From assembly GCA_963783305.1 (NCBI GenBank), contig CAWAMW010000006.1:136490-200489 (forward strand): a stretch of 64,000 nt of DNA. Reading direction: 5' to 3'. Source of the stretch: an uncultured Gemmatimonadales bacterium. Its GTDB lineage: Bacteria > Gemmatimonadota > Gemmatimonadetes > Longimicrobiales > RSA9. The notes under the pieces were generated by a model. The model had not been told where the DNA came from and made no database searches. It worked only from the letters and a program-made list of their open reading frames with translations. Shown in pieces: positions 1 to 64,000 of the stretch; the first letter of the stretch is position 1, and each line of letters opens with the position of its first letter. The position numbers and the translations under genes were made by a program.

Positions 1-295
1 TCAGGTCCATCCGCTCGGGAACGGCTTCCACGGCCAGAGCGGCCTCCGCGGCCGCCCGTGCCGCGTCGGTGTCCGCGTGGAGGCGCCCGAGAGTGGCGTG
101 GCGCTGCTCCGGCGACACCTTCCCGCGCTCGACGCCGCCATCGAGGTTGGCGCGGATCCGATCGAGCCCCTCCTGGACGAGGGCTTCGGTTCGGTCGACG
201 AGCGTGGTCTCGGCGCCGGCCATGGCGGCGATCTGGGCGATCCCGTGGCCCATGGTGCCTGCGCCGACCACGACCACGCTGCGTGGAGCCTCCAC
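1..295 (-). CDS. 3-hydroxyacyl-CoA dehydrogenase, N-terminal part (runs off the window)
   Basis: Manual translation from GTG at 295: VEAPRSVVVVGAGTMGHGIAQIAAMAG...AVEAVPERMDL. Shows a Rossmann GxGxMG motif and an EAVPE motif; not in the ORF track. Confidence 0.85.
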   Translation of the reverse strand, partial: MEAPRSVVVVGAGTMGHGIAQIAAMAGAETTLVDRTEALVQEGLDRIRANLDGGVERGKVSPEQRHATLGRLHADTDAARAAAEAALAVEAVPERMDL

Positions 296-297
296 GA

Positions 298-1086
298 TCA
301 GCCTCCGAAGCGGGGCGCGCGCTTCTCCATGAAGGCGCGGATGCCCTCGGCAAAAGCGGGATTTTCGAAGGCGCGGACCTGCGCGGCGGCCTCCATCTCC
401 AGGATCTCGTCCAGGTCCGCAGCGAGACTGCGCCGCAGCGTCCGCTTGGCATCGGCGATGACGTGGGGTGGGCCGCCGGCGATCTGGCCGGCGAGCCCCC
501 GCACGGTGGCCTCGAGGTCGTCGGCGGGGACCACGCGGTTGACCAGGCCCAGCCGCTCCGCCCGCTTCGCGTTGATCATTCCGCCAGTGAAGACCAGTTC
601 GGCGGCCAGCGCGGAGCCGATGAGGCGCGGCAGGAAGTACGCGCCGCCCCAGTCGGGGTGGAGGCCGACGCGGGTGAAGGTGAGCCCGATGCTCGCGTGC
701 CGGCTGGCAATCCGGATGTCGCAGGCCAGCGCCAGTGAAGCCCCGGCTCCGGCCGCGGCGCCATTGAGCGCCGCAATGACCGGTTTGTCCATCTGGTCGA
801 TCCGGCGCACGATACGCATTCCCGTGCGCACCAGCTCCTCGAATCGGCCGGCGTCTCCGGATTCCGCCAGCTCGGACATGTACTGGACGTCGCCTCCGGT
901 GGAGAAGGCGCGGCCGGATCCGGTGATCGCGACGCAGCGAATCTGGCGATCCGCATCGAGGTCCATGAGCGCCTGGTCCAGCCGGTCGCGCATGTCGCCG
1001 GCGAACGCGTTCAGGCGCTCGGGCCGATGTAGCCTGATCCACCCGAGGTTCCCATCCCGCTCGACCCGGATCGTATCCTCGCTCAT
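298..1086 (-). CDS. enoyl-CoA hydratase/isomerase (crotonase family, PaaG-like)
   Basis: [40 protein letters not shown] motifs; start MSEDTIR overlaps the thiolase stop. Confidence 0.9.
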
Positions 1087-2294
1087 GCTCCCTCCACTTC
1101 TATCAGCGTGGCAATGCCCTGACCGACCCCGATGCACATCGTGGCGAGGCCGATCCCCCCACCCCTGCGCCTCAGCTCGTGGATCAGCGTGGTCAGGATG
1201 CGCGCCCCGGAGCAGCCCAGAGGGTGCCCGAGGGCGATCGCGCCGCCATTCACATTTACGATTTCGGGGTCCAGCCCCAGTTCCTCGATGCAGGCGATGC
1301 TCTGCGCCGCGAACGCCTCGTTCAGCTCCACCAGGCTCACCTGGTCGATGCCGATGCCCGCGCGCTCCAGTGCTTTGCGCGTGGCCGGCACCGGCCCCAG
1401 CCCCATGCAGTGCGGCTCCACCCCCGCCACGGCGCTCGCCAGGTAACGCGCCATGGGGCGCACACCGAGCCGCTCGGCCGCACCACGCGACGTGACCAGC
1501 AGCGCGGCGGCGCCATCGTTGAGACCCGACGCGTTGCCGGCCGTCACGGTCCCCGCTTTCCGGAACACGGGTCGAAGGGCGCTCAGCTTCTCCATCGTGG
1601 TGTCAGGCCTCGGATGCTCGTCCTCCCGCACAACCGAGGGCGGCCCCTTCCGACCCGGCACTTCCACCGGCACGATCTCGTCCTTGAAGCGACCGGACTC
1701 CATGGCGATGGCCGCTCGCCGCTGGCTTTCCAGCGCGAACGCGTCCTGCGCTTCACGCGAGATCCCGCGGTCGTCCGCCACATTCTCGGCGGTGACCCCC
1801 AGTCCCACCGTCCACTGATCTGGGAACTCGGGGTTCACGAAGCGCCAGCCGAGCACGGTGTCCGCGGTCTCCGGCGCGCCGCGCGGATACGCGGAATCGG
1901 GCTTCAGCATGACCCAGGGCGCGCGGCTCATGGACTCCACGCCTCCCGCCACGAACACCTCACCCTCGCCCAGCAGAGTGGCATGGCACGCGGAGATCAC
2001 CGCCTGCAGGCCCGACCCGCACAGTCGGTTCACCGTCTGGCCTGCGACCTCGACGGGGTAGCCCGCCAGCAGCGCCGACATGCGCGCCACGTTACGGTTG
2101 TCTTCCCCCGCCTGGTTCGCACAGCCGAGGATCACGTCCTCCACCTCTCCCGCCGAGAGCCCCGTCCGCTCCAGGATCGCCCGGAGCGGGATAGCGCCCA
2201 GGTCGTCCGGGCGCACGGAGGCCAGGGCTCCGCCATGTCGGCCGACCGGGGTCCGGACGGCGTCGAGGATGACCGCGTCTCGTGGTGCGCTCAT
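1083..2294 (-). CDS. acetyl-CoA C-acyltransferase (thiolase, PaaJ/PcaF-like)
   Basis: [32 protein letters not shown] motifs; [10 protein letters not shown] is typical of PaaJ/PcaF. Confidence 0.92.
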
Positions 2295-2295
2295 G

Positions 2296-3765
2296 TCAGT
2301 GCAGGTCCACCCAGACGCTCTTGACCTGTGTGTAGAGCTCGAGGGCATGCCGGCCCAGCTCACGGCCGTACCCGGACTGCTTGTAGCCGCCGAATGGGGA
2401 CGCGGCGTCGAGGGGGTGGTAGGTGTTGATCCAGACGGTGCCCGCCTGGATACGGGAAGCGACGCGATGGGCGCGCTTCACGTCGGTGGTCCAGAGGGCG
2501 GCGGCGAGGCCGTAGATGGTGTCGTTGGCCAACTCGACCGCGGCGTCCTCGTCCTCGAACGTCAGGGTGGCCAGCACAGGACCGAAGATCTCTTCGCGGG
2601 CGATGGTAGAGTCCGGCCGCACGTGATCGAAGATGGTGGGCTCGAGCCAGTATCCGGCGCCCGCCGACTCCGCCGGCGACCGCCCCCCGCCGGTGAGGAC
2701 GGTGGCGCCCTCCTCGCGTCCCTTCTCGATATAACCGAGGACGCGATCGAGCTGCTCCTGCGATATCACGGGACCGTACCGTCGCTTCGGCTCGAGCGAT
2801 TCGCCCGGCTGCAGCTTGCCCACCCGCTCCACGAGCCGCTCCATGAACTCGTCGTGGATCGACTCCTGGACCAGGAGTCGCGAGCCGGCGGTGCAGCACT
2901 GGCCCGCGTTGTAGAAAATGCCGTTGAACGCACCCCGCACCGCCGCATCCAGGTCGGCATCTTCGAACACGATGTTCGGCGACTTCCCGCCAAGCTCCAG
3001 CGATATCTTCTTCAGCGTGCTCGCGCCCGCTCGCATGATGCTCTTGCCGACCTCCGTGGAGCCGGTGAACGCGATCTTGTCGACATCCTCGTGCTCCACC
3101 AGCGCAGCGCCCGCGGTCTGGCCGAAGCCCGGCACGATGTTGAGGACTCCGGGCGGGAGTCCCACCTCGTCGGCGATGACGCCCAGCTCGAGCGCCGTCA
3201 GCGGCGTCTGCTCCGCCGGCTTCAGCACCATTGTGTTCCCGCACGCCAGCGCCGGTGCGACCTTCCACGCGGCCATGAGGAGCGGGAAGTTCCATGGGAT
3301 GATCCCGCCCACGACCCCCACAGGTTCCCGCAGCGTGTAGTTGAGCACCCGGCCCCGGACGGGGATCGTCTCGCCCTCCAGCTTCGAGGCCCACCCCGCA
3401 TAGTAGCGGAACGCGTCGGCCGCCTGGGCAATGTCGATCCGCGCCTCCCTCAACGGCTTCCCGTTATCCATGGTTTCGAGCCCGGTCAGCGCTTCCGCCC
3501 GCGCCTCGATCGCGCGCCCCAGCCGCGCCACCACCTCGCCCCGGTCGATGGCGTCCATACGGCGCCAGTCGGAGTCGGGCGCCGCCGCCTTCCGGGCCGC
3601 GGCTACGGCCCGATCGACATCGGCCTTGCGCGCTTCGGCCACCGAGGCGATCACCTCGCCGGTGGCCGGGTTGTGGCTGTCGAAGGTCGCGCCATCCTGC
3701 GCGTCGACCCATTCTCCGCCGATGTAGAGCTTGTCGGGAGCGTGTCGGAGGTCCGAGGTGGTCAT
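2296..3765 (-). CDS. NAD(P)-dependent aldehyde dehydrogenase
   Basis: [32 protein letters not shown] motifs. Confidence 0.95.
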
Positions 3766-3897
3766 GGAGTCAGGAGTAGGAGTAGGAGTCAGGAGTAGGA
3801 GTCAGGAGTAGGAGTCAGGAGTAGGAGTCAGGAGTAGGAGTCAGGAGGGGAGCAGGGGTGCCTTGCCTCCTGCCTCCTGCCTCCTGACTCCTGCCTC
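3766..3897. repeat. intergenic short tandem repeats: ~6x GGAGTCAGGAGTA followed by an inverted ~5x TG(C/A)CTCC tract
   Basis: Directly visible; 3766-3847 purine-rich, 3864-3897 complementary pyrimidine-rich. Confidence 0.9.
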
Positions 3898-4740
3898 TTA
3901 CTTGCCCTTGAACTCGGGCTTCCGCTTCTCGATGTAGCTGCGGATCCCTTCCCGTGCATCCCCGCTCTGGAACAGCTGCTGCTGGAGCTCGCGCTCCACG
4001 GCCAGCGCCTCGGCGAGCGGCAGCTCCCAGCCCGTCTGGACCGCCCGCTTGATCATGCCGGCCGCCTTGCCCGCGCCGTTCGGCGGTGCGAAGCCACGGG
4101 CGTACTCGAGGACCTTGTCCTTGAAGTCATCGCTGGACTCCGCCTCCCACACGTCGTTGACGATGCCGAGATCCTTGGCCTTCTCGAAGTCGAACGTGGC
4201 GCCCGTGACCATGAGCTCGATGGCCTTCGACTTTCCGACGATCCGAGCCAGCCGCTGCGTGCCGCCCGTCCCGGGCAGCACACCCAGGTTGATCTCCGGC
4301 AGCCCGATCTTCCCGCCGCCCTGGCGCGCGATCCGGATGTCGGCCGCCATGGCGATCTCCAGGCCGCCGCCCACGCAGTGGCCGTTGAGCGCCGCGATCA
4401 CCAGCTTCGGCGTCTGCTCCAGCCGCTGCAGCGTCTCGTTCGCGTGGAGGCAGAAGCAGTACTTGAAGCCCGATGTCACTTCGTCGAGCATCTGGATGTT
4501 CGCGCCCGCGGAGAAGAACTTGTCTCCTCCGCCGGTCAGTACGATCACGTGCACGTCGTCCCGCATCCGGGCGCGCAGCACGGCATCGTCGATCTGGCGC
4601 ATCATGGCGTACGTGTAGGTGTTCGCCGGCGGGTCATCGAGGGTGATGACCGCTACGCCATCCTTGGCGCGGAAGTGTACCAGTGTGTCGCTGGCCTTCT
4701 TCGCCTCTTCGTGGGGATCGTTGGCACTGGCGTCCGCCAT
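3898..4740 (-). CDS. enoyl-CoA hydratase/isomerase family protein
   Basis: FFSAGAN, NGHCVGGGLEIAMAADIR, GLPEINLGVLPGTGGTQRL; likely start MADASAND. Confidence 0.9.
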   Translation of the reverse strand: MADASANDPHEEAKKASDTLVHFRAKDGVAVITLDDPPANTYTYAMMRQIDDAVLRARMRDDVHVIVLTGGGDKFFSAGANIQMLDEVTSGFKYCFCLHANETLQRLEQTPKLVIAALNGHCVGGGLEIAMAADIRIARQGGGKIGLPEINLGVLPGTGGTQRLARIVGKSKAIELMVTGATFDFEKAKDLGIVNDVWEAESSDDFKDKVLEYARGFAPPNGAGKAAGMIKRAVQTGWELPLAEALAVERELQQQLFQSGDAREGIRSYIEKRKPEFKGK

Positions 4741-4938
4741 TGCTTCGCCTCCGTATGTAGTGCGGAATGTGTGCGGGAAAAGAGCGACGCACCGGTCGGG
4801 GGCCGAGGGCGCATCCACCGCTGGAACAGACGCGTAACCTACGGGACGGCGGAAGCCGCGGTCAACCCCGCTCCGCTTGCCGGATGTCGCTGTCGGGAAT
4901 AGCTTTCGAGCACGATCCAACCCCTGCGAAAGCGGCCC

Positions 4939-5667
4939 GTGCGACACAGGTTCCTCCTGCCCATCATGCTGGCGCTGCCCCTCGCCGTCCTGGGCGCGTG
5001 TGGCGATGCCATCACAGACCCCGAGGGACTCATCGAGTCCGCCGAGGCGGAGGCCGTAATGCGCTCCGCCGAAGCCCTGCCGCTGCTCTCCGAGTTCCTC
5101 GACATGGGCGCCGACGCGGGACCCCGGCACCGGGCCATGCTCCAGAGCGCGCGTGAGCTGTGGGACGCCGGGACCGCAGGCGACGATCCCCGGGCGGCGG
5201 CCCGCCGCCGGCTGGCAGTGGGGTATGCCCTTCCGGTCCTGCTCGAGGTCGTTCCGCCAGAGGAGTGGACGGCGTCGCGCGAACGGATCGACGCATGGCT
5301 GGTCACCGTCAACTCCATGATGCAGCACCTGTCCCTGCCGCCGGTGGAGGCCCGAATCGAGGCCGCCCGGCACCAGTTGAGCCGCTCCGATGCGGCCGTG
5401 AGCGAGCGCAGTCGCGCCTACCACCTGCTCCTGGCCGGCTCAGAGCTGGTGGAGACCACGCCCCGCTACGTCGCCCGCACGATGGTGCTGGATGCGGCGC
5501 GGGCGGTGGCTCGCGCGTCCGAGGTGACGGCCGATCCGATCCAGGCAACGACGCTGCGACGTGCGCAGCGTTTGAAAGACTGGTCGGCTACCGCCGTAGA
5601 GGAGGGTGAGTACCTGCTCGCGATTCAGCGCGCGTACTACGCCATTCAACTGGTGGAGGAGCGATGA
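4939..5667 (+). CDS. hypothetical lipoprotein
   Basis: Signal peptide with lipobox LGAC; overlaps the nfeD start. Confidence 0.7.
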   Translation: MRHRFLLPIMLALPLAVLGACGDAITDPEGLIESAEAEAVMRSAEALPLLSEFLDMGADAGPRHRAMLQSARELWDAGTAGDDPRAAARRRLAVGYALPVLLEVVPPEEWTASRERIDAWLVTVNSMMQHLSLPPVEARIEAARHQLSRSDAAVSERSRAYHLLLAGSELVETTPRYVARTMVLDAARAVARASEVTADPIQATTLRRAQRLKDWSATAVEEGEYLLAIQRAYYAIQLVEER

Positions 5668-7124
5668 CACCCGGGAAGCGTGTAACGGCCGGATTCGAGG
5701 GCGCGGCGGTGAGGGGGCGGCGGATGGCGCTGGCCCTGGCGCTGGTTGCGATGGGGACGGCGGCCGGTCTCCTGGCGTGCGCTTCGGAGACCACCGGCCC
5801 GGTATCGTCGTCGGAAGTCTACCTGGTGCCCGTGACCGGTGTGATCGAGCTGGGCATAGCCCCCTTCATTGCGAGGAGTCTGCGGGAGGCGGAGGCCGCG
5901 GGTGCGGCGGCGGTGGTCCTGGAGCTGAACACGCCGGGCGGTCGCGTCGATGCGGCGCAGAACATCGTGGACGCGGTGGAGGGCGCTGAGGTGCCGGTGT
6001 ACGCATTCGTGAACCCGCGTGCCTTTTCGGCGGGTGCGATGATCGCGCTCGCGGCGGATCGGGTCTACATGAGGCCGGGTGCGGTGATGGGCGCGGCGAC
6101 GCCTGTGGGCGGCGATGGCAGCAAGGCGCCGGAGAAGATCGTGAGCGCCATGCGGAGCGAGATGCGAGCGCTGGCGGAGCGGCGGGGGCTGGATTCCAGG
6201 GTCGCCGAGGCCATGGTCGATGAGAGTATCGCGATAGACGGGGTGGTGGAGGCCGGCAAGCTGCTGACGCTGACCACGGAGGAAGCCGTGAGTGTCGGCT
6301 TCGCCCGCACTGCCGATGATCTCCAGGCGCTGCTCCGGGACGCGGGCATCGAGTCCACGAGCGTGGTGGAGGCCGACGTGAACTGGGCCGAGGCCATCGT
6401 CCGGTTCATCACGCACCCGGTGGTCTCGCCATTCCTCCTGTCCCTGGGCTTCCTCGGGCTGCTGGTGGAGATCAAGACTCCCACGTTCGGGCTGGCGGGC
6501 GCCGCGGGCGCGACCGCCCTCGCGCTCTTCTTTGGCGGGCACTACCTGGTGGGTCTCGCGGGGATGGAGGAGCTGATCCTTCTTGCCGCCGGCATCGTGC
6601 TGCTGGGCATCGAAGTGTTCATCGTCCCCGGATTCGGCGTCTTCGGGGTATTGGGAATCGGCGGCATGCTGGCGGGTATCTATCTGAGCATGGTGGGGAG
6701 TCTCTCCACGGCCGTCGACTACAACCAGGCGGCGCTCGTTCTCGCCGCCTCCATGCTCATCGTCCTGGTGAGTGTGTGGGCCATCGTGCGCACGCTGCCG
6801 GGGAACATGAGGCTCCGGCGGTCCGGCATCATGCTCGGTGAGGACACCGGCCGTGACGAGGGCTACCTGTCCGCCAGCGTGCGGAGTGAGCTTGTGGGCC
6901 AGCAGGGCACCGCCCTCACGGATCTGCGGCCGGCGGGCGTCGGGGGCTTCGCGGGCGAGCGCGTGGACGTCGTGGCGGAGGAGGGGTGGCTGCCTGCCGG
7001 AACGCCGCTCGAGGTCGTGCGGGCGGACGGCTATCGCCACCTGGTCCGGTCGATCGCGGATCCCGCGGCGGGCGGGGGTCCGGGGAGCGTAGTGCCGGAG
7101 CCGGAAACCGAATCATCCGAATAA
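5664..7124 (+). CDS. nfeD: NfeD/YqeZ-family membrane-bound serine protease
   Basis: NTPGG, AFSAGAMI ClpP-like motifs, TM segment, C-terminal OB fold (TDLRPAG). Confidence 0.9.
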   Translation: MTPGKRVTAGFEGAAVRGRRMALALALVAMGTAAGLLACASETTGPVSSSEVYLVPVTGVIELGIAPFIARSLREAEAAGAAAVVLELNTPGGRVDAAQNIVDAVEGAEVPVYAFVNPRAFSAGAMIALAADRVYMRPGAVMGAATPVGGDGSKAPEKIVSAMRSEMRALAERRGLDSRVAEAMVDESIAIDGVVEAGKLLTLTTEEAVSVGFARTADDLQALLRDAGIESTSVVEADVNWAEAIVRFITHPVVSPFLLSLGFLGLLVEIKTPTFGLAGAAGATALALFFGGHYLVGLAGMEELILLAAGIVLLGIEVFIVPGFGVFGVLGIGGMLAGIYLSMVGSLSTAVDYNQAALVLAASMLIVLVSVWAIVRTLPGNMRLRRSGIMLGEDTGRDEGYLSASVRSELVGQQGTALTDLRPAGVGGFAGERVDVVAEEGWLPAGTPLEVVRADGYRHLVRSIADPAAGGGPGSVVPEPETESSE

Positions 7125-7183
7125 TGGCGCGTCACCCGACGTCGCCCATTTGCTTCTTCAGAATACCAATGGAGGACTGAGCC

Positions 7184-8182
7184 ATGGAGGGAGCCTTTCT
7201 GACCCCGCTGCTACTGATCGCGGTGGCGCTGGTGGTCATCGTGCTCGTGTGGGCCGTACCCGTTCGGCTGTGGATCGAGGCGGTCTCCGCTGGCGTAAGC
7301 GTCGGACTCGGGGATCTCATCGGCATGCGCCTGCGGAAGGTCAACCCGGCCGGAGTGGTGCGGCCGCTGATCGCGGCGACGAAAGCCGGGCTCGACCTCA
7401 CCACGCGGCAGCTGGAGGCGCACTATCTGGCAGGCGGGCACGTGGACCGGGTCGTGAAGGCGCTCATCAGCGCCGACAAGGCCAACATCGAGCTGCCCTT
7501 TCAGCAGGCGGCGGCCATCGACCTCGCCGGTCGTGATGTGCTGGAGGCCGTGAAGGTCTCGGTGAACCCGAAGGTGATCAACACTCCCAAGGTGGCCGCC
7601 ATGGCCAAGGATGGCATCCAGCTGATCGCCATCGCGAGGGTCACGGTGCGCGCGAACATCAACCGCCTCGTGGGCGGAGCCGGTGAGGACACCATCCTGG
7701 CGCGCGTAGGGGAGGGGATCGTTTCCACCATCGGCTCGGCCCAGTCGCACAAGGCCGTGCTCGAGAACCCGGATGGAATCTCGAAGACGGTGCTGAGCAA
7801 GGGCCTGGACTCGGGCACGGCGTACGAGATCCTCTCCATCGATATCGCCGATGTGGATGTGGGCAAGAATATCGGCGCGGAGCTCCAGACGGATCAGGCG
7901 GAGGCCGACAAGCGGATCGCGCAGGCGAAGGCGGAGGAGCGCCGGGCGATGGCCGTTGCCGTGGAGCAGGAGATGAAGGCGAAGGTGGTGGACATGCGCG
8001 CCCGGGTGGTGGAGGCGGAGGCGGAGGTGCCGCGGGCCATGGCCGAGGCCTTCCGGTCGGGCAACCTCGGCATCATGGACTACGTGCGCTACAACAACAT
8101 GAGAGCCGATACCGAGATGCGCTCTGCCATCGCCCGGGAGTCGGAGGAGGACCCGGACCACGGCAACGGGCAGGGGGCGTAG
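7184..8182 (+). CDS. floA: flotillin-like protein FloA (YqfA family)
   Basis: [48 protein letters not shown]. Confidence 0.93.
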
Positions 8183-8185
8183 CCC

Positions 8186-8902
8186 GTGGACCTCTTCGAG
8201 ATCCTGTTCGTCGCCCTCTTCATCCTGTTTCCGATCATGGAGCAGGTCCTGAAGCGGAAGCGAACACCCGGTCCCCCCGGGGACGAGGAGGCGCCGGACC
8301 GGCCGGACGAGGTCGGGCGCAGCGATGGCTCCGAAGGACGGGGTCGGGACTCCGCGCTGCCGCCGGGGCGGGAGCCCGGGAAGGCGTCGGATATGGTGCC
8401 CGCCGACCTGTGGGCGGTGCTCACGGGGGAGCGGAGCTCCACGGCCGGATCCGCCCCGACCTCTGGCGTCGAGCAGGCGGGGGCGGAGAAGCCGCGCCAG
8501 GAGCCCGGGCAGGAGTCGCGGGGAAGGGAAGAGTGGGTGCCCGACGAGGTCGCGTGGTCGCCCGCGCCCGCCCGATCGCGGCGTAGTGGATCGAGCGCTC
8601 CCTGGAGCATCGACGACGACTCCGTGCTCGAGAAGCCGGCGCCTGCGCCCGTCTCGCTGGAGCATTACGGGCCGGAGGCGTACTCGCTGGAACGGCTGGA
8701 CCAGGAGGCTGTGTCGCTCGAGCGGCCGGTGCCTTCCGCTGAGGCTCGACACCGGCAGTTTCACGCGCTCGTTGATCGGCCACCGACGCGGCGGCGCGCG
8801 CGCCGCAGCTCTCTGGGCCGCGCGCTCCGCAGTCCGGGTAGTCTGCGCCACGCGTTCGTCCTCACGGAAGTGCTGGGGCCGCCGAAGGGGCTGAATGATT
8901 AA
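8186..8902 (+). CDS. YqfB-like membrane-anchored hypothetical protein
   Basis: N-terminal TM, disordered middle, C-terminal LRHAFVLTEVLGPPKG; third gene of the nfeD-floA operon. Confidence 0.7.
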   Translation: MDLFEILFVALFILFPIMEQVLKRKRTPGPPGDEEAPDRPDEVGRSDGSEGRGRDSALPPGREPGKASDMVPADLWAVLTGERSSTAGSAPTSGVEQAGAEKPRQEPGQESRGREEWVPDEVAWSPAPARSRRSGSSAPWSIDDDSVLEKPAPAPVSLEHYGPEAYSLERLDQEAVSLERPVPSAEARHRQFHALVDRPPTRRRARRSSLGRALRSPGSLRHAFVLTEVLGPPKGLND

Positions 8903-9332
8903 CGATCCCGCCGAGCCCGTCTGGCGTCTCGTCCGTGTATTCCTCGGCGTCGGCGCCGGGATCGTGGTGCTGTTCGGACTCGTCCTGGTGACCGCCTGGG
9001 CCGCAACCATGGCCGCGGGGTTGGGCCCCGACGATGCCCCCACCAACCCGTATCTCGTCATGAACCTGGCGGGGAACGTCGTGGCCGCGGTCCTCGCCGG
9101 GATGGTGGCGGCGGGGGTCGCTCGAACCATTATCGCCCCCCTCGCCCTCGCCGGGCTGCTCCTTGCCCTGGGTGCCGCGGCCGGCGGACAGGCGGCCGCC
9201 GGCCAGCCCGCCTGGTATCCCGTGGCCGTGACCCTCATGGGCGCCGCGGGTGTGGCGCTGGGCGGGTGGGTGGCGCCGCGCCGCTCGGCCGGGGACACCG
9301 CCCCGGACCCTGCGCCTCACTCCGTCGCCTGA
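8895..9332 (+). CDS. hypothetical membrane protein (~4 TM)
   Basis: Hydrophobic helices; overlaps the previous stop. Confidence 0.65.
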   Translation: MINDPAEPVWRLVRVFLGVGAGIVVLFGLVLVTAWAATMAAGLGPDDAPTNPYLVMNLAGNVVAAVLAGMVAAGVARTIIAPLALAGLLLALGAAAGGQAAAGQPAWYPVAVTLMGAAGVALGGWVAPRRSAGDTAPDPAPHSVA

Positions 9333-9429
9333 CTCCGACCCGCCTCCCACACGGGTGCGCCGGGTCTGGCGGCTGGAGCGAGGCGGCCGCAGCCGTTATA
9401 TTGCGCGCCCGATGGACACAGGGTTGGAC

Positions 9430-9512
9430 GCCGGGGTGGTGGAATGGCAGACGCGGCGGACTCAAAATCCGCTGGGGGCAACCCCGTGTGGGTTCGAATC
9501 CCACTCCCGGCA
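9430..9512 (+). tRNA. tRNA-Leu (CAA)
   Basis: GCCGGGG/TCCCGGC acceptor stem, D loop TGGCAGAC, anticodon arm GCGGA-CTCAAAA-TCCGC, long variable arm, GGTTCGAATCC; CCA not encoded. Confidence 0.96.
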
Positions 9513-9514
9513 TG

Positions 9515-9554
9515 ACAAAGGGCCACAACGATTTACGTCGTTGTGGCCCTTTGT
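9515..9554 (+). terminator. hairpin terminator after tRNA
   Basis: Perfect 17-bp inverted repeat ACAAAGGGCCACAACGA / TCGTTGTGGCCCTTTGT. Confidence 0.75.
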
Positions 9555-10007
9555 TCTGCGGCTGTCGGAATAATGCCGACAGGCCGCTACTCTGGTACAG
9601 CCTGGGCCTGTGCGCGGTCGCAGACCTGCACCCGAGTTGCGGTGAGCGTGCACGTTTCGCCGCGCTGCTCGGCGGAATCCAGTTCGCTCCGTCGTGGAAT
9701 GTGGTGGAGCCATATGTGGGTGTGCAGGTCGGCTTTTCCCGCTATGACGGTCCTGTCGGCGTCAGTAGTGATTTCCTGGCCGCTCCGGGAGCCGGGCTCC
9801 GGCTCCGACTCGGGTCCCTTGGCGGCGCCTATGGGGATGCGTCGTACCTGTTGAACTGGGGGGCGGATTCCCCATCGCCGGTGCTGGCGTTTATCTGAAT
9901 CTCCGGTCCTTCTGAGTCAGGATGGACGGACGGGGCGAGACCCTGATCCGCTCGAGGGTTCCAAATGCCTACGTTCCTTTGTCGCACAACCGGAGTAAGC
10001 GCACATA

Positions 10008-10409
10008 ATGCTGGTCCGCACTCGCAGGCAGGAGAGCGATATTCACGGCACCGGACTCTTTGCGGCGGAGCCGATCCCTGCCGGCACCCCCGCCTGGCGG
10101 TTCACGCCCGGCCTGGATCTTACACTGCACCCGGAGACGGTCGGGAAGCTCGACGAAATGCCGCGGGAGTGGCTCATCACGTACGCGTACCTGGACATTC
10201 GAACCGGCCTCTACGTGCTGTGCGCGGATGACGCCCGCTTCATGAACCACTCCAACGATCCGACGGTGGGCGGGGATTGCGAGCAGGAGCCCGTCTTCGG
10301 CCTGGACGTGGCGCTTCGCGATATCGATCCCGGCGAGGAGCTGACGTGCGACTACCGCACGTTCGACAGGATGGACCGGCAGCGCTTACACTTCGAACCG
10401 TCGGGCTGA
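10008..10409 (+). CDS. SET domain protein (putative lysine methyltransferase)
   Basis: SDIHGTGLFA, RFMNHS, ALRDIDPGEELTCDY SET motifs. Confidence 0.9.
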   Translation: MLVRTRRQESDIHGTGLFAAEPIPAGTPAWRFTPGLDLTLHPETVGKLDEMPREWLITYAYLDIRTGLYVLCADDARFMNHSNDPTVGGDCEQEPVFGLDVALRDIDPGEELTCDYRTFDRMDRQRLHFEPSG

Positions 10410-10469
10410 GCGGGTCAAGTTCCTGCCGCCGCGGCCGACACTTCAATAGCAGACCTGATCAAGGAGCCG

Positions 10470-13400
10470 TTGTCGGTGGAGAAGCCGGGCCAGGCCGAGC
10501 GGGGAAAGCACGTCGAAGCCGGGAGCCATCCACTCCCGTGTGAGGCGACGTACGGCCTCGAGCTCCTGGCAAATCTCGTCCACGAGTCGCCCGACGTGGT
10601 GGTGGTGCACGACAGCCTCCAGATCCTGTATCTCAACCGCAAGGGCCTGGAGAGTATCGGGGCCGAGAGCCTCGACGACGTGGTGGGGCGGTCGGTCTGG
10701 GACTTCGTTTCCCGGGAGTATCACGCCATTCTGCAGGAGCGGGTCGCCGTCATGCTGGCGAGCGGCCGCGGAGTGCCGCCCTTCGAGCTTCCGCTCGTCC
10801 GGGCCGATGGCACCGAGATCTGGGGCGAGATTTCGTCGGCGCCGGTCCGCTTCAAGGGGCATTCCGCCGTCCAGACCGTGGTCCGCGACGTCACTCGCCG
10901 GCGTGAGACGGAAGCGCAGCTCACCGCGAGCGAGGCCCGGTACCGCTCGTTGTTCCACGGGGTCCCGGTGGGGCTGTACCGTTCGACACTCGATGGACGG
11001 CTGCTGGACGCCAACGACGCCCTCGTGCACCTCCTCGGGTACGAGGACCGTGACCAGCTCATGAGGGCCGGAACGATCGGCCTCTACCTGGACCCGGCCG
11101 AGCGGGAGCGGTGGGTGGGGCGTGCGTTGGCCGCCCCTGAATCGAGCGAGAGCGAGGTACGCCTGCAGCGTCGTGACGGCTCCGAGGTGCTGGTCCGCCT
11201 TCACAGCCGGGTCAAGTACGGCCCCACAGGGGAAGTGGATGCGTTCGAAGGGTCTGTGGAGGATGTGACCCGCACTCGCCGGGCGGAAGCGCGCTACCGG
11301 CTGCTCTTCGAGACCATGGCGCAGGGCGTGATCTACCATGACGCCCGTGGGCGCCTCCTGTCGGCGAACCCGGCGGCGGAGCGGATCCTGGGGGTCTCCG
11401 CGCGGGCGTTGATCGAAGGGTCGGCGAGTCTCGACGATCTCACGTTCCAGAGCACCGACGGCAGTCCGTGCCCGGCATCGGAGCTGCCGCCTGCCGTGGC
11501 GCTGCGCGACGGCCGTTCGATGCGGGCGCTTCTCGGGTTCCGGAGGAAACCCGACGACGTGCTGCGCTGGATCGAGATCGAGTCGATCCCGCTCTTCCAC
11601 CCGGGTGCGGATCGTCCGTACCAGGTCTTCTGCACGCTGGCGGATGCGACGGAGCGGCGAGAGAAGGAGGAGGCGCTGCGTCTGAGTGAGCAGCGATTCG
11701 ACCGGGCGATGGAGGGATCAGGCCTCGGCCTCTGGGACTGGGACCTGACGACGGGTGAGATCTATGTGGACGATCGCTGGTATGCGATGCTGGGATACGG
11801 TCCGCAGGAGTTCCCACTCCACATTGAGAGATGGAGGGAGCTGGTGCACCCGGAGGACCGGGAGCGGGTGGAGCGGGAGCTGGATCGGCACCTGGAAGGA
11901 CACGTCGCCGCGTACGAGACCGAGCTGCGCCTGCGTACCGCCACCGGCGGCTGGCACTGGGTCCTGGACCGTGGCCAGGTCGTGGAGAGGGCGCAGGACG
12001 GAACGCCGCTCCGAGCGGCCGGAACCCATACCGATATCGCGGCCCGGAAAACGGCGGAGGATGCCCGTCGTCGCTCGGATGAGCGCCTCGAGAGCATCTT
12101 CCGCGCCGCCCCTCTCGGCATCACCCTGAGCCGGATCTCCGATGGCACAATCATAGAGGTGAACGACACATTCGCCAGAATGCTGGGATTCGCCCGGGAG
12201 GAGATGCTCGGCCGCACCTCCATCGACCTGGGGGTCTGGGCGGATGTGAGCGATCGTACGCGAATGGCGAAAGAGCTGGAGAGCGAGGGGCGCCTGCGCG
12301 GGTTTGCCGCTCAGTTCAGGACCCGGGACGGGCGGACCCGGCAGCTTCAGCTGTTCATGGAAGAGATCACGGTCGAGGACGAGCCGTGCGCGCTCGTGCT
12401 GCATCAGGACGTGACGGATTCGCGGCAGCTGGAGGAGCAGCTGCGTCAGTCGCAGAAGATGGAGGCGGTGGGGCGGCTTGCCGGCGGGATCGCGCACGAC
12501 TTCAACAACCTGCTCACCGTCATGACCGGGCACGTGCAATTCCTGCTGGACGCGCTGCCGGAGTCGGACGAGCGCAGAGCCGACGCGGCGGCGATCGGCG
12601 AAAGTGCCGAGCGGGCGGAGCGCCTCACGCGGCAGCTGCTGGCCTTCAGCCGACAGCAGGTGATGGCTCCGCAGGTGGTGGACCTCCGGCATATGGTCAG
12701 CCGGTTCGAGCCCCTCTTGAAGCGCCTGATCGGCGAGGACGTCCTCCTGGACGTGCGGAGCATGGAGGAGCCCTGCCCGGTGCGGGTGGACCTGAGCCAG
12801 CTCGAGCAGGTCGTTCTGAACCTGGCGGTGAATGCCCGCGACGCCATGCCGAATGGAGGAGAGCTGCGCATCGAGACGTCGCGTGTCGAAGTCATCGGCG
12901 GACGGGCGCCGGGCATCGGGGAGGCGGTGCCCGATGGGCGCTACGCGTGCCTGCGGGTGAAAGACACGGGGATCGGGATGAGCGCCCCGACGAGGGAGCG
13001 GGTCTTCGAGCCGTTCTACACCACGAAGCCGGCGGGGAAGGGGACGGGGCTCGGGCTCAGCACGGTGCACGGCATCGTGAACCAGAGCGATGGTTTCATC
13101 GGCGTGGAGAGCCAGCCGGGGGACGGAGCCTGCTTCACGCTCTACCTACCGCTGGTGGAGCCGGAGCCCTCCAGAAACGTGCAGGCGGACACCCAGACCG
13201 CGGCGCGTGGAGCGGTCGGGGGAACGGAGACGATCCTGCTGGTGGAGGATGAGGACGCCGTTCGTGCGCTCGCGCACCGCGTCCTCGAGCGGGGCGGCTA
13301 CACCGTTTACGAGGCACCCAATGGGGCGGCCGCGCTGAAGCTGGCGGAGGAGCTCGGCTCGGTGGACCTGCTCCTGACCGACGTGGTCATGCCGGGGATG

Positions 13401-13583
13401 GGCGGCCGCGAGCTGGCCGATCGGCTGCGCGAGCGATGCCCGGATGTCGAAGTCGTCTTCATGAGCGGGTACACCTCGGATGAGGTGATCCGACACGCGG
13501 AGCATCGCGGCGGTGGCTTCCTCCAGAAGCCGTTCACTCCCGGCCAGCTCGCCGCCATGGCGCGAGAAGTGCTCGATCGCTGA
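10470..13583 (+). CDS. multi-PAS hybrid histidine kinase/response regulator
   Basis: Several PAS/PAC repeats, GIAHDFNN H-box, NARDAM, GTGLGL, C-terminal receiver (LLTDVVMP); start uncertain. Confidence 0.93.
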   Translation: MSVEKPGQAERGKHVEAGSHPLPCEATYGLELLANLVHESPDVVVVHDSLQILYLNRKGLESIGAESLDDVVGRSVWDFVSREYHAILQERVAVMLASGRGVPPFELPLVRADGTEIWGEISSAPVRFKGHSAVQTVVRDVTRRRETEAQLTASEARYRSLFHGVPVGLYRSTLDGRLLDANDALVHLLGYEDRDQLMRAGTIGLYLDPAERERWVGRALAAPESSESEVRLQRRDGSEVLVRLHSRVKYGPTGEVDAFEGSVEDVTRTRRAEARYRLLFETMAQGVIYHDARGRLLSANPAAERILGVSARALIEGSASLDDLTFQSTDGSPCPASELPPAVALRDGRSMRALLGFRRKPDDVLRWIEIESIPLFHPGADRPYQVFCTLADATERREKEEALRLSEQRFDRAMEGSGLGLWDWDLTTGEIYVDDRWYAMLGYGPQEFPLHIERWRELVHPEDRERVERELDRHLEGHVAAYETELRLRTATGGWHWVLDRGQVVERAQDGTPLRAAGTHTDIAARKTAEDARRRSDERLESIFRAAPLGITLSRISDGTIIEVNDTFARMLGFAREEMLGRTSIDLGVWADVSDRTRMAKELESEGRLRGFAAQFRTRDGRTRQLQLFMEEITVEDEPCALVLHQDVTDSRQLEEQLRQSQKMEAVGRLAGGIAHDFNNLLTVMTGHVQFLLDALPESDERRADAAAIGESAERAERLTRQLLAFSRQQVMAPQVVDLRHMVSRFEPLLKRLIGEDVLLDVRSMEEPCPVRVDLSQLEQVVLNLAVNARDAMPNGGELRIETSRVEVIGGRAPGIGEAVPDGRYACLRVKDTGIGMSAPTRERVFEPFYTTKPAGKGTGLGLSTVHGIVNQSDGFIGVESQPGDGACFTLYLPLVEPEPSRNVQADTQTAARGAVGGTETILLVEDEDAVRALAHRVLERGGYTVYEAPNGAAALKLAEELGSVDLLLTDVVMPGMGGRELADRLRERCPDVEVVFMSGYTSDEVIRHAEHRGGGFLQKPFTPGQLAAMAREVLDR

Positions 13584-13721
13584 GCCGTCCCGGCCCCTCT
13601 CCGGAGGACATTGCAGCCGATGCGGCGGGGGTGCGGCGGTTGCGGCGGCATCGTGCTTGCCGGGATCTTTGTGTCGCCGGAGCGAGACGCGATCCAACCA
13701 AGATCAGGAGCGACGCACGTC

Positions 13722-14087
13722 ATGACACGCGAGAACACGACAATCGGAGAATCGGAGCGCTGGCTCTCGGTCCTTCTCGGCGGGATGCTGGGACTGTCGA
13801 GCCTCCGGCGCCGCGACCTCGGTGCGGGGGCGCTCTTCGCCCTGACCGGCGGCGCCCTGATCGTCCGGGGGATCACCGGCCGGGGGAGCGTCTTCTCCAC
13901 CGTGCAGGACACTCTCCGGAGCGGTCTGGGCACCGACTCTTCTCCTTCCGCGGCCACGGACGAGGTCGAAGAGGCCTCCATGGAGTCGTTCCCCGCCAGC
14001 GACCCGCCCTCCTGGACGCCCACGGAGGGCGCGGAGGTGGAGGAGAGTATGGGCCGGGAGCCAGGTGAAGATCGGAGCGGGGACTGA
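13722..14087 (+). CDS. small membrane protein (DUF2892/YgaP-like N-terminus with a VEEASMESFPASDPPSW motif)
   Basis: AGGAG RBS; ERWLSVLLGG...RGITG pattern. Confidence 0.65.
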   Translation: MTRENTTIGESERWLSVLLGGMLGLSSLRRRDLGAGALFALTGGALIVRGITGRGSVFSTVQDTLRSGLGTDSSPSAATDEVEEASMESFPASDPPSWTPTEGAEVEESMGREPGEDRSGD

Positions 14088-14095
14088 ACGCCGGA

Positions 14096-15046
14096 ATGAC
14101 GACCGGGGTGGGACCCGCGCTGGGGGAGCTGGAGCGTCGGCTCGGCGCCGAGCGGCTCGAGCACCATGTGCCCCTCGCCCCCATGACCACGTTCAACATT
14201 GGTGGGCCGGCCGACCTCCTGTACCGCGCGCGAACCCCGGACGAGCTGGCGGAGGCGGTGCAGGCGGCGCGTGACACGGGGATCGAGCACTTCCTCCTGG
14301 GCTCGGGCGCGAACATCCTCATCGGGGATGGTGGATTCCGCGGGCTGGTGATCCGGAGCGAGGTGGGCGGGATCGACTTCGGCGCGGACGGGCGCGTGAC
14401 GGCGGGGAGCGGTGTCATGGTCTACCACGACCTGATCGAGGCGTGCGCGGAGCGGGAGCTGGGGGGACTCCACCATTTCGTGGGGATCCCGAGCACCGTG
14501 GGCGGCGCCATCTGGCAGAACCTCCATTTCCTGAGTCCGCCCCCGGAGCGCGAGCGCACGGTGTTCGTGGAGGAGGTAGTGGAGAGCTGCGATATTCTGA
14601 CGGAGGAGGGTGAGCGGCGGACGGTCGGCGTCGACTACCTGGACTTCGGCTACGATTACAGTATCCTGCACGAGCGCGACGACATCGTCCTGAGCGTTAC
14701 ATTCCGGCTCACGCCCACCCCCCGCGAGGAGATCCGGCGCGTCGTTGCCGAGAACCTCCGCTGGCGCGATGATCGGCACCCCGACCTCTGGCTCTACCCA
14801 TCCGCGGGGTCGATCTTCAAGAAGATCGAGGGAGTGGGGGCGGGACGTCTCATCGACGAGTGCGGGTTGAAGGGCCACATCCACGGAGACGCCCAGATCT
14901 TCCACCGCCACGCGAACATCATCGTCAATCTCGGTGGCGCCAAGGCCCGGCAGGTGCGCGAGCTCATTGACCTGGCGCAGTCCACCGTGGCTCGCGAGCT
15001 CGGCCACGAGCTGGAGCCGGAGATTGGGTTCATAGGCGAATTCTGA
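14096..15046 (+). CDS. murB: UDP-N-acetylmuramate dehydrogenase
   Basis: TTFNIGGPAD, GIPSTVGGA, PSAGSIFK, HANIIVN, LEPEI. Confidence 0.9.
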   Translation: MTTGVGPALGELERRLGAERLEHHVPLAPMTTFNIGGPADLLYRARTPDELAEAVQAARDTGIEHFLLGSGANILIGDGGFRGLVIRSEVGGIDFGADGRVTAGSGVMVYHDLIEACAERELGGLHHFVGIPSTVGGAIWQNLHFLSPPPERERTVFVEEVVESCDILTEEGERRTVGVDYLDFGYDYSILHERDDIVLSVTFRLTPTPREEIRRVVAENLRWRDDRHPDLWLYPSAGSIFKKIEGVGAGRLIDECGLKGHIHGDAQIFHRHANIIVNLGGAKARQVRELIDLAQSTVARELGHELEPEIGFIGEF

Positions 15047-15047
15047 C

Positions 15048-16391
15048 TTGAGAATACTCATCATCGGCGCCGGCGCCGTGGGGTTCCACCTGGCCCGTCG
15101 GCTATCGGAGGAGCATCAGGACGTCGTCGTCATCGAGGCCGACGCCGAGCGGGCTCAGATGGTCGAGGAGCACCTCGATGTCCTGACGATCGTCGGGAAC
15201 GGCGCATCCCTGCCGGTTCTGGAGCGGGCGGGGATCCAGGACACGGACCTCATGCTGGCGGTGACGAGCAAGGATGAGGTAAACCTGGTCAGCTGCCTGG
15301 CCGCGTCGCGCCTCGGCGTCAAGTTCAAGGTGGCCAGGGTGAGCGATCCCGAATACTACCGGAGCGGGAGCGTGCTGTCCCAGGAGCAGCTCGGGATCGA
15401 TCTCATGATCAACCCGGAGCGCGAATGCGCCTGGGAGACCTTCCAGCTGCTCAACAGCGAGGCCGCCACCGACCTGGCGCAGTTCGCGGACGGTCGCCTC
15501 GAGCTCGTAGGCCTCCGCGTCCGGAGCGGTGCGCCGGTGGCGGGGCGCACGATCCGGGAGCTGGACCAGGAGATGGGCGATCGTCCGTTCGTCACGGTGG
15601 CCGTGGTGCGGGACCGGGTGACCGAGGTGGCGCGGGGGGACACGCGGATCGAGGTGGACGATCAGATCTTCATCATGGCGCCCTCGGCCGAGATGCCGTT
15701 CATCCCGGCCATGGCCGGATACAAGCACTTCAAGCTGCGGCGCGTCATGATTGCCGGTGGGAGCGATGAGGCGCTGTTCCTGGCGCAGCGGCTGGCCGAG
15801 CACGACGTCGACTGCACCATCCTCGACATCGACAAGGAACGGTGTCTGGAACTGGCGGAGCAGCTCCCGAAAGCGCTCATCCTGCATGCGGATGCCACGG
15901 ACATGGAGCTCCTGGAGATGGAGGGCATCGAGGGCGTGGACGGCTTCGTCGCGTTTACCCCACGCGACGAGACGAACATGCTGGCGAGCCTGCTCGCCAA
16001 GACCCAGGGCGCACGCAAGGTCATCAGCCTGATCCACCGCTTCGACTATGTCCCGCTGGTCAGCCGGGTGGGGATCGACGCGGCCGTCTCTCCGCGCCTG
16101 TCCACGGTCAATGCCATCCTCCGGTACGTGCGGCGTGGGAACGTGGCCACCGTGGCGACGCTCACCGGGATCGACGCCGAGGCCATCGAGTACGATGTGA
16201 CCAGCACGGCCCGTGTGGCGGGCCGCGCGCTCAAGGACATCCACTTTCCGCACACCTCCGTGGTGGGGGCGATCTTGCGGGGCGAGAACGTCATCGTGCC
16301 CCGGGGCGGCGATACGATCATGGCCGGGGACCGGGTCGTGATGTTCGCGCTGCCCGAAGCCATCGCGGAGATCGAGCGGCTCTTCGCGTGA
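15048..16391 (+). CDS. trkA: Trk potassium uptake NAD-binding subunit
   Basis: Two RCK_N/RCK_C pairs, IIGAGAVG. Confidence 0.93.
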   Translation: MRILIIGAGAVGFHLARRLSEEHQDVVVIEADAERAQMVEEHLDVLTIVGNGASLPVLERAGIQDTDLMLAVTSKDEVNLVSCLAASRLGVKFKVARVSDPEYYRSGSVLSQEQLGIDLMINPERECAWETFQLLNSEAATDLAQFADGRLELVGLRVRSGAPVAGRTIRELDQEMGDRPFVTVAVVRDRVTEVARGDTRIEVDDQIFIMAPSAEMPFIPAMAGYKHFKLRRVMIAGGSDEALFLAQRLAEHDVDCTILDIDKERCLELAEQLPKALILHADATDMELLEMEGIEGVDGFVAFTPRDETNMLASLLAKTQGARKVISLIHRFDYVPLVSRVGIDAAVSPRLSTVNAILRYVRRGNVATVATLTGIDAEAIEYDVTSTARVAGRALKDIHFPHTSVVGAILRGENVIVPRGGDTIMAGDRVVMFALPEAIAEIERLFA

Positions 16392-16398
16392 GTCTGCC

Positions 16399-17862
16399 TT
16401 GAACCTGCAGCACCTGGTCAAGGTGGTGAGCCTGGTGCTCATGGCCCTCGCTACGGCCATGGCCATCACCGCGGCTATCGCCCTGATGTACGGCGAGGGC
16501 GATTTCATCGCCTTCCTCGTGGCCGCCGCCGCCACCATGGCCGTAGGATTCGTCGGGTTTCGGAGCACCAAGATCGGGCGCGACCTCAGCGTGCGGGAGG
16601 GCTACGCCGTGGTGGCCTTCGCATGGCTCGCCATCGGTATCGCGGGAGCCGTCCCGTTTCTGCTGACCGGCACCATCGAGTCGCCGATGGCCGCGCTGTT
16701 CGAGTCGGTCTCAGGCTTCACCACCACCGGCGCCACCGTCTTTTCGGAGATCGAATCGCTCCCCCACGGGATCCTGTTCTGGCGCTCCTTCACCCAATGG
16801 ATCGGAGGCATGGGCATCATTGTCCTCGGCATCGCGATCCTGCCGTTCCTGGGCGTGGGCGGGATGCAGCTCTTTCGGGCGGAGGTGCCCGGCCCTACCC
16901 CCGAGCGACTCCAGCCGCGGATCGCGCAGACGGCCAAAATCCTGTGGTTCGTCTACGCAGGGATCACCCTCGCCCAGGTCCTTCTCTATCTGCTGGGAGG
17001 GCTATCGCTCTTTGACGCCGTTACGCACTCTTTCTCGACCCTCTCTACCGGCGGCTTCTCCCCGAGGAACGCCTCGATCGCCGCCTACGGCTCCGCCTAC
17101 ATAGACTATGTGACCACGCTCTTCATGTTTCTGGCGGCCGTGAACTTCGCGCTCCACTACCGCGCCTTCACCTCCCGCGGAACCGTGTATCTCAAGGATG
17201 CCGAGCTCCGATTTTTCGCCGGGTTCCTCCTCCTCGTAACCGCGATCGTCACCGTCCTCGTCCTGTTCTCCGGGACGGCCGGTGGGGCGGGGCTGGAGCG
17301 CGTCTTCCGGGATTCCCTCTTCCAGGTCGTGTCCATCGGCACCACGACCGGGTTCGTCACCGCCGATTACGAGCTCTGGCCCCTCGCCGCACAGATCCTT
17401 CTCGTCGGGCTCATGTTCGTCGGGGGGATGAGCGGCTCCACGGCCGGCGGCGTCAAGGCCGTGCGGCTCCACGTCCTCCTCCGCTCCAGCATCGCCGAGC
17501 TGAAGCGGAGCCTCCACCCACGGGCGGTGGTGGTCACGCGCGTCGGTGACCGGGTCATCAAGGAGGATGCGCGGCTGAACGTCCTGGCCTTCCTCCTCCT
17601 TTTCGTCGTGCTCTACGCCTTCGGGGTTCTCGCCCTCGCGCTCCTGGATCATGACCTCGCCACGGCCGTCGGGGCCGCCGCCGCGGCCATCGGCAACATC
17701 GGTCCCGGAATCGGCGATGTGGGGGCACTGGACCACTACGGCTGGATGGGACCCTCATCCCACTTCGTGCTCATCTTCCTCATGCTGGTGGGACGCCTGG
17801 AAATCTTCACGATCCTCCTCCTCTTCCATCCCGACCTCTGGCGCGGGGCCCGCTGGCACTGA
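16399..17862 (+). CDS. trkH: Trk potassium uptake membrane subunit
   Basis: FESVSGFTTTGAT, QWIGGMGII, STGGFS, GNIGPG, GRLEI. Confidence 0.95.
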   Translation: MNLQHLVKVVSLVLMALATAMAITAAIALMYGEGDFIAFLVAAAATMAVGFVGFRSTKIGRDLSVREGYAVVAFAWLAIGIAGAVPFLLTGTIESPMAALFESVSGFTTTGATVFSEIESLPHGILFWRSFTQWIGGMGIIVLGIAILPFLGVGGMQLFRAEVPGPTPERLQPRIAQTAKILWFVYAGITLAQVLLYLLGGLSLFDAVTHSFSTLSTGGFSPRNASIAAYGSAYIDYVTTLFMFLAAVNFALHYRAFTSRGTVYLKDAELRFFAGFLLLVTAIVTVLVLFSGTAGGAGLERVFRDSLFQVVSIGTTTGFVTADYELWPLAAQILLVGLMFVGGMSGSTAGGVKAVRLHVLLRSSIAELKRSLHPRAVVVTRVGDRVIKEDARLNVLAFLLLFVVLYAFGVLALALLDHDLATAVGAAAAAIGNIGPGIGDVGALDHYGWMGPSSHFVLIFLMLVGRLEIFTILLLFHPDLWRGARWH

Positions 17863-17990
17863 GCGCTCGTTTTCCCCGGTGGCGAAACGCCCGACATTCG
17901 TGGACCGGTCCTTGCACCTAAACAGTTGTGATGGAGGGATTTAAACCCTCCGGGCAACACCGGATTCCGTACAGGGTGGAGGGCAGTTCA

Positions 17991-18980
17991 ATGGATAGAC
18001 GAAAGAAGGAGACAATCGCGGTCGGGCTTGCCGCATCGACCCTCGCGCTTCTCGGCGCGGGGATCGCCAGCGACAGCGAGGGCGCCGCGAAGGACATGGG
18101 CATCGACGTCGATCGCACGCGCGACACGAAAGAGCCCGTGGACCTCTACGCCGATCTTCTGCCGACGGAGTGGGACCTGCCATCGGAGCGGAACGAGCGA
18201 GTGGACTTCTTCATCGACTTCCTGAAGGGTGACCGCTACGACGATTTCAAGGACTGGCTCGAGCGGGTGGGGAAGTACGGTCCGATGATCCGGGCGGAGC
18301 TGGCAGCGCGTGACATGCCGCAGGACCTGCTGTACCTGGCGATCATCGAGAGCGGTCTCGACCCGAATGCCTACTCCGCGGCGGACGCGGCGGGGATCTG
18401 GCAGTTCATCGAGCCCACGGGCGAGCGGTACGGGCTGGAGGTCTCGGAGTATGTGGACGAGCGGCGGGACCCGGTGAAGGCGACGGGCGCGGCGCTGACC
18501 TACCTGCAGGAGCTCCACGACCGGTTCGACAGCTGGTTCCTCGCCGCGGCGAGCTACAACACGGGTGAGAACCGCGTGGGTCGGATCATGACCGAGGTGA
18601 CGGGCAGTGAGCGCGGAGCCGACGAGAGCTACTGGGACATCAGCGACCGGCTCCCGCGGGAGACGCGGGACTACGTGCCGCTGATGGTGGCGGCGGGTCA
18701 CATCGCCAAGGACCCGGGGGCCCACGGGTTCCCGGAGCTCAACTTCCAGGAGCCGCTGGCGTTTGCGCTGGTGGACGTCCCGGCCGGTACGTCGCTGGCC
18801 GACGTGGCGCAGGCGGCCGGTGTGTCGGTGGCGGACGTCGTGGAGCTGAACCCGCACCTGGTGCGGAAGCAGACGCCGCCGGACCGCGACTGGCAGGTCC
18901 GGGTTCCGGAGGGCTCGGAGCGCACGTTCGCGGCGAACTTCGACGCCGGCGCGGGGTCCACCCAGCAACTCGCAGAGTAG
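17991..18980 (+). CDS. lytic murein transglycosylase (MltD-like, SLT + LysM-like)
   Basis: IESG, AAGIWQF, VDERRDP, SYNTGE, ETRDYVP. Confidence 0.88.
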   Translation: MDRRKKETIAVGLAASTLALLGAGIASDSEGAAKDMGIDVDRTRDTKEPVDLYADLLPTEWDLPSERNERVDFFIDFLKGDRYDDFKDWLERVGKYGPMIRAELAARDMPQDLLYLAIIESGLDPNAYSAADAAGIWQFIEPTGERYGLEVSEYVDERRDPVKATGAALTYLQELHDRFDSWFLAAASYNTGENRVGRIMTEVTGSERGADESYWDISDRLPRETRDYVPLMVAAGHIAKDPGAHGFPELNFQEPLAFALVDVPAGTSLADVAQAAGVSVADVVELNPHLVRKQTPPDRDWQVRVPEGSERTFAANFDAGAGSTQQLAE

Positions 18981-19175
18981 CCCGCGTCAGGGTTGCATCG
19001 GGCCGCGCAGCGCCACTACTTTGCGGCGCCGTCGCGGCTCGACCCCATCCTCGGATCGGGGCTGGCATCCACCCGCTGAGCGGGGGAGGTCGGCCCCGCC
19101 TCCGTATTCGGGGGCAGGTGGGGGGGCGGGTATCGAATCGTGCAGGGATGGGGAACCTCGGGGAGGAAGCGGTAC

Positions 19176-20297
19176 ATGGCTGGATCTGGACTGGAAGGGA
19201 TCGTCGTCGCTCAGACGAAGCTGAGCAAGATCGACGGCGAGGCGGGCACGCTCGTGTATGGTGGCTACACCATCGAGGACCTGGCGGAGCACGCCACCTT
19301 CGAGGAGGTTTGTCACCTGCTGTGGTTGGGAGAGCTGCCCACCCAGTCGGAGCTGGACGATCTGCGCCGGGAGATCGCCCGCGAGTACGAGCTCCCGGAT
19401 TCCGTGCTGGAGCTCGTCCGATCCGCCCCGAAGGATGCCCACCCGATGGCCGTGCTCCGCACGGCCGTTTCCGCGTTGGGGCTGGCAGACCCGGAGGCGG
19501 AGGACATGTCGCGGGAGTCGAACCTGCGAAAGTCGATCCGGCTCGTGGCCCGGCTGCCCGTGATCACGGCGGCCACGGCGCGGGTGCGGGAAGGCAAGGA
19601 CCCGGTGGCGCCGCGCAGCGATCTGGGGATCGGCGCCAACCTCCTGTACATGCTGAACGGTGAGGAGCCGACGGAGCACGAGGCGCGGACCATGGACGTG
19701 GCGCTCACCCTTCACGCCGAGCACGGTCTGAACGCCTCCACCTTTTCGGCCCGCGTGACGGTTGCCACGCTCGCGGACCTCTACTCGGCGGTGACCTCGG
19801 CCATTGGCACGCTCAAGGGGCCGCTCCACGGCGGTGCGAACGAGCGCGTGATGCAGATGCTCGAGGAGATCGGTGATACCGATAACGCCGACGCGTGGGT
19901 CCGCGGTGCGCTGGAGAGAAAGGGCAAGATCATGGGCTTTGGGCACCGTGTCTATCGTGCCATAGATCCGCGGGCTCCGATCCTCCGGCAACTGGGAGAA
20001 GAGCTCGGCAGCTCCAAGTGGTTCGACATCTCCGACCGCGTCCGCGAGGTCATGCGAGACGAGATGGACAAGCGCGACAAGCAGATTTACGCAAACGTCG
20101 ACTTCTACAGCGCGTCCGTATACGACAAGCTGGGGGTGCCGACATCCCTTTTCACCAACATTTTCGCCTGCGCCCGGCTCTCCGGCTGGACGGCCCACAT
20201 CCTGGAACAGCTCGACGACAACCGGCTGATCCGCCCCAAGGCGGAGTACACCGGCCCCGAGAGCCGTTCGATCCAACCCATCCAAGAACGCGGATAA
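19176..20297 (+). CDS. gltA: citrate synthase (short, dimeric type)
   Basis: GLEGI, HAEHGLNAST, GPLHGGAN, GFGHRVY, NVDFY. Confidence 0.92.
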   Translation: MAGSGLEGIVVAQTKLSKIDGEAGTLVYGGYTIEDLAEHATFEEVCHLLWLGELPTQSELDDLRREIAREYELPDSVLELVRSAPKDAHPMAVLRTAVSALGLADPEAEDMSRESNLRKSIRLVARLPVITAATARVREGKDPVAPRSDLGIGANLLYMLNGEEPTEHEARTMDVALTLHAEHGLNASTFSARVTVATLADLYSAVTSAIGTLKGPLHGGANERVMQMLEEIGDTDNADAWVRGALERKGKIMGFGHRVYRAIDPRAPILRQLGEELGSSKWFDISDRVREVMRDEMDKRDKQIYANVDFYSASVYDKLGVPTSLFTNIFACARLSGWTAHILEQLDDNRLIRPKAEYTGPESRSIQPIQERG

Positions 20298-20300
20298 GCC

Positions 20301-21542
20301 ATGTCGGAATACAAGCACGCGACGGTTCCAGAGGACGGTACCCGGATCCAGATGGACGAGAACGGGGAGCTGCGGATCCCCAACGATCCCATCATCCCCT
20401 TCATCGAGGGCGATGGCATCGGCCCCGACATCTGGGCGGCCACGAAGAAGGTGGTGGAGGCGGCCATCGAGAAGGCCTACGGCGGGTCGAAGAGGATCGT
20501 CTGGATGGAGATCCTGGCGGGTGAGAAGGCGTACGACGCGTCCGGCGAATGGCTGCCCGAGGAGACGTTCGAGGCGCTGCGGGAGTTCAAGGTGGGGATC
20601 AAGGGGCCTCTGACCACCCCGGTGGGCGGCGGTATCCGGTCGCTGAACGTGACGCTCCGGCAGGTGCTGGACCTGTACGCGTGCATCCGTCCCGTCCGCT
20701 GGATCCCGGGTGTGCCCTCGCCGGTGAAGCACCCGGAGAAGCTGGACGTGGTGATCTTCCGCGAGAATACGGAGGACGTCTACGCGGGCATCGAGTGGGC
20801 GGCCGGCTCGGAGGAGGCGGAGCGGGTGCGCGACTTCCTGGTCAACGAGATGGGCGCGAACATCCGCGAAAAGAGCGGCCTCGGCGTGAAGCCGATCAGC
20901 GCGTTCGGGACCAAGCGGCTGGTGGCGATGGCTATCCGGTACGCGAAGGCGCGCGGCCGGAGCTCGGTGACGATCGTCCACAAGGGCAACATCATGAAGT
21001 TCACCGAGGGCGCGTTCCGGGAGTGGGGCTACGAGATCGCCGAGGAGAAGTTCGGGGATGTGACGGTCACGGAGCAGGCGACGTGGGACGGGGCCGATGC
21101 CACGGGCAAGATCCTGATCAAGGACCGGATCGCCGACGCCATGTTCCAGCAGATCCTGCTGCGCCCGGACGAGTATGACGTGGTCGCCATGCCGAACCTG
21201 AACGGCGACTACATGTCGGATGCCGCGGCCGCGCAGGTGGGCGGGCTCGGGATGGCGCCGGGCGCCAACCTGGGGGACGAGGTTGCGCTGTTCGAGGCGA
21301 CCCACGGCACCGCACCCAAGTACGCGGGTCAGGACAAGGTGAATCCGGGCTCGCTCATCCTGTCGGCCCACATGATGCTGGAGCACCTCGGCTGGAACGA
21401 GGCCGCCGACCTAGTGGTGCGCGGTCTGGAGGGCGCGGTGGCGGACAAGACGGTGACGTACGACCTCGAGCGTCAGATGGAGGGCGCCACGCTGGTCAGC
21501 ACGTCCGGGTTCGCCGACGCCATCATCAAGAACATGGACTGA
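20301..21542 (+). CDS. icd: isocitrate dehydrogenase (NADP+)
   Basis: [41 protein letters not shown]. Confidence 0.97.
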
Positions 21543-21548
21543 CGAGCA

Positions 21549-23084
21549 ATGGCCCTGAACATCTCGATCCGGACAGACGACGCGGCGTCCCTCCGCACAC
21601 CGCTTCTCGTCCTCCAGCATTTCCAGGACGATGCCGAGCCGAAAGGCGCGGCGTCGGCCGTCGACGAGGCGCTGGACGGTCTCCTGGGCCGGCTCATGAG
21701 CCGGTCCGACTTCCGTGGCAGGCAGGGAGAAACCGTGGTGGTGTTCCCGGAGGACGCCGGGTTCCCGGCCGAGCGGATCCTCTTGGTGGGGATCGGCCCG
21801 CGGGCCGAGTACTCCATGCAGGGGCTCCGCAAGGCGGTGGGCGCGGCGGTGCGGGAGGCCGAGCGGCTGCGGGTGAACGAGATGGCGGTGGCCCTCGGAC
21901 ACATCGAGCGGAAGAGCGAGCACATGGGCCCCCACTACGCTGCTCGCGGCGCGGTGGAGGGCGCCGTGCTGGCCGCCTGGGACTACCGCGACCTGAAGAC
22001 AGAGCTGGGTCGGGGCCCGGACGAGGACCCGGTGGTGCGTCTGAAGAGTGTGACCATCCTCGCCGGGAGCGAGGATGAAGCGGAGGAGATGCGGTCCGGC
22101 GCCGATGTGGGCCGGATCGTGGCCGAGGGTGAGAACCTGGCGCGGGAGCTCGCGTCGAAGCCCGGCAACATCGCCACGCCGTCGCACCTGGCGGAGGTGG
22201 CGCGGGCGATCGCCGAGGAGGGCGGGATGGAGATCACCGTCTTCGACCGTGCGGCCATGGAGAAGGAAGGGTTTGGCGGCATCCTGGGGGTGGCCGCGGG
22301 GAGCGACGAGGAGCCGCGATTCATCATTCTGGAGTACCGGGGCGGTGCGGCGGACGAGCGCCCGGTGGCGCTGGTCGGGAAGGGTGTGACCTTCGACTCG
22401 GGGGGCATCTCCATCAAGCCGGCGCAGAAGATGGAGGAGATGAAGTACGACATGTCGGGCGCCGCCGCGGTGCTGGGCGCCATGCAGGCCGTGGCGCGGC
22501 TGCGTCCGCGGATCAACGTGGTGGCGCTGGTACCCGCTACGGAGAACCTGCCGTCCTCTCGAGCGGTGAAGCCGGGTGACGTCCTGACGATGTACTCCGG
22601 CAAGACGGTGGAGATCATCAACACGGATGCGGAGGGCCGGTTGATCCTGGCGGATGCGCTGGCGTACGCCCAGCGTTTCGAGCCGGTGGCCATGGTCGAT
22701 GCGGCCACGCTCACGGGCGCGGTGGTCATCGGCCTGGGGCACGAGGCCGTGGGGCTGATGGGCAACGACGGCCGTCTCATGGACGAGGTGCGTGCGGTGG
22801 GCGAGCGCACCGGCGAGCGGTGCTGGCCGCTCCCGCTGTGGGACGACTACCGCAAGCAGATCAAGAGCGACGTGGCCGACATCAAGAACTCCGGAGGCCG
22901 ACCGGCGGGGAGCATCACCGCCGGCTGGTTCCTGAAGGAGTTCGTGGGGGACGTGCCGTGGGCCCACCTCGACATCGCCGGGACCGCCTACAGGGACGAG
23001 CCGGCGTCGTATCTCAGGAAGGGTCCGACCGGCGTTCCCACTCGCCTGTTCATCGAATGGATCCGGGATCGCGCAAGCCGGTGA
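21549..23084 (+). CDS. pepA: leucyl aminopeptidase (M17)
   Basis: GKGVTFDSGG, MKYDMSG, NTDAEGRL, HLDIAG. Confidence 0.95.
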   Translation: MALNISIRTDDAASLRTPLLVLQHFQDDAEPKGAASAVDEALDGLLGRLMSRSDFRGRQGETVVVFPEDAGFPAERILLVGIGPRAEYSMQGLRKAVGAAVREAERLRVNEMAVALGHIERKSEHMGPHYAARGAVEGAVLAAWDYRDLKTELGRGPDEDPVVRLKSVTILAGSEDEAEEMRSGADVGRIVAEGENLARELASKPGNIATPSHLAEVARAIAEEGGMEITVFDRAAMEKEGFGGILGVAAGSDEEPRFIILEYRGGAADERPVALVGKGVTFDSGGISIKPAQKMEEMKYDMSGAAAVLGAMQAVARLRPRINVVALVPATENLPSSRAVKPGDVLTMYSGKTVEIINTDAEGRLILADALAYAQRFEPVAMVDAATLTGAVVIGLGHEAVGLMGNDGRLMDEVRAVGERTGERCWPLPLWDDYRKQIKSDVADIKNSGGRPAGSITAGWFLKEFVGDVPWAHLDIAGTAYRDEPASYLRKGPTGVPTRLFIEWIRDRASR

Positions 23085-24979
23085 TGACCCGCCGACCTCG
23101 CTGGCGCCCCCGACCCCGATCGCTGAGGTCGGGGGCGTTTTGCATTCTCGCGTGGACGGCACTCGGCGCGTTCCTCCCCACCGCGGCGGCCACGCAGGAG
23201 CCGGACACCGTCTCCGTCGAGGCTGTGCCCCCGCGGCCGCCCACGCTCCCGACCTTGCCCCGGGACACCGCGGCGGTGCTCACGGGCGACACCGTGGGCA
23301 CGGACACGCTTCCGCCGCCGCCGCCGCCCACGCTCCCGGCCATGCCGCGTATCGGACCCTCCAGCCCCGCGCGGGGGGTGTGGGAATGGGACCGGGAGGC
23401 GCTCCGGCGGCTTCCCGCCCTGTCGCTCCTGCACCTGCTCGAGCGCCTGCCGGGCGTGGTGCCCGTCCGGGCCGACCTCGTAAACCAGGCGGAAGGCGCC
23501 AGCATCTTCGGCGCGACGACCGGTGCCGTCCGCTACGTAGTGGACGGCTTCGAGCTCGACCCGTTGTCCGGTCCGACGTTCGACCCTTCACGGCTCGCGC
23601 TCCTCGGGCTCGAGTACGTGCGGATCGAGCGGCGAGTGACGGGCGCTACGGTGTACGTGCAGACGCTGTCGCCGACAGAGCCCAGTCCCCGGACCATCAT
23701 CGAGGCCGGCGCCGGTGACTACGACGTGCAGCTGTTCCGCGGGATGTTCCTGGCTCCGAGCGTCCTGGGCGGGCCCCTGGCCCTCGGCTTCGAGCGCCTC
23801 GCCGCCGATGGAGCCATTGGCGGTACATCGAACCACACGGCGGGGTGGGCCAAATGGAGCTGGGTCCGGGACTCGTCCGGGCTCCAACTCGAGTACCGCC
23901 AGAGCGACATCGAGCGCAGCGGGGTGGGGGAGGGGCTGGCCGGAGTCCGACGCGACTGGATCGTCCGGGGACGTGCGCAGCGCGGCCCCGTGACGGGAGA
24001 GATCTACGCGGGTGCGTCGCGGGTGGAGGATGAGCGCGGGGAGGTGGTCGTGCGGGAGGGCACGCCCCACGGGGGATTCCGCCTCCGCAGCACGCTGAGC
24101 GCGCCCGTCCCCATCGAGGCAAGGACCGCCCTGCGGTTCCGGGACCACCCGAGGCTTCCCTTTGGTGATTTCGAGCTCGCGGTGAGGGCGCTGCCGCTCC
24201 CGCGCCTGGAAGTGGAGGTGGAGGCGGCGAGACAGATATGGGACGAGGGCGCCGGTACCGGAAGCTGGACCGCGCGCGCCCAGGCCGGGCCGCTGGTGGG
24301 TGTTACGCTGTTCTCGGAGGTCTTCGGCGGCGCGCCGCTGCTGGACGGCGGCTTCACGCTGCGAGTTCCCATCCTCTCCGGCGAGCCGCTCCAGGTGCGT
24401 CGGGAGGGGGTCCGGGCCGGCGCGGAGCTGCGGTGGCGTGGAGGCTCCGTGCTTGCGGCCGGCCTCAGGACCACGGCGGACCCGGTTCCGGGCTTTGGTC
24501 TGGCCTTCGAACCGTCGTTCCCGATCCTTGCGGGGGGTGAGGCGACGGGATACGAGGTCATCGCACGGCTTCCCACGGGTTGGGACCCGCTGAGCATCCA
24601 GGGGTGGTACGTGGGGCTGGACGCGCCGGAGCCGTGGCTGTACCAGCCCGCGCATCACTGGCGGGCGGGCCTGATCTACCACGATCTTCCGCTACCGAGT
24701 GGCAACCTGGAGATCTTCTGGCGGCTGGAGCATGTGTTCCGGGGTCGCATGACGGTCCCGGGCGTGCCGGCGGAGGGGACGGACCCGTCGGCGCTCTCGC
24801 TGGCCGAGGTCGGCGCCGTCAGGGAAACCAATCTGGAGCTGGCCATCCGCGTCATCAGCCTGCAGGCCTTCGTGCGGTGGGACAACATCATGAACCGCCG
24901 GGGCCAGCGGGACCTCGTGCAGCTCGAGCGGCCGGGACAACGGATCCTGTACGGCGTGAAGTGGGAGTTCGTGAATTGA
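23084..24979 (+). CDS. exported protein with TonB-plug-like domain and putative outer-membrane beta-barrel
   Basis: Signal peptide, LLERLPGV...YVVDG plug-like pattern, C-terminal YGVKWEF beta-signal-like end. Confidence 0.65.
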   Translation: MTRRPRWRPRPRSLRSGAFCILAWTALGAFLPTAAATQEPDTVSVEAVPPRPPTLPTLPRDTAAVLTGDTVGTDTLPPPPPPTLPAMPRIGPSSPARGVWEWDREALRRLPALSLLHLLERLPGVVPVRADLVNQAEGASIFGATTGAVRYVVDGFELDPLSGPTFDPSRLALLGLEYVRIERRVTGATVYVQTLSPTEPSPRTIIEAGAGDYDVQLFRGMFLAPSVLGGPLALGFERLAADGAIGGTSNHTAGWAKWSWVRDSSGLQLEYRQSDIERSGVGEGLAGVRRDWIVRGRAQRGPVTGEIYAGASRVEDERGEVVVREGTPHGGFRLRSTLSAPVPIEARTALRFRDHPRLPFGDFELAVRALPLPRLEVEVEAARQIWDEGAGTGSWTARAQAGPLVGVTLFSEVFGGAPLLDGGFTLRVPILSGEPLQVRREGVRAGAELRWRGGSVLAAGLRTTADPVPGFGLAFEPSFPILAGGEATGYEVIARLPTGWDPLSIQGWYVGLDAPEPWLYQPAHHWRAGLIYHDLPLPSGNLEIFWRLEHVFRGRMTVPGVPAEGTDPSALSLAEVGAVRETNLELAIRVISLQAFVRWDNIMNRRGQRDLVQLERPGQRILYGVKWEFVN

Positions 24980-25037
24980 TGGCGCAGACGCGGGCGTGCC
25001 TTTCGCACCACTCCCCGGGCTCCTAGCTTCTCCCTCC

Positions 25038-25922
25038 ATGATTCGAAGCATGACGGGATTCGGCGATGCGGAGGCGGAGACCACGGTGGGTGTTCTCCGT
25101 ACGGAGATCCGCACCGTAAACCACCGGTTCTTCAGCCTGAATGTACGGAGCCCGGCCGCGCTCGACCGCTACGAGCCCCGCATCAAGGAATGGCTCAAGG
25201 ACCAGCTGAGCCGGGGTCACATCAATATTACGTATCGTCTGGAGGGGCAGGACGCGGAAACGGGCCCGGCACTGGCGCTCGACACGCACCGGGCGCGGCA
25301 GTATGTCCGGGTCTTCCGGCAGCTGGGTGAGGAGCTCGGGGTGCCGGGGGAGGTCACGCTCGAGATGCTGACGCGTCAGGCGGACCTGGTCGTGCGAGAG
25401 CCGCTCGAGGCCCAGGAGGTGCCCGAGGAGACGGTGCGGGCGGTGACCGAGGAAGCGGCGCGGGCGGTGGTGGCAATGCGGGAACAGGAAGGGCGGAGCC
25501 TTCGCGCCGACCTGGAGGAGCGGCTGGCGGCCATCGCGGAAGCGGTGGCGGCCATAGCGGAGCTGGCGCCCGACCGCCTGGACCGGGAGCGAGCCCGGCT
25601 GCGCCGATCGGTGGCGGAGCTCGCGGGCGATGCGGGCGTGGACGACGACCGGATCGCCCGGGAGATCGCCGTCCTCGCCGATCGGTGGGACATCAGTGAG
25701 GAAGTGGTGCGACTGCGGAGCCACATCGAGCATTTCCGGGGGATGCTCGACGAGGATTCGGCCGAGCCGGTGGGGAAGCGCCTCAGCTTCCTCGTGCAGG
25801 AGATGCATCGTGAGGCCAACACGATCGGGTCGAAGGCGAACGACGCGACCATCGAGCACCGGGTGGTGTCGATCAAGAACGAGATCGAGCGGCTGCGCGA
25901 GCAGGTGGAGAACGTCGAGTGA
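25038..25922 (+). CDS. yicC: YicC/YloC family endoribonuclease
   Basis: MIRSMTGFG, DISEEVVRL, QEMHREANTIGSK, REQVENVE. Confidence 0.93.
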   Translation: MIRSMTGFGDAEAETTVGVLRTEIRTVNHRFFSLNVRSPAALDRYEPRIKEWLKDQLSRGHINITYRLEGQDAETGPALALDTHRARQYVRVFRQLGEELGVPGEVTLEMLTRQADLVVREPLEAQEVPEETVRAVTEEAARAVVAMREQEGRSLRADLEERLAAIAEAVAAIAELAPDRLDRERARLRRSVAELAGDAGVDDDRIAREIAVLADRWDISEEVVRLRSHIEHFRGMLDEDSAEPVGKRLSFLVQEMHREANTIGSKANDATIEHRVVSIKNEIERLREQVENVE

Positions 25923-26569
25923 GCTTCTCCCGACCCGCTTTCCCCGTGGTACTCGCCGCCCCGAGCGGCGCCGGAAAGACCACGCTCGCCCGCATGCTGG
26001 TCGATCGGAACGAGAACATGGTCTTCTCCATCTCCGCCACCACGCGCGCGGCTCGGCCGCGGGAGCAGGATGGCAGGGACTACCACTTCGTCGACGACGA
26101 CACCTTCGCGCGCATGATCGAGCGCAACGAGCTGGCGGAGTGGGCGGTGGTGCACGGTCGCCGCTACGGCACGCCCCGGCGAGAGATCACGTCCGCCATC
26201 GAGCGCGGCCGGACCGTTGTCCTCGACATCGACGTGCAGGGGGCGAGGCAGGTGCACAGGATGTTCCCCGATGCGCTCCTGATCTTCGTCCTGCCCCCTT
26301 CCGCCGATGAGCTCTATCGGCGGCTTTCCGATCGCGCCAGCGAGGACCCGAAGGAGCGGGGCCGGCGGCTCAGAAATGCGTGCCGTGAGCTCGAGGCGAT
26401 ACCGGAGTTCGACTACGTGATCGTGAACGACGACCTGGACCGGGCCTACCAGCGGATGGAGGGCATCGTGGCCGCGGAGTGGTCGCGGGTGAGCCGGATC
26501 CGGGACCTGCAGGAGTACGCCCGGTCGCTGCGCACGGACCTCGACTCCCTGATCACCGAGGGCGGCTGA
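25919..26569 (+). CDS. gmk: guanylate kinase
   Basis: APSGAGKTT, SATTRAAR, LDIDVQG. Confidence 0.95.
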   Translation: MSFSRPAFPVVLAAPSGAGKTTLARMLVDRNENMVFSISATTRAARPREQDGRDYHFVDDDTFARMIERNELAEWAVVHGRRYGTPRREITSAIERGRTVVLDIDVQGARQVHRMFPDALLIFVLPPSADELYRRLSDRASEDPKERGRRLRNACRELEAIPEFDYVIVNDDLDRAYQRMEGIVAAEWSRVSRIRDLQEYARSLRTDLDSLITEGG

Positions 26570-26606
26570 CTCCACCGGAGTGTGGAGAGCGGCGGGTGGT
26601 CACGGA

Positions 26607-26636
26607 TTGACCCCGACCCCCCGCTCCCTTTACCTT
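26607..26636 (+). promoter_or_regulatory. putative sigma70 promoter for rpoZ-coaBC
   Basis: TTGACC-18nt-TACCTT. Confidence 0.45.
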
Positions 26637-26674
26637 TCCCGGTCTCGGCACGAACTACCCAAGCGAAGGAAGCC

Positions 26675-26890
26675 ATGCGAGTCGTTACCCCCGCACAAAC
26701 CTCGGAGCACACGGGCAGCAAGTACCTCGGCGTCCTCGTGGCCGCCAAGTATGCGCGCGAGCTCAATGCGCTCCCGCGGGAGACCATGCCCACCGGCATC
26801 GGCAAGAAACTGACGACTCGGGCGGTGGAGACTCTGGCGGCCGGCGGGATCGAGTTCCGCCTGATCGCGCGCCGCAAGGTCGGCGGCTGA
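26675..26890 (+). CDS. rpoZ: RNA polymerase omega subunit
   Basis: SKYLGVLVAAKYAREL; gmk-rpoZ-coaBC synteny. Confidence 0.85.
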   Translation: MRVVTPAQTSEHTGSKYLGVLVAAKYARELNALPRETMPTGIGKKLTTRAVETLAAGGIEFRLIARRKVGG

Positions 26891-26903
26891 CCGGAGCGGG
26901 GGA

Positions 26904-28145
26904 ATGGGCAGCCCGAAGCCGGGCGGAGCGGCGGTGCGCCGGCCCTGGGCCGGCTCGCGGGTGCTCCTCGGCGTCACGGGCGGGATCGCCGCGTACAAGG
27001 TCGTCCAGGTCGCCCGTGACCTGACGCAGCTGGGGGCTGAGGTCGACGTCGTCATGACGCGCTCGGCTCGTTCGTTCGTGGGCGCCGTCTCATTCGAGGG
27101 TGTCAGCGGACGTCCCGTCCTGTCCGAGATCCTGGAGCCCGGCCGCGCCCTCGACCACATCCGGCTGGCCCGCGAAGCCAATGTGGTCTGTGTGGCGCCG
27201 GCCACGGCCGACTTCATCGCACGCGCAGCCCACGGTCGCTCCGACGACCTGCTGGACGCTATCCTGCTGGCCACGCGCGTGCCGGTGCTGGTGTGTCCCG
27301 CCATGAACGACGCCATGTGGTCGCACCCGGCTACGGTAGCGAACACAAAGCGGATCCAGGAGCTCGGATACCGGCTCGTGGGCCCCGCCGAGGGGGCCCT
27401 GGCCGCAGGGGAGGGAAGCGGTCCCGGCCGGATGGAGGAGCCGTCGGCGATCGTCCAGCACATCGGCCGCGCCCTCACAGGCTTTACGCGTTTCACCGGC
27501 CGCCGGGTGGTGGTCACGGCTGGCCCCACGCGTGAAGCGGTGGACCCGGTGCGGTTCCTGTCGAACCGGTCGAGCGGCCGCATGGGATTCGCGCTGGCTG
27601 CCGCGGCATGGCGGCGGGGCGCGGACGTGGCGCTGGTGGCCGGCCCCACGCAGGTGGCACCCCCGCCAGGGCCGCGAGTGCACTCCGTTGAGTCCGCGGA
27701 ATCCATGAAGGATGCGGTGGAGCGGCTCGTGACGGACGCCGACCTGCTGGTGATGGCGGCGGCCATCGCGGATTTCCGGCCCACCTCACCACCGGAGTCG
27801 AAGATCAAGAAGGAGTCGGCCCCCGAGTCGCTGGCGCTGGAGCCGGCGCCGGACGTGCTGCGGGAGACTGCATCCTCTCGGCCGAGCGGGTGCCTGGTGA
27901 TCGGCTTCGCCCTGGAGACGGATGACGGCGACGCGAACGCGCGGCGGAAGCTGAACTCCAAGGGAATGGACCTCGTGGTGCTGAACGAGACCGGGCCGGA
28001 GTCCGGGTTCGACGCGGAGACCAACCGGGTGACGCTCATCGAGCGGGGTGGGGAGTCGGAAATCCTCCCGCTCCTGAGCAAGGACGAGGTTGCGGAGCGG
28101 ATCCTCGATCGGATCGAGCGCCGGATGCCGCATCGGGACGAGTAG
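26904..28145 (+). CDS. coaBC: phosphopantothenoylcysteine decarboxylase/ligase
   Basis: GVTGGIAAYK, PAMN, TAGPTREAVDPVRFLSNRSSGRMG, GFALET. Confidence 0.95.
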   Translation: MGSPKPGGAAVRRPWAGSRVLLGVTGGIAAYKVVQVARDLTQLGAEVDVVMTRSARSFVGAVSFEGVSGRPVLSEILEPGRALDHIRLAREANVVCVAPATADFIARAAHGRSDDLLDAILLATRVPVLVCPAMNDAMWSHPATVANTKRIQELGYRLVGPAEGALAAGEGSGPGRMEEPSAIVQHIGRALTGFTRFTGRRVVVTAGPTREAVDPVRFLSNRSSGRMGFALAAAAWRRGADVALVAGPTQVAPPPGPRVHSVESAESMKDAVERLVTDADLLVMAAAIADFRPTSPPESKIKKESAPESLALEPAPDVLRETASSRPSGCLVIGFALETDDGDANARRKLNSKGMDLVVLNETGPESGFDAETNRVTLIERGGESEILPLLSKDEVAERILDRIERRMPHRDE

Positions 28146-28146
28146 G

Positions 28147-28839
28147 GTGGGGCCACGGGAGGACCGGAGGGAGCAGGTGGCGGCGCTGCTGCGGGGGCTC
28201 CGCGAGCACGGCGTCGATCGGCTTTTTCTGGACCGACTCACAGCGGCGGATGCGCGGCGCCTGCTGAGCGGAGCGGGAGCCGGCGGTGGTGTGCTCGACG
28301 TGGTGCGGGCCGAGGCCACGGGGTGCGTGAAGTGTCGGCTGGCGCAGGGTCGAAAGCAGGTGGTGTTCGGTCGCGGGAGCGAAACGGCGCGGCTGGTGGT
28401 GGTCGGCGAAGCGCCGGGGAGTGAGGAGGACCGAACGGGGTTGCCGTTCGTGGGTCCCGCTGGCAAGCTACTGGATCTCCTCCTGCTCTCTGTCGGTTTC
28501 GACCGCGAGAGCGTGTACATCTGCAACGTCATCAAGTGCCGTCCGCCGAACAACCGTGACCCGCAGGCCGACGAAGTGGCGACCTGCTCGCCGTACCTGC
28601 ACGCCCAGTTGGACGCGATCCAGCCGCGGGCGCTCCTGGCGGTCGGAAGGTTCGCCGCGCAGATGCTCACGGGGAGCGAGGCCGGGATCGGTCAGCTTCG
28701 GGGCCGGCCGCACGAGTACCGCGGCATCCCGGTGGTGGCCACGTACCACCCGGCGTACCTGCTCCGCAGCCCCGATGCGACACGAAAGAGCTGGCAGGAC
28801 CTGCAACTCATGAGACAGGTGATGGATGAGCACGTCTGA
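28147..28839 (+). CDS. uracil-DNA glycosylase family 4
   Basis: CxxCxL Fe-S cysteines, GEAPG, FVGPAG, KCRPP, TYHPAYLL. Confidence 0.92.
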   Translation: MGPREDRREQVAALLRGLREHGVDRLFLDRLTAADARRLLSGAGAGGGVLDVVRAEATGCVKCRLAQGRKQVVFGRGSETARLVVVGEAPGSEEDRTGLPFVGPAGKLLDLLLLSVGFDRESVYICNVIKCRPPNNRDPQADEVATCSPYLHAQLDAIQPRALLAVGRFAAQMLTGSEAGIGQLRGRPHEYRGIPVVATYHPAYLLRSPDATRKSWQDLQLMRQVMDEHV

Positions 28840-30217
28840 GGCCCACGTCGTTTCGATCCGGGCGCCCGACCGCCAGCCGCCGTACGCGGCGGAAGCGGAG
28901 GTCAGCGTGCTCGGTGGGATGCTCATCGACAACGACGCGGTCGCGAAGGCCGTGGAGATCGTCGATGACTCCATGTTCTACCGCGAGGGCCACCGTCGGA
29001 TCTATCGCGCCATGGCCCGGCTCTTCCAGCGCGGCGAGGTGGTGGACCCCACCACCCTGGCCGAGGATCTGAAGAAGACCGACGAGCTGGAGCAGGCGGG
29101 CGGTCTCGCCTACCTGGCCGAGCTCCTGGACGCGGTCCCGACGGCCGCGAACATCGAGTACCACGCCCGCATCGTGCGGGAGCGGGCGCTCATGCGTCGT
29201 CTCATCGAGGCCTCCTCCGGCATCATCCAGGACGTCTACGAGCCGGGCGAGCGGTCGGTGGACGAGCTCCTCGACTCCGCCGAGCACGCCATCTTCCAGG
29301 TCGCGCAGTCCCACGAGCGCGAGGGGTTCGTCTGGATCAAGAAGATCCTCTACCCCACCTTCGAACGGATCGAGCAGCTGCAGGCGTCGCAGGGCGGCGT
29401 GACCGGCGTGGGCACCGGCTTCACCGACCTCGACAACATGACCGGCGGGTTCCAGAAGGGGGAGCTCACCATCCTCGCCGCCCGGCCTTCCATGGGGAAG
29501 ACGGCGCTCGTAGTCTCACTCCTCCTTCACGCCGCCATCAGCAAGCAGACGCCCGTCGCGCTCTTCTCGCTGGAAATGTCGAAGGAGCAGCTCGTGCAGC
29601 GGATGCTCTGCTCCGAGGCGCTCGTGGACCTGGGCCGGCTCCTGCGCGGCCGCCTCACGGACGACGACTACGTCCGACTCGCCCAGGCCGCCGGTCACCT
29701 CAACACCGCACCGATCTGGATCGACGACTCGGGCATGCTGAGTGCCCTCGAGATGCGCGGGAAGGCGCGGCGACTCAAGGCCGAGCAGCCGAACCTGGGC
29801 ATGATCATCGTCGACTACCTCCAGCTCATGCACGGCGGCGGGCGCCAGGCCGAGAACCGTCAGCAGGAGGTGAGCGAGATCAGCCGCAACCTCAAGGCCA
29901 TCGCCAAGGAGCTCGAGGTCCCCGTGATCGCGCTCTCCCAGCTCTCCCGCGCGCCTGAGCAGCGCACCGACCACCGGCCGCAACTCTCCGACCTCAGAGA
30001 GTCCGGTTCGATCGAGCAGGATGCCGATCTGGTCATGTTCCTCTACCGTCCGGAGTACTATCTCTCCGACATGGAGGCGCAGGAGCAGGGGCTCGCCGGC
30101 AAGGCCGAGCTGATCATCAGCAAACAGCGGAACGGCCCGACCGGCACGGTCGAGCTCTTCTTTCGGAAGGAGAGCACCCGCTTCGAGTCGTTCACACCCA
30201 CTGAGCGCATGGGGTGA
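28826..30217 (+). CDS. dnaB: replicative DNA helicase
   Basis: AARPSMGKT, FSLEMS, IVDYLQL, LSQLSR, DLRESGSIEQDAD, KQRNGPTG; no intein. Confidence 0.97.
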   Translation: MSTSEAHVVSIRAPDRQPPYAAEAEVSVLGGMLIDNDAVAKAVEIVDDSMFYREGHRRIYRAMARLFQRGEVVDPTTLAEDLKKTDELEQAGGLAYLAELLDAVPTAANIEYHARIVRERALMRRLIEASSGIIQDVYEPGERSVDELLDSAEHAIFQVAQSHEREGFVWIKKILYPTFERIEQLQASQGGVTGVGTGFTDLDNMTGGFQKGELTILAARPSMGKTALVVSLLLHAAISKQTPVALFSLEMSKEQLVQRMLCSEALVDLGRLLRGRLTDDDYVRLAQAAGHLNTAPIWIDDSGMLSALEMRGKARRLKAEQPNLGMIIVDYLQLMHGGGRQAENRQQEVSEISRNLKAIAKELEVPVIALSQLSRAPEQRTDHRPQLSDLRESGSIEQDADLVMFLYRPEYYLSDMEAQEQGLAGKAELIISKQRNGPTGTVELFFRKESTRFESFTPTERMG

Positions 30218-30432
30218 ACGGAATACGGAATTCACAGACGGAACACGGCCCACGGAATACCACCCATCCCTTCGCCTGCCATGTTCTACCGGCTCCCTGG
30301 TTCGCTGGCCTCCTTCCCGTCAACGATCATGCATTCCCGTTTCGCCGTTCACCGTTCTCTGTTCTCTGTTCTCTGTTCTCTGTTAACTGTTCTCTGTTAA
30401 CTGTTCTCTGTTAACCGTTCTCCGTTAACCGT
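30217..30432. repeat. inverted heptamer repeat tracts (ACGGAAY-like left; TGTTCTC/TGTTAAC/CGTTAAC right)
   Basis: About 12 heptamers at ~30345-30432; degenerate complementary heptamers at ~30217-30260. Confidence 0.8.
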
Positions 30433-30439
30433 CGTTGAC

Positions 30440-31807
30440 ATGGCCAAGACCAAAGTCGCGTTTTTCTGTACGGAGTGCGGGAACGAAACCGCACGCTGGC
30501 AGGGGCAGTGCCCGGCGTGCGGGGAGTGGAATTCGCTGGTGGAGGAGCTCAAGCCGAAGAAGAAGGTGAAATCGGGGGGGGTGGGCGGCGGGGGCGCGGT
30601 GGCGCGAGCCTCCGGGACGGCTCGTCCGACGCGACTCAGCAGCGTCGACCGGGACGCGACCGAGCGGTGGTCCACGGGGATGCGGGAACTTGATTTCGTC
30701 CTCGGGGGTGGCGTGGTGCCGGGCTCGCTCATTCTGCTGGGCGGGGAGCCGGGGATAGGCAAGAGCACCATCCTGCTGCAGGTGGCGGCTCGGCTGGAGG
30801 TGGGGGGACATGCCACGCTGTACGTCTCGGGGGAGGAGTCCGCGGCGCAGGTCCGGATGCGGGCGGACCGGCTGGGTGGTGGCGCCGGTGACGTCGTCTT
30901 CCTGGGCGAGACGGAGCTGGGGCAGATGCTGGCTCGCGCGGCGGAGGAGGAGCCCTCGGTGCTGGTGGTGGACTCGATCCAGACCATGTACACGGACGAG
31001 ATCGACGGGGCGCCGGGGAACGTCAGCCAGGTGCGGGAGTGCGCGGCGCGTCTCCAGCGATTCGCGAAGGAAACGGGGACGGCGGTGTTCCTGGTGGGCC
31101 ACGTGACGAAGGGTGGTACGGTTGCGGGCCCACGCACCCTGGAGCATATCGTGGACACGGTGCTGTACTTCGAGGGTAGCCGTTCTCTGGATCACCGGAT
31201 CCTGCGTGCCAACAAGAACCGGTTCGGTGGCGTGGACGAGATCGGGGTTTTCCGCATGACCGTGGAGGGTCTGGAAGCGGTGGAGAGCCCGTCGGAGCTC
31301 TTCCTGGGTGAGCGGGCGGAGGGGGTGAGCGGTGCGGCTGTGGTCTCCACGCTGGAGGGTACGCGGCCTCTTCTGGTGGAGGTCCAGGCGCTCACGTCGA
31401 AATCTTCGTACGGTGCGCCGCAACGGGTGACGACGGGGTTCGACCGGCAGCGGCTGGCGCTTCTCCTTGCCGTGCTCGAGAAGCGCGCCGGGGTGACCTT
31501 CGGAGATCAGGACGTGTTCCTGAACGCGGTGGGCGGAGTGCGGCTGACGGAGCCGGCGTCGGACGCGGGCGTGGTGGCGGCGCTGGTGAGCGGACGACTG
31601 GATCGTGCCATCGCCAGCGACGCGGTCTTCGTGGGGGAGGTGGGGTTGGGAGGGGAACTGCGGACGGTGAGCCAGCTGGAGCGCCGGCTGGCGGAGGCGG
31701 AGCGGCTGGGGTTCCGCACCGCGTACGTCCCGGCGAGGACCCGCGCGGTGGTGGACATGGAGTTGGTGAAGGTAGCGAGCGTGGGTGAGCTACTGGAGGC
31801 GCTGTGA
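30440..31807 (+). CDS. radA: DNA repair protein RadA/Sms
   Basis: C4 zinc finger, GGEPGIGKST, KNRFG, Lon-like C-terminus. Confidence 0.96.
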   Translation: MAKTKVAFFCTECGNETARWQGQCPACGEWNSLVEELKPKKKVKSGGVGGGGAVARASGTARPTRLSSVDRDATERWSTGMRELDFVLGGGVVPGSLILLGGEPGIGKSTILLQVAARLEVGGHATLYVSGEESAAQVRMRADRLGGGAGDVVFLGETELGQMLARAAEEEPSVLVVDSIQTMYTDEIDGAPGNVSQVRECAARLQRFAKETGTAVFLVGHVTKGGTVAGPRTLEHIVDTVLYFEGSRSLDHRILRANKNRFGGVDEIGVFRMTVEGLEAVESPSELFLGERAEGVSGAAVVSTLEGTRPLLVEVQALTSKSSYGAPQRVTTGFDRQRLALLLAVLEKRAGVTFGDQDVFLNAVGGVRLTEPASDAGVVAALVSGRLDRAIASDAVFVGEVGLGGELRTVSQLERRLAEAERLGFRTAYVPARTRAVVDMELVKVASVGELLEAL

Positions 31808-32481
31808 GGGCCGCCGCCATTGTCCCGGCCGGGGGAGCCGGGACCCGGATGGGCGAGGCGGGGCGGCGCAAGCAGTACCTGGAGCTGGATGGAGAGCCCA
31901 TTCTGCTGCGGGCGCTCCGGCCACTCCTGGCCCACCCAGAGATCGAATGGGTGGTGGTGGCGCTTCCGGCGGAGCACCTGGCCGAGCCGCGATTCCCGCT
32001 CCCTCCCGGGGTGGTCGCGGTGGCGGGGGGCCGGGAGCGAGGCGATTCGGTCCGGAGCGCCCTGGCCGCCGTGCCGCCCGAAGCGGATGTGGTGGTGATC
32101 CACGATGGCGCGCGGCCCCTGTTGGACGCGGCGCTGGTGGAGCGGACGCTGAGGGCGGTCCGCCCGGGGGCCGGCGCCATCGCGGCCATCCCGGTGGCGG
32201 ACACGCTGAAGCGCATCGCGGCCGACGGATCGGTCGCGGAAACCGTAGACCGGCGGGCTCTCTGGCGGGCGCAGACCCCGCAGGCGTTCCCGCGCGAGCT
32301 CATCGTCGACGCATACCGACGCGCGGAGTTGGACGGGGTGGTGGCGACGGATGACGCGGCGCTTGTCGAGCGGTACGGTGGTCGCGTAGTGGTGGTCGAA
32401 GGGGACGAGCGTAACATCAAGATCACGCGTCCCGAGGACCTGGTGCTCGGCAAGCTGCTGCTGAGCGTCGAAAAGGACTAG
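31804..32481 (+). CDS. ispD: 2-C-methyl-D-erythritol 4-phosphate cytidylyltransferase
   Basis: PAGGAGTRM, HDGARP, QTPQAF, NIKIT. Confidence 0.93.
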   Translation: MRAAAIVPAGGAGTRMGEAGRRKQYLELDGEPILLRALRPLLAHPEIEWVVVALPAEHLAEPRFPLPPGVVAVAGGRERGDSVRSALAAVPPEADVVVIHDGARPLLDAALVERTLRAVRPGAGAIAAIPVADTLKRIAADGSVAETVDRRALWRAQTPQAFPRELIVDAYRRAELDGVVATDDAALVERYGGRVVVVEGDERNIKITRPEDLVLGKLLLSVEKD

Positions 32482-32490
32482 GATCGAGGC

Positions 32491-32958
32491 ATGAGCTACA
32501 ACCTGCTGTTCGTCTGTACCGGCAACACCTGCCGGAGCCCCATCTCGGAGGCGCTGGCCCGGCACGGCATCCGGGAGCGCGGCTGGAGCGGAGTGGAAGT
32601 GGCCTCCGCGGGAGTGGCGGCGCTGGCCGGGTCGCCCGCGTCCGCCGAGGTGCCCCGGGTCCTCGAGGAGGCGGGAGTCGAAGCGCCCTCGCACGAGGCG
32701 CAGGAGCTGACGCCCGAGCTGGTCGAGTGGGCCGACGCGGTGCTGGTGATGGGGCCGAGCCACGCCGCGACGGTGAAGGCGATGGGCGGTGAGGGGAAGG
32801 TGGCGCTGGTGACCGAGTACCTGCCCGGCGAGGGCGCCGGCCGGCCGGTGATGGACCCGATCGGTGGTGGCATGGCCCTCTACCGTGATACCAGGGACCA
32901 GCTCAAGGCGGCCGTCGACGCCTTCCTCGACCGGATCCAGCCCATCGTCGCACCCTGA
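32491..32958 (+). CDS. low-molecular-weight protein tyrosine/arginine phosphatase
   Basis: VCTGNTCRSP P-loop, DPIGG. Confidence 0.9.
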   Translation: MSYNLLFVCTGNTCRSPISEALARHGIRERGWSGVEVASAGVAALAGSPASAEVPRVLEEAGVEAPSHEAQELTPELVEWADAVLVMGPSHAATVKAMGGEGKVALVTEYLPGEGAGRPVMDPIGGGMALYRDTRDQLKAAVDAFLDRIQPIVAP

Positions 32959-32969
32959 GCGCGCCGGTC

Positions 32970-33794
32970 ATGGATCCTGGCGCGGACACCCGCGTGATCG
33001 CGCTCCTGGGCGATCCTGTGGACCATTCCTTATCGCCCCGGTTCCAGAACGTCGCCATCCGGGAAGCCGGGATCGACGCCGTCTACGTCGCCTTACGCTG
33101 CGCCGCCACCTTCGACGGACTTCTGCTCGGGATCGCACGAGCGGGGGGAGCGGGGAACATCACGATCCCCCACAAGACACGGGCACCGTCGCTGCTGGAC
33201 GTGGCGACCCCCTCGGTGGAGAAGACGGGGGCGTGCAACACGTTCTGGCTCGAGGACGGCCGGATCCACGGCGACAACACCGACGTGGATGGCTTCGAGG
33301 GTGCCGTGCGGTCGCTGATTGGAGCGCCCACCGGTGCGCGGGCCCTCGTACTCGGTGCGGGTGGGGCGGCGCGGGCGGCGGTGATGGCGCTGCTGCGCGG
33401 ACGCGCCGACGCGGTTCACGTGCTCAACCGAACGCCGGACCGGGCGCGCTCACTGCAGGAAGCGCTGGACCCCGCTGGCCGCCGCGTGGCTGTCGTCGAG
33501 TCGCCGCGGGCGGTGCGGAGGGAAGGGTATGACCTCGTGGTGAACGCGACCCCGCTGGGGCTCAAGCCAGATGACCCGGCACCGCTCGACGTGACGTCGC
33601 CCGTGCGCGTAGGGGCCGTGCTGGACATGACATACGGGGTCAGGCCGTCAGTGCTCCTGGCCAGCGCTCTCGCCGCAGAGATCCCGGCGGTCGATGGTCG
33701 CGAGATGCTCCTCCAACAGGGTGCCGCGAGCTTCCGCCGCTGGTTCGCCCGCGAGCCGGACCTCGAGCGGATGCGCGCCGCCCTGGCCGACTGA
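32970..33794 (+). CDS. aroE: shikimate dehydrogenase
   Basis: HSLSP, NITIPHK, NTDVDG, GAGGAARA, NATPLG. Confidence 0.92.
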   Translation: MDPGADTRVIALLGDPVDHSLSPRFQNVAIREAGIDAVYVALRCAATFDGLLLGIARAGGAGNITIPHKTRAPSLLDVATPSVEKTGACNTFWLEDGRIHGDNTDVDGFEGAVRSLIGAPTGARALVLGAGGAARAAVMALLRGRADAVHVLNRTPDRARSLQEALDPAGRRVAVVESPRAVRREGYDLVVNATPLGLKPDDPAPLDVTSPVRVGAVLDMTYGVRPSVLLASALAAEIPAVDGREMLLQQGAASFRRWFAREPDLERMRAALAD

Positions 33795-33844
33795 TTGTCC
33801 CGGACCGCCATGGCGCCGCCCCGCATGAGGGGCGTTCCTGAAGC

Positions 33845-35642
<1,798 letters not shown>

Positions 35643-35699
35643 TTGGGACGCAGAGTCTTATGGTGGTTCATATAAACCATAGTGCGAAACCCGAAAGTA

Positions 35700-35728
35700 T
35701 TGACGGTGTCGACGGGTGGCATTAGGCT
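35700..35728 (+). promoter_or_regulatory. putative sigma70 promoter upstream of zinc-ribbon gene/pgk
   Basis: TTGACG-17nt-TAGGCT in an AT-enriched stretch. Confidence 0.55.
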
Positions 35729-35859
35729 GGAGGGGTTCGGGGGATCATCGGGCGGCGCCGCATGGGTGCCCCGCCGGTCACCCGTGGTACGGGCGGCGGT
35801 CTGGCACGTATCTGGCGCGTTCGTGTGGAGTGATCCGGCACCCCGGGCGGGAGGAGCGC

Positions 35860-36060
35860 ATGGCGGAAGCGAAAGAGATGCGAAGCGGGACGTACCGGTG
35901 TCCGGTCTGCGGCCATCGGGACTCGGCCGAGTTGGAGAGCGGTCAGGAATCGATCGTGATACCGTGCAGCTACTGCAACACTTCCCTGGAAGTGTCGTCG
36001 CGGGGTGCGGACTCGATCCGTTTCAGTGTGCAGGTATCGGAGCAGCCGGCGAGGCGCTGA
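35860..36060 (+). CDS. small zinc-ribbon protein (66 aa)
   Basis: GGAGGAG RBS; CPVC...CSYC. Confidence 0.7.
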   Translation: MAEAKEMRSGTYRCPVCGHRDSAELESGQESIVIPCSYCNTSLEVSSRGADSIRFSVQVSEQPARR

Positions 36061-36187
36061 GCGAGTCGGTGGTCGAATTGCAGGACATGGGAGGTCACGG
36101 CCGGGTAGCCGTGACCTTTCCGTGTTTTTCGGGGGGCGCGCCTGGCCTCCCTGCCGAGGGGCGAGCCGAACCGTAACGAGGATGGGA

Positions 36188-37408
36188 ATGAAGAAGCGAA
36201 CGATACGGGACCTGACACCGACGCAGCTGGACGGTGCGCGGGTACTGATGCGAGTGGACTACAACGTCCCGCTGTCGGATGGCGTGGTGGGGGAGGACGC
36301 GCGAATCCGCGCGACGCTGCCGACGCTGCGATACCTGCTGGAGCGAAACGCCGGGGTGGTACTGCTGTCGCACCTGGGACGGCCGAAAGGGAAATGGTCG
36401 GACGCGCTGTCGCTGGCGCCCGTGGCGGAGCGGCTGGGCGAGCTGCTGCAGGTCCCTGTGCGGTTTGTCTCCGACCTGGTGGGGAGCGAAGCGCGGGATG
36501 CGGTGGCGGCGTTGAAGGGCGGGGAAGTCGTGGTGCTGGAGAACACGCGGTTCCTGCCGGGGGAGGAGACGAACGATCCGAAGCTGGCGGAGCAGTTGGC
36601 CGGACTCGGCACGGTATACGTGAACGATGCGTTCGGCACGGCGCATCGGGCGCATGCTTCCACGGTGGGGGCGGCCGAGCACATGCGGCATGAGGGCCGG
36701 CCGGTGGTGGCGGGGCTGCTGATGGAGGCGGAACTCAGGTTCCTGGGAGGCGCGCTGGAGTCGCCGGAGCCGCCCTTCGTCGCGATCCTCGGCGGTGCGA
36801 AGATCTCCGGGAAGATCGATGTGATCCACAGCCTGCTTTCGCGCGTGGACCGGCTGCTGATCGGCGGCGCAATGGCGAATACGTTCTTTCGGGCGATGGG
36901 TCTGGGCACGGGCGATTCACTGGTGGAAGAGGAGCGGGTGGAGATGGCCCGTGAGCTGTTGAGCGAGGCCGGGGACAAGCTGAGGCTTCCTGTGGACTGC
37001 GTCATCGCCGAGGAAGCGACGGAGGACGCGCCCACACGCTCCGTGGACCGTGATGCGGTGCCCGCGGGCTGGAAGATCCTGGACATCGGGCCGCGCTCGG
37101 TCAACCTCTTCCGGACGGAGCTGGAGCGGGCGCGGACGGTAGTGTGGAACGGTCCCATGGGACTGTTCGAGATCTCCTCGTTCGCTGGCGGGACCGCGGG
37201 TGTGGCGCGGGCGGTGGCGGACATCACCCGGGCGGGCGCCACGACCATCATCGGCGGCGGGGACACGGCCGCGGCGGTGACCGAGGCGGGTCTCGCCGAG
37301 CGCATGACGCACGTCTCGACGGGCGGTGGGGCGTCGCTCGAGTTCCTGGAAGGGCGGACGCTCCCGGGCGTGGCCGTCCTCGATGACAAGGAGGTACAGC
37401 GTGGCTGA
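36188..37408 (+). CDS. pgk: phosphoglycerate kinase
   Basis: RVDYNVP, SHLGRP, NDAFGTAHR, GGAKISGK, STGGGASLEF. Confidence 0.96.
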   Translation: MKKRTIRDLTPTQLDGARVLMRVDYNVPLSDGVVGEDARIRATLPTLRYLLERNAGVVLLSHLGRPKGKWSDALSLAPVAERLGELLQVPVRFVSDLVGSEARDAVAALKGGEVVVLENTRFLPGEETNDPKLAEQLAGLGTVYVNDAFGTAHRAHASTVGAAEHMRHEGRPVVAGLLMEAELRFLGGALESPEPPFVAILGGAKISGKIDVIHSLLSRVDRLLIGGAMANTFFRAMGLGTGDSLVEEERVEMARELLSEAGDKLRLPVDCVIAEEATEDAPTRSVDRDAVPAGWKILDIGPRSVNLFRTELERARTVVWNGPMGLFEISSFAGGTAGVARAVADITRAGATTIIGGGDTAAAVTEAGLAERMTHVSTGGGASLEFLEGRTLPGVAVLDDKEVQRG

Positions 37409-38159
37409 GCAGACCCGAACCCCGGTGATCGCGGGGAACTGGAAGATGCACAAGGGCCCGGAATCGGCCCGGAAGTTCTGTCGAGAGTTCGCCCAGGTCG
37501 CACCTCCCGCGGACGACCGTACGGTGCTCATCTTTCCGCCGGCCCTCTCTGTGACCGCGGTGCGCGACGCGCTGTCCCAGCACAACATCGGCGTGGGCGT
37601 CCAGGACATCTACTGGGAGAGAGAGGGCGCCTTCACCGGCCAGGTGAGCGCTCCCATGGCCCGCGAGGCGGGGGCCACGCACGCACTGGTCGGCCACTCC
37701 GAGCGGCGCCACGTGTTCGGCGAGACCGACGAGGAAACCGGCCGGAAGGTGGCCGCGGCGCTGGCCGCCGGCCTGGTTCCGGTCCTCTGCGTGGGGGAGA
37801 CCCTGGAGGAGCGGAAGGCGGGGCGGCTCGAAGAGGTGATTCTCCGGCAGTTAGAAGCGGGCATCGAGGGCGTCGATGACGGTGACCTCGCCCGCATGCT
37901 CCTCGCCTACGAGCCCGTGTGGGCCATCGGCACGGGCGAGACCGCGACGCCCGAGGACGCGGCCGATGCGCACGGCCGCCTCAGGGCCCGGCTCCAGGAT
38001 CGGCTGGGCGATCGCGCACACGGCATCCCCATCCTCTACGGCGGCTCCGTCAAGCCGAGCAATGCCCGGGAGCTGCTGGCGGCCTCGGACGTGGGTGGTG
38101 TTTTGGTGGGCGGCGCGAGCCTCGATCCACGGGACTTCGCAAAGATCGCGGCGGCGTAG
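37401..38159 (+). CDS. tpiA: triosephosphate isomerase
   Basis: AGNWKMH, GHSERR, AYEPVWAIGTG, YGGSV, LVGGAS. Confidence 0.96.
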   Translation: MAEQTRTPVIAGNWKMHKGPESARKFCREFAQVAPPADDRTVLIFPPALSVTAVRDALSQHNIGVGVQDIYWEREGAFTGQVSAPMAREAGATHALVGHSERRHVFGETDEETGRKVAAALAAGLVPVLCVGETLEERKAGRLEEVILRQLEAGIEGVDDGDLARMLLAYEPVWAIGTGETATPEDAADAHGRLRARLQDRLGDRAHGIPILYGGSVKPSNARELLAASDVGGVLVGGASLDPRDFAKIAAA

Positions 38160-38306
38160 CGGGCCGGCGTAGCGGGCGGACGGAACGTGTTCCGGGGCGC
38201 GTAGCGGTCGGTGGGAGCCGCGCTGCGGGGACGGCATTGACAGCGCCCGAGCGACGGGCGACCTTACCAAGCTGTATCTTCACCCAAATCCAAGACGAGT
38301 GACGCG

Positions 38307-38711
38307 GTGTTCGGACTACTTCTAACGCTCCTGATCCTCGACGGCATTCTGCTGGTGGTCGTCGTCCTTCTCCAGTCCGGTAAGGGCGGCGGTCTGGCCG
38401 CTATGGGCGGTGGCGGCGGCGCCGGCACGGAGTCGTTCATGGGTGGACGTCAGGCCACGACGGTTCTGACCAAGTCCACCTGGGTTACCGGCGGGGTGTT
38501 CCTGGCCCTGGCGCTGGTGCTGTCCATCATGTCCTCGCGGCGGACGGATAGCGCGCCCCTGCTCCAGGACGAGTTCCGGACGCAGCCAGTGGCGCCGCAG
38601 CCGATCCTCCCGGGTGGGGACGCCCCGGCGGGTGAGGGCGAGGTGGTGCCCGGTGTCGGCGGAGGCGATGGCGCCGCCCCGGAGGGCGGCGACGATACGA
38701 ACGGCCAGTAA
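38307..38711 (+). CDS. secG: preprotein translocase subunit SecG
   Basis: VLLQSGKGGGL, two TM segments; follows tpiA. Confidence 0.9.
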   Translation: MFGLLLTLLILDGILLVVVVLLQSGKGGGLAAMGGGGGAGTESFMGGRQATTVLTKSTWVTGGVFLALALVLSIMSSRRTDSAPLLQDEFRTQPVAPQPILPGGDAPAGEGEVVPGVGGGDGAAPEGGDDTNGQ

Positions 38712-38722
38712 GGGCCGGGCCG

Positions 38723-39787
38723 ATGGGGCGTTCGAAGGCGGGGTCGGCGAAAAAGCCGGCGCTGGAGCGGGAGTCGCTGCACGAGATCTACTACTGGCTC
38801 CAGCTGACGCGTGAAGTGGAGCAGGTTCTCACGAACCTGTACAGGCAGAACAAGGTGATCGGCGGTCTCTATCGTTCGCTCGGGCAGGAGGCGGGCGCGG
38901 TGGGGACCGCTTATGCGTTGCGGCGTCGATCGGACGGGACGGGCGACGTGATCTCGCCGGCGATCCGGGATCTGGGTGCCATGCTCATGATGGGCGCCGA
39001 CGCGGCGGACGTCATGCGCCAGTACATGGCGAAGGCGGATGGTCCCACGGGTGGAAGGGAGACCAATGTTCACTTCTCGGACTACGAGAAGGGGTACGTC
39101 GGTCTCATATCGCACCTGGGCGTCATGGTAGAGATCATGACGGGCGTGGCGCTCACCTTCAAGCTGCGCGACGAGGACCGGGTGGCGCTGGTGTATTCCG
39201 GGGATGGAATGACCTCCACGGGCGCCTTCCACGAAGGCCTGAACATGGCGGCGGTGCAGAAGCTCCCGCTGGTGGTCGTGGTGGAGAACAACGGCTACGC
39301 GTATTCGACTCCTACCGCCCGGCAGACGGCGGTGGAGTCGTTCGTGGAGAAGGCGGGCGGGTATGGTATCCGAGGCGAGCGGGCGGACGGGAACGACGTG
39401 TTGGCGGTCTACGAGGCCGCGGCGCGTGCTGTGGCCCATGCCCGGGGGGGAGGCGGCCCCACCCTGCTGGAGCTGGTGACCTACCGTCGCAAGGGACACG
39501 CGGAGCACGACGCCCAGAAGTACGTACCGGAGGGCGAGATCGAGGCGTGGGAAGCGAAGGACCCGGTTGCGGCGTTCGAGCGCCGCTTGCTGGGGGAAGA
39601 ACACGCCACGGAAGAGGAGCTTGCGGCGATCCGGGACCGGGTACACGCGGAGGTGGAGGCGGCGCGGGAATCGGCTCTGGCGTCCGAGATGCCGGAGCCG
39701 GAGGCGGCGATCGATGATGTCTACGCGGGGGACCCTGGCTGGATCCCATGGACCCGACGCGCCCCTCAAGACCCCCACGAGGCCTAG
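38723..39787 (+). CDS. 2-oxoacid (pyruvate/branched-chain) dehydrogenase E1 alpha
   Basis: GQEA, GDG...N TPP motif, TYRRKGH. Confidence 0.88.
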   Translation: MGRSKAGSAKKPALERESLHEIYYWLQLTREVEQVLTNLYRQNKVIGGLYRSLGQEAGAVGTAYALRRRSDGTGDVISPAIRDLGAMLMMGADAADVMRQYMAKADGPTGGRETNVHFSDYEKGYVGLISHLGVMVEIMTGVALTFKLRDEDRVALVYSGDGMTSTGAFHEGLNMAAVQKLPLVVVVENNGYAYSTPTARQTAVESFVEKAGGYGIRGERADGNDVLAVYEAAARAVAHARGGGGPTLLELVTYRRKGHAEHDAQKYVPEGEIEAWEAKDPVAAFERRLLGEEHATEEELAAIRDRVHAEVEAARESALASEMPEPEAAIDDVYAGDPGWIPWTRRAPQDPHEA

Positions 39788-39788
39788 G

Positions 39789-40817
39789 ATGGCGAAGACG
39801 CGGGAGACACCGGAGCACGTCGGTCAGACGGAGCGGCGCGAGCCGGTGACGATGCTGGAAGCGATCCGGGAGGCGCTCTGGGAGGAAATGGAGCGGGACC
39901 CCGACGTCTTCATCATGGGCGAGGACATCGGCGTGTACGGTGGCGCGTTCAAGGTGACGGACGGCTTCCTCGAGCATTACGGGGACAAGCGCGTGGTGGA
40001 CACCCCCATCAGCGAGGCTGGCTTCACCGGCGCCGCCGCCGGGGCCGCTCATATGGGGCTGCGACCGGTCGTGGAGATGCAGTTCATGGACTTCGTGAGC
40101 TGCGCGTACGAGCCGCTGACCAACTACATCGCGACGTCCCGTTGGCGGAAGGCCGGGGCGCTTCCGATGGTGATCCGCGGCCCCGTGGGCGGCGGTGTGC
40201 GCGGCGGACCCTTCCACTCGCAGAACCCGGAGATGGCGTTCTTCCACACGCCCGGGCTGAAGATCGTCTATCCGTGCACGGCGCGGGATGCGAAGGGGCT
40301 GCTGAAAGCGGCGATCCGCGACGAGGATCCGGTGCTCTTCTTCGAGCACAAGAAGCTGTATCGGGCCCCATTCCTGCGGGAGGTTCTGCCCGACGAGGAT
40401 TACGTGGTCGATCTGGGTCAGGCGCGGGTCCACCGTGAGGGCCGCGATCTGACGATCGTCACCTACGGCAACATGGTGCACGAGAGCCAGAAGGCGGCCG
40501 AGCAGCTCGCGGCGGAAGGGGTGGACGTGGAGATCCTGGATCTTCGCACCCTGATGCCGCTGGATGAGGCCGCGATCCTCGAGAGCGTGAAGAAGACGAA
40601 CCGCCTGCTGGTGGTGCACGAGGACACGCGCACCGGCGGGATCGCGGGAGAGATTGCCATGCGCGTGAGCGAGAAGGCGTTCGAGTGGCTGGATGCGCCC
40701 ATGCTGCGCGTGACGGCACTGGACACGCCGGTGCCGTACTCGCCGCCCCTCGAGGACTACTTCCTGCCGCAGGTGGATGATATCCTGACGGCGGCGCGCT
40801 ACCTTGTAGGCTACTGA
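39789..40817 (+). CDS. 2-oxoacid dehydrogenase E1 beta
   Basis: GEDIG, DTPISE, EMQFMDF, FHSQ, DLRTLMPLD. Confidence 0.92.
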   Translation: MAKTRETPEHVGQTERREPVTMLEAIREALWEEMERDPDVFIMGEDIGVYGGAFKVTDGFLEHYGDKRVVDTPISEAGFTGAAAGAAHMGLRPVVEMQFMDFVSCAYEPLTNYIATSRWRKAGALPMVIRGPVGGGVRGGPFHSQNPEMAFFHTPGLKIVYPCTARDAKGLLKAAIRDEDPVLFFEHKKLYRAPFLREVLPDEDYVVDLGQARVHREGRDLTIVTYGNMVHESQKAAEQLAAEGVDVEILDLRTLMPLDEAAILESVKKTNRLLVVHEDTRTGGIAGEIAMRVSEKAFEWLDAPMLRVTALDTPVPYSPPLEDYFLPQVDDILTAARYLVGY

Positions 40818-40883
40818 AGCGCAGCCGGATCCCGCGAGCGGAACCGAAGCCCGAACCGTTACCCGAAACCCGACGCCCGACAC

Positions 40884-42311
40884 ATGCCGAAGATCGAAGT
40901 CCCAATGCCGCAGATGGGGGAGTCCATCGCCGAGGGGACCGTTTCGCAGTGGCTGAAGCAGCCTGGCGACACGGTCGAGCGCGATGAGCCGATCCTCGAA
41001 ATCTCCACGGACAAGGTGGACGCCGAGATCCCGGCCCCCGCGGCCGGCACCCTGGTGGACATCCAGGTGCAGGAGGGCGAGACCGTGGAGGTGGGGACGG
41101 TCGTAGCGTTCATCGACACGGACGGCGGTGGAGGCGGTGGCGGGGCCGCGAAGTCGAAGTCGAAGGCGGAGCCGAAGGGCGAAGCGGGCGGCGAGCAGGA
41201 GGCGGCGCCGGCGCCGGAGACGGGCCCGGACGCCGCGGGCGAGGCGGAGACGAGCGAAGAGACGGCGGGTGGAGCGGAGGAGAAGGCCGCGGCGCCGGCA
41301 GGGGGCGCCGAGACGGCCGATGAGCGGCTGCGTCGTCGCTCGACCCCGGTGGTCCGCAGGATCGCCGAGGAGCACGATGTCGACCTGGCGCAGGTGGAGG
41401 GTTCCGGCCGGGCCGGTCGCGTGACGAAGCAGGATATCATGGCCTTCATCGAGGGCGGGGGGGCTACCGAGGCGAAGGAGGCGGCCCGGCCCGCGCAGCC
41501 CGCACAGAAGCCTTCGCGGGAGAAGGCGCCGGCGGGCGGCACGATGGGCACGGGCGAGCTGTGGAGCCAGTTCTATGGCGAAGTGCAGCACCCGGAGTGG
41601 CCGGTCCGGGAGGGCGACCGGGTGGAGAAGATGGACCGGATCCGGAAGCTCACCGCCGACCACATGGTCCTGGCGAAGCGCGTGGCTCCGCACGTCCACT
41701 CGTTCATCGAGATCGACTTCACCCGGATCGACCGGATCCGGCGCGCCAACAAGAAGAAGTGGGCGGAGCAGGGGAACAAGGTCAGCTACACCGCGTTCGT
41801 GGCGTGGGGCGTGGCCAAGGCGCTTCAGGAGTTCCCCATGGTGAACGGCACGGTATCGGGCGAGAGCCTGATCTTCCGTGGCCACATCAACCTGGGGATC
41901 GCGGTGGACCTGAACCCCGGTCTCATTGTCCCGGTGATCCGCGATGCCGACGACCTCACTCTCGTGGGCCTCTCGAAGCGCGTCATCGACCTCGCCGGCC
42001 GGGCGCGGGATCGGAAGCTCAAGCCCGACGAGATTCAGGGCGCGACGTTCTCCATCACGAACCCGGGCATCTTCGGCACCTACGTGGGGCTGCCGATCAT
42101 CCCGGAGGGAACCGCCGCGATCCTCGGGCTCGGCAGCATCGAGAAGCGTCCGGTCGTCATGGAGGTCGACGGAGCCGACACGATCGCTATCCGGCTCATG
42201 AGCATGTTCTCGATCGGCTACGACCACCGGATCGTCGATGGTGCCGACGCGGCTCGTTTCCTGGCACGGCTCAAGGAGATCCTGGAGACCTTCCCGGAGG
42301 AAGCGGCGTAG
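40884..42311 (+). CDS. dihydrolipoamide acyltransferase E2
   Basis: Lipoyl TDKV, E3-binding GSGRAGRVTK, DHRIVDG. Confidence 0.93.
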   Translation: MPKIEVPMPQMGESIAEGTVSQWLKQPGDTVERDEPILEISTDKVDAEIPAPAAGTLVDIQVQEGETVEVGTVVAFIDTDGGGGGGGAAKSKSKAEPKGEAGGEQEAAPAPETGPDAAGEAETSEETAGGAEEKAAAPAGGAETADERLRRRSTPVVRRIAEEHDVDLAQVEGSGRAGRVTKQDIMAFIEGGGATEAKEAARPAQPAQKPSREKAPAGGTMGTGELWSQFYGEVQHPEWPVREGDRVEKMDRIRKLTADHMVLAKRVAPHVHSFIEIDFTRIDRIRRANKKKWAEQGNKVSYTAFVAWGVAKALQEFPMVNGTVSGESLIFRGHINLGIAVDLNPGLIVPVIRDADDLTLVGLSKRVIDLAGRARDRKLKPDEIQGATFSITNPGIFGTYVGLPIIPEGTAAILGLGSIEKRPVVMEVDGADTIAIRLMSMFSIGYDHRIVDGADAARFLARLKEILETFPEEAA

Positions 42312-42324
42312 GCCAGGGCTCGGG

Positions 42325-42435
42325 CCTTCGGCCCTCGCGGAGGGGCGCCTGGCGGCGCCGGAGGCGCTCGACCTTCGTCTCGCGGAGGGGCGTCTGGCGG
42401 CGCCGGGGCGCTCGACCTTCGGTCTCGCGGGGGGA
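42325..42435. repeat. ~45-bp GC-rich tandem repeat, ~2.5 copies (REP-like)
   Basis: CTTCG..CTCGCGGAGGGGCGYCTGGCGGCGCCGG.GGCGCTCGAC repeated. Confidence 0.75.
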
Positions 42436-42439
42436 CGAC

Positions 42440-43129
42440 ATGGTGGACGGCAGGGAAAGCTACGAGGTCGAGGGGCGGACGCTGGAGGTCCGTCGGCTCG
42501 GCCTCGTGCCGTACGGGGAGGCGCTGGAGCTTCAGGCGCGGCTGGTGGAGGAGCGGCGGGCGGGGGCGACGGGCGACCTGCTGCTGCTGCTGGAACACCC
42601 TCACGTGATCACCCTCGGCAGCTCGTCACACGAGAGCCACGTGCTGCTGGACGCGGCGGAGCGTCGGCTCATGGGTATCGAGCTGTACGAGACCGGCCGC
42701 GGCGGTGACGTCACGTACCATGGGCCGGGGCAGCTCGTGGGCTATCCCATTCTGGATCTCAAGCCGAATCGAAAGGACCTCCACCGGTACGTGCGGGACC
42801 TGGAGGAGGCGCTGATCCGGATGCTCTCGACGTACGACATTGTGGGGGCGCGGAAACCGGGGATGACGGGGGCGTGGGTGGGTGATGAGAAAGTGGCCGC
42901 CATCGGGGTGAGGGTCTCGAGCGGCTGGATCACGTCCCACGGATTCGCCCTGAATGTCAGCTCCCGCCTCGACTATTTCGACGCCATCATCCCGTGCGGG
43001 ATCCGGGAGTACGGCGTGACGTCGATGTCCCGGCTTCTGGGCCACGATCTGCCGATGGCGGAGGTCGAGGAGCGTATGGTGGCGTCATTCCGGGACGTGT
43101 TCGGCGTCGAGGTCTCCAACCGTCGGTAG
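42440..43129 (+). CDS. lipB: lipoyl(octanoyl) transferase
   Basis: LLEHPHVITLG, RGGDVTYHGPGQLVGYPI, KVAAIG, HGFALN, PCGI. Confidence 0.95.
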   Translation: MVDGRESYEVEGRTLEVRRLGLVPYGEALELQARLVEERRAGATGDLLLLLEHPHVITLGSSSHESHVLLDAAERRLMGIELYETGRGGDVTYHGPGQLVGYPILDLKPNRKDLHRYVRDLEEALIRMLSTYDIVGARKPGMTGAWVGDEKVAAIGVRVSSGWITSHGFALNVSSRLDYFDAIIPCGIREYGVTSMSRLLGHDLPMAEVEERMVASFRDVFGVEVSNRR

Positions 43130-43185
43130 GTCGCTAACGAAAACCCGCGGCCGTGCGTCTTGATTCGAGGCAGCGGAAGCAATCC

Positions 43186-44325
43186 ATGAGAGCTGGAGCG
43201 GCAGTGGGGATACGTTTGAGGTGGTCGGCGGCGACGGGGGCGGTCGGCCGCACTGGGGCTCTGATCGCGTTGGCGGCCGTGGGGCTGGCGGCGGCGGCGT
43301 GCGAGGGCGGTGAGGCGGCGGAAGCGCAGCAGGGTGCGGGCGGCGGCCCGGGCGGCGGAACGGTGGCCGCGGTGGAGGTGGCCCCTGCGGAGCTCGGGTC
43401 GATCGCGCGGTCGGTGACGGTATCGGGCGTGATCGCGCCCATCCGGACGGTGGGGGTGAACAGCCAGCTTCCGGGCGCGCTGCTGTCGATCCACGCCGAG
43501 GAGGGCGACCGAGTGGCGGCCGGCGAGCCGCTGGCGCGCCTGGATGATCGGGAGATCCGGGCGCAGCTCACGGCGGCGGAGGCGGCGTTCGAGGTCGCCG
43601 ACGCGGCGTACCAGCGGGCCGTGCAGCTGCGGGACCAGCAGGTGATCACGCTCCCGGAGTTCGAGCGGGACCGCACTGCTCGGGCGGCGGCGAAGAGCCA
43701 GCTGGATCAGCTGCGGGCGCGGGCTGGCTACGCGGTCGTGGTGGCGCCGATCGACGGGGTCGTGACAGAGAAGCGCGTGGAGGCCGGGGACGTGGTGGGG
43801 AACCAGGCGCGGCTGTTCACGCTGGCCGATGTCTCCACGCTCGTGGTCCGGGTCGGTGTCTCCGAGCTGGATGTCGTGGAGCTCTCTCCCGGCGATCGCG
43901 TGGAGCTGGCGCTCGACGCATACCCCGGCCGTTCCTTCCCTGGCCACGTGCGGCGGATCTTCCCGAGCGGCGACCCCACCACACGGCTGGTGCCGGTAGA
44001 GGTCGCCCTGGACGTCACCGATGCGGCCGTGGCGCGTCCCGGGTTCCTGGCCCGCGCCACGTTCGCCCTGAGCACCCGGTCGGACGTGCTGCTGATCCCG
44101 GCGAGCGCCCTGGTGGCGGGAGCGGGTTCCGCGTCGGTGTTCGTGATCCAGGACGGGCGTGCGCTCCGGAGAACCGTGGTACCGGGTCTCACCTCCGAGG
44201 GTCGGATCGAGGTGGTGTCGGGGCTGGAGCCGGGTGAGCGGGTGGTGACGGCGGGCAGCAACGCGCTGCGCGACGGCATGGAGGTCCGGATCGTGAGGTC
44301 GGGCGCCGGCGAGGTGGAGGGATGA
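43186..44325 (+). CDS. RND efflux periplasmic adaptor (lipoprotein)
   Basis: AAAC lipobox, EGDRV, APIDGVV, GLEPGERVV; start uncertain. Confidence 0.9.
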   Translation: MRAGAAVGIRLRWSAATGAVGRTGALIALAAVGLAAAACEGGEAAEAQQGAGGGPGGGTVAAVEVAPAELGSIARSVTVSGVIAPIRTVGVNSQLPGALLSIHAEEGDRVAAGEPLARLDDREIRAQLTAAEAAFEVADAAYQRAVQLRDQQVITLPEFERDRTARAAAKSQLDQLRARAGYAVVVAPIDGVVTEKRVEAGDVVGNQARLFTLADVSTLVVRVGVSELDVVELSPGDRVELALDAYPGRSFPGHVRRIFPSGDPTTRLVPVEVALDVTDAAVARPGFLARATFALSTRSDVLLIPASALVAGAGSASVFVIQDGRALRRTVVPGLTSEGRIEVVSGLEPGERVVTAGSNALRDGMEVRIVRSGAGEVEG

Positions 44326-47300
44326 ATCGGGGCGCGCCGGAGCGGCGCGGGCTTCCGAGCCTGGCGATCCGGCGGCCGGTGGGGACCCTGACTCTCACGT
44401 CCGTGGTGGTGGTGCTCGGTGTCTTCTTCGCGTCGGGCCTTCCCCTCGATCTTCTGCCGAGCATCATCTATCCCCAGATCCGGGTGGGGGTCTCAGATCG
44501 GGGAGTTGAGCCGCAGGTGCTGGAGGAGACCGTGGCCAAGCCGCTGGAGGCGGCGCTCGCGACCACGGAGGACCTGGTGCGGCTGGAGACGGAGGTGCAG
44601 GAAGGGCGGGTGGGCGTCAACCTGCACTTCTCGTATGGCACCAATATCGATTTCGCCCTGCAGGATGCGGCGAAGAACCTGGAGCGGGCGCGGGGCGCGC
44701 TCCCGGAGGAAGCGGATCCGCCGACGATATTCAAGTTCGACCCGTCGCAGATGCCTGTGTACGAGGTGGCGTTCAGCTCCTCGACCCGCGACCTGATCTC
44801 GCTGCGGGACTGGGTGGAGTACCGGCTCCGTCCGCAGCTGCTGACGATCGAGGGAGTGGCGTCGGTGGACGTGGCGGGGGGTCTGGTCCGGGAGATCCAG
44901 GTGGTGCTGGACCAGGAGCGGCTGCGCTCGTACGGGCTCACCGTCTCGCAGGTGATCGAGGCGGTGCGCGCCGCGAACCAGGATGTAGCGGCGGGCCGGG
45001 TCGCTTCGCCGACCCGCGAAGTGGTGGGGAAGACGGCCGGGAAGTTCCGCAGCATCGATGACGTCCAGGCCGTCCTCCTCCAGATCCCCGGCGGCGGCCG
45101 GATCCCGCTCTCGGAGGTGGCGGACGTCCGGGACACCCATCGCGAGCAGCGGCTGTGGGCCCGGCTCGACGGCATCCCCGCCGTGAAGCTGTCGGTTCGG
45201 AAGCAGCCGAACGCGAACACGGTGGCGGTGGCCGACGGCGTGGACGCGCGGCTCGCCGCCCTCTCCTCGTCGTCTTTCGTCCCGCGGGACATTCGCTACA
45301 GCACGATCCAGAACCAGGCCACATTCATTCGGAACTCGGTCGCGTCCGTGCGGAACGCCGCTCTGGCGGGCGCGCTCCTGGCCATGCTGGTGGTGCTCCT
45401 CTTCCTGGGCTCGCTCCGGAAGACGTTCGTCATCGGGCTGGCCATTCCCATCGCGATCCTCGCGACCTTCATCATGATGGGGCTGGGTGGGCTCACGCTG
45501 AACATCCTGAGCCTGGGCGGACTCGCGCTCGGTGTGGGGCTGCTGATCGACAACTCTATCGTGATGCTGGAGAACATCTTCCGCCATCGGGAGGAGGGGA
45601 ACGAGGACCCGGAGCAGGCCGCCCACGATGGCGCGGCGGAGGTGACCAGCGCGGTGACGGCCTCGACGGCCACCAACCTGGCGGCGGTGATCCCGTTTCT
45701 CCTGATCAGCGGGCTGGCCGCGCTCATCTTTCGCGAGCTGATCCTGACCATCTCATTCGCGATCCTCGCATCGCTCACGGTGGCGCTCACGGTGGTGCCG
45801 ACGCTCTCGGCGCAGTTGGCAAAGGTGCGGTTCGAGAGCGGGATCCACGAGTGGCGCCCGCTGCGCGCGTTCGACCGGGGGGTGGTGTCCCTGAGGCGGC
45901 TCTATGGCCGGGTGGCGCCCACGGTGCTCCGGTGGCGCTGGGGCGTGATGGCGGCGGCGCTGAGCGCGCTGGTGCTCTCGTGGACGCTCACGCGCGGCCT
46001 CGGGAACGAGTTCCTGCCGCAGGTCGACGATGGCAACGTGGGCGTGTACCTGACGCTCCCGCCCGGCGCGAGCGCGGAGCAGACGAACCGCGTGGCGCTG
46101 GACGTGGAGGCGCTGGTGCGCGGAATGCCGGGGGTCCGCACGGTGTTCGCCACGGCGGGCGGCTTCATCTGGGGGGGCTCGACGAGCGAGCGGGCGGGTC
46201 GCGGATCGATGGACATCGTGCTGGAGTCCGGTGCGGAGCGCGGGATGAGCGCCGACGCCTGGGTCCAGGAGCTCCAGAGCAGGATCAACGAGCGCGGCTT
46301 TCCGGGAGCCCGGATCTTCGTTCGGCCGCCCCGGATCCGTGGTCTTCGGACGTCGGCGTCCGGGTCGGCCGTGGCGCTGAGCATCCAGGGCGATGACCTG
46401 GGCGAGCTCCAGCGTCTGGCGGATGAGGTGATGCGCAGGGTGGAAGGCGTGCCGGGGCTCGAGAATCTGGAGCCGTCGACGGACGAGGCGAGCCCGCAGC
46501 TGTCCATCGAGCTGGACCGGGAGCGCGCCGCCTACCTGGGGTTGAGTGTGGCCGCGGTCGGTCAGACGCTCCGCACCGCCCTGGATGGGACCGTAGCGAC
46601 CCGGTACACCTCCGGAAACCAGGAGTACGACCTGCGGGTCATGCTGCCGCGCGAGAGCTTCACCAGCCCGGAGGACCTGGGCTCGGTCGCTCTGTTCCCG
46701 GGGGGATCAGGCGGTGCGCCGATCTACCTGCGCGACGTGGCCGATGTGCGAAGCAGCCTCGGCCCCACGACCATCCTTCGGGAGAACCAGAACCGCGTGC
46801 TCCGCCTGACGGGGGACGTGGTGACGGAGGTCGCCACGGTGGGCGAGGTGAACGACGTGATCCGCGAGCGGCTTGCGGGACTGGTCCTGCCGGACGGATA
46901 CGGCATCGTGTTCGGGGGTGAGGAGGCAGCGATCCGGGAGAACAACCGGCAGCTGACGATCGTCGTGCTGATGGCGGTGTTCCTCGTGTTCGTGGTCATG
47001 GCGGTCCAGTACGAAAGTCTGATCAACCCTCTCGTCATCCTCCTGGCCATGCCGCTCTCGCTCGTGGGCGTGGGTCTGCTGCTGGCGCTGACCGGCACGC
47101 CCATGAGCGCGCCGGTCCTGCTCGGGGTGATCCTGCTGGCGGGGATCGTTGTCAACAACGCCATCCTGCTGGTGGAGTACGCGGAGCAGGGTCGGCTGCG
47201 GGGTCTGAGTCGGGAGCAGGCGGTGATGGAGGCCGGGACCGTGCGGCTTCGGCCGATCCTCATGACCACGCTCACCACCGGGTTCGGCATGCTCCCGCTG

Positions 47301-47537
47301 GCGCTGGGGATCGGCGAGGGATCGGAGCTGATGCAGCCGCTGGCCATCGCCGTGGTGGGAGGGCTGAGCGTGTCCACGCTCCTTACGCTGTTCGTGATCC
47401 CGAGCGCCTATGTGATCCTGAACGGCGCCGCGGAGCGGCTGGGCGAGTGGATGACCGGGGCGCGAAACGCGGGTGCGGAGCGAGGCGCGGCGGTCTCGGT
47501 CGAGGCGACGTCGGAGGTGGAGGCGGGAGTGCTCTGA
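44322..47537 (+). CDS. RND efflux permease (AcrB/MdtB-like)
   Basis: IDNSIVMLENI, VNNAILLVE, RLRPILMT. Confidence 0.95.
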   Translation: MNRGAPERRGLPSLAIRRPVGTLTLTSVVVVLGVFFASGLPLDLLPSIIYPQIRVGVSDRGVEPQVLEETVAKPLEAALATTEDLVRLETEVQEGRVGVNLHFSYGTNIDFALQDAAKNLERARGALPEEADPPTIFKFDPSQMPVYEVAFSSSTRDLISLRDWVEYRLRPQLLTIEGVASVDVAGGLVREIQVVLDQERLRSYGLTVSQVIEAVRAANQDVAAGRVASPTREVVGKTAGKFRSIDDVQAVLLQIPGGGRIPLSEVADVRDTHREQRLWARLDGIPAVKLSVRKQPNANTVAVADGVDARLAALSSSSFVPRDIRYSTIQNQATFIRNSVASVRNAALAGALLAMLVVLLFLGSLRKTFVIGLAIPIAILATFIMMGLGGLTLNILSLGGLALGVGLLIDNSIVMLENIFRHREEGNEDPEQAAHDGAAEVTSAVTASTATNLAAVIPFLLISGLAALIFRELILTISFAILASLTVALTVVPTLSAQLAKVRFESGIHEWRPLRAFDRGVVSLRRLYGRVAPTVLRWRWGVMAAALSALVLSWTLTRGLGNEFLPQVDDGNVGVYLTLPPGASAEQTNRVALDVEALVRGMPGVRTVFATAGGFIWGGSTSERAGRGSMDIVLESGAERGMSADAWVQELQSRINERGFPGARIFVRPPRIRGLRTSASGSAVALSIQGDDLGELQRLADEVMRRVEGVPGLENLEPSTDEASPQLSIELDRERAAYLGLSVAAVGQTLRTALDGTVATRYTSGNQEYDLRVMLPRESFTSPEDLGSVALFPGGSGGAPIYLRDVADVRSSLGPTTILRENQNRVLRLTGDVVTEVATVGEVNDVIRERLAGLVLPDGYGIVFGGEEAAIRENNRQLTIVVLMAVFLVFVVMAVQYESLINPLVILLAMPLSLVGVGLLLALTGTPMSAPVLLGVILLAGIVVNNAILLVEYAEQGRLRGLSREQAVMEAGTVRLRPILMTTLTTGFGMLPLALGIGEGSELMQPLAIAVVGGLSVSTLLTLFVIPSAYVILNGAAERLGEWMTGARNAGAERGAAVSVEATSEVEAGVL

Positions 47538-47596
47538 CCACGGGCGTCCGGGTGGGGTCGCCGCGGTGGGCGGTTTTTCCGGTTGGGGGTAGCAGG

Positions 47597-48250
47597 CTAC
47601 CGGACCAAGGCGGCGTCAGGCCCCTCTTCTATGGGTACCCAGACGGCGCTTTCGGTCGCTATGTAGAACGGATATGAGGTCTGAGATAGCTGTTCATCGC
47701 GTCTTGCTGAAACCTGTACGGCGACTGTCCCTGGGGGGACGATTGCGCTGCTCAAGATCATGGGGCTCGGCCACGGAGTCGAACGGGAGTCGACGCTGAT
47801 CAGTTGTTGACCACCTGAGTCGACCAGCACCACCCTCCAAGTGAGATACGGGTCGTTCGCGTCCCCACCATACACCACCGGAACCTCAAGATCGCCATTC
47901 TGGCGCCGAGTCGCGGCGCCGTTCCGAGTGACGAATGCAAGAGGAGCTATGACGGCGTCCTCGATCCAGATTTCCAGGTCAACACGTGGTTTCAGGGTGT
48001 CTACGACAGGTTCTATTCGGTACCACCACCGTCCGCCTTGGGTCTCTGCCTGCAGTTGAGTTTCTCCCACATATACGAGCGGAGGCCGCCCTGTCTCCGG
48101 TAAGCTCACTTCCAGAGAGGCTTCCAGGCCTGTTCCCTGCTCTATGCGAAGTCTGGCATACCCGAACTGGTCCTCCTGCACGGCGACGAAGTCAATGTCG
48201 CATCCAGCGAAAGCAACGATCGCAAGGATCATTAACGGCCGCAGTCTCAT
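47597..48250 (-). CDS. hypothetical lipoprotein
   Basis: FAGC lipobox; lower GC than flanking genes. Confidence 0.6.
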   Translation of the reverse strand: MRLRPLMILAIVAFAGCDIDFVAVQEDQFGYARLRIEQGTGLEASLEVSLPETGRPPLVYVGETQLQAETQGGRWWYRIEPVVDTLKPRVDLEIWIEDAVIAPLAFVTRNGAATRRQNGDLEVPVVYGGDANDPYLTWRVVLVDSGGQQLISVDSRSTPWPSPMILSSAIVPPGTVAVQVSARRDEQLSQTSYPFYIATESAVWVPIEEGPDAALVR

Positions 48251-49056
48251 CGGAACTCGAGCACCTGCGCCTCTCTTTCGTGAATGTCCCCCAGAAGCGG
48301 GGACGACAGAATCGGGAGGAGGTTCAGATCAACCGCGATTCCTCGTCCCGTGACCCAAGTCCAAGCCCATTGCTCAATCGGTCTGCTGAAGGTCTGAAGC
48401 AGGTAATCGTGCTGAATAATGTGGATGTTCTCATGACGCTGAATGACAACCCTATCAATATTCGTCGCTCCAAGAAGTATCACACCTCCGACCGCAACAC
48501 CGTCTGCGTGTCCTGACCCATTCACAATTTGGTGGTCCCGAGCCACAAAGACCGGGGATCCATTTGATAGTGACTGCTCAACGTCGAAGCTCAGTTCAGA
48601 CCTGGTGGCCGCCCAGATCACCGTTCCCACGTCCCGCAGGTTTACTCGTGCACGCAACCCTGCTTTCGGCCGCACTTGGACCCACGCTGGACCAACCGGC
48701 AGCCATACCTCGCTGAACAGGCCACGACCATTGCCTGCGTCCACGACCATGCTGGACCCGAGCCCCGCAACTTGCCGACCAAGAAGGCCGGCACCGCTGA
48801 ACCGCTCTACCGCCAGCCGCTTCCCGACGAATACCACGCTGCCGCCGGCAGCGCCCTTGAGGAAGGCTTCGGTCACGTCCTCACGCCGGACGAGCGCTGT
48901 GGCTGCTGCTGTCACGGCGCCAGCGACAATGTTGGCACCAGCCACCCCCACGTCTGCAACCCAGGTCGGCTGCTCATGGGTGTGGTCCTGTGCTTTGGCC
49001 TCAATTGGAGAGGCCAGTAGCGACACCATTGCGGGCACGTACAACAGCCGGATCAT
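48247..49056 (-). CDS. hypothetical exported protein
   Basis: Signal peptide (AKA-Q), HExxH (HENIH) near the C-terminus; coupled to the downstream gene; lower GC. Confidence 0.65.
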   Translation of the reverse strand: MIRLLYVPAMVSLLASPIEAKAQDHTHEQPTWVADVGVAGANIVAGAVTAAATALVRREDVTEAFLKGAAGGSVVFVGKRLAVERFSGAGLLGRQVAGLGSSMVVDAGNGRGLFSEVWLPVGPAWVQVRPKAGLRARVNLRDVGTVIWAATRSELSFDVEQSLSNGSPVFVARDHQIVNGSGHADGVAVGGVILLGATNIDRVVIQRHENIHIIQHDYLLQTFSRPIEQWAWTWVTGRGIAVDLNLLPILSSPLLGDIHEREAQVLEFR

Positions 49057-49159
49057 TCAGCTTCCCATTCCGCCACAGGTCAGGGGGGTGAGGGATACTT
49101 GCCGGGTCCTAGCCTGTGCGCCAGGGACGTCCCGCCCGGCGCCTCTGGAGACTCGGAGG

Positions 49160-49480
49160 TTTCCCGCGCTTCCGCGTGGTTCGTGAACCTCTACGGCGAT
49201 CCCGGTCAGAATCTCCTTGCCCTTCGCTCGCCCCCCTGAGAGCCGGCTCGAATCCACCAATGTACGTTTCGTCGACCTCTACTGTTCCGCACAGCAGCTC
49301 TCGACTCGGCCGCACAAGAACTGAACGGAAGCGGTTGAGCATGGCTCAGGCCGTTTGGTACGACCCAATCGCCGGTGGCGAAATGCCAAGCCGCAGCGAA
49401 CCAGACCGTCAACTGAGTTCGAGTTCGGTCGAAGATGGTGCCTGCCGTGACGGACCTTCGGAAGTCGCATGCGCGGCACC
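49160..49480 (-). pseudogene. IS1595-family transposase remnant
   Basis: Across frames: CRAC..SVTAGTIFDRTRTQLTVWFAAAW / MLNRFRSVLVRPSRELLCGTVEVDETYIGG / GRAKGKEILTGIAVE; frameshifted and truncated. Confidence 0.8.
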
Positions 49481-49606
49481 GCCGGCCCTCACCGAGTTGC
49501 CAGCGCGCGCAGGTCGCCTATCGACCGGGGATAGTGAATCCCTTCGCGGGGTGGAGCATGCCTTACCGCACGCATGGTCCTGTTAAATGGATACCCCGAT
49601 TTCCGG

Positions 49607-50209
49607 TTACGGAGACGGCACCGCGACGGGGTCGAAGGACTCGCCCGGGTCTGGCGGCCGGAACTCGAAGAAATCGAAGTACCGCTCCTTCTTCTCCCGC
49701 TGTTCCTCGAGCCAGGCGGTGAAGCCGGAGTCCACCAGGCCGCTGGACTGGTCGAGCTCGCGGGCGGCACGGGTGGCGAGGCTGTCGGCGTACTCGTTCT
49801 GGGCGTGGCCGGCGTGGCCGCGGACCCAGCGCCAGTCGACCTCGTGGCGCGCGGCCACGCGGAGCAGCTGCTGCCACAGCTCCGCGTTCTCGACGGGTCC
49901 TGCCCTGCGCTGCCAGCTTCGCCGGACCCAGCCGTGGATCCACTCGCGCATCCCCTTCACCAGGTACTGTGAGTCCGATGTGAAGACGACGCGACACGGC
50001 TGCCTGAGCGCTCGCAGCCCCTCTGTCGCGCTCCGGATCGCCATGCGGTTGTTCGTGGTGCCGGGCTCGCTGATCCAGTAGTCGCGCCGGACCCACGCCT
50101 CGTCCTTCCAGTATTCGACGAGACCCGCGGCGCCGCCGGGGGAATCTTTGTCCTTGAACTGCACGCCGAGGCACGACTCGTCGGCGTAGATATGGATCAT
50201 GGGCTTCAT
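49607..50209 (-). CDS. rnhA: ribonuclease HI
   Basis: YADESCLG, TTNNRM, DSQYL, WVRGHAGHAQNEYADSLA. Confidence 0.88.
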   Translation of the reverse strand: MKPMIHIYADESCLGVQFKDKDSPGGAAGLVEYWKDEAWVRRDYWISEPGTTNNRMAIRSATEGLRALRQPCRVVFTSDSQYLVKGMREWIHGWVRRSWQRRAGPVENAELWQQLLRVAARHEVDWRWVRGHAGHAQNEYADSLATRAARELDQSSGLVDSGFTAWLEEQREKKERYFDFFEFRPPDPGESFDPVAVPSP

Positions 50210-50283
50210 GGGGCCGGAAGGTAGGGGCGGCGGGCGGGAGCCGCCACCTCCCTGGGGGGCCGGGCGAGTGTGACTGGACCGCC

Positions 50284-51441
50284 GTGGGCCGAGGCACTAT
50301 CATCGCCCCCCATGTCCCCATCAGAGAGTCCCCCGGTTACCTGCTGCTCGAGGACGGTCGAACCTTCGACGGCACCATGGTGGGCGCCGACGGGATCGGC
50401 GTCGGCGAGGTGGTGTTCAACACGTCGATGACGGGATATCAGGAGATCCTGACGGACCCGTCCTACGCGGGCCAGATCGTCACCATGACGGCCACTCAGA
50501 TCGGCAATTACGGCGTGACGCCGGACGACGAGGAGTCGTCGCGGGCGCAGGTGGCGGGGTTCGTGATGCGGGAGATCTCGCCGGTGACCACCGGCTGGCG
50601 CGCGACGGAGTCGCTGCGGTCGTACCTGATCCGGAGCGGTGTGGTGGCCCTCTCGGAGGTGGACACGCGTGCGCTGACTCGCCACATCCGCTCGGCGGGC
50701 GCCATGCGGGCGGCCATGGGTGCGCGGACGGTGCCGGAGGAGGAGCTGCGTGAGCGTCTGGAGTCGCAGCCGTCGATGGCGGGCCTCGACCTGACGGGAC
50801 GGGTGTCCACCGAAGAGGCATACGAAACTGCGGCGGTGGGGGAGGAGCGGTTCCGGGTCGTGGCGTACGATTTCGGCATCAAAAGCCACTCTCCGCGTCT
50901 ACTGGCGGAGCGCGGCTGTCGGGTGCGGACGGTGCCGCGCGGAACCCGGGCGGAGGAGGTGCTGGACTCGGGGCTGGACGGGCTCTTCATCTCGAACGGC
51001 CCCGGCGACCCGGAAGCCGTGGCTCACGCGCTGGAAACGATCCGGGGCGCGGCCGAGCGCGGGATTCCGGTGTTCGGCATCTGCCTGGGCCACCAGCTCG
51101 TGGCGCGGGCGTTCGGCGGCAGGACCTACAAGCTGCTCTACGGCCATCGGGGCGGGAACCACCCGGTGCGACGGATGCGGGATGGCGCGGTGGAGATCAC
51201 GGCGCAGAACCACGGCTTTGCCGTGCGTGGGAGCGAGGGCGGCGATGGTATCGAGGGAGCGCCCTCGCTGCGACAGACGCACGTCAACCTGAACGACCGC
51301 ACCGTGGAGGGGCTGGAGCACCGGGAGCTGCCGATCTTCAGCGTCCAGTACCATCCGGAGGCGGCCCCGGGGCCGCACGACTCGCGATACCTCTTCGACC
51401 GTTTCGTGGCAGATATGGCGCAAGTGCGAGGCGATACTTGA
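50284..51441 (+). CDS. carA: carbamoyl-phosphate synthase small subunit
   Basis: GEVVFNTSMTGYQE, SNGPGDP, GICLGHQ, QNHGF, QYHPEA; start uncertain. Confidence 0.95.
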   Translation: MGRGTIIAPHVPIRESPGYLLLEDGRTFDGTMVGADGIGVGEVVFNTSMTGYQEILTDPSYAGQIVTMTATQIGNYGVTPDDEESSRAQVAGFVMREISPVTTGWRATESLRSYLIRSGVVALSEVDTRALTRHIRSAGAMRAAMGARTVPEEELRERLESQPSMAGLDLTGRVSTEEAYETAAVGEERFRVVAYDFGIKSHSPRLLAERGCRVRTVPRGTRAEEVLDSGLDGLFISNGPGDPEAVAHALETIRGAAERGIPVFGICLGHQLVARAFGGRTYKLLYGHRGGNHPVRRMRDGAVEITAQNHGFAVRGSEGGDGIEGAPSLRQTHVNLNDRTVEGLEHRELPIFSVQYHPEAAPGPHDSRYLFDRFVADMAQVRGDT

Positions 51442-51467
51442 CTTGCGTGACTTTGGGGTGGTAAGGT
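51438..51467 (+). promoter_or_regulatory. putative sigma70 promoter for sppA
   Basis: TTGACT-18nt-TAAGGT with TG extension. Confidence 0.5.
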
Positions 51468-51516
51468 AACCGACGCAGTCGACGTCACCTAACTACAGAC
51501 CCCACGGGGATTTGCC

Positions 51517-52428
51517 GTGTCTCGGCGCTCTCTCATCACCACGGCGGTCATCGCCGTGGTCTCCCTGATGACCCTCGCGGGCATCGTTCTGTCCATCCTG
51601 GTGGCGGGGGGCGGAGGCGTGGGGCTGGGCCTCGGAAGCCGGATCGCGGTGCTCGAGGTCGAGGGCGTAATCACCGATGATGGCGAGTTCCTGGAGCGCG
51701 TGCGCAGCTTCCGGCACGATCCGTCGATCAAGGGTTGGGTGGTCGCCATCAACTCGCCCGGGGGCGTGGTAGCGCCGTCGCAGAGCATGTACAACACGCT
51801 CCGTCGGATCCGCGCCGAGGACGGCGAGCCGGTCGTCGCGGTGATTGGGGCGGTGGGAGCGTCTGGCGGCTATTACGTCGCGCTCGGGGCCGACTCGATT
51901 CTGGCGATGCCCGGCAGCATCACGGGTTCCATCGGCGTCATCATGGAGTACCCCAACGTGCGGGAGCTCCTGGACAAGGTGGGCGTCGAGATGGAAGTGG
52001 TGAAGTCCGGGGCGCAGAAGGACCTCGGATCGCCGTTCCGCGACATGAGCCCGTCCGAGCGGGCGCTCCTGTCGGAGATGGTGGAGGACGTACACGCGCA
52101 GTTCGTGGAGGTGGTCGCGGATGCCCGCGGAATGCCGGCGGAGGAGGTTCTACCGCTGGCGGATGGCCGGATCTTCTCCGGCCGGCAGGCGCTGGCCGCG
52201 GGGTTGGTCGACCGTATGGGGAACGTGGAGGAGGGGATCGCGTTGGCCGGCCGCATGGCGGGGCTCGGCTCGGATCCGCGGACGGCCCGTCCAAGAGCGG
52301 AAGAGGTGCCGTGGCTCCTGGACGCTCTGTTCGGCCAGTCCACAGTGCTGATGGCCCGGCGGCTCGCCCGCACCGTAGCGGCACCGGTGGTCGGAGCGGG
52401 ACCTGTATTGAAATACATCGTTCGATAG
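51517..52428 (+). CDS. sppA: signal peptide peptidase SppA (short form)
   Basis: INSPGG, ASGGYY, TGSIGV, DGRIFSG. Confidence 0.92.
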   Translation: MSRRSLITTAVIAVVSLMTLAGIVLSILVAGGGGVGLGLGSRIAVLEVEGVITDDGEFLERVRSFRHDPSIKGWVVAINSPGGVVAPSQSMYNTLRRIRAEDGEPVVAVIGAVGASGGYYVALGADSILAMPGSITGSIGVIMEYPNVRELLDKVGVEMEVVKSGAQKDLGSPFRDMSPSERALLSEMVEDVHAQFVEVVADARGMPAEEVLPLADGRIFSGRQALAAGLVDRMGNVEEGIALAGRMAGLGSDPRTARPRAEEVPWLLDALFGQSTVLMARRLARTVAAPVVGAGPVLKYIVR

Positions 52429-52481
52429 GACCAGACGGGGAGCGATGGGGCTCCCATGGACCCTGAAGGGATGGAGACGAC

Positions 52482-52787
52482 ATGACGAAGGCGGATCTGG
52501 TAGAACAGGTGGCGGATGCGATCGGTCCCGGCATCACGAAGAAGGACTGCGCCCTCGTGGTGGACGGGCTGATCAACGCCGTCAAGGCGGCGCTGTCCGA
52601 TGGGGACAACATCGAGATCCGTGGCTTCGGCACGTTCAAGGTGCGGGAGCGGAAGGCGCGGGTAGCGAGGAACCCGCGGACGGGTGAGCGGGTGGAGGTC
52701 CCCTCACGCGTGGTGCCCGTGTTCAAGCCTTCGAAGGACCTCCGCGAGCAGGTGATGGAGAGCGACGAAGCGGTCGCCGCGGGCTGA
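52482..52787 (+). CDS. HU/IHF DNA-binding protein
   Basis: MTKADLV, IRGFGTF, RNPRTGE, FKPS. Confidence 0.93.
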   Translation: MTKADLVEQVADAIGPGITKKDCALVVDGLINAVKAALSDGDNIEIRGFGTFKVRERKARVARNPRTGERVEVPSRVVPVFKPSKDLREQVMESDEAVAAG

Positions 52788-52956
52788 CCGCCGCGCTCTC
52801 CGCCGGCTAGACCGAAAGAGCGAGGGCGCGCCGCGTCGCTCGAGAGGGGCTCCGCCCGGCACTCGCCGGACGGGGTCCCTTCTCGTTCATGCGGCCTCGT
52901 CGATTAACGAAACGGAGCCGGCAGCCGTCCAATCGGAAGTGAGGAGTCGATCGGCA

Positions 52957-53499
52957 GTGGCCACGAAAGTGGACGAGGATCGCGCTCTCGTGGAACGGGC
53001 GCTCGAAGGGGATCGGAGGGCGGCCGATGCGCTCGTCTCCCGACACCATCGGTCGGTGTACGCCGTCGCGCTGCGGGTGTTGGGCGACAGTGATGCCGCG
53101 GCGGACGCGGCGCAGGAGGCGTTCGTGAAGGCATTCGGGGCGCTCGACCGCTTCCGCGGCGAGGCCCGGTTCCGGACCTGGCTGCTGCGGATCGCCGCCA
53201 ACACCGCCACCAGCCATGCGCGGCAGGGCACCCGCCGACGCGAGGTGCCGCTGGACGCCCCGGCCGAGTGGCTCGAGAGCCCGGAGCGGCCAGACGAGGA
53301 CGCGATGGTGAGGACGGAGACCGAGCGAGTGGACGCGGCGCTGGCGCGGCTGCCTGAGAAACAGCGACTCGCGGTGACGCTCCGCCTGCACGAGGACATG
53401 AGCCACCGCGAAATCGCGGAGGTCCTCGACTCGTCGGAAGGGGCGGTGCGGGTGAACTACCACCTGGGGATCAAGCGCTTGAGGGAGTGGCTGACATGA
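52957..53499 (+). CDS. ECF RNA polymerase sigma factor
   Basis: DAAQEAF, FRTWLLRIAAN, region 4 EIAEVL...VRV; GAGGAG RBS. Confidence 0.9.
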   Translation: MATKVDEDRALVERALEGDRRAADALVSRHHRSVYAVALRVLGDSDAAADAAQEAFVKAFGALDRFRGEARFRTWLLRIAANTATSHARQGTRRREVPLDAPAEWLESPERPDEDAMVRTETERVDAALARLPEKQRLAVTLRLHEDMSHREIAEVLDSSEGAVRVNYHLGIKRLREWLT

Positions 53500-54041
53500 A
53501 CACGGGCTGCGAGTTCTTCGAAGACGCCCTGGTCGAGCACGCTGCCGGTGGCCTGACGGGCGAGCGGGCGCGGGCGGTCGCCGAGCACCTGGACGCGTGC
53601 GCCGATTGCCGGGGGCTCCTGGGCACGATGCAGGCCGTGCGTCGTGCGGAGGTCCCCGTCCCCGGGGACCTGGAGGCGCGGATCCAGGCGGCCGTACACG
53701 AGGCCGTGGACGCCGCCGCGCGGCTCCCGCGCGAGGAGGGCTCTCGCCCAGTCCGGACGATTGACCCGCGGCGCGTCCGTTCGCCACGCCCGTCCATGCG
53801 TACCCGGTGGCTCCTGCCGCTGGCCGCGGCCGCGGCCCTGGCGCTGGTCTGGGTTGGGATCGGGGAGTACCGGGAGGGTGCGCGCGCCGGTAGCGGCGGA
53901 AGCACGGCCCCGAGCGTGGCGGTGGAGGAGTACGCGCCATACGGAGCATGGCCGGCGTCGGACATGGTGGCTGGGGACCCGCTGCTGAGCGAGCTGTCGA
54001 CCGAGGATCTGGAGCGGCTGCTGGAGGAGATGGAGTCATGA
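53496..54041 (+). CDS. zinc-binding anti-sigma factor (HxxxCxxC) with TM
   Basis: HLDACADC, single TM; coupled to the sigma gene. Confidence 0.82.
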   Translation: MNTGCEFFEDALVEHAAGGLTGERARAVAEHLDACADCRGLLGTMQAVRRAEVPVPGDLEARIQAAVHEAVDAAARLPREEGSRPVRTIDPRRVRSPRPSMRTRWLLPLAAAAALALVWVGIGEYREGARAGSGGSTAPSVAVEEYAPYGAWPASDMVAGDPLLSELSTEDLERLLEEMES

Positions 54042-54577
54042 GAGCGCTGATCACGATGGTCGTGGGGCTGGTGCTGCTCGCGGCACCGCTGGTGGGGCAG
54101 GGAGGGCAAGGCCGGCCTGCGGAGGGCATGCAGCGGCGCGAGCAGCTGGAGCGGCAGGTACGGCAGCGGTTCATGGAGCAGGTGGCCGAGCGTCTGCAGC
54201 TCTCCGCCACACAGCGGCAAGCAATGGCGCAGGTCCTGGAAGAGGGTGTGGACGCCCGGCGAGAGCTGGCGGTGGAGAGCAGGTCCGTGCGCCGGTCTCT
54301 GATGGAAGCGGTGCGTGACCCGAACGCGCCCATGCAGCGGTACGAGTCGCTGCTGACCCGGCTGAACGAAGTGCGGGAGGGGGAGCGCGCGCTCGAGCGG
54401 CGCGAGGAGGCACGCCTCGCCCGCGTCCTCGACCCGCGGCAGCGCGCTCTCTTCCTGGTGATGAGGATGGAGTTCAACCAGCGGGTCCGTGGGATGGGCG
54501 GCCCCGGCCGAAGAGGGGCCGGGCCCCCTGGTGGACCCGGTGGACCCGGTGGGCCCGGTGGACCCGGGGGTCGCTGA
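54038..54577 (+). CDS. periplasmic helical protein (Spy/CpxP-like), GGP-repeat tail
   Basis: Signal peptide, LQLSATQ / LDPRQ motifs resembling LTxxQ. Confidence 0.65.
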   Translation: MRALITMVVGLVLLAAPLVGQGGQGRPAEGMQRREQLERQVRQRFMEQVAERLQLSATQRQAMAQVLEEGVDARRELAVESRSVRRSLMEAVRDPNAPMQRYESLLTRLNEVREGERALERREEARLARVLDPRQRALFLVMRMEFNQRVRGMGGPGRRGAGPPGGPGGPGGPGGPGGR

Positions 54578-54623
54578 GGTCGCTGAGGTTGAACCCGTGG
54601 GCCGACCGCGGGTATCTTGAGCC

Positions 54624-54866
54624 ATGCGCATCCGCACGCTCCTCTTCGCCACGTACCGCGACCTCGCCGGCACGGACACCTTCAATGTGGAGCTGCCGGA
54701 CGGCTCCACGGCGGGGGACCTCGTCGCGCGACTGCGGACCAAACAGGGCCTCGATCGCATCCCTTCCGAGCCCGCGCTGGCCGTCAACCAGGTCTACGCA
54801 CCGCTCTCGACCGGCCTCGCCGATGGCGATGAGGTCGCGCTGCTTCCGCCCGTGGCCGGCGGATGA
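54624..54866 (+). CDS. moaD: molybdopterin synthase sulfur carrier
   Basis: GDEVALLPPVAGG C-terminus. Confidence 0.92.
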   Translation: MRIRTLLFATYRDLAGTDTFNVELPDGSTAGDLVARLRTKQGLDRIPSEPALAVNQVYAPLSTGLADGDEVALLPPVAGG

Positions 54867-55300
54867 GCGAACGCGCCTGGATCACCCGGGATGCCATCGA
54901 TCCCGGCTCCGTTCTCGACCGTGTCGGCTCGGCCAGGGATGGCGCCGCGCTCCTTTTCGTGGGCGTGGTGCGGGACCACAACGACGGCTCGAGCGTAACG
55001 GGCCTCACCTACGAGGCGTATGACGAAATGGCGTCGCGGGTGCTGGACGAGATCGCCGGCGAGGCGGCGGAGCGGTTGGGGACGCCGAGGATCGCGGTCG
55101 TCCACCGGGTGGGCGAGCTGGAGGTGGGGGAGGTGAGCGTGGCGATCGCGGCTTCGAGTCCGCACAGGGCGGAGTCGTTCGACGCGACCCGCTACGTCAT
55201 CGAGGAGATCAAGAAGCGCCTGCCGGTGTGGAAGAAGGAGCACTACGAGGAGGGGGACGCGGCGTGGCTCGCGGGCGTGACCCCATCGGTGGACCGGTGA
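54863..55300 (+). CDS. moaE: molybdopterin synthase catalytic subunit
   Basis: FVGVVRD, YEAY, HRVG, PHR, PVWKKE. Confidence 0.94.
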   Translation: MSERAWITRDAIDPGSVLDRVGSARDGAALLFVGVVRDHNDGSSVTGLTYEAYDEMASRVLDEIAGEAAERLGTPRIAVVHRVGELEVGEVSVAIAASSPHRAESFDATRYVIEEIKKRLPVWKKEHYEEGDAAWLAGVTPSVDR

Positions 55301-56280
55301 TGCGCGACCCGCTCGGACGCCGCATCGAGTACCTGCGGATCTCCGTCACCGACAAGTGCAATCTGCGCTGCGTGTACTGCATGCCGCTGCACGGTATGCC
55401 CTGGCTTCGACGGGAGCAGCTGCTGAGCTACGAGGAGATCCGCGATATCGTGGCCACCATGGCCGCGATGGGACTCCGGCGGGTGCGAATCACGGGTGGC
55501 GAGCCCCTCGTGCGCCGGGACGTGACGAACCTCGTCGCCCTGCTGGCGGAGGTATCGGGGATCGACGACATCGCGCTGTCGTCGAACGCCGTCCTGCTGG
55601 GCGATATGGCGCGCGAGCTGCGGGACGCGGGTGTGAACCGCATCAACGTGTCGCTGGACTCGCTCCGCCCCGATCGCGTGGATGCCATCGCCCGGCGCCC
55701 CGGCTCCTTCGACCGGATCATGGATGGGCTGGCGGCGGCCGAGGAGGTGGGGTTCTCGCCCATCAAGATCAACGCGGTCATCATGCGAGGCCGCAACGAC
55801 GACGAGATCGAGGACTTCGCGCGCATCACCCTGGAGCGGCCCTGGCACGTCCGGTTCATCGAGGTGATGCCAGTGGGGGAGAACCTGGACGTTTCGGCGA
55901 ACGAGTACATGCCCGCGAGTGCCATGCTGCGGAGGGTCCGGAGCATTGGCGAGCTGGAGCCCGTGCAGGGGCCCCCCGGCAACGGACCGGCCACGTACTA
56001 CCAGTTCCCCGGAGCGCCGGGCACGGTGGGCGTGATCACGCCCATGAGCCACAACTACTGCGACACGTGCAACCGCATGCGGCTCACCGCGGACGGGCAG
56101 CTCCGGCCGTGCCTCTTCGGCGAGATCCAGACCAACCTCCGCGACCCGCTCCGGGCGGGAGCCGCCCTGGAGCCGCTCATCGAGGAGACCCTCAGGATCA
56201 AGCCGGACCGACACAACCTGGTGCAGGGAAGCGACGTCGGCTCGGGCGGACTCCTGGCGTTGTCCCAGATCGGTGGGTGA
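55300..56280 (+). CDS. moaA: GTP 3',8-cyclase
   Basis: CNLRCVYC, TGGEP, CDTCNRMR, PCLF, C-terminal IGG. Confidence 0.95.
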   Translation: MRDPLGRRIEYLRISVTDKCNLRCVYCMPLHGMPWLRREQLLSYEEIRDIVATMAAMGLRRVRITGGEPLVRRDVTNLVALLAEVSGIDDIALSSNAVLLGDMARELRDAGVNRINVSLDSLRPDRVDAIARRPGSFDRIMDGLAAAEEVGFSPIKINAVIMRGRNDDEIEDFARITLERPWHVRFIEVMPVGENLDVSANEYMPASAMLRRVRSIGELEPVQGPPGNGPATYYQFPGAPGTVGVITPMSHNYCDTCNRMRLTADGQLRPCLFGEIQTNLRDPLRAGAALEPLIEETLRIKPDRHNLVQGSDVGSGGLLALSQIGG

Positions 56281-56296
56281 GCACGGCGGCGTCGCG

Positions 56297-56325
56297 TTGA
56301 CACCCCCCTGAGCCCCCCCTACGTT
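56297..56325 (+). promoter_or_regulatory. putative sigma70 promoter for mdh-sdh operon
   Basis: TTGACA-17nt-TACGTT. Confidence 0.65.
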
Positions 56326-56368
56326 GCCGTTGCTGAGCAAAATTCCTACGAAAAAGCTCGAGGCAACC

Positions 56369-57295
56369 ATGGTCGGCAAGATAACGGTCGTCGGGGCGGG
56401 TCACGTCGGGGCAACCGCCGCACACAGCGTCGCGCGTAAACACCTCGCCCGCGAGGTGGTGATGGTGGATATCGCGGAGGGCATACCGCAGGGGAAGGGT
56501 CTCGACATGTACGAGACCTCGCCCATCGAGGGGTGGGATGCCCGGATCACCGGTTCGAACGGCTACGAAGCGTCGGCCGGGTCGGACATCGTGATCATCA
56601 CCGCGGGGCTCGCACGGAAGCCGGGGATGAGCCGGGACGACCTCCTCCAGAAGAACGCGGAGATCGTGCGGGAGGTCTCGAAGAACGTGAAGGAGACATC
56701 GCCGGACGCGATCCTCATCATGGTCTCGAATCCGCTGGACATCATGGCGTACGTGGCCAAGGAGACCACCGGCTTCCCGCGTGAGCGGGTGATCGGGATG
56801 GCGGGTGTGCTGGACACGGCGCGATACCGGACGTTCCTGTCCATGGAGATGGACGTGAGCGTAGAGGACATCCAGGCTCTGGTGCTTGGCGGCCACGGCG
56901 ACAGCATGGTCCCCGTGGTGAGTATGACCACGGTGAGCGGGATTCCGATCACGCACTTCATCGAGCGCGGTCGTCTCGAGGAGATCATCGAGCGGACGCG
57001 GAAGGGCGGCGGCGAGATCGTCGGCCACCTGAAGACGGGAAGCGCGTATTACGCGCCGGGAGCGGCGTCGGCGCAGATGGCGGAGGCCATCGTGCTGGAC
57101 AAGAAGCGGATCCTGCCGTGCGCGGCGTGGCTCGAGGGCGAATACGGGCTGGACGGTCTGTTCCTGGGGGTGCCGTGCAAGCTCGGCCGGAACGGCCTGG
57201 AGGAGATCATCGAGGTGGACCTCACGGACGAGGAGCGCAGCGCGCTGAAGAAGAGCGCCGCCGACGTCCGCGAGACCATGTCGACGCTGGGCTGA
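56369..57295 (+). CDS. mdh: malate dehydrogenase (LDH-like)
   Basis: [22 protein letters not shown]. Confidence 0.95.
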
Positions 57296-57304
57296 GGCGC
57301 GGAC

Positions 57305-57999
57305 ATGCCACAGACCGTGACGACCCCGATGTCGCGAACGTCCATCGGCAGGAAGCTGCTGATGGCGGGCGCGTCGATCCTTCTCTTCGCCTTCGTCGTG
57401 GGGCACCTCGCCGGGAACCTGAAGATCTTCCTCGGCGAGGGCAGCTTCAATCATTACGCGGAGTGGCTGCGGGTGGCGGGGACGCCACTGTTCCCCGAAC
57501 AGGGAGTCCTCTGGGTCGCTCGCATCGTGCTGATTGCGGCGCTGGGCGTCCACGTGCTCGCGTACGTGGATCTCTGGCTCCGTAAACGGCGGGCGCGGTC
57601 GGTCTCCTACAAGAAGTACGATCCGCAGGTGTTCAGCTGGACCTCACGGACCATGGCGTGGGGCGGGATCGCGATCTTCGCGTTCATCGTCTTCCACCTC
57701 CTGCACCTGACCACCGGGGACGTTCAGCCCGACCTGGCGTACGAGTTCCAGTACGGCAACCCGTACCAGAACGCGCTGGCGGGCTTCAGGGTGTGGTGGG
57801 TGACCGCCTTCTACGTGGTGGGCGTGGTCGCGCTGGGCATGCACCTGTATCACGGTCTGTGGAGTGCGCTCCAGACGTTCGGCATCAACAACCCCAAGTA
57901 CAACCGCTTCCGGAGGCCGACGGCGGGGGTGATCGCGGTCCTGATCACCCTCGGCTATCTGTCGATCCCGTTGAGCGTCATGATGGGAGTGATCGGCTG

Positions 58000-58000
<1 letters not shown>
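57305..58000 (+). CDS. sdhC: succinate dehydrogenase cytochrome b558 subunit
   Basis: Five TM helices with His ligands (HLAGN, HLYHG). Confidence 0.9.
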
Positions 58001-59913
<1,913 letters not shown>

Positions 59914-60013
59914 GGAGTGCCCTGCGGGCACGGGGGGCTCGCTTCGCTCGCGGAGGGGTCGCTTCGCTCCCGGCGGGGCGCTTCGCGCCCGGAACTACTG
60001 ATACGGGGATCTG

Positions 60014-60775
60014 ATGAGACTGAAATTACATATCTGGCGCCAGGCGTCGCGGGCGGAGAAGGGGGGCTTTGAGACGTACGATCTCGACGACGTCTCTGTC
60101 TCCATGTCCTTCCTGGAGATGCTCGACGTGTTGAACGAGCAGCTGATCAAGGAGGGGCGCGACCCCGTGGCCTTCGACCACGACTGTCGCGAGGGCATCT
60201 GCGGCACGTGCGGCATGATGATCAACGGCGTGGCGCACGGCCCGTGGAAGCAGACGACCGCCTGTCAGTTGCACATGCGGGCGTTCGAGGACGGGGACGA
60301 GGTGTGGATCGAGCCCTGGCGCGCCGACGCGTTCCCGGTCCTCAAGGACCTGGTCGTCGACCGTACCGCATTCGACCGGATCATCCAGGCCGGCGGGTAT
60401 ATCTCGGTCCGCACCGGCTCCGCGCCGGATGCCAACGCCATCCCGGTGCCCAAGGACAACGCGGAGCTGGCGTTCGACGCCGCCACCTGCATCGGCTGCG
60501 GCGCGTGCGTGGCCGCCTGTCCGAACGCGTCCGCCATGCTGTTCACTTCCGCGAAGGTCAGCCACCTCAACCTGCTGCCCCAGGGACAGCCGGAGCGCAA
60601 TTCGCGCACGCGCGACATGGTGGTCCAGATGAACTCGGAGAACTTCGGCCACTGCACGAATCACGGCGCCTGCCAGGAAGCGTGTCCGAAGGGGATCAGC
60701 GTGGACTACATCGCCAAGCTGAATCGATACCTGATGCGTTCGGCTACCGCGCGGCCCGAGGCGGGCGTCGGGTGA
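60014..60775 (+). CDS. sdhB: succinate dehydrogenase iron-sulfur subunit
   Basis: [33 protein letters not shown]. Confidence 0.96.
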
Positions 60776-60875
60776 GTAGGAGGCAGGAGTAGGAGGCAGG
60801 AGTAGGAGGCAGGAGTAGGAGGCAGGAGTAGGAGGCAGGAGTAGGAGGCAGGAGTAGGAGGCAGGAGTAGGAGGC
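60774..60875. repeat. perfect 13-bp tandem repeat GAGTAGGAGGCAG x ~7.8
   Basis: Directly visible. Confidence 0.95.
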
Positions 60876-61382
60876 GATCCGCTAACCTATTCCGATCCAT
60901 TTGGCCTCTGTCCTGATCCGAACGACCCCCTCTGCACGGTTACAAATTTTGCTGCGGGGTTTGGGGACGCAATCACTTTCGGCCTCACACGTGGTGCCAG
61001 ACTCGCCATGGGCACTGATGGCCAGGTAGACCGCGGTAGCGTGGCATTCGGTGCAGGAGCAGTCACTGGTGTAGGCACTGGAGTCGCGTTAGCCGGAGGA
61101 ATTGCACAGGCAGGTAAAGCTGGCTTTTCCACACTCACTTCCGCAGGCAGTCGAATATCTGGCAGCGCACACCGTCTCGCCACAACGGCAGGTGGCCGGT
61201 TTGCGAAAGGGGCAAGTAATGGTTTTGCTTCAACAGCTCCTGGGTTTCCTGGCCAGGTCGTCGGTGCAACGATACCGGAGAAGGCGGGCATTGCCGTGGG
61301 GAAAGCAGCAGGGTGGGCCGCCAAGAGCCCAGAGCAAGTGGGAGCAGTATTGGAGGCCGTCCGTAGAATCTTCCAGGAGTAG
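60870..61382 (+). pseudogene. orphan Rhs C-terminal (toxin tip) module
   Basis: In frame upstream of the ORF at 61008: GGDPLTYSDPFGLCP, matching the Rhs core-end motif PxxxxDPxGL, followed by a Gly/Ala-rich tip; no Rhs core or start upstream; lower GC. Confidence 0.75.
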
Positions 61383-61384
61383 CC

Positions 61385-61918
61385 ATGGTGTACGTGTTAA
61401 TCGTCGCGGCAGTGATAGTTGGCGGGGTGGGCCTATTGGTAATTCTTGACCAATTCCCGGCCAAATATCGTAACCTCGACACCCCTCGGGTTCGTGCACT
61501 CTTGGAATTGCTCTATGTCAGGGGGACGGATCAGGGTTTTTTGCAGTTCAAGGGGAAGCGTTACCGGGACGGCTTCCGGGTCTACAAAGTGGTGCGAAGC
61601 ATAGACGATGTGGTATTTGCTTTCGACCTTCCGGACGAAACTCGTCGGGCTGTAGCGCATGAGAAGCTACTTCAGCTATTTGAATTGCATGGGTGCACCG
61701 CGGTTGAACCAGGGAAGAGCTCTGAGAGCCGGATAGCGATTTGCCCACCTATCGTTCCCCAGCTGGTGGCAGTCACCGAGGCTGTGATTCGCGACGGCTT
61801 GGATGAGGACCCGGAGAAAGGATGGGTGGCATGGGTCGAGAAGACTGCCCCAGATACCTCAGCCCATCCGGGGTTCTCCTCCCGTCCAAAAATACCCGGA
61901 TCAGGCCTGTACGGATGA
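61385..61918 (+). CDS. hypothetical protein with N-terminal TM, putative cognate immunity protein
   Basis: Starts 2 nt after the Rhs-tip stop; lower GC. Confidence 0.6.
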   Translation: MVYVLIVAAVIVGGVGLLVILDQFPAKYRNLDTPRVRALLELLYVRGTDQGFLQFKGKRYRDGFRVYKVVRSIDDVVFAFDLPDETRRAVAHEKLLQLFELHGCTAVEPGKSSESRIAICPPIVPQLVAVTEAVIRDGLDEDPEKGWVAWVEKTAPDTSAHPGFSSRPKIPGSGLYG

Positions 61919-61938
61919 AGACGAATCTTTGGCGAACA

Positions 61939-62495
61939 AGAGCCCGGCGCGATCGAGTCTCAGATCGGAGGCAGCTGACTTCGCTCCTCAGCCGGATGGC
62001 CGGATCCGCGCCGGGCTCTGCTCGAAGAAGGGGGTGGAGCCCGGCCGGATCAATTCTAACGTCGGAGGCGGCTCAACTGGCCCCTCAATATGTTGTCTCG
62101 GATCTCGACCGGGCTCCTGATCCAGGATAAGCATGGCCTTCTGTCTCGTCCAGAGTTTTGCCCACCGAGCCCCGGTGCGATCGAGTCTGGCGCGGGAGGC
62201 CGCAGATTCGCGCCTCGAGCCGTTTTGTCGGATCCGCACCGGGACACCGGCGGGCATACTCCACCCCCGCGCGGCGGGCGTCGGTTTCACCCGCCGCGGA
62301 GACAACTACCTCAGTTTTCAAATCGCACCCAGCGGACGCGAGCGCCGCGTAGCTCGATACTAACAAGTCCTCGGAGGCGCCTGTGCTGCTGGCCCTCGAC
62401 ACGCCTTCATCAGAGACTGGGCGGCCTCTCGGTCGGGGTGGGCGATTCGGAGTCGGAAGCCGGCCTGTGCCGCTTCGATATAGTCTGTCCGCCCC
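61939..62495. ncRNA. array of structured repeat units, putative bridge-RNA guide loops of the adjacent IS110
   Basis: Units at 61939-62019, 62036-62117, 62171-62243, 62344-62425, 62435-62495 share an outer stem, an inner GAGG/GAAG...CCTC/CTTC hairpin and two variable loop strands. Confidence 0.6.
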
Positions 62496-62547
62496 TCGTC
62501 CCCGGGTCCTGCCGCTGGTGCACTGGAACTACTCGGTCATGAGATCC

Positions 62548-63819
62548 CTACCGCACGGCCGCGAGTGGACGATTGCGACGCTTCCGCTTCGGCGGTTCCG
62601 GCGTCCAGGTGCGGCCGTCGCGGGCCACCGAGTAGAGCAGGCCCAGCGCCCGCCGGCTCACCGCCACCAGCGCCGGGATCTTCTTCTTCGGCCCGTGCCG
62701 CTCCACGTACGCGTCGAATTGCTTTCGGTACAGTCCGTCCTGCTGGATGAGGCGGAGCGCCAGCATGTACATGCTCCTGCGGAGCACCGGTCGCCCCCGC
62801 TTCGAGATGTGGACCTCGCCCACCCTTTTCCCGCTCGAGCTCTCCACCAGCGAAAGCCCGGCCACCTTGTAGACCTGCTGCTTCGTCTCGTACGCCTTCG
62901 GATCACCAACGGAGCCCAGGAAGACGGCGGCCGTGACCGGCGCCACCTCCGGCACCGAGAGCACGCTCTCCGAGGCGTCCACTCCCTCAAGGGTCTCGAC
63001 CATCCACTTCTCGACCGTCCGGAGCTGCCGATTGTAGAGTCGGAGCCGCTCGATCAGGAGCGGGATCTCGTCCTTGGCGGCCCCTTCGCCGCTGGCGAGC
63101 CCCACCGTCCGCTCCGCCGCCGCCCTCAGCTCCTGGTACGTCTCCTCGCCCAGGTGATTCCGGCTCGCCTTCTTCATGACCCGGAGCACCGACCGCTTCG
63201 GTGCTGCCAGGAACGCGGCGGGAGAGGGGAACGCTTCCAGCAGCGCGATCGGCGTCTTCTTGCCGAAATCCTTGAACCGCCGCTCGAACTCCGGCCAGAC
63301 CGCCTCGAGGACGCTCTTGAGTCGCGTGATCGTCGCGCGCCGCTCGCCCGTCAGACGCTCTCGCGCGCTCACCAGCGAGCGCAGGTCGGCGTACGCCGGG
63401 TCGAGGAAGGCGAACGCCACAAAATTGCCATTGGCCACCAGGTCCGTGATCACCATGGCGTCCTTCGGGTCCGTCTTCAGCGCCTGGTTGTGGACGACCT
63501 CCTTCCACCGCTTCGAGTGCGCCGGGAGGACCGTCACCACCTGGTAGCCGAGATCGGCCAGGTAGAAGGCGAGGGTGAAGCCGTAGATCCCGGCGAACTC
63601 GATCCCCACTATCGTCTGCTCGGGCGTGGCCTCCGGGGCCGCGGCCTGGATGTACTCCACCGCGGCGTCGAAGCCATCGCGATCGGTGCCGAATGTGAAC
63701 GATCGGCTGTCGGCCTCGTCCCGGGGGCGGACTACCAGCGTGTGGGTGTACTTGCCCGCGTCGACGCCGACCACGGCGGCTGCGTCCAGGGCACGACGGC
63801 GCTTGCGATACCGGCTCAT
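62548..63819 (-). mobile_element. IS110-family DEDD recombinase/transposase
   Basis: VGVDAGK (D), GIEF (E), KTDPKDA (DD), C-terminal GLSLVESSSGK...ISKRGRPVLR serine domain; AGGAGG RBS; intact 423-aa ORF. Confidence 0.93.
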
Positions 63820-64000
63820 GGGATTCCTCCTGAGGGGGTGGTAGATTTTGAAGATCTGCAGGACTGCTCTGGGTACAGCTGGAGGGCAAGACGGAGGGCC
63901 ACGCCCGTCTACGGCTACGCGTACGCGCGGAGCCGGGCGCGTGAGAGGAACTGCGGGGATGTGAAAAGAGACGCCGGAAAGCTCTATCGGCTTATAGGCG

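Follow-up and report, generated by a model that had tools for sequence, protein, structure and literature searches.

What brings an IS110 recombinase, a row of three related hairpins and an Rhs-type reading frame without a start of its own together behind a succinate dehydrogenase gene? The stretch analysed (64,000 nt, hereafter the window) belongs to an assembly of 4.35 Mb with ~69% GC (17 contigs, 95.96% complete) and ends where its contig ends. We consider it quite probable that the features near that end form a single bridge element carrying an Rhs tip, a likely immunity gene and extra target loops, whose RNA-guided insertion would swap Rhs tips in frame.

The affiliation of the enzyme is given by its domains, DEDD (PF01548) and Transposase_20 (PF02371), and by residues D20, E74, D117, D120 and S329, which are invariant among 50 recombinase sequences.

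62548..63819, minus strand: IS110 recombinase, 423 aa (NF033542, 191 bits, cut-off 140)

The assembly holds one copy of it; a second, partial IS110 match (34% identity) lies near a contig end (G000 C16:799949-800582). TIGR-Tas arrays are made of short tandem guides with a unit of ~36 nt, whereas the hairpin units here lie 97 and 131 nt apart and the NF052498 score is 26.5 bits against a cut-off of 100. No relative was found among viral contigs, and the best match among plasmids reached 31% identity. As in IS110 bridge systems, the internal loops described below correspond in sequence to the halves of target and donor, on opposite strands. Like the IS1111 group and its seekRNAs, as far as the available text of PMC11187229 describes them, the family has a long non-coding region downstream of tnp and inserts with a specific orientation at a conserved site. 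Subterminal inverted repeats of 7-17 bp define that group; the repeats seen here are short and imperfect (CCTAT..CCGAT, with a gap). Insertion here would swap the C-terminus of a host protein in frame instead of disrupting the gene.

Downstream of the recombinase follow loop A, a conserved loop B, the TTTGAAAA box and three hairpin units (targets are given in the corrected register explained below).

62443..62488, minus strand: loop A, predicted target loop in canonical position, with GA instead of AG at the core position
62360..62411, minus strand: loop B, predicted donor-binding loop; left strand ...AAGGCGT-GT, right strand ...GTT-AG (reads CT-AAC)
62313..62322, minus strand: conserved TTTGA(C/A)AA box between donor loop and array
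62167..62247, minus strand: gene-proximal unit, predicted target loop; corrected target AAAACGG-CT-GGCGC
62229-62218, minus strand: gene-proximal left strand GACAAAACGGCT; right strand CGCGCC-AG-ACTC, then GATC
62037..62116, minus strand: middle unit, predicted target loop; corrected target ACAACAT-(A/C)T-AACGT
62099-62088, minus strand: middle left strand GAGACAACATAT; right strand GACGTT-AG-AATT, then GATC
61940..62018, minus strand: gene-distal unit, predicted Rhs-type target loop; corrected target CCATCCG-(G/C)T-CAGAT
62001-61991, minus strand: gene-distal left strand GGCCATCCGGC; right strand GATCTG-AG-ACTC, then GATC

The letters and the three minus-strand units are as a preliminary description of this DNA gave them. 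Each unit has the form stem-GATCC-(11-12 nt)-YGAGG-hairpin-CCTCC-(12 nt)-GATC-stem on the minus strand, is 71-81% alike to the others in pairwise comparison, and folds better than its shuffles (z -2.84, -5.38 and -2.57). Relatives provide 96 distinct outer stems, in which 87.5% of positions are paired; when partners are shuffled the figure is 74.3% (maximum 77.3%), and each column shows several kinds of pair. The layout is common to the relatives, 67 of 68 loci having one to four units (two in 41, three in 13, one in 12, four in one and none in one); these counts are a lower bound set by the parser, exclude loop A, and cover loci that include the best 80 of 184 metagenome matches. According to the available text, the IS621 bridge RNA has a single loop for the target and a single one for the donor, whereas here one donor loop goes with up to four target-type loops. 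Judged from sequence, the three hairpins have the properties expected of target-binding loops in an IS110 bridge system, with a predicted RNA. Loop A is possibly degenerate and may have decayed once the array took over; its core position reads GA throughout the L014-L020 sub-clade, AG in L058 and L078, and AC in L057.

The TTTGA(C/A)AA box is a possible -35 element with which no -10 was found, and a promoter scan detected no consensus promoter for the array. The box persists in relatives at 38-41% identity (L007, L013), and could be either an array promoter or a leftover of an older element end. One terminator-like site (61906-61894) scores no better than shuffles, and Rfam gave no match.

The register in which the loops would be read as guides was tested on 65 distinct rows including the window, some of them taken from the top 80 of 184 metagenome matches. 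A downstream junction is present in 46 rows, and 32 served for the left side after 14 were dropped because they carry the donor end of another element there instead of a target. The right strand, proposed earlier as core plus 5 nt, was borne out, with a mean match of 5.58/7 and at least 6 in 22 of 36 rows; no permutation in 2000 (mean 4.28) reached this, although the rows are related and non-independent, so that this and the other permutation figure overstate significance. The fixed AG of the right strands likewise goes beyond chance: in 34 of 36 rows the core predicted from the loop is the one found at the donor-side junction (GT 19, CT 12, CC 2, GC 1), and the dinucleotide at this position is usually common to the units of one locus and different between loci. 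CT, which had been put forward as the core, is thus the donor core of the window's sub-clade and not that of the family, where GT is commonest. Given this agreement between loop and junction, AG on the right strand stands for the donor core CT, and the AC behind it fits donor positions 6-7 (GT), a reading that parallels the post-exchange and handshake pairing of IS621 in the available text of PMC11208158 and PMC11208160.

The left strand is another matter. Its guide had been placed at positions 1-7, directly followed by CT, which yields three 14-mer substrates; this model shares with our reading the right-hand register and the CT core, and IS621 left guides do pair over 7 nt plus the first core base (PMC11208158, available text). 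Positions 1-7, however, match on average 2.22/7 with at least 6 in none of 32 junctions, whereas 7 nt ending 2 nt before the YGAGG stem match 5.38/7 with at least 6 in 18 of 32 (permutation mean 4.08, observed value reached in 0 of 2000; other offsets 1.8-2.7). In L033 and L058 the contradiction is direct, positions 3-9 matching 7/7 and positions 1-7 only 3/7. The proposed left register is therefore off by 2-3 nt and the three 14-mers are wrong; none has an exact match in the genome, and we find the model scarcely credible. Six hybrids of their halves gave one exact match (GGCCATC-CT-GGCGC, contig C11), which is GC-rich and taken as chance. The pattern c-N7-C is present in the left strands, yet its C is not a core base, since relatives often have G or A there, and it falls within the corrected 7-nt guide. 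In 21 of 32 rows the target-side junction has, as its first core base, the nucleotide that comes next after the left guide; for the 12-nt left strand of the middle unit the register was taken from L053 and L078. What survives is the idea of bridge-RNA-type guides, not the substrates as written: all three units are read as target loops and the donor loop is separate, its full corrected donor being TAGGCGT-CT-AACCT. That the targets include an Rhs core motif, and that the element has cargo, are both beyond what the preliminary description saw.

Which natural sites, then, do the loops match? The donor-loop left strand AAGGCGT agrees at 6/7 with the left donor TAGGCGT (LD). For the right donor end (RD), the first 3 nt are those foretold by the right strand of this loop in 19 of 20 distinct pairs. 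The gene-distal unit has an orthologous loop with an identical left guide in L014-L018 and L020. Free of any bias from the Rhs motif are the non-Rhs sites, drawn from 39 rows with both junctions, which match one non-Rhs loop at 12/12 non-core positions in L033 and L058, at 11/12 in L025 and L044, and at 10/12 in L047. Many Rhs-type matches are imperfect, the weak ones (of 7+5) including L015 4+2, L087 4+2, L091 1+5 and L024 2+4. The non-Rhs targets may be ends of other mobile elements; a tRNA was found beside such sites at only 1 of 21 loci. Those at L033:9327, L025:2987, L044:2802 and L047:2629 are short palindromes or lie among direct repeats (TGTGAG...CTCAC; GCAGA...TCTG), and the L033 neighbourhood has Fic, IS3-type (rve) and AbiTii genes.

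Within the assembly itself the corrected targets of the window's loops have no exact match, and neither the middle nor the proximal loop could be given a convincing natural site; the proximal-loop target is likely non-Rhs. The middle loop has a 13/14 match at C5:19866, within a coding gene, where 0.06 matches would be expected in the exact form and a larger number with the pattern used; an exact match in an alternative, unsupported register at C2:45559 has 0.05 expected. Both were set aside as chance. The sequence at C7:601558, which we take from its consensus to be dif-like, matches the middle loop poorly. This dearth of local sites, together with an array without a consensus promoter, is what would be expected if the three hairpins were unused duplicates or REP-like repeats and loop A and the donor loop alone were functional. 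We hold that to be very improbable, as in nearly all rows the best flank match belongs to the array loops of the relatives and not to loop A, including complete, locus-specific matches to non-Rhs sites.

The limits of the element and its flank are as follows.

60774..60875, plus strand: 13-nt tandem repeat GAGTAGGAGGCAG following the stop codon of sdhB; part of the host flank and not of the element
60875..60881, plus strand: left target half CGATCCG, 6/7 against the left guide of the gene-distal unit
60882..60888, plus strand: core CT and right donor end AACCT; the donor-loop right strand predicts CT-AAC
63995..64000, plus strand: left donor end TAGGCG, interrupted by the contig end
60882 to about 64003: IS110 bridge element, ~3.1 kb, ends from relatives and donor loop

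The insertion lies behind sdhB, at a non-Rhs site in agreement with the left half of the Rhs loop, and CGATCCG with its two preceding bases matches the left guide of the gene-distal unit at 8/9. The core dinucleotide CT read by the loops occupies 60882-60883; the second end lies beyond the contig. In L014, L015, L017, L018 and L020 that end reads TAGGCGT-CT followed by the right target; the window contig stops 3 nt before it, leaving the far junction, and with it the right target half, unseen. The right donor end AACCT also occurs in L014-L018. In a genome of the same genus (G089) no element was found behind sdhB, and the flank was too divergent to yield the right target half. The GAGTAGGAGGCAG repeat forms 13 runs genome-wide and is thus a dispersed family, some runs of which form inverted pairs, with one at the end of contig C7. 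By ORF translations (Pfam for the last gene only), 54863-60775 is a housekeeping cluster of molybdopterin, malate dehydrogenase and succinate dehydrogenase genes.

L014 and L015 have a common block of 3242 nt at 98.7% identity, running from GT-AACCT, just after ...ATCCG, to TAGGCGT-CT, beyond which flanks and tips differ at both predicted junctions. L045 and L046 repeat this pattern at both ends, one copy lying in an Rhs-type site and the other not, and L017 and L018 differ at the left junction. In these last two (L017:1638-4461, L018:11188-14002) array and tip are separated by ~1.2 kb more DNA than in L014-L016. From the shared blocks in relatives and the donor-loop matches it follows that the element extends from 60882 to about 64003, with the tip and its downstream gene inside.

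60882..61382, plus strand: Rhs-type C-terminal tip, 166 aa, without a start of its own; 12 codons open upstream
61385..61918, plus strand: 177-aa gene starting 2 nt behind the tip; likely an immunity gene from its position

The PxxxxDPxG motif spans the junction (60879-60905) as P-L-T-Y-S-D-P-F-G, and the end sequence CT-AACCT encodes L-T of the Rhs motif G-D-P-L-T-Y-S-D-P-F-G-L-C. The tip is a predicted toxin without a Pfam family, and the 177-aa gene has no family match either; for both, atlas matches stayed below 0.9. A search for longer relatives of the window tip gave one weak match. No TIGR03696 match, indicating an Rhs core, was found in the assembly (95.96% complete, 17 contigs) or in the window, so the tip here is without a known shell.

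Relatives supply the shells. Those that bear a name are Gemmatimonadales and Longimicrobiales, which makes Gemmatimonadota the probable phylum of the host. The loci compared comprise 3 from genome contigs, 9 from 6 of 400 class-level genomes and 78 from the best 80 of 184 metagenome matches; the clade was chosen by query alignment, and the recombinase tree is a quick version showing breadth only. Across them the Rhs motif x-x-Y-x-D-P-F-G-L is encoded antiparallel to the recombinase, ~1.2-1.7 kb downstream of its gene and, in most cases, a second time 0.1-0.4 kb upstream of it. Of the 46 loci that reach 45% identity and have 1750 nt of flank or more, drawn partly from the top 80 of 184 metagenome matches, 45 have an opposite-strand tip junction 0.9-3 kb downstream; a few loci are one element present in more than one record. 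In one sub-clade (L057, L059, L060, L061 and L089) the parser finds only non-Rhs loops, and both the Rhs loop and the tip have possibly been lost there; L059 has no tip junction within 3707 nt downstream. At 15 loci the tip is in frame with at least 200 open upstream codons that end in a Pro codon. All seven long ORFs scanned (from 6 of these 15 fused loci and the head of the L040 chain) have TIGR03696 above cut-off, ending at the junction, and five have YD repeats.

The tips themselves are diverse. Clustering at E below 1e-8 sorts 115 tips, from loci that include the top 80 of 184 metagenome matches, into 63 clusters, and 70 tips scanned against Pfam gave 15 with a match at E <=0.01, 8 of them above cut-off (the families above it being Ntox24, AHH nuclease, colicin E5 RNase, M23, M15_4, YkuD, PT-TG and eCIS_core), and 55, the window's among them, with none. 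Despite the 63 clusters, the cargo tips are near-uniform in length, at 147-176 aa from the core. A co-oriented ORF of at least 70 aa follows the tip in 49 of 54 loci, often overlapping its stop (a raw count, without a control), and open tips of 147-176 aa with a following gene are found across the clade down to ~50% recombinase identity.

Could all this be an ordinary selfish IS110 element for which the Rhs motif is a landing site, with a tip captured passively and a fusion that is incidental and unselected? Such elements capture neighbouring DNA via half-matches (10.64898/2026.08.14.744561; 10.64898/2026.08.31.748434; available texts), and ours often lies outside rhs, in an assembly where no rhs core was found. 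We nevertheless regard this as unlikely. The donor loop reads the tip-side end (19/20), which places the tip inside the programmed boundary; tips remain open, with a following gene, over the range of recombinase identity just given; and the end sequence preserves the Rhs reading frame.

The neighbourhoods of the relatives bear on a further alternative, namely a domesticated recombinase that stays in place and, in the manner of an integron or shufflon, exchanges tips locally, so that recombinase and tip are not one mobile unit. Near-identical recombinases do occur with different tips (L014-L016 against L017-L018), and tips do lie in local chains: L027, L029, L037, L040 and L048 have chains of the form core-tip-recombinase-tip-recombinase-tip, that of L040 being Rhs (1346 aa)-tip-recombinase-tip-recombinase-tip-recombinase-tip with recombinases at 37-53% identity to the window's. 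Every link of a chain, however, has its own recombinase, one block of tip, array and recombinase occurs between unrelated flanks (L014/L015, L045/L046), and non-Rhs insertions exist, the window's included, which makes local shuffling quite unlikely. Displaced tips beyond the far end start at the core, without a core fragment; a weak search found no uninterrupted allele of the displaced tip of L014. Shufflons exchange C-termini site-specifically and integrons stack cassettes at one site, each with a resident tyrosine recombinase and sites read by protein; here, by contrast, RNA-type loops would read the site and each cassette brings its own enzyme.

If tip, array and recombinase are thus one mobile bridge element, its cycle might run as follows. 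The element, bounded by TAGGCGT-CT (left donor) and CT-AACCT (right donor), ends recognized from the blocks of relatives and the donor-loop match, would be excised, probably as a circle joined at TAGGCGT-CT-AACCT by analogy with IS621. Joins of the LD-core-RD type occur in L003, L050, L062 and L087, which stacking would also explain, and no back-joint was found in the contigs of sequencing runs X1, X2, X3 and X7, which cover the recombinase and array, not the tip region; one X1 contig extends beyond 64000. A recombinase dimer on the donor loop would then pair with a dimer on a target loop (cf. the available texts of PMC11208160, PMC11208158 and PMC13626964). In the available description of the IS621 structure, target and donor loop of a complex are supplied by separate RNA molecules, so free-standing target hairpins could work. 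The gene-distal loop, whose sequence matches the codons for D/N-P and V-x on the two sides of the insertion point, would bind there, and insertion would take place at the boundary between the Pro and the Val/Leu codon of the Rhs core motif, fusing the new tip to the host shell and pushing the resident tip downstream. Because the right donor end spells x-T-Y-S-D-P-F-G-L, as in the Rhs motif, the reading frame would be preserved on insertion and the new junction would resemble a fresh target, so that the newest tip would sit on the shell with older pairs behind it, in the order of events that we infer; fusions and chains of this kind are found in relatives. The other loops would provide alternative non-Rhs landing sites, as matched in four to five relatives. 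Half-match insertion is described for IS621 (10.64898/2026.08.31.748434, available text), and the window copy behind sdhB would stay silent until its next move.

Measured against known systems, the machinery is that of an IS110 member. With IS621 (PMC11208160, PMC11208158 and PMC13626964, available texts) the family shares the DEDD and Tnp domains, a 7 + 2 + 5 site with a shared core, a left guide identical to the top strand and a right guide complementary to it, and handshake bases behind the core. It differs in having the non-coding RNA region downstream of the gene, which opposes the donor top strand, and a fixed protein-coding cargo that opens with codons supplied by the donor end. ISEc21, also of IS110 type, targets conserved transposase codons (PMC11187229, available text). 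Like the cargo-expanded IS110 elements in the available text of 10.64898/2026.08.14.744561, ours exceed 1.5 kb with cargo, stack in tandem and use half-match sites, but the cargo there is variable and plasmid-like and here a frame-matched tip; 'toxin', 'Rhs' and 'polymorphic' occur 0 times in the available part of that main text, as does 'Rhs' in that of 10.64898/2026.10.21.760802. Rhs C-terminal displacement likewise has an intact core and tip followed by displaced tips and immunity genes (PMC2935791, PMC5727410, available texts), whereas the displaced tips here have no core fragment, start at the 2-nt core and have an RNA-guided recombinase each. RNA-guided in-frame displacement of toxin tips with a multi-address array was not found in print within the IS110/bridge-RNA and Rhs literature covered, which consists of main texts mostly outside subscription journals; the supplements of bioRxiv surveys could list the clade.

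We think it rather likely that the clade is a dedicated RNA-guided toxin diversifier, in which autonomous cassettes, with a DNA end doubling as coding sequence for the Rhs cleavage motif, would add new tips, in frame, to the Rhs shells of the host and bank old tip/immunity pairs in polarized chains, while a reprogrammable array made up of separate target loops would switch between arming sites (rhs) and sites for parking or travel. The route of Rhs tip displacement and the pool of new tips have been an open question since the 2009 model, which postulated a circular carrier (PMC2935791, available text), and the clade is a concrete candidate for that carrier, with enzyme, guides and junctions readable from sequence. 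For genome engineering, it offers a natural case of one donor loop serving several independent target hairpins, and guide/site pairs with the cores GT, CT, CC and GC. For the IS110 family, it would give a biological role beyond selfish spread, the in-frame exchange of protein C-termini.

Follow-up and report, generated by a model that had tools for sequence, protein, structure and literature searches.

The IS1111 group of the IS110 family, represented by ISEc11, ISKpn4, and ISPa11, is the described system with which the locus reported here can best be compared. According to the available parts of Siddiquee 2024 (PMC11187229) and Durrant 2024 (PMC11208160), these elements combine a DEDD and Tnp recombinase with a long 3′ noncoding region and a seekRNA or bridge RNA that has two-guide internal loops and separate donor and target loops; they have one target loop and sub-terminal inverted repeats of 7–17 bp, and a promoter arises where the ends of the circle meet. 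That a bridge RNA has a single target loop, that IS1111 elements target attC, and that cargo is carried are points made in the accessible portions of these two reports and of Pares-Guillen 2025, Hu 2026, a 2026 review, and the COMPASS preprint. The available text of PMC11187229 gives attC cassette sites as the targets of an IS1111-attC group (ISKpn4, ISPst6). In IS621, every loop has a separate dimer bound to it, and the loops remain functional when split, as described in the consulted parts of Perry 2025 and Hiraizumi 2024 (PMC11208158), the latter also giving the roles of the catalytic residues. Tandem stem-loop units with two short spacers form the TIGR-Tas arrays, which are read by a Nop-domain protein of the same superfamily (Faure 2025, PMC12045711, in the portion available), and cargo together with repeated noncoding units has been described for expanded IS110 loci (Hu 2026, bioRxiv 10.64898/2026.08.14.744561, likewise in part). 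For Rhs proteins, the accessible text of Hagan 2023 (PMC10539506) describes a variable tip with a downstream immunity gene at the core boundary and displaced modules further downstream.

The locus studied here lies at the end of a window of 64,000 nt, by which we mean the whole stretch of DNA that was analyzed; this is also the end of contig C6 of its genome. It shares with the IS1111 group the DEDD and Tnp recombinase, the long 3′ noncoding region, and the two-guide internal loops with separate donor and target loops. The order of the guides, in which the complement of the top strand lies 5′ of the bottom-strand match in the RNA, follows the rule given in the consulted part of PMC11187229. 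Unlike the IS1111 group as described there, it has four target-type loops around one donor loop rather than one, it ends in a putative toxin coding sequence with natural cargo of the toxin/immunity type, and it has only a short imperfect sub-terminal repeat and no junction promoter that we could find. We suggest, with a probability of roughly 0.83, that it is an RNA-guided element of the IS110/IS1111 type whose one donor loop and four target-type loops would serve to replace Rhs toxin tips in frame. Judged from its sequence, the element would work like IS1111-type bridge recombination, and its protein and the logic of its guides place it in the IS110 family, without the one-target-loop feature. 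In the literature searched, which comprised main texts outside ISfinder and most subscription papers, some of them seen in part, we found no report of several target loops in one element or of an IS110-driven exchange of Rhs tips. The features of the window are as follows.

60774..60872, plus strand: host flank, a 13-nt REP-like tandem repeat behind sdhB, outside the element, in which the element landed
60873..60881, plus strand: left target half LT, GGCGATCCG, of which 8 of 9 bases, at the left junction, match the left guide of unit 1
60882..61382, plus strand: element end and predicted donor right half (CTAACC..), which is also the first codon of a putative Rhs C-terminal toxin tip of 166 aa
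61385..61918, plus strand: probable immunity gene of 177 aa, separated from the tip by 2 nt and so named from its position only
61939..62019, minus strand: unit 1 (last loop), predicted to target Rhs; left guide at 62001-61993 (GGCCATCCG)
61964-61959, minus strand: right guide of unit 1, reading CTCAGA on the target
62036..62117, minus strand: unit 2, a target-type loop; left guide at 62099-62090 and right guide at 62061-62056
62167..62247, minus strand: unit 3, predicted to target integron attC; left guide at 62229-62220 (GACAAAACGG)
62192-62187, minus strand: right guide of unit 3, reading CTGGCG
62315..62322, minus strand: conserved TTTGACAA box (TTTGAAAA here), which closes the donor module
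62323..62425, minus strand: unit 4 (loop B), the predicted donor-binding loop; left guide at 62411-62401 (GATGAAGGCGT), whose last 5 nt match the ORF-side end
62365-62360, minus strand: right guide of unit 4, reading CTAACA, the tip start being CTAACC
62430..62520, minus strand: unit 5 (loop A), the first of the target-type loops, which precedes the donor loop as is canonical
62548..63819, minus strand: IS110-family DEDD recombinase, 423 aa, intact, with D20, E74, D117, D120, and S329
63820..64000, minus strand: short ORF-side end, the same end being found in homologues

In the 423-aa ORF, Pfam gave both PF01548 (E = 1.6e-27) and PF02371 (E = 8.8e-17), and the protein matches the ISCro4 and IS621 chains. 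It has the catalytic residues of IS621: among 42 sequences, D20, D117, D120, and S329 are invariant and E74 is conserved in at least 90%, so the DEDD RuvC-like domain and the Tnp domain with its catalytic serine, which mark the IS110 family, are both in place. The recombinase is encoded on the minus strand; the array is therefore its 3′ noncoding region, and the RNA would be read on the minus strand. A first-pass annotation of this DNA had written the units on the other strand. Its units 1 to 3 are nevertheless present in the sequence as written, and its noncoding region of some 600 bp is accurate, about 610 nt separating the stop codon of the recombinase from the last unit. The element extends 1 kb beyond the limits drawn then, which adds the Rhs tip and the probable immunity gene; about 20 nt separate unit 1 from the stop codon of the latter. 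Tip, second gene, array, recombinase, and end follow one another in this order in the window and in its relatives. The donor left half is cut short by the end of the contig (..TTATAGGCG at 63992-64000 on the plus strand), with the right junction beyond the assembly, and a search of the genome found one copy of the element.

Relatives were found at three loci of named genomes (Gemmatimonadales and Longimicrobiales), in 4 of 73 genomes of the family and 10 of 401 genomes of the phylum sample (own genome included in both), and at 79 loci kept from 142 confirmed matches in metagenome contigs; a search of viral contigs with the alignment yielded no relative. From 106 loci, we used 54 non-redundant ones from Gemmatimonadota genomes and metagenome contigs; a locus was kept if its identity was 45% or more, its C-terminus was complete, and 500 nt or more followed downstream. 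These loci are kin, so the shuffle tests given below overstate significance. Behind the stop codon, the relatives carry a variable loop A, a conserved loop B closed by TTTGACAA, and then separate units. The number of extra loops after loop B is two in 38 loci, three in 12, and one in 4, a count for which 14 of 129 model hits were left out (neighboring elements, loop A, truncated or second-clade loci), one unit of locus L017 was added from a pattern parse, and 65 of the 116 units counted had been in the training set of the covariance model. With two or three extra loops in 50 of 54 loci, the one-target-loop trait of the IS110 family does not hold here. A second recombinase clade, 36–41% identical, has the same layout on a scaffold of its own (8 loci, by eye).

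Units 1 to 3 of the window form a family of 36-nt direct repeats that are 75% identical to unit 1 and spaced by 97 and 131 nt, and their outer arms are complementary in full or for the most part, those of unit 1 (61939-61951 and 62007-62019) at 100%. In the unit topology (GGATCC, guide, GAGG..CCTCC, guide, GATC), the conserved blocks border the guides. For an alignment of 65 units, 3 from the window and 62 from homologues, a two-stem internal-loop fold, drawn from the same 65 sequences on which it was scored, paired 90.2% of cells, compared with 77.2% in shuffles (0 of 500 as high) and 34–42% with slid stem partners, and 18 of 21 pairs had changed on both sides. The claim that the stems stay paired despite sequence change is borne out. 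Units 4 and 5 had been described as divergent copies that keep the inner hairpin. They do retain a stem of the GAGG/CCTCC type, and the covariance model of the units misses both in the window. Unit 4 is better read as the predicted donor loop than as a degenerate unit. In the donor module, the inner stem was all that RNAalifold recovered, and no Rfam family was significant for the array. As an array of dual-spacer units it resembles TIGR-Tas, from which it differs in its full DEDD domain and donor loop.

The box that closes the donor module is strongly conserved, with T, T, G, A, C, A, and A at positions 0 to 6 of TTTGACAA in 52, 53, 52, 53, 47, 53, and 51 of 53 loci. It was considered as an element end or a −35 box, and both were rejected: the homologous loci have no matching or conserved −10 box for TTTGACAA, and the true end lies 1.4 kb further. 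A scan of the linear region gave no promoter-like sites. Five nt in from the ORF-side end there is a hexamer resembling TATAAG, and the tip start offers no TTGACA at 17 nt. Among the sequencing runs, no RNA run was listed as containing the element.

Loop B is the predicted donor-binding loop and matches both ends of the element. When nothing but the protein motif was used to place the junction, its right guide, read as the complement, agreed with the tip start at positions 2 to 5 in 36, 39, 41, and 40 of 41 non-redundant loci. Over positions 3 to 5 there were 120 matches in 123, against a mean of 64.8 and a maximum of 83 in shuffles (0 of 10,000); 87 of 90 matched when identical pairs were collapsed. 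The last five bases of the left guide matched the ORF-side end in 34, 35, 35, 35, and 33 of 35 loci, and one position covaried with this end (G/G in 29, C/C in 6). A donor loop complementary to the joined ends and a target loop complementary to the insertion site, both traits of the IS110 family, are found here. The sub-terminal repeats consist of short imperfect blocks only (ATC..ATAG), with a mean local score of 5.0 versus 4.0 for shuffled sequences in 34 loci. In 26 of 27 loci, the displaced tip begins with the base that the last unit reads first with its right guide (G in 16, C in 10), and the Rhs codon at position 1 of the junction is mostly a V codon. We infer that base 1 of the junction would be donor-derived and read after strand exchange, similar to the handshake bases of IS621.

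For the target loops, we compared the units with the rebuilt target at the 24 loci with both junctions. The best unit matched at a mean of 11.0 of 14 positions, with the left guide scored in the better of two registers. Targets shuffled among loci gave 7.6 (0 of 5,000 as high) and random sites 4.9; 4 of the 24 loci reached only 6 to 8 of 14. The best-matching unit was the last one in 15 loci and another unit in 9. The last unit is of the Rhs type in 47 of 54 loci, compared with 8 of 62 other units, and in these 47 loci the last loop reads the Rhs core boundary, with N/D-P before and V after the joint. Its left guide reads as the codons D-N-P, N-N-P, G-D-P, or G-H-P, which we take to be the end motif of the Rhs core; RHS_repeat Pfam hits in relatives agree.

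Non-terminal units match sites of other kinds. At loci L017 and L105 they matched 14 of 14 positions at attC-type sites, where the element sits 6 nt past the AAC/AAT of the 5′ core, and at L044 and L050 they matched 13 of 14 in a shared intergenic repeat, in which L084 also sits. Unit 3 of the window matches the 5′ end of a host attC (TAACAAACGG to the left and TTGGCG to the right of the cut) at 11 consecutive scored positions, six left and five right of the cut, or at 12 of 14 in an ungapped comparison, and its cut lies as far from AAC as in L017 and L105. Its one-bulge pattern has 11 exact sites in the genome, all of one attC family adjoining a tyrosine recombinase on contig C15, and 18 other sites match at two or fewer mismatches by chance. 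Since the 11 sites count as one family and the 18 are chance sites, the weight of this match lies in its position. Cassette sites as targets of IS1111 elements were reportedly treated by Tetu and Holmes in 2008 and by Post and Hall in 2009. Unlike the IS1111-attC group in the available text of PMC11187229, attC would here be one of several specificities, placed on a loop of its own.

The suggestion of the first-pass annotation that the array gives one recombinase several specificities has held up well, the loop strands matching the insertion sites of homologues far above shuffled levels and extra loops being the rule. L048 and L050 have recombinases that are 95% identical and share two guide sets, yet L048 sits at an Rhs site read by its last loop and L050 at a non-Rhs repeat site read by its first loop. 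The reading that the other target loops would provide several specificities of one recombinase is supported by these comparisons. The intergenic repeat is a candidate att arm of an integrative element, based on a stretch that by eye resembles the 3′ half of a tRNA; ARAGORN found no tRNA genes beside such targets in 9 loci. The pattern of the commonest non-Rhs guide was absent from all four host genomes searched.

On the plus strand of the window from 60873, the frame reads G-D-P-L-T-Y-S-D-P-F-G-L-C-P and runs for 166 codons to 61382. The tip itself starts with L-T-Y-S-D-P-F-G-L-C-P, in agreement with the PxxxxDPxG core boundary of Rhs modules. Two database proteins have a homologue of the tip fused to an Rhs core, namely P0121 (E = 9.9e-18, 55% over 55% of the query) and P0122, an RHS repeat protein (E = 6e-6). 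Pfam and Atlas named neither the window tip nor its second gene: both were without a Pfam match, and the Atlas matches to the second gene reached 0.88, unnamed and below the lead level of 0.9. In the relatives, the tip motif occurs 0.7–1.2 kb beyond the array. We obtained 37 tips of 147–176 aa in 29 families, all 37 with a small gene directly downstream, as in Rhs modules; this second ORF ends −2 to 142 nt from the last unit. Seven of 36 tips matched Pfam families (Ntox10, colicin E5 nuclease, M23, M15/VanY, YkuD, and, below the cut-off, NlpC/P60 and ParB), and 29 of 36 had none. Judged from their position, the tips would be antibacterial toxins and the second genes their immunity proteins, and the second gene of the window is probably an immunity gene.

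Genomic relatives illustrate the expected products. In genomes G033 and G022, Rhs open frames of 1,732 and 1,672 codons with RHS_repeat hits have the element-borne tip as their in-frame C-terminus, and second gene, array, recombinase, end, and displaced tip come after it. In sequencing run X8, a contig, taken as one from the lengths of its joint and its loose end, covers the array of a near relative of the window element with other cargo; it rejoins the window at the tip start, and the codons V-Y-G-Y-A-G-G before this junction are true Rhs core. Homology between relatives stops at the outer stem of the last unit. To the left of the tip, 15 of the 54 loci have an Rhs core (two more are truncated where the contig ends), 12 have the end of another element, and 14 have other sequence; 13 are unassigned. 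Derivatives without cargo and without an Rhs loop were also seen, which keep a 114-nt end (L083, L084, L089, L093). In G259 and G033, the loci that hold the elements also contain orphan modules of the ordinary kind, with fragments of core.

We propose the following mechanism. The array would be transcribed as guide RNA, and recombinase dimers would bind the donor loop and any one target loop, as in IS621. A circle that joins the ORF-side end to the tip start would then recombine with an Rhs gene at its boundary between N/D-P and V, the last loop being the likely guide. The exchange is expected to fall on bases 1 and 2 of the V/L codon, the first of which would go with the left partner in a handshake-like manner. 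The product would consist of the core joined to the new tip, followed by immunity gene, array, recombinase, end, and old tip, so that the carried tip is fused in frame to the Rhs core and the old tip is pushed behind the element. Because the left junction would recreate the target, later elements would stack at this boundary. By means of the other loops, the element may be parked in mobile DNA such as integron cassettes, and in hosts without Rhs the non-Rhs loops could provide parking or vehicle sites. No guide match accounts for the joining of new tip-immunity pairs to the array; as a guess, such a pair might be gained when the far end slips to a tip start located upstream and a deletion follows.

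Integrons stack their cassettes at attI with the newest cassette in the expressed position, to which the element can be likened. Tn7 and CRISPR-associated transposons separate homing from the targeting of mobile elements and have two target classes for one element, as is the case here. In contrast to both, the choice of target is proposed to lie in an RNA loop array, with one small protein as the catalyst. This would be a natural multiplexing of bridge recombinases, with one donor loop and several target loops, and arrays of target loops might be a way to address several sites with one small protein. A scarless in-frame swap of a C-terminal domain could also be a model for programmable protein-domain exchange.

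As to purpose, we give an even chance to a weapon exchange that is programmed by RNA and useful to the host, an RNA-guided integron for Rhs toxins, in which old tips would be archived downstream, separate loops would serve parking and spread, and the array would be re-programmed to Rhs codon variants and local attC. A selfish purpose of the same mechanism, to which we assign a probability slightly below one half, is compatible with the mechanism proposed above and concerns why the element exists, not how it works: the Rhs motif would be a landing pad, the cargo would repair the interrupted gene or addict the host, and diversification would be a by-product. The derivatives without cargo or an Rhs loop fit such a purpose, as do the many copies at non-Rhs sites, that of the window included, and the patchy occurrence in the family and phylum samples. 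It agrees less well with the tips, which are intact, highly diverse, and turned over faster than the recombinase: in 30 of 30 locus pairs with recombinases at least 90% identical, the tips share no BLASTP match. The layout has also been kept in the second recombinase clade.

It is improbable that function is confined to the canonical first loop and the donor loop, with perhaps the last one in addition, and that the middle units are relics of local duplication. The number of such units varies from 1 to 3, and tandem repeat units beside IS110 have been described in the available text of Hu 2026. Two loops of the window also lack a target: for unit 2, the genome has no site with fewer than two mismatches and none with one-base bulges, and loop A has no site in its own locus above the shuffled level when self-matches are set aside. 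A single genome site with one mismatch was considered as the target of loop A and rejected as indistinguishable from chance. Against relics stand the non-terminal loops that match actual insertion sites at 13 or 14 of 14 positions in four loci, the match of unit 3 to a host attC where homologues insert, and the compensatory changes in the stems. Moreover, the tandem units of Hu 2026 are at least 95% identical, whereas those found here are about 75% identical with different guides. The main text of that preprint, as far as it was available, contains neither "Rhs" nor "toxin".

How polymorphic toxin tips are exchanged is a long-standing question, to which the published answer for Rhs is homologous recombination in the Rhs core (PMC10539506, in the part consulted), with which the insertion sequence might simply hitchhike. 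The orphan modules of G259 and G033 speak for this model, which we nevertheless consider very unlikely to explain the elements. In 27 of 54 loci, a displaced tip lies directly behind the ORF-side end and starts exactly at the V/L codon, without core sequence upstream; the background of this motif is 0.002 per kb, with 20 motifs in the whole own genome. The tips also travel with the element to non-Rhs sites (the window, L017, L044, L050, L105), and covariation links the donor guide to the bases with which the tip starts. RNA-guided replacement would instead offer a site-specific route for exchange exactly at the core boundary; unlike in the available text of Hagan 2023, the joint would be a guide-matched site that needs no core homology, and the recombinase travels with the module. 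Stacks of cassettes at one boundary, some with broken recombinases, are present in G033, G193, and G336.

The least credible alternative takes the units for hairpins in the DNA (REP-like repeats, terminators, or recombination sites of the attC kind) instead of guide loops in an RNA, since the end of homology at the outer stem of the last unit, as at a recombination site, is outweighed by loop strands that spell insertion sites in bridge-RNA geometry on the minus strand and by the low copy number. The covariance model finds three copies in the own genome of 4.35 Mb, all at this locus (150 of 8,863 first-look candidates were scored), and in the complete genome G033 all 14 copies lie inside one Rhs locus of 31 kb. 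A dispersed REP family was also considered for the units and rejected, as 3 of 3 model matches are at the locus.

The element of the window sits in a REP-like repeat that the Rhs guide matches off-target. At this site, the tip has no start codon or Rhs core upstream, and the genome assembly (96% complete, 17 contigs) has no RHS_repeat match. Given the off-target site and the absence of an Rhs repeat from the assembly, the Rhs toxin tip of the window copy is likely silent at its present site. In comparisons with 6 genomes of the genus, the matches stop at the stop codon of sdhB, and the empty site is not visible. The 13-mer of the host flank has 30 exact copies on 7 contigs of the genome, and related repeats occur at many loci.

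The layout of the IS110 recombinase with its predicted guide-loop array and Rhs toxin tip cargo was also found in a second clade of IS110 recombinases that are 36-41% identical to that of the window, where it was read by eye at eight loci (L009, L018, L019, L022, and L024-L027). These loci contain the TTTGACAA box and carry a tip as cargo. Rhs-type guides occur in several units, and the predicted donor guide ends in AGATGT or AGGTGT, matching the second-clade element end. A search for a -10 box 17 nt from the TTTGACAA box found none.

Window 62315-62322, minus strand: TTTGACAA box, nearly invariant in both IS110 clades.

The derivatives L083, L084, L089, and L093 have neither cargo nor the predicted Rhs loop. 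The end that they retain is 114 nt long and includes the tip-start motif, in some of them with a stop codon. One tip family joins the tip of locus L014 and the glycine/alanine-rich tip of the window (60882-61382); the L014 recombinase is just 55% identical to that of the window.

The genome of the window (G000) also carries an integron-like locus, in which a tyrosine recombinase is followed by an array of long (~150 nt) attC-like repeats, and further copies of these lie on other contigs. A broken IS110 recombinase adjoins attC-like repeats on C16.

G000 C15:291438-301300; C16:795185-799750; C12:269; C14:8185: integron-like locus, tyrosine recombinase and attC-like repeats.
G000 C16:800600-799945, minus strand: IS110 recombinase, frameshifted and truncated, 34% identical to that of the window and resembling the second clade.

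At G000 C14:8176, the window donor guides (GGCGT|CTAACA) also match an attC-like site in its 5' core at 12 of 14 bases, a match which may be due to chance or may permit donor-type recombination at attC.

Next to the element, the window has a run of housekeeping genes, named from ORF translations (with a Pfam scan of the last one only), and a repeat of a REP-like family, of which 30 exact copies occur across seven contigs of G000; a partial copy in inverted orientation often comes next.

Window 54624-60775: MoaD/MoaE/MoaA-like genes, malate dehydrogenase, and sdhC-A-B.
Window 60774-60872: 13-nt purine-rich tandem repeat, REP-like, behind sdhB.

In the complete genome G033, the Rhs cassette stack contains a primase-like/integrase-like block twice, together with duplicated Rhs fragments.

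G033 C1, ~818-833 kb (L108-L109): repeated block with 1015-aa primase-like and 320-aa integrase-like ORFs, read by eye.
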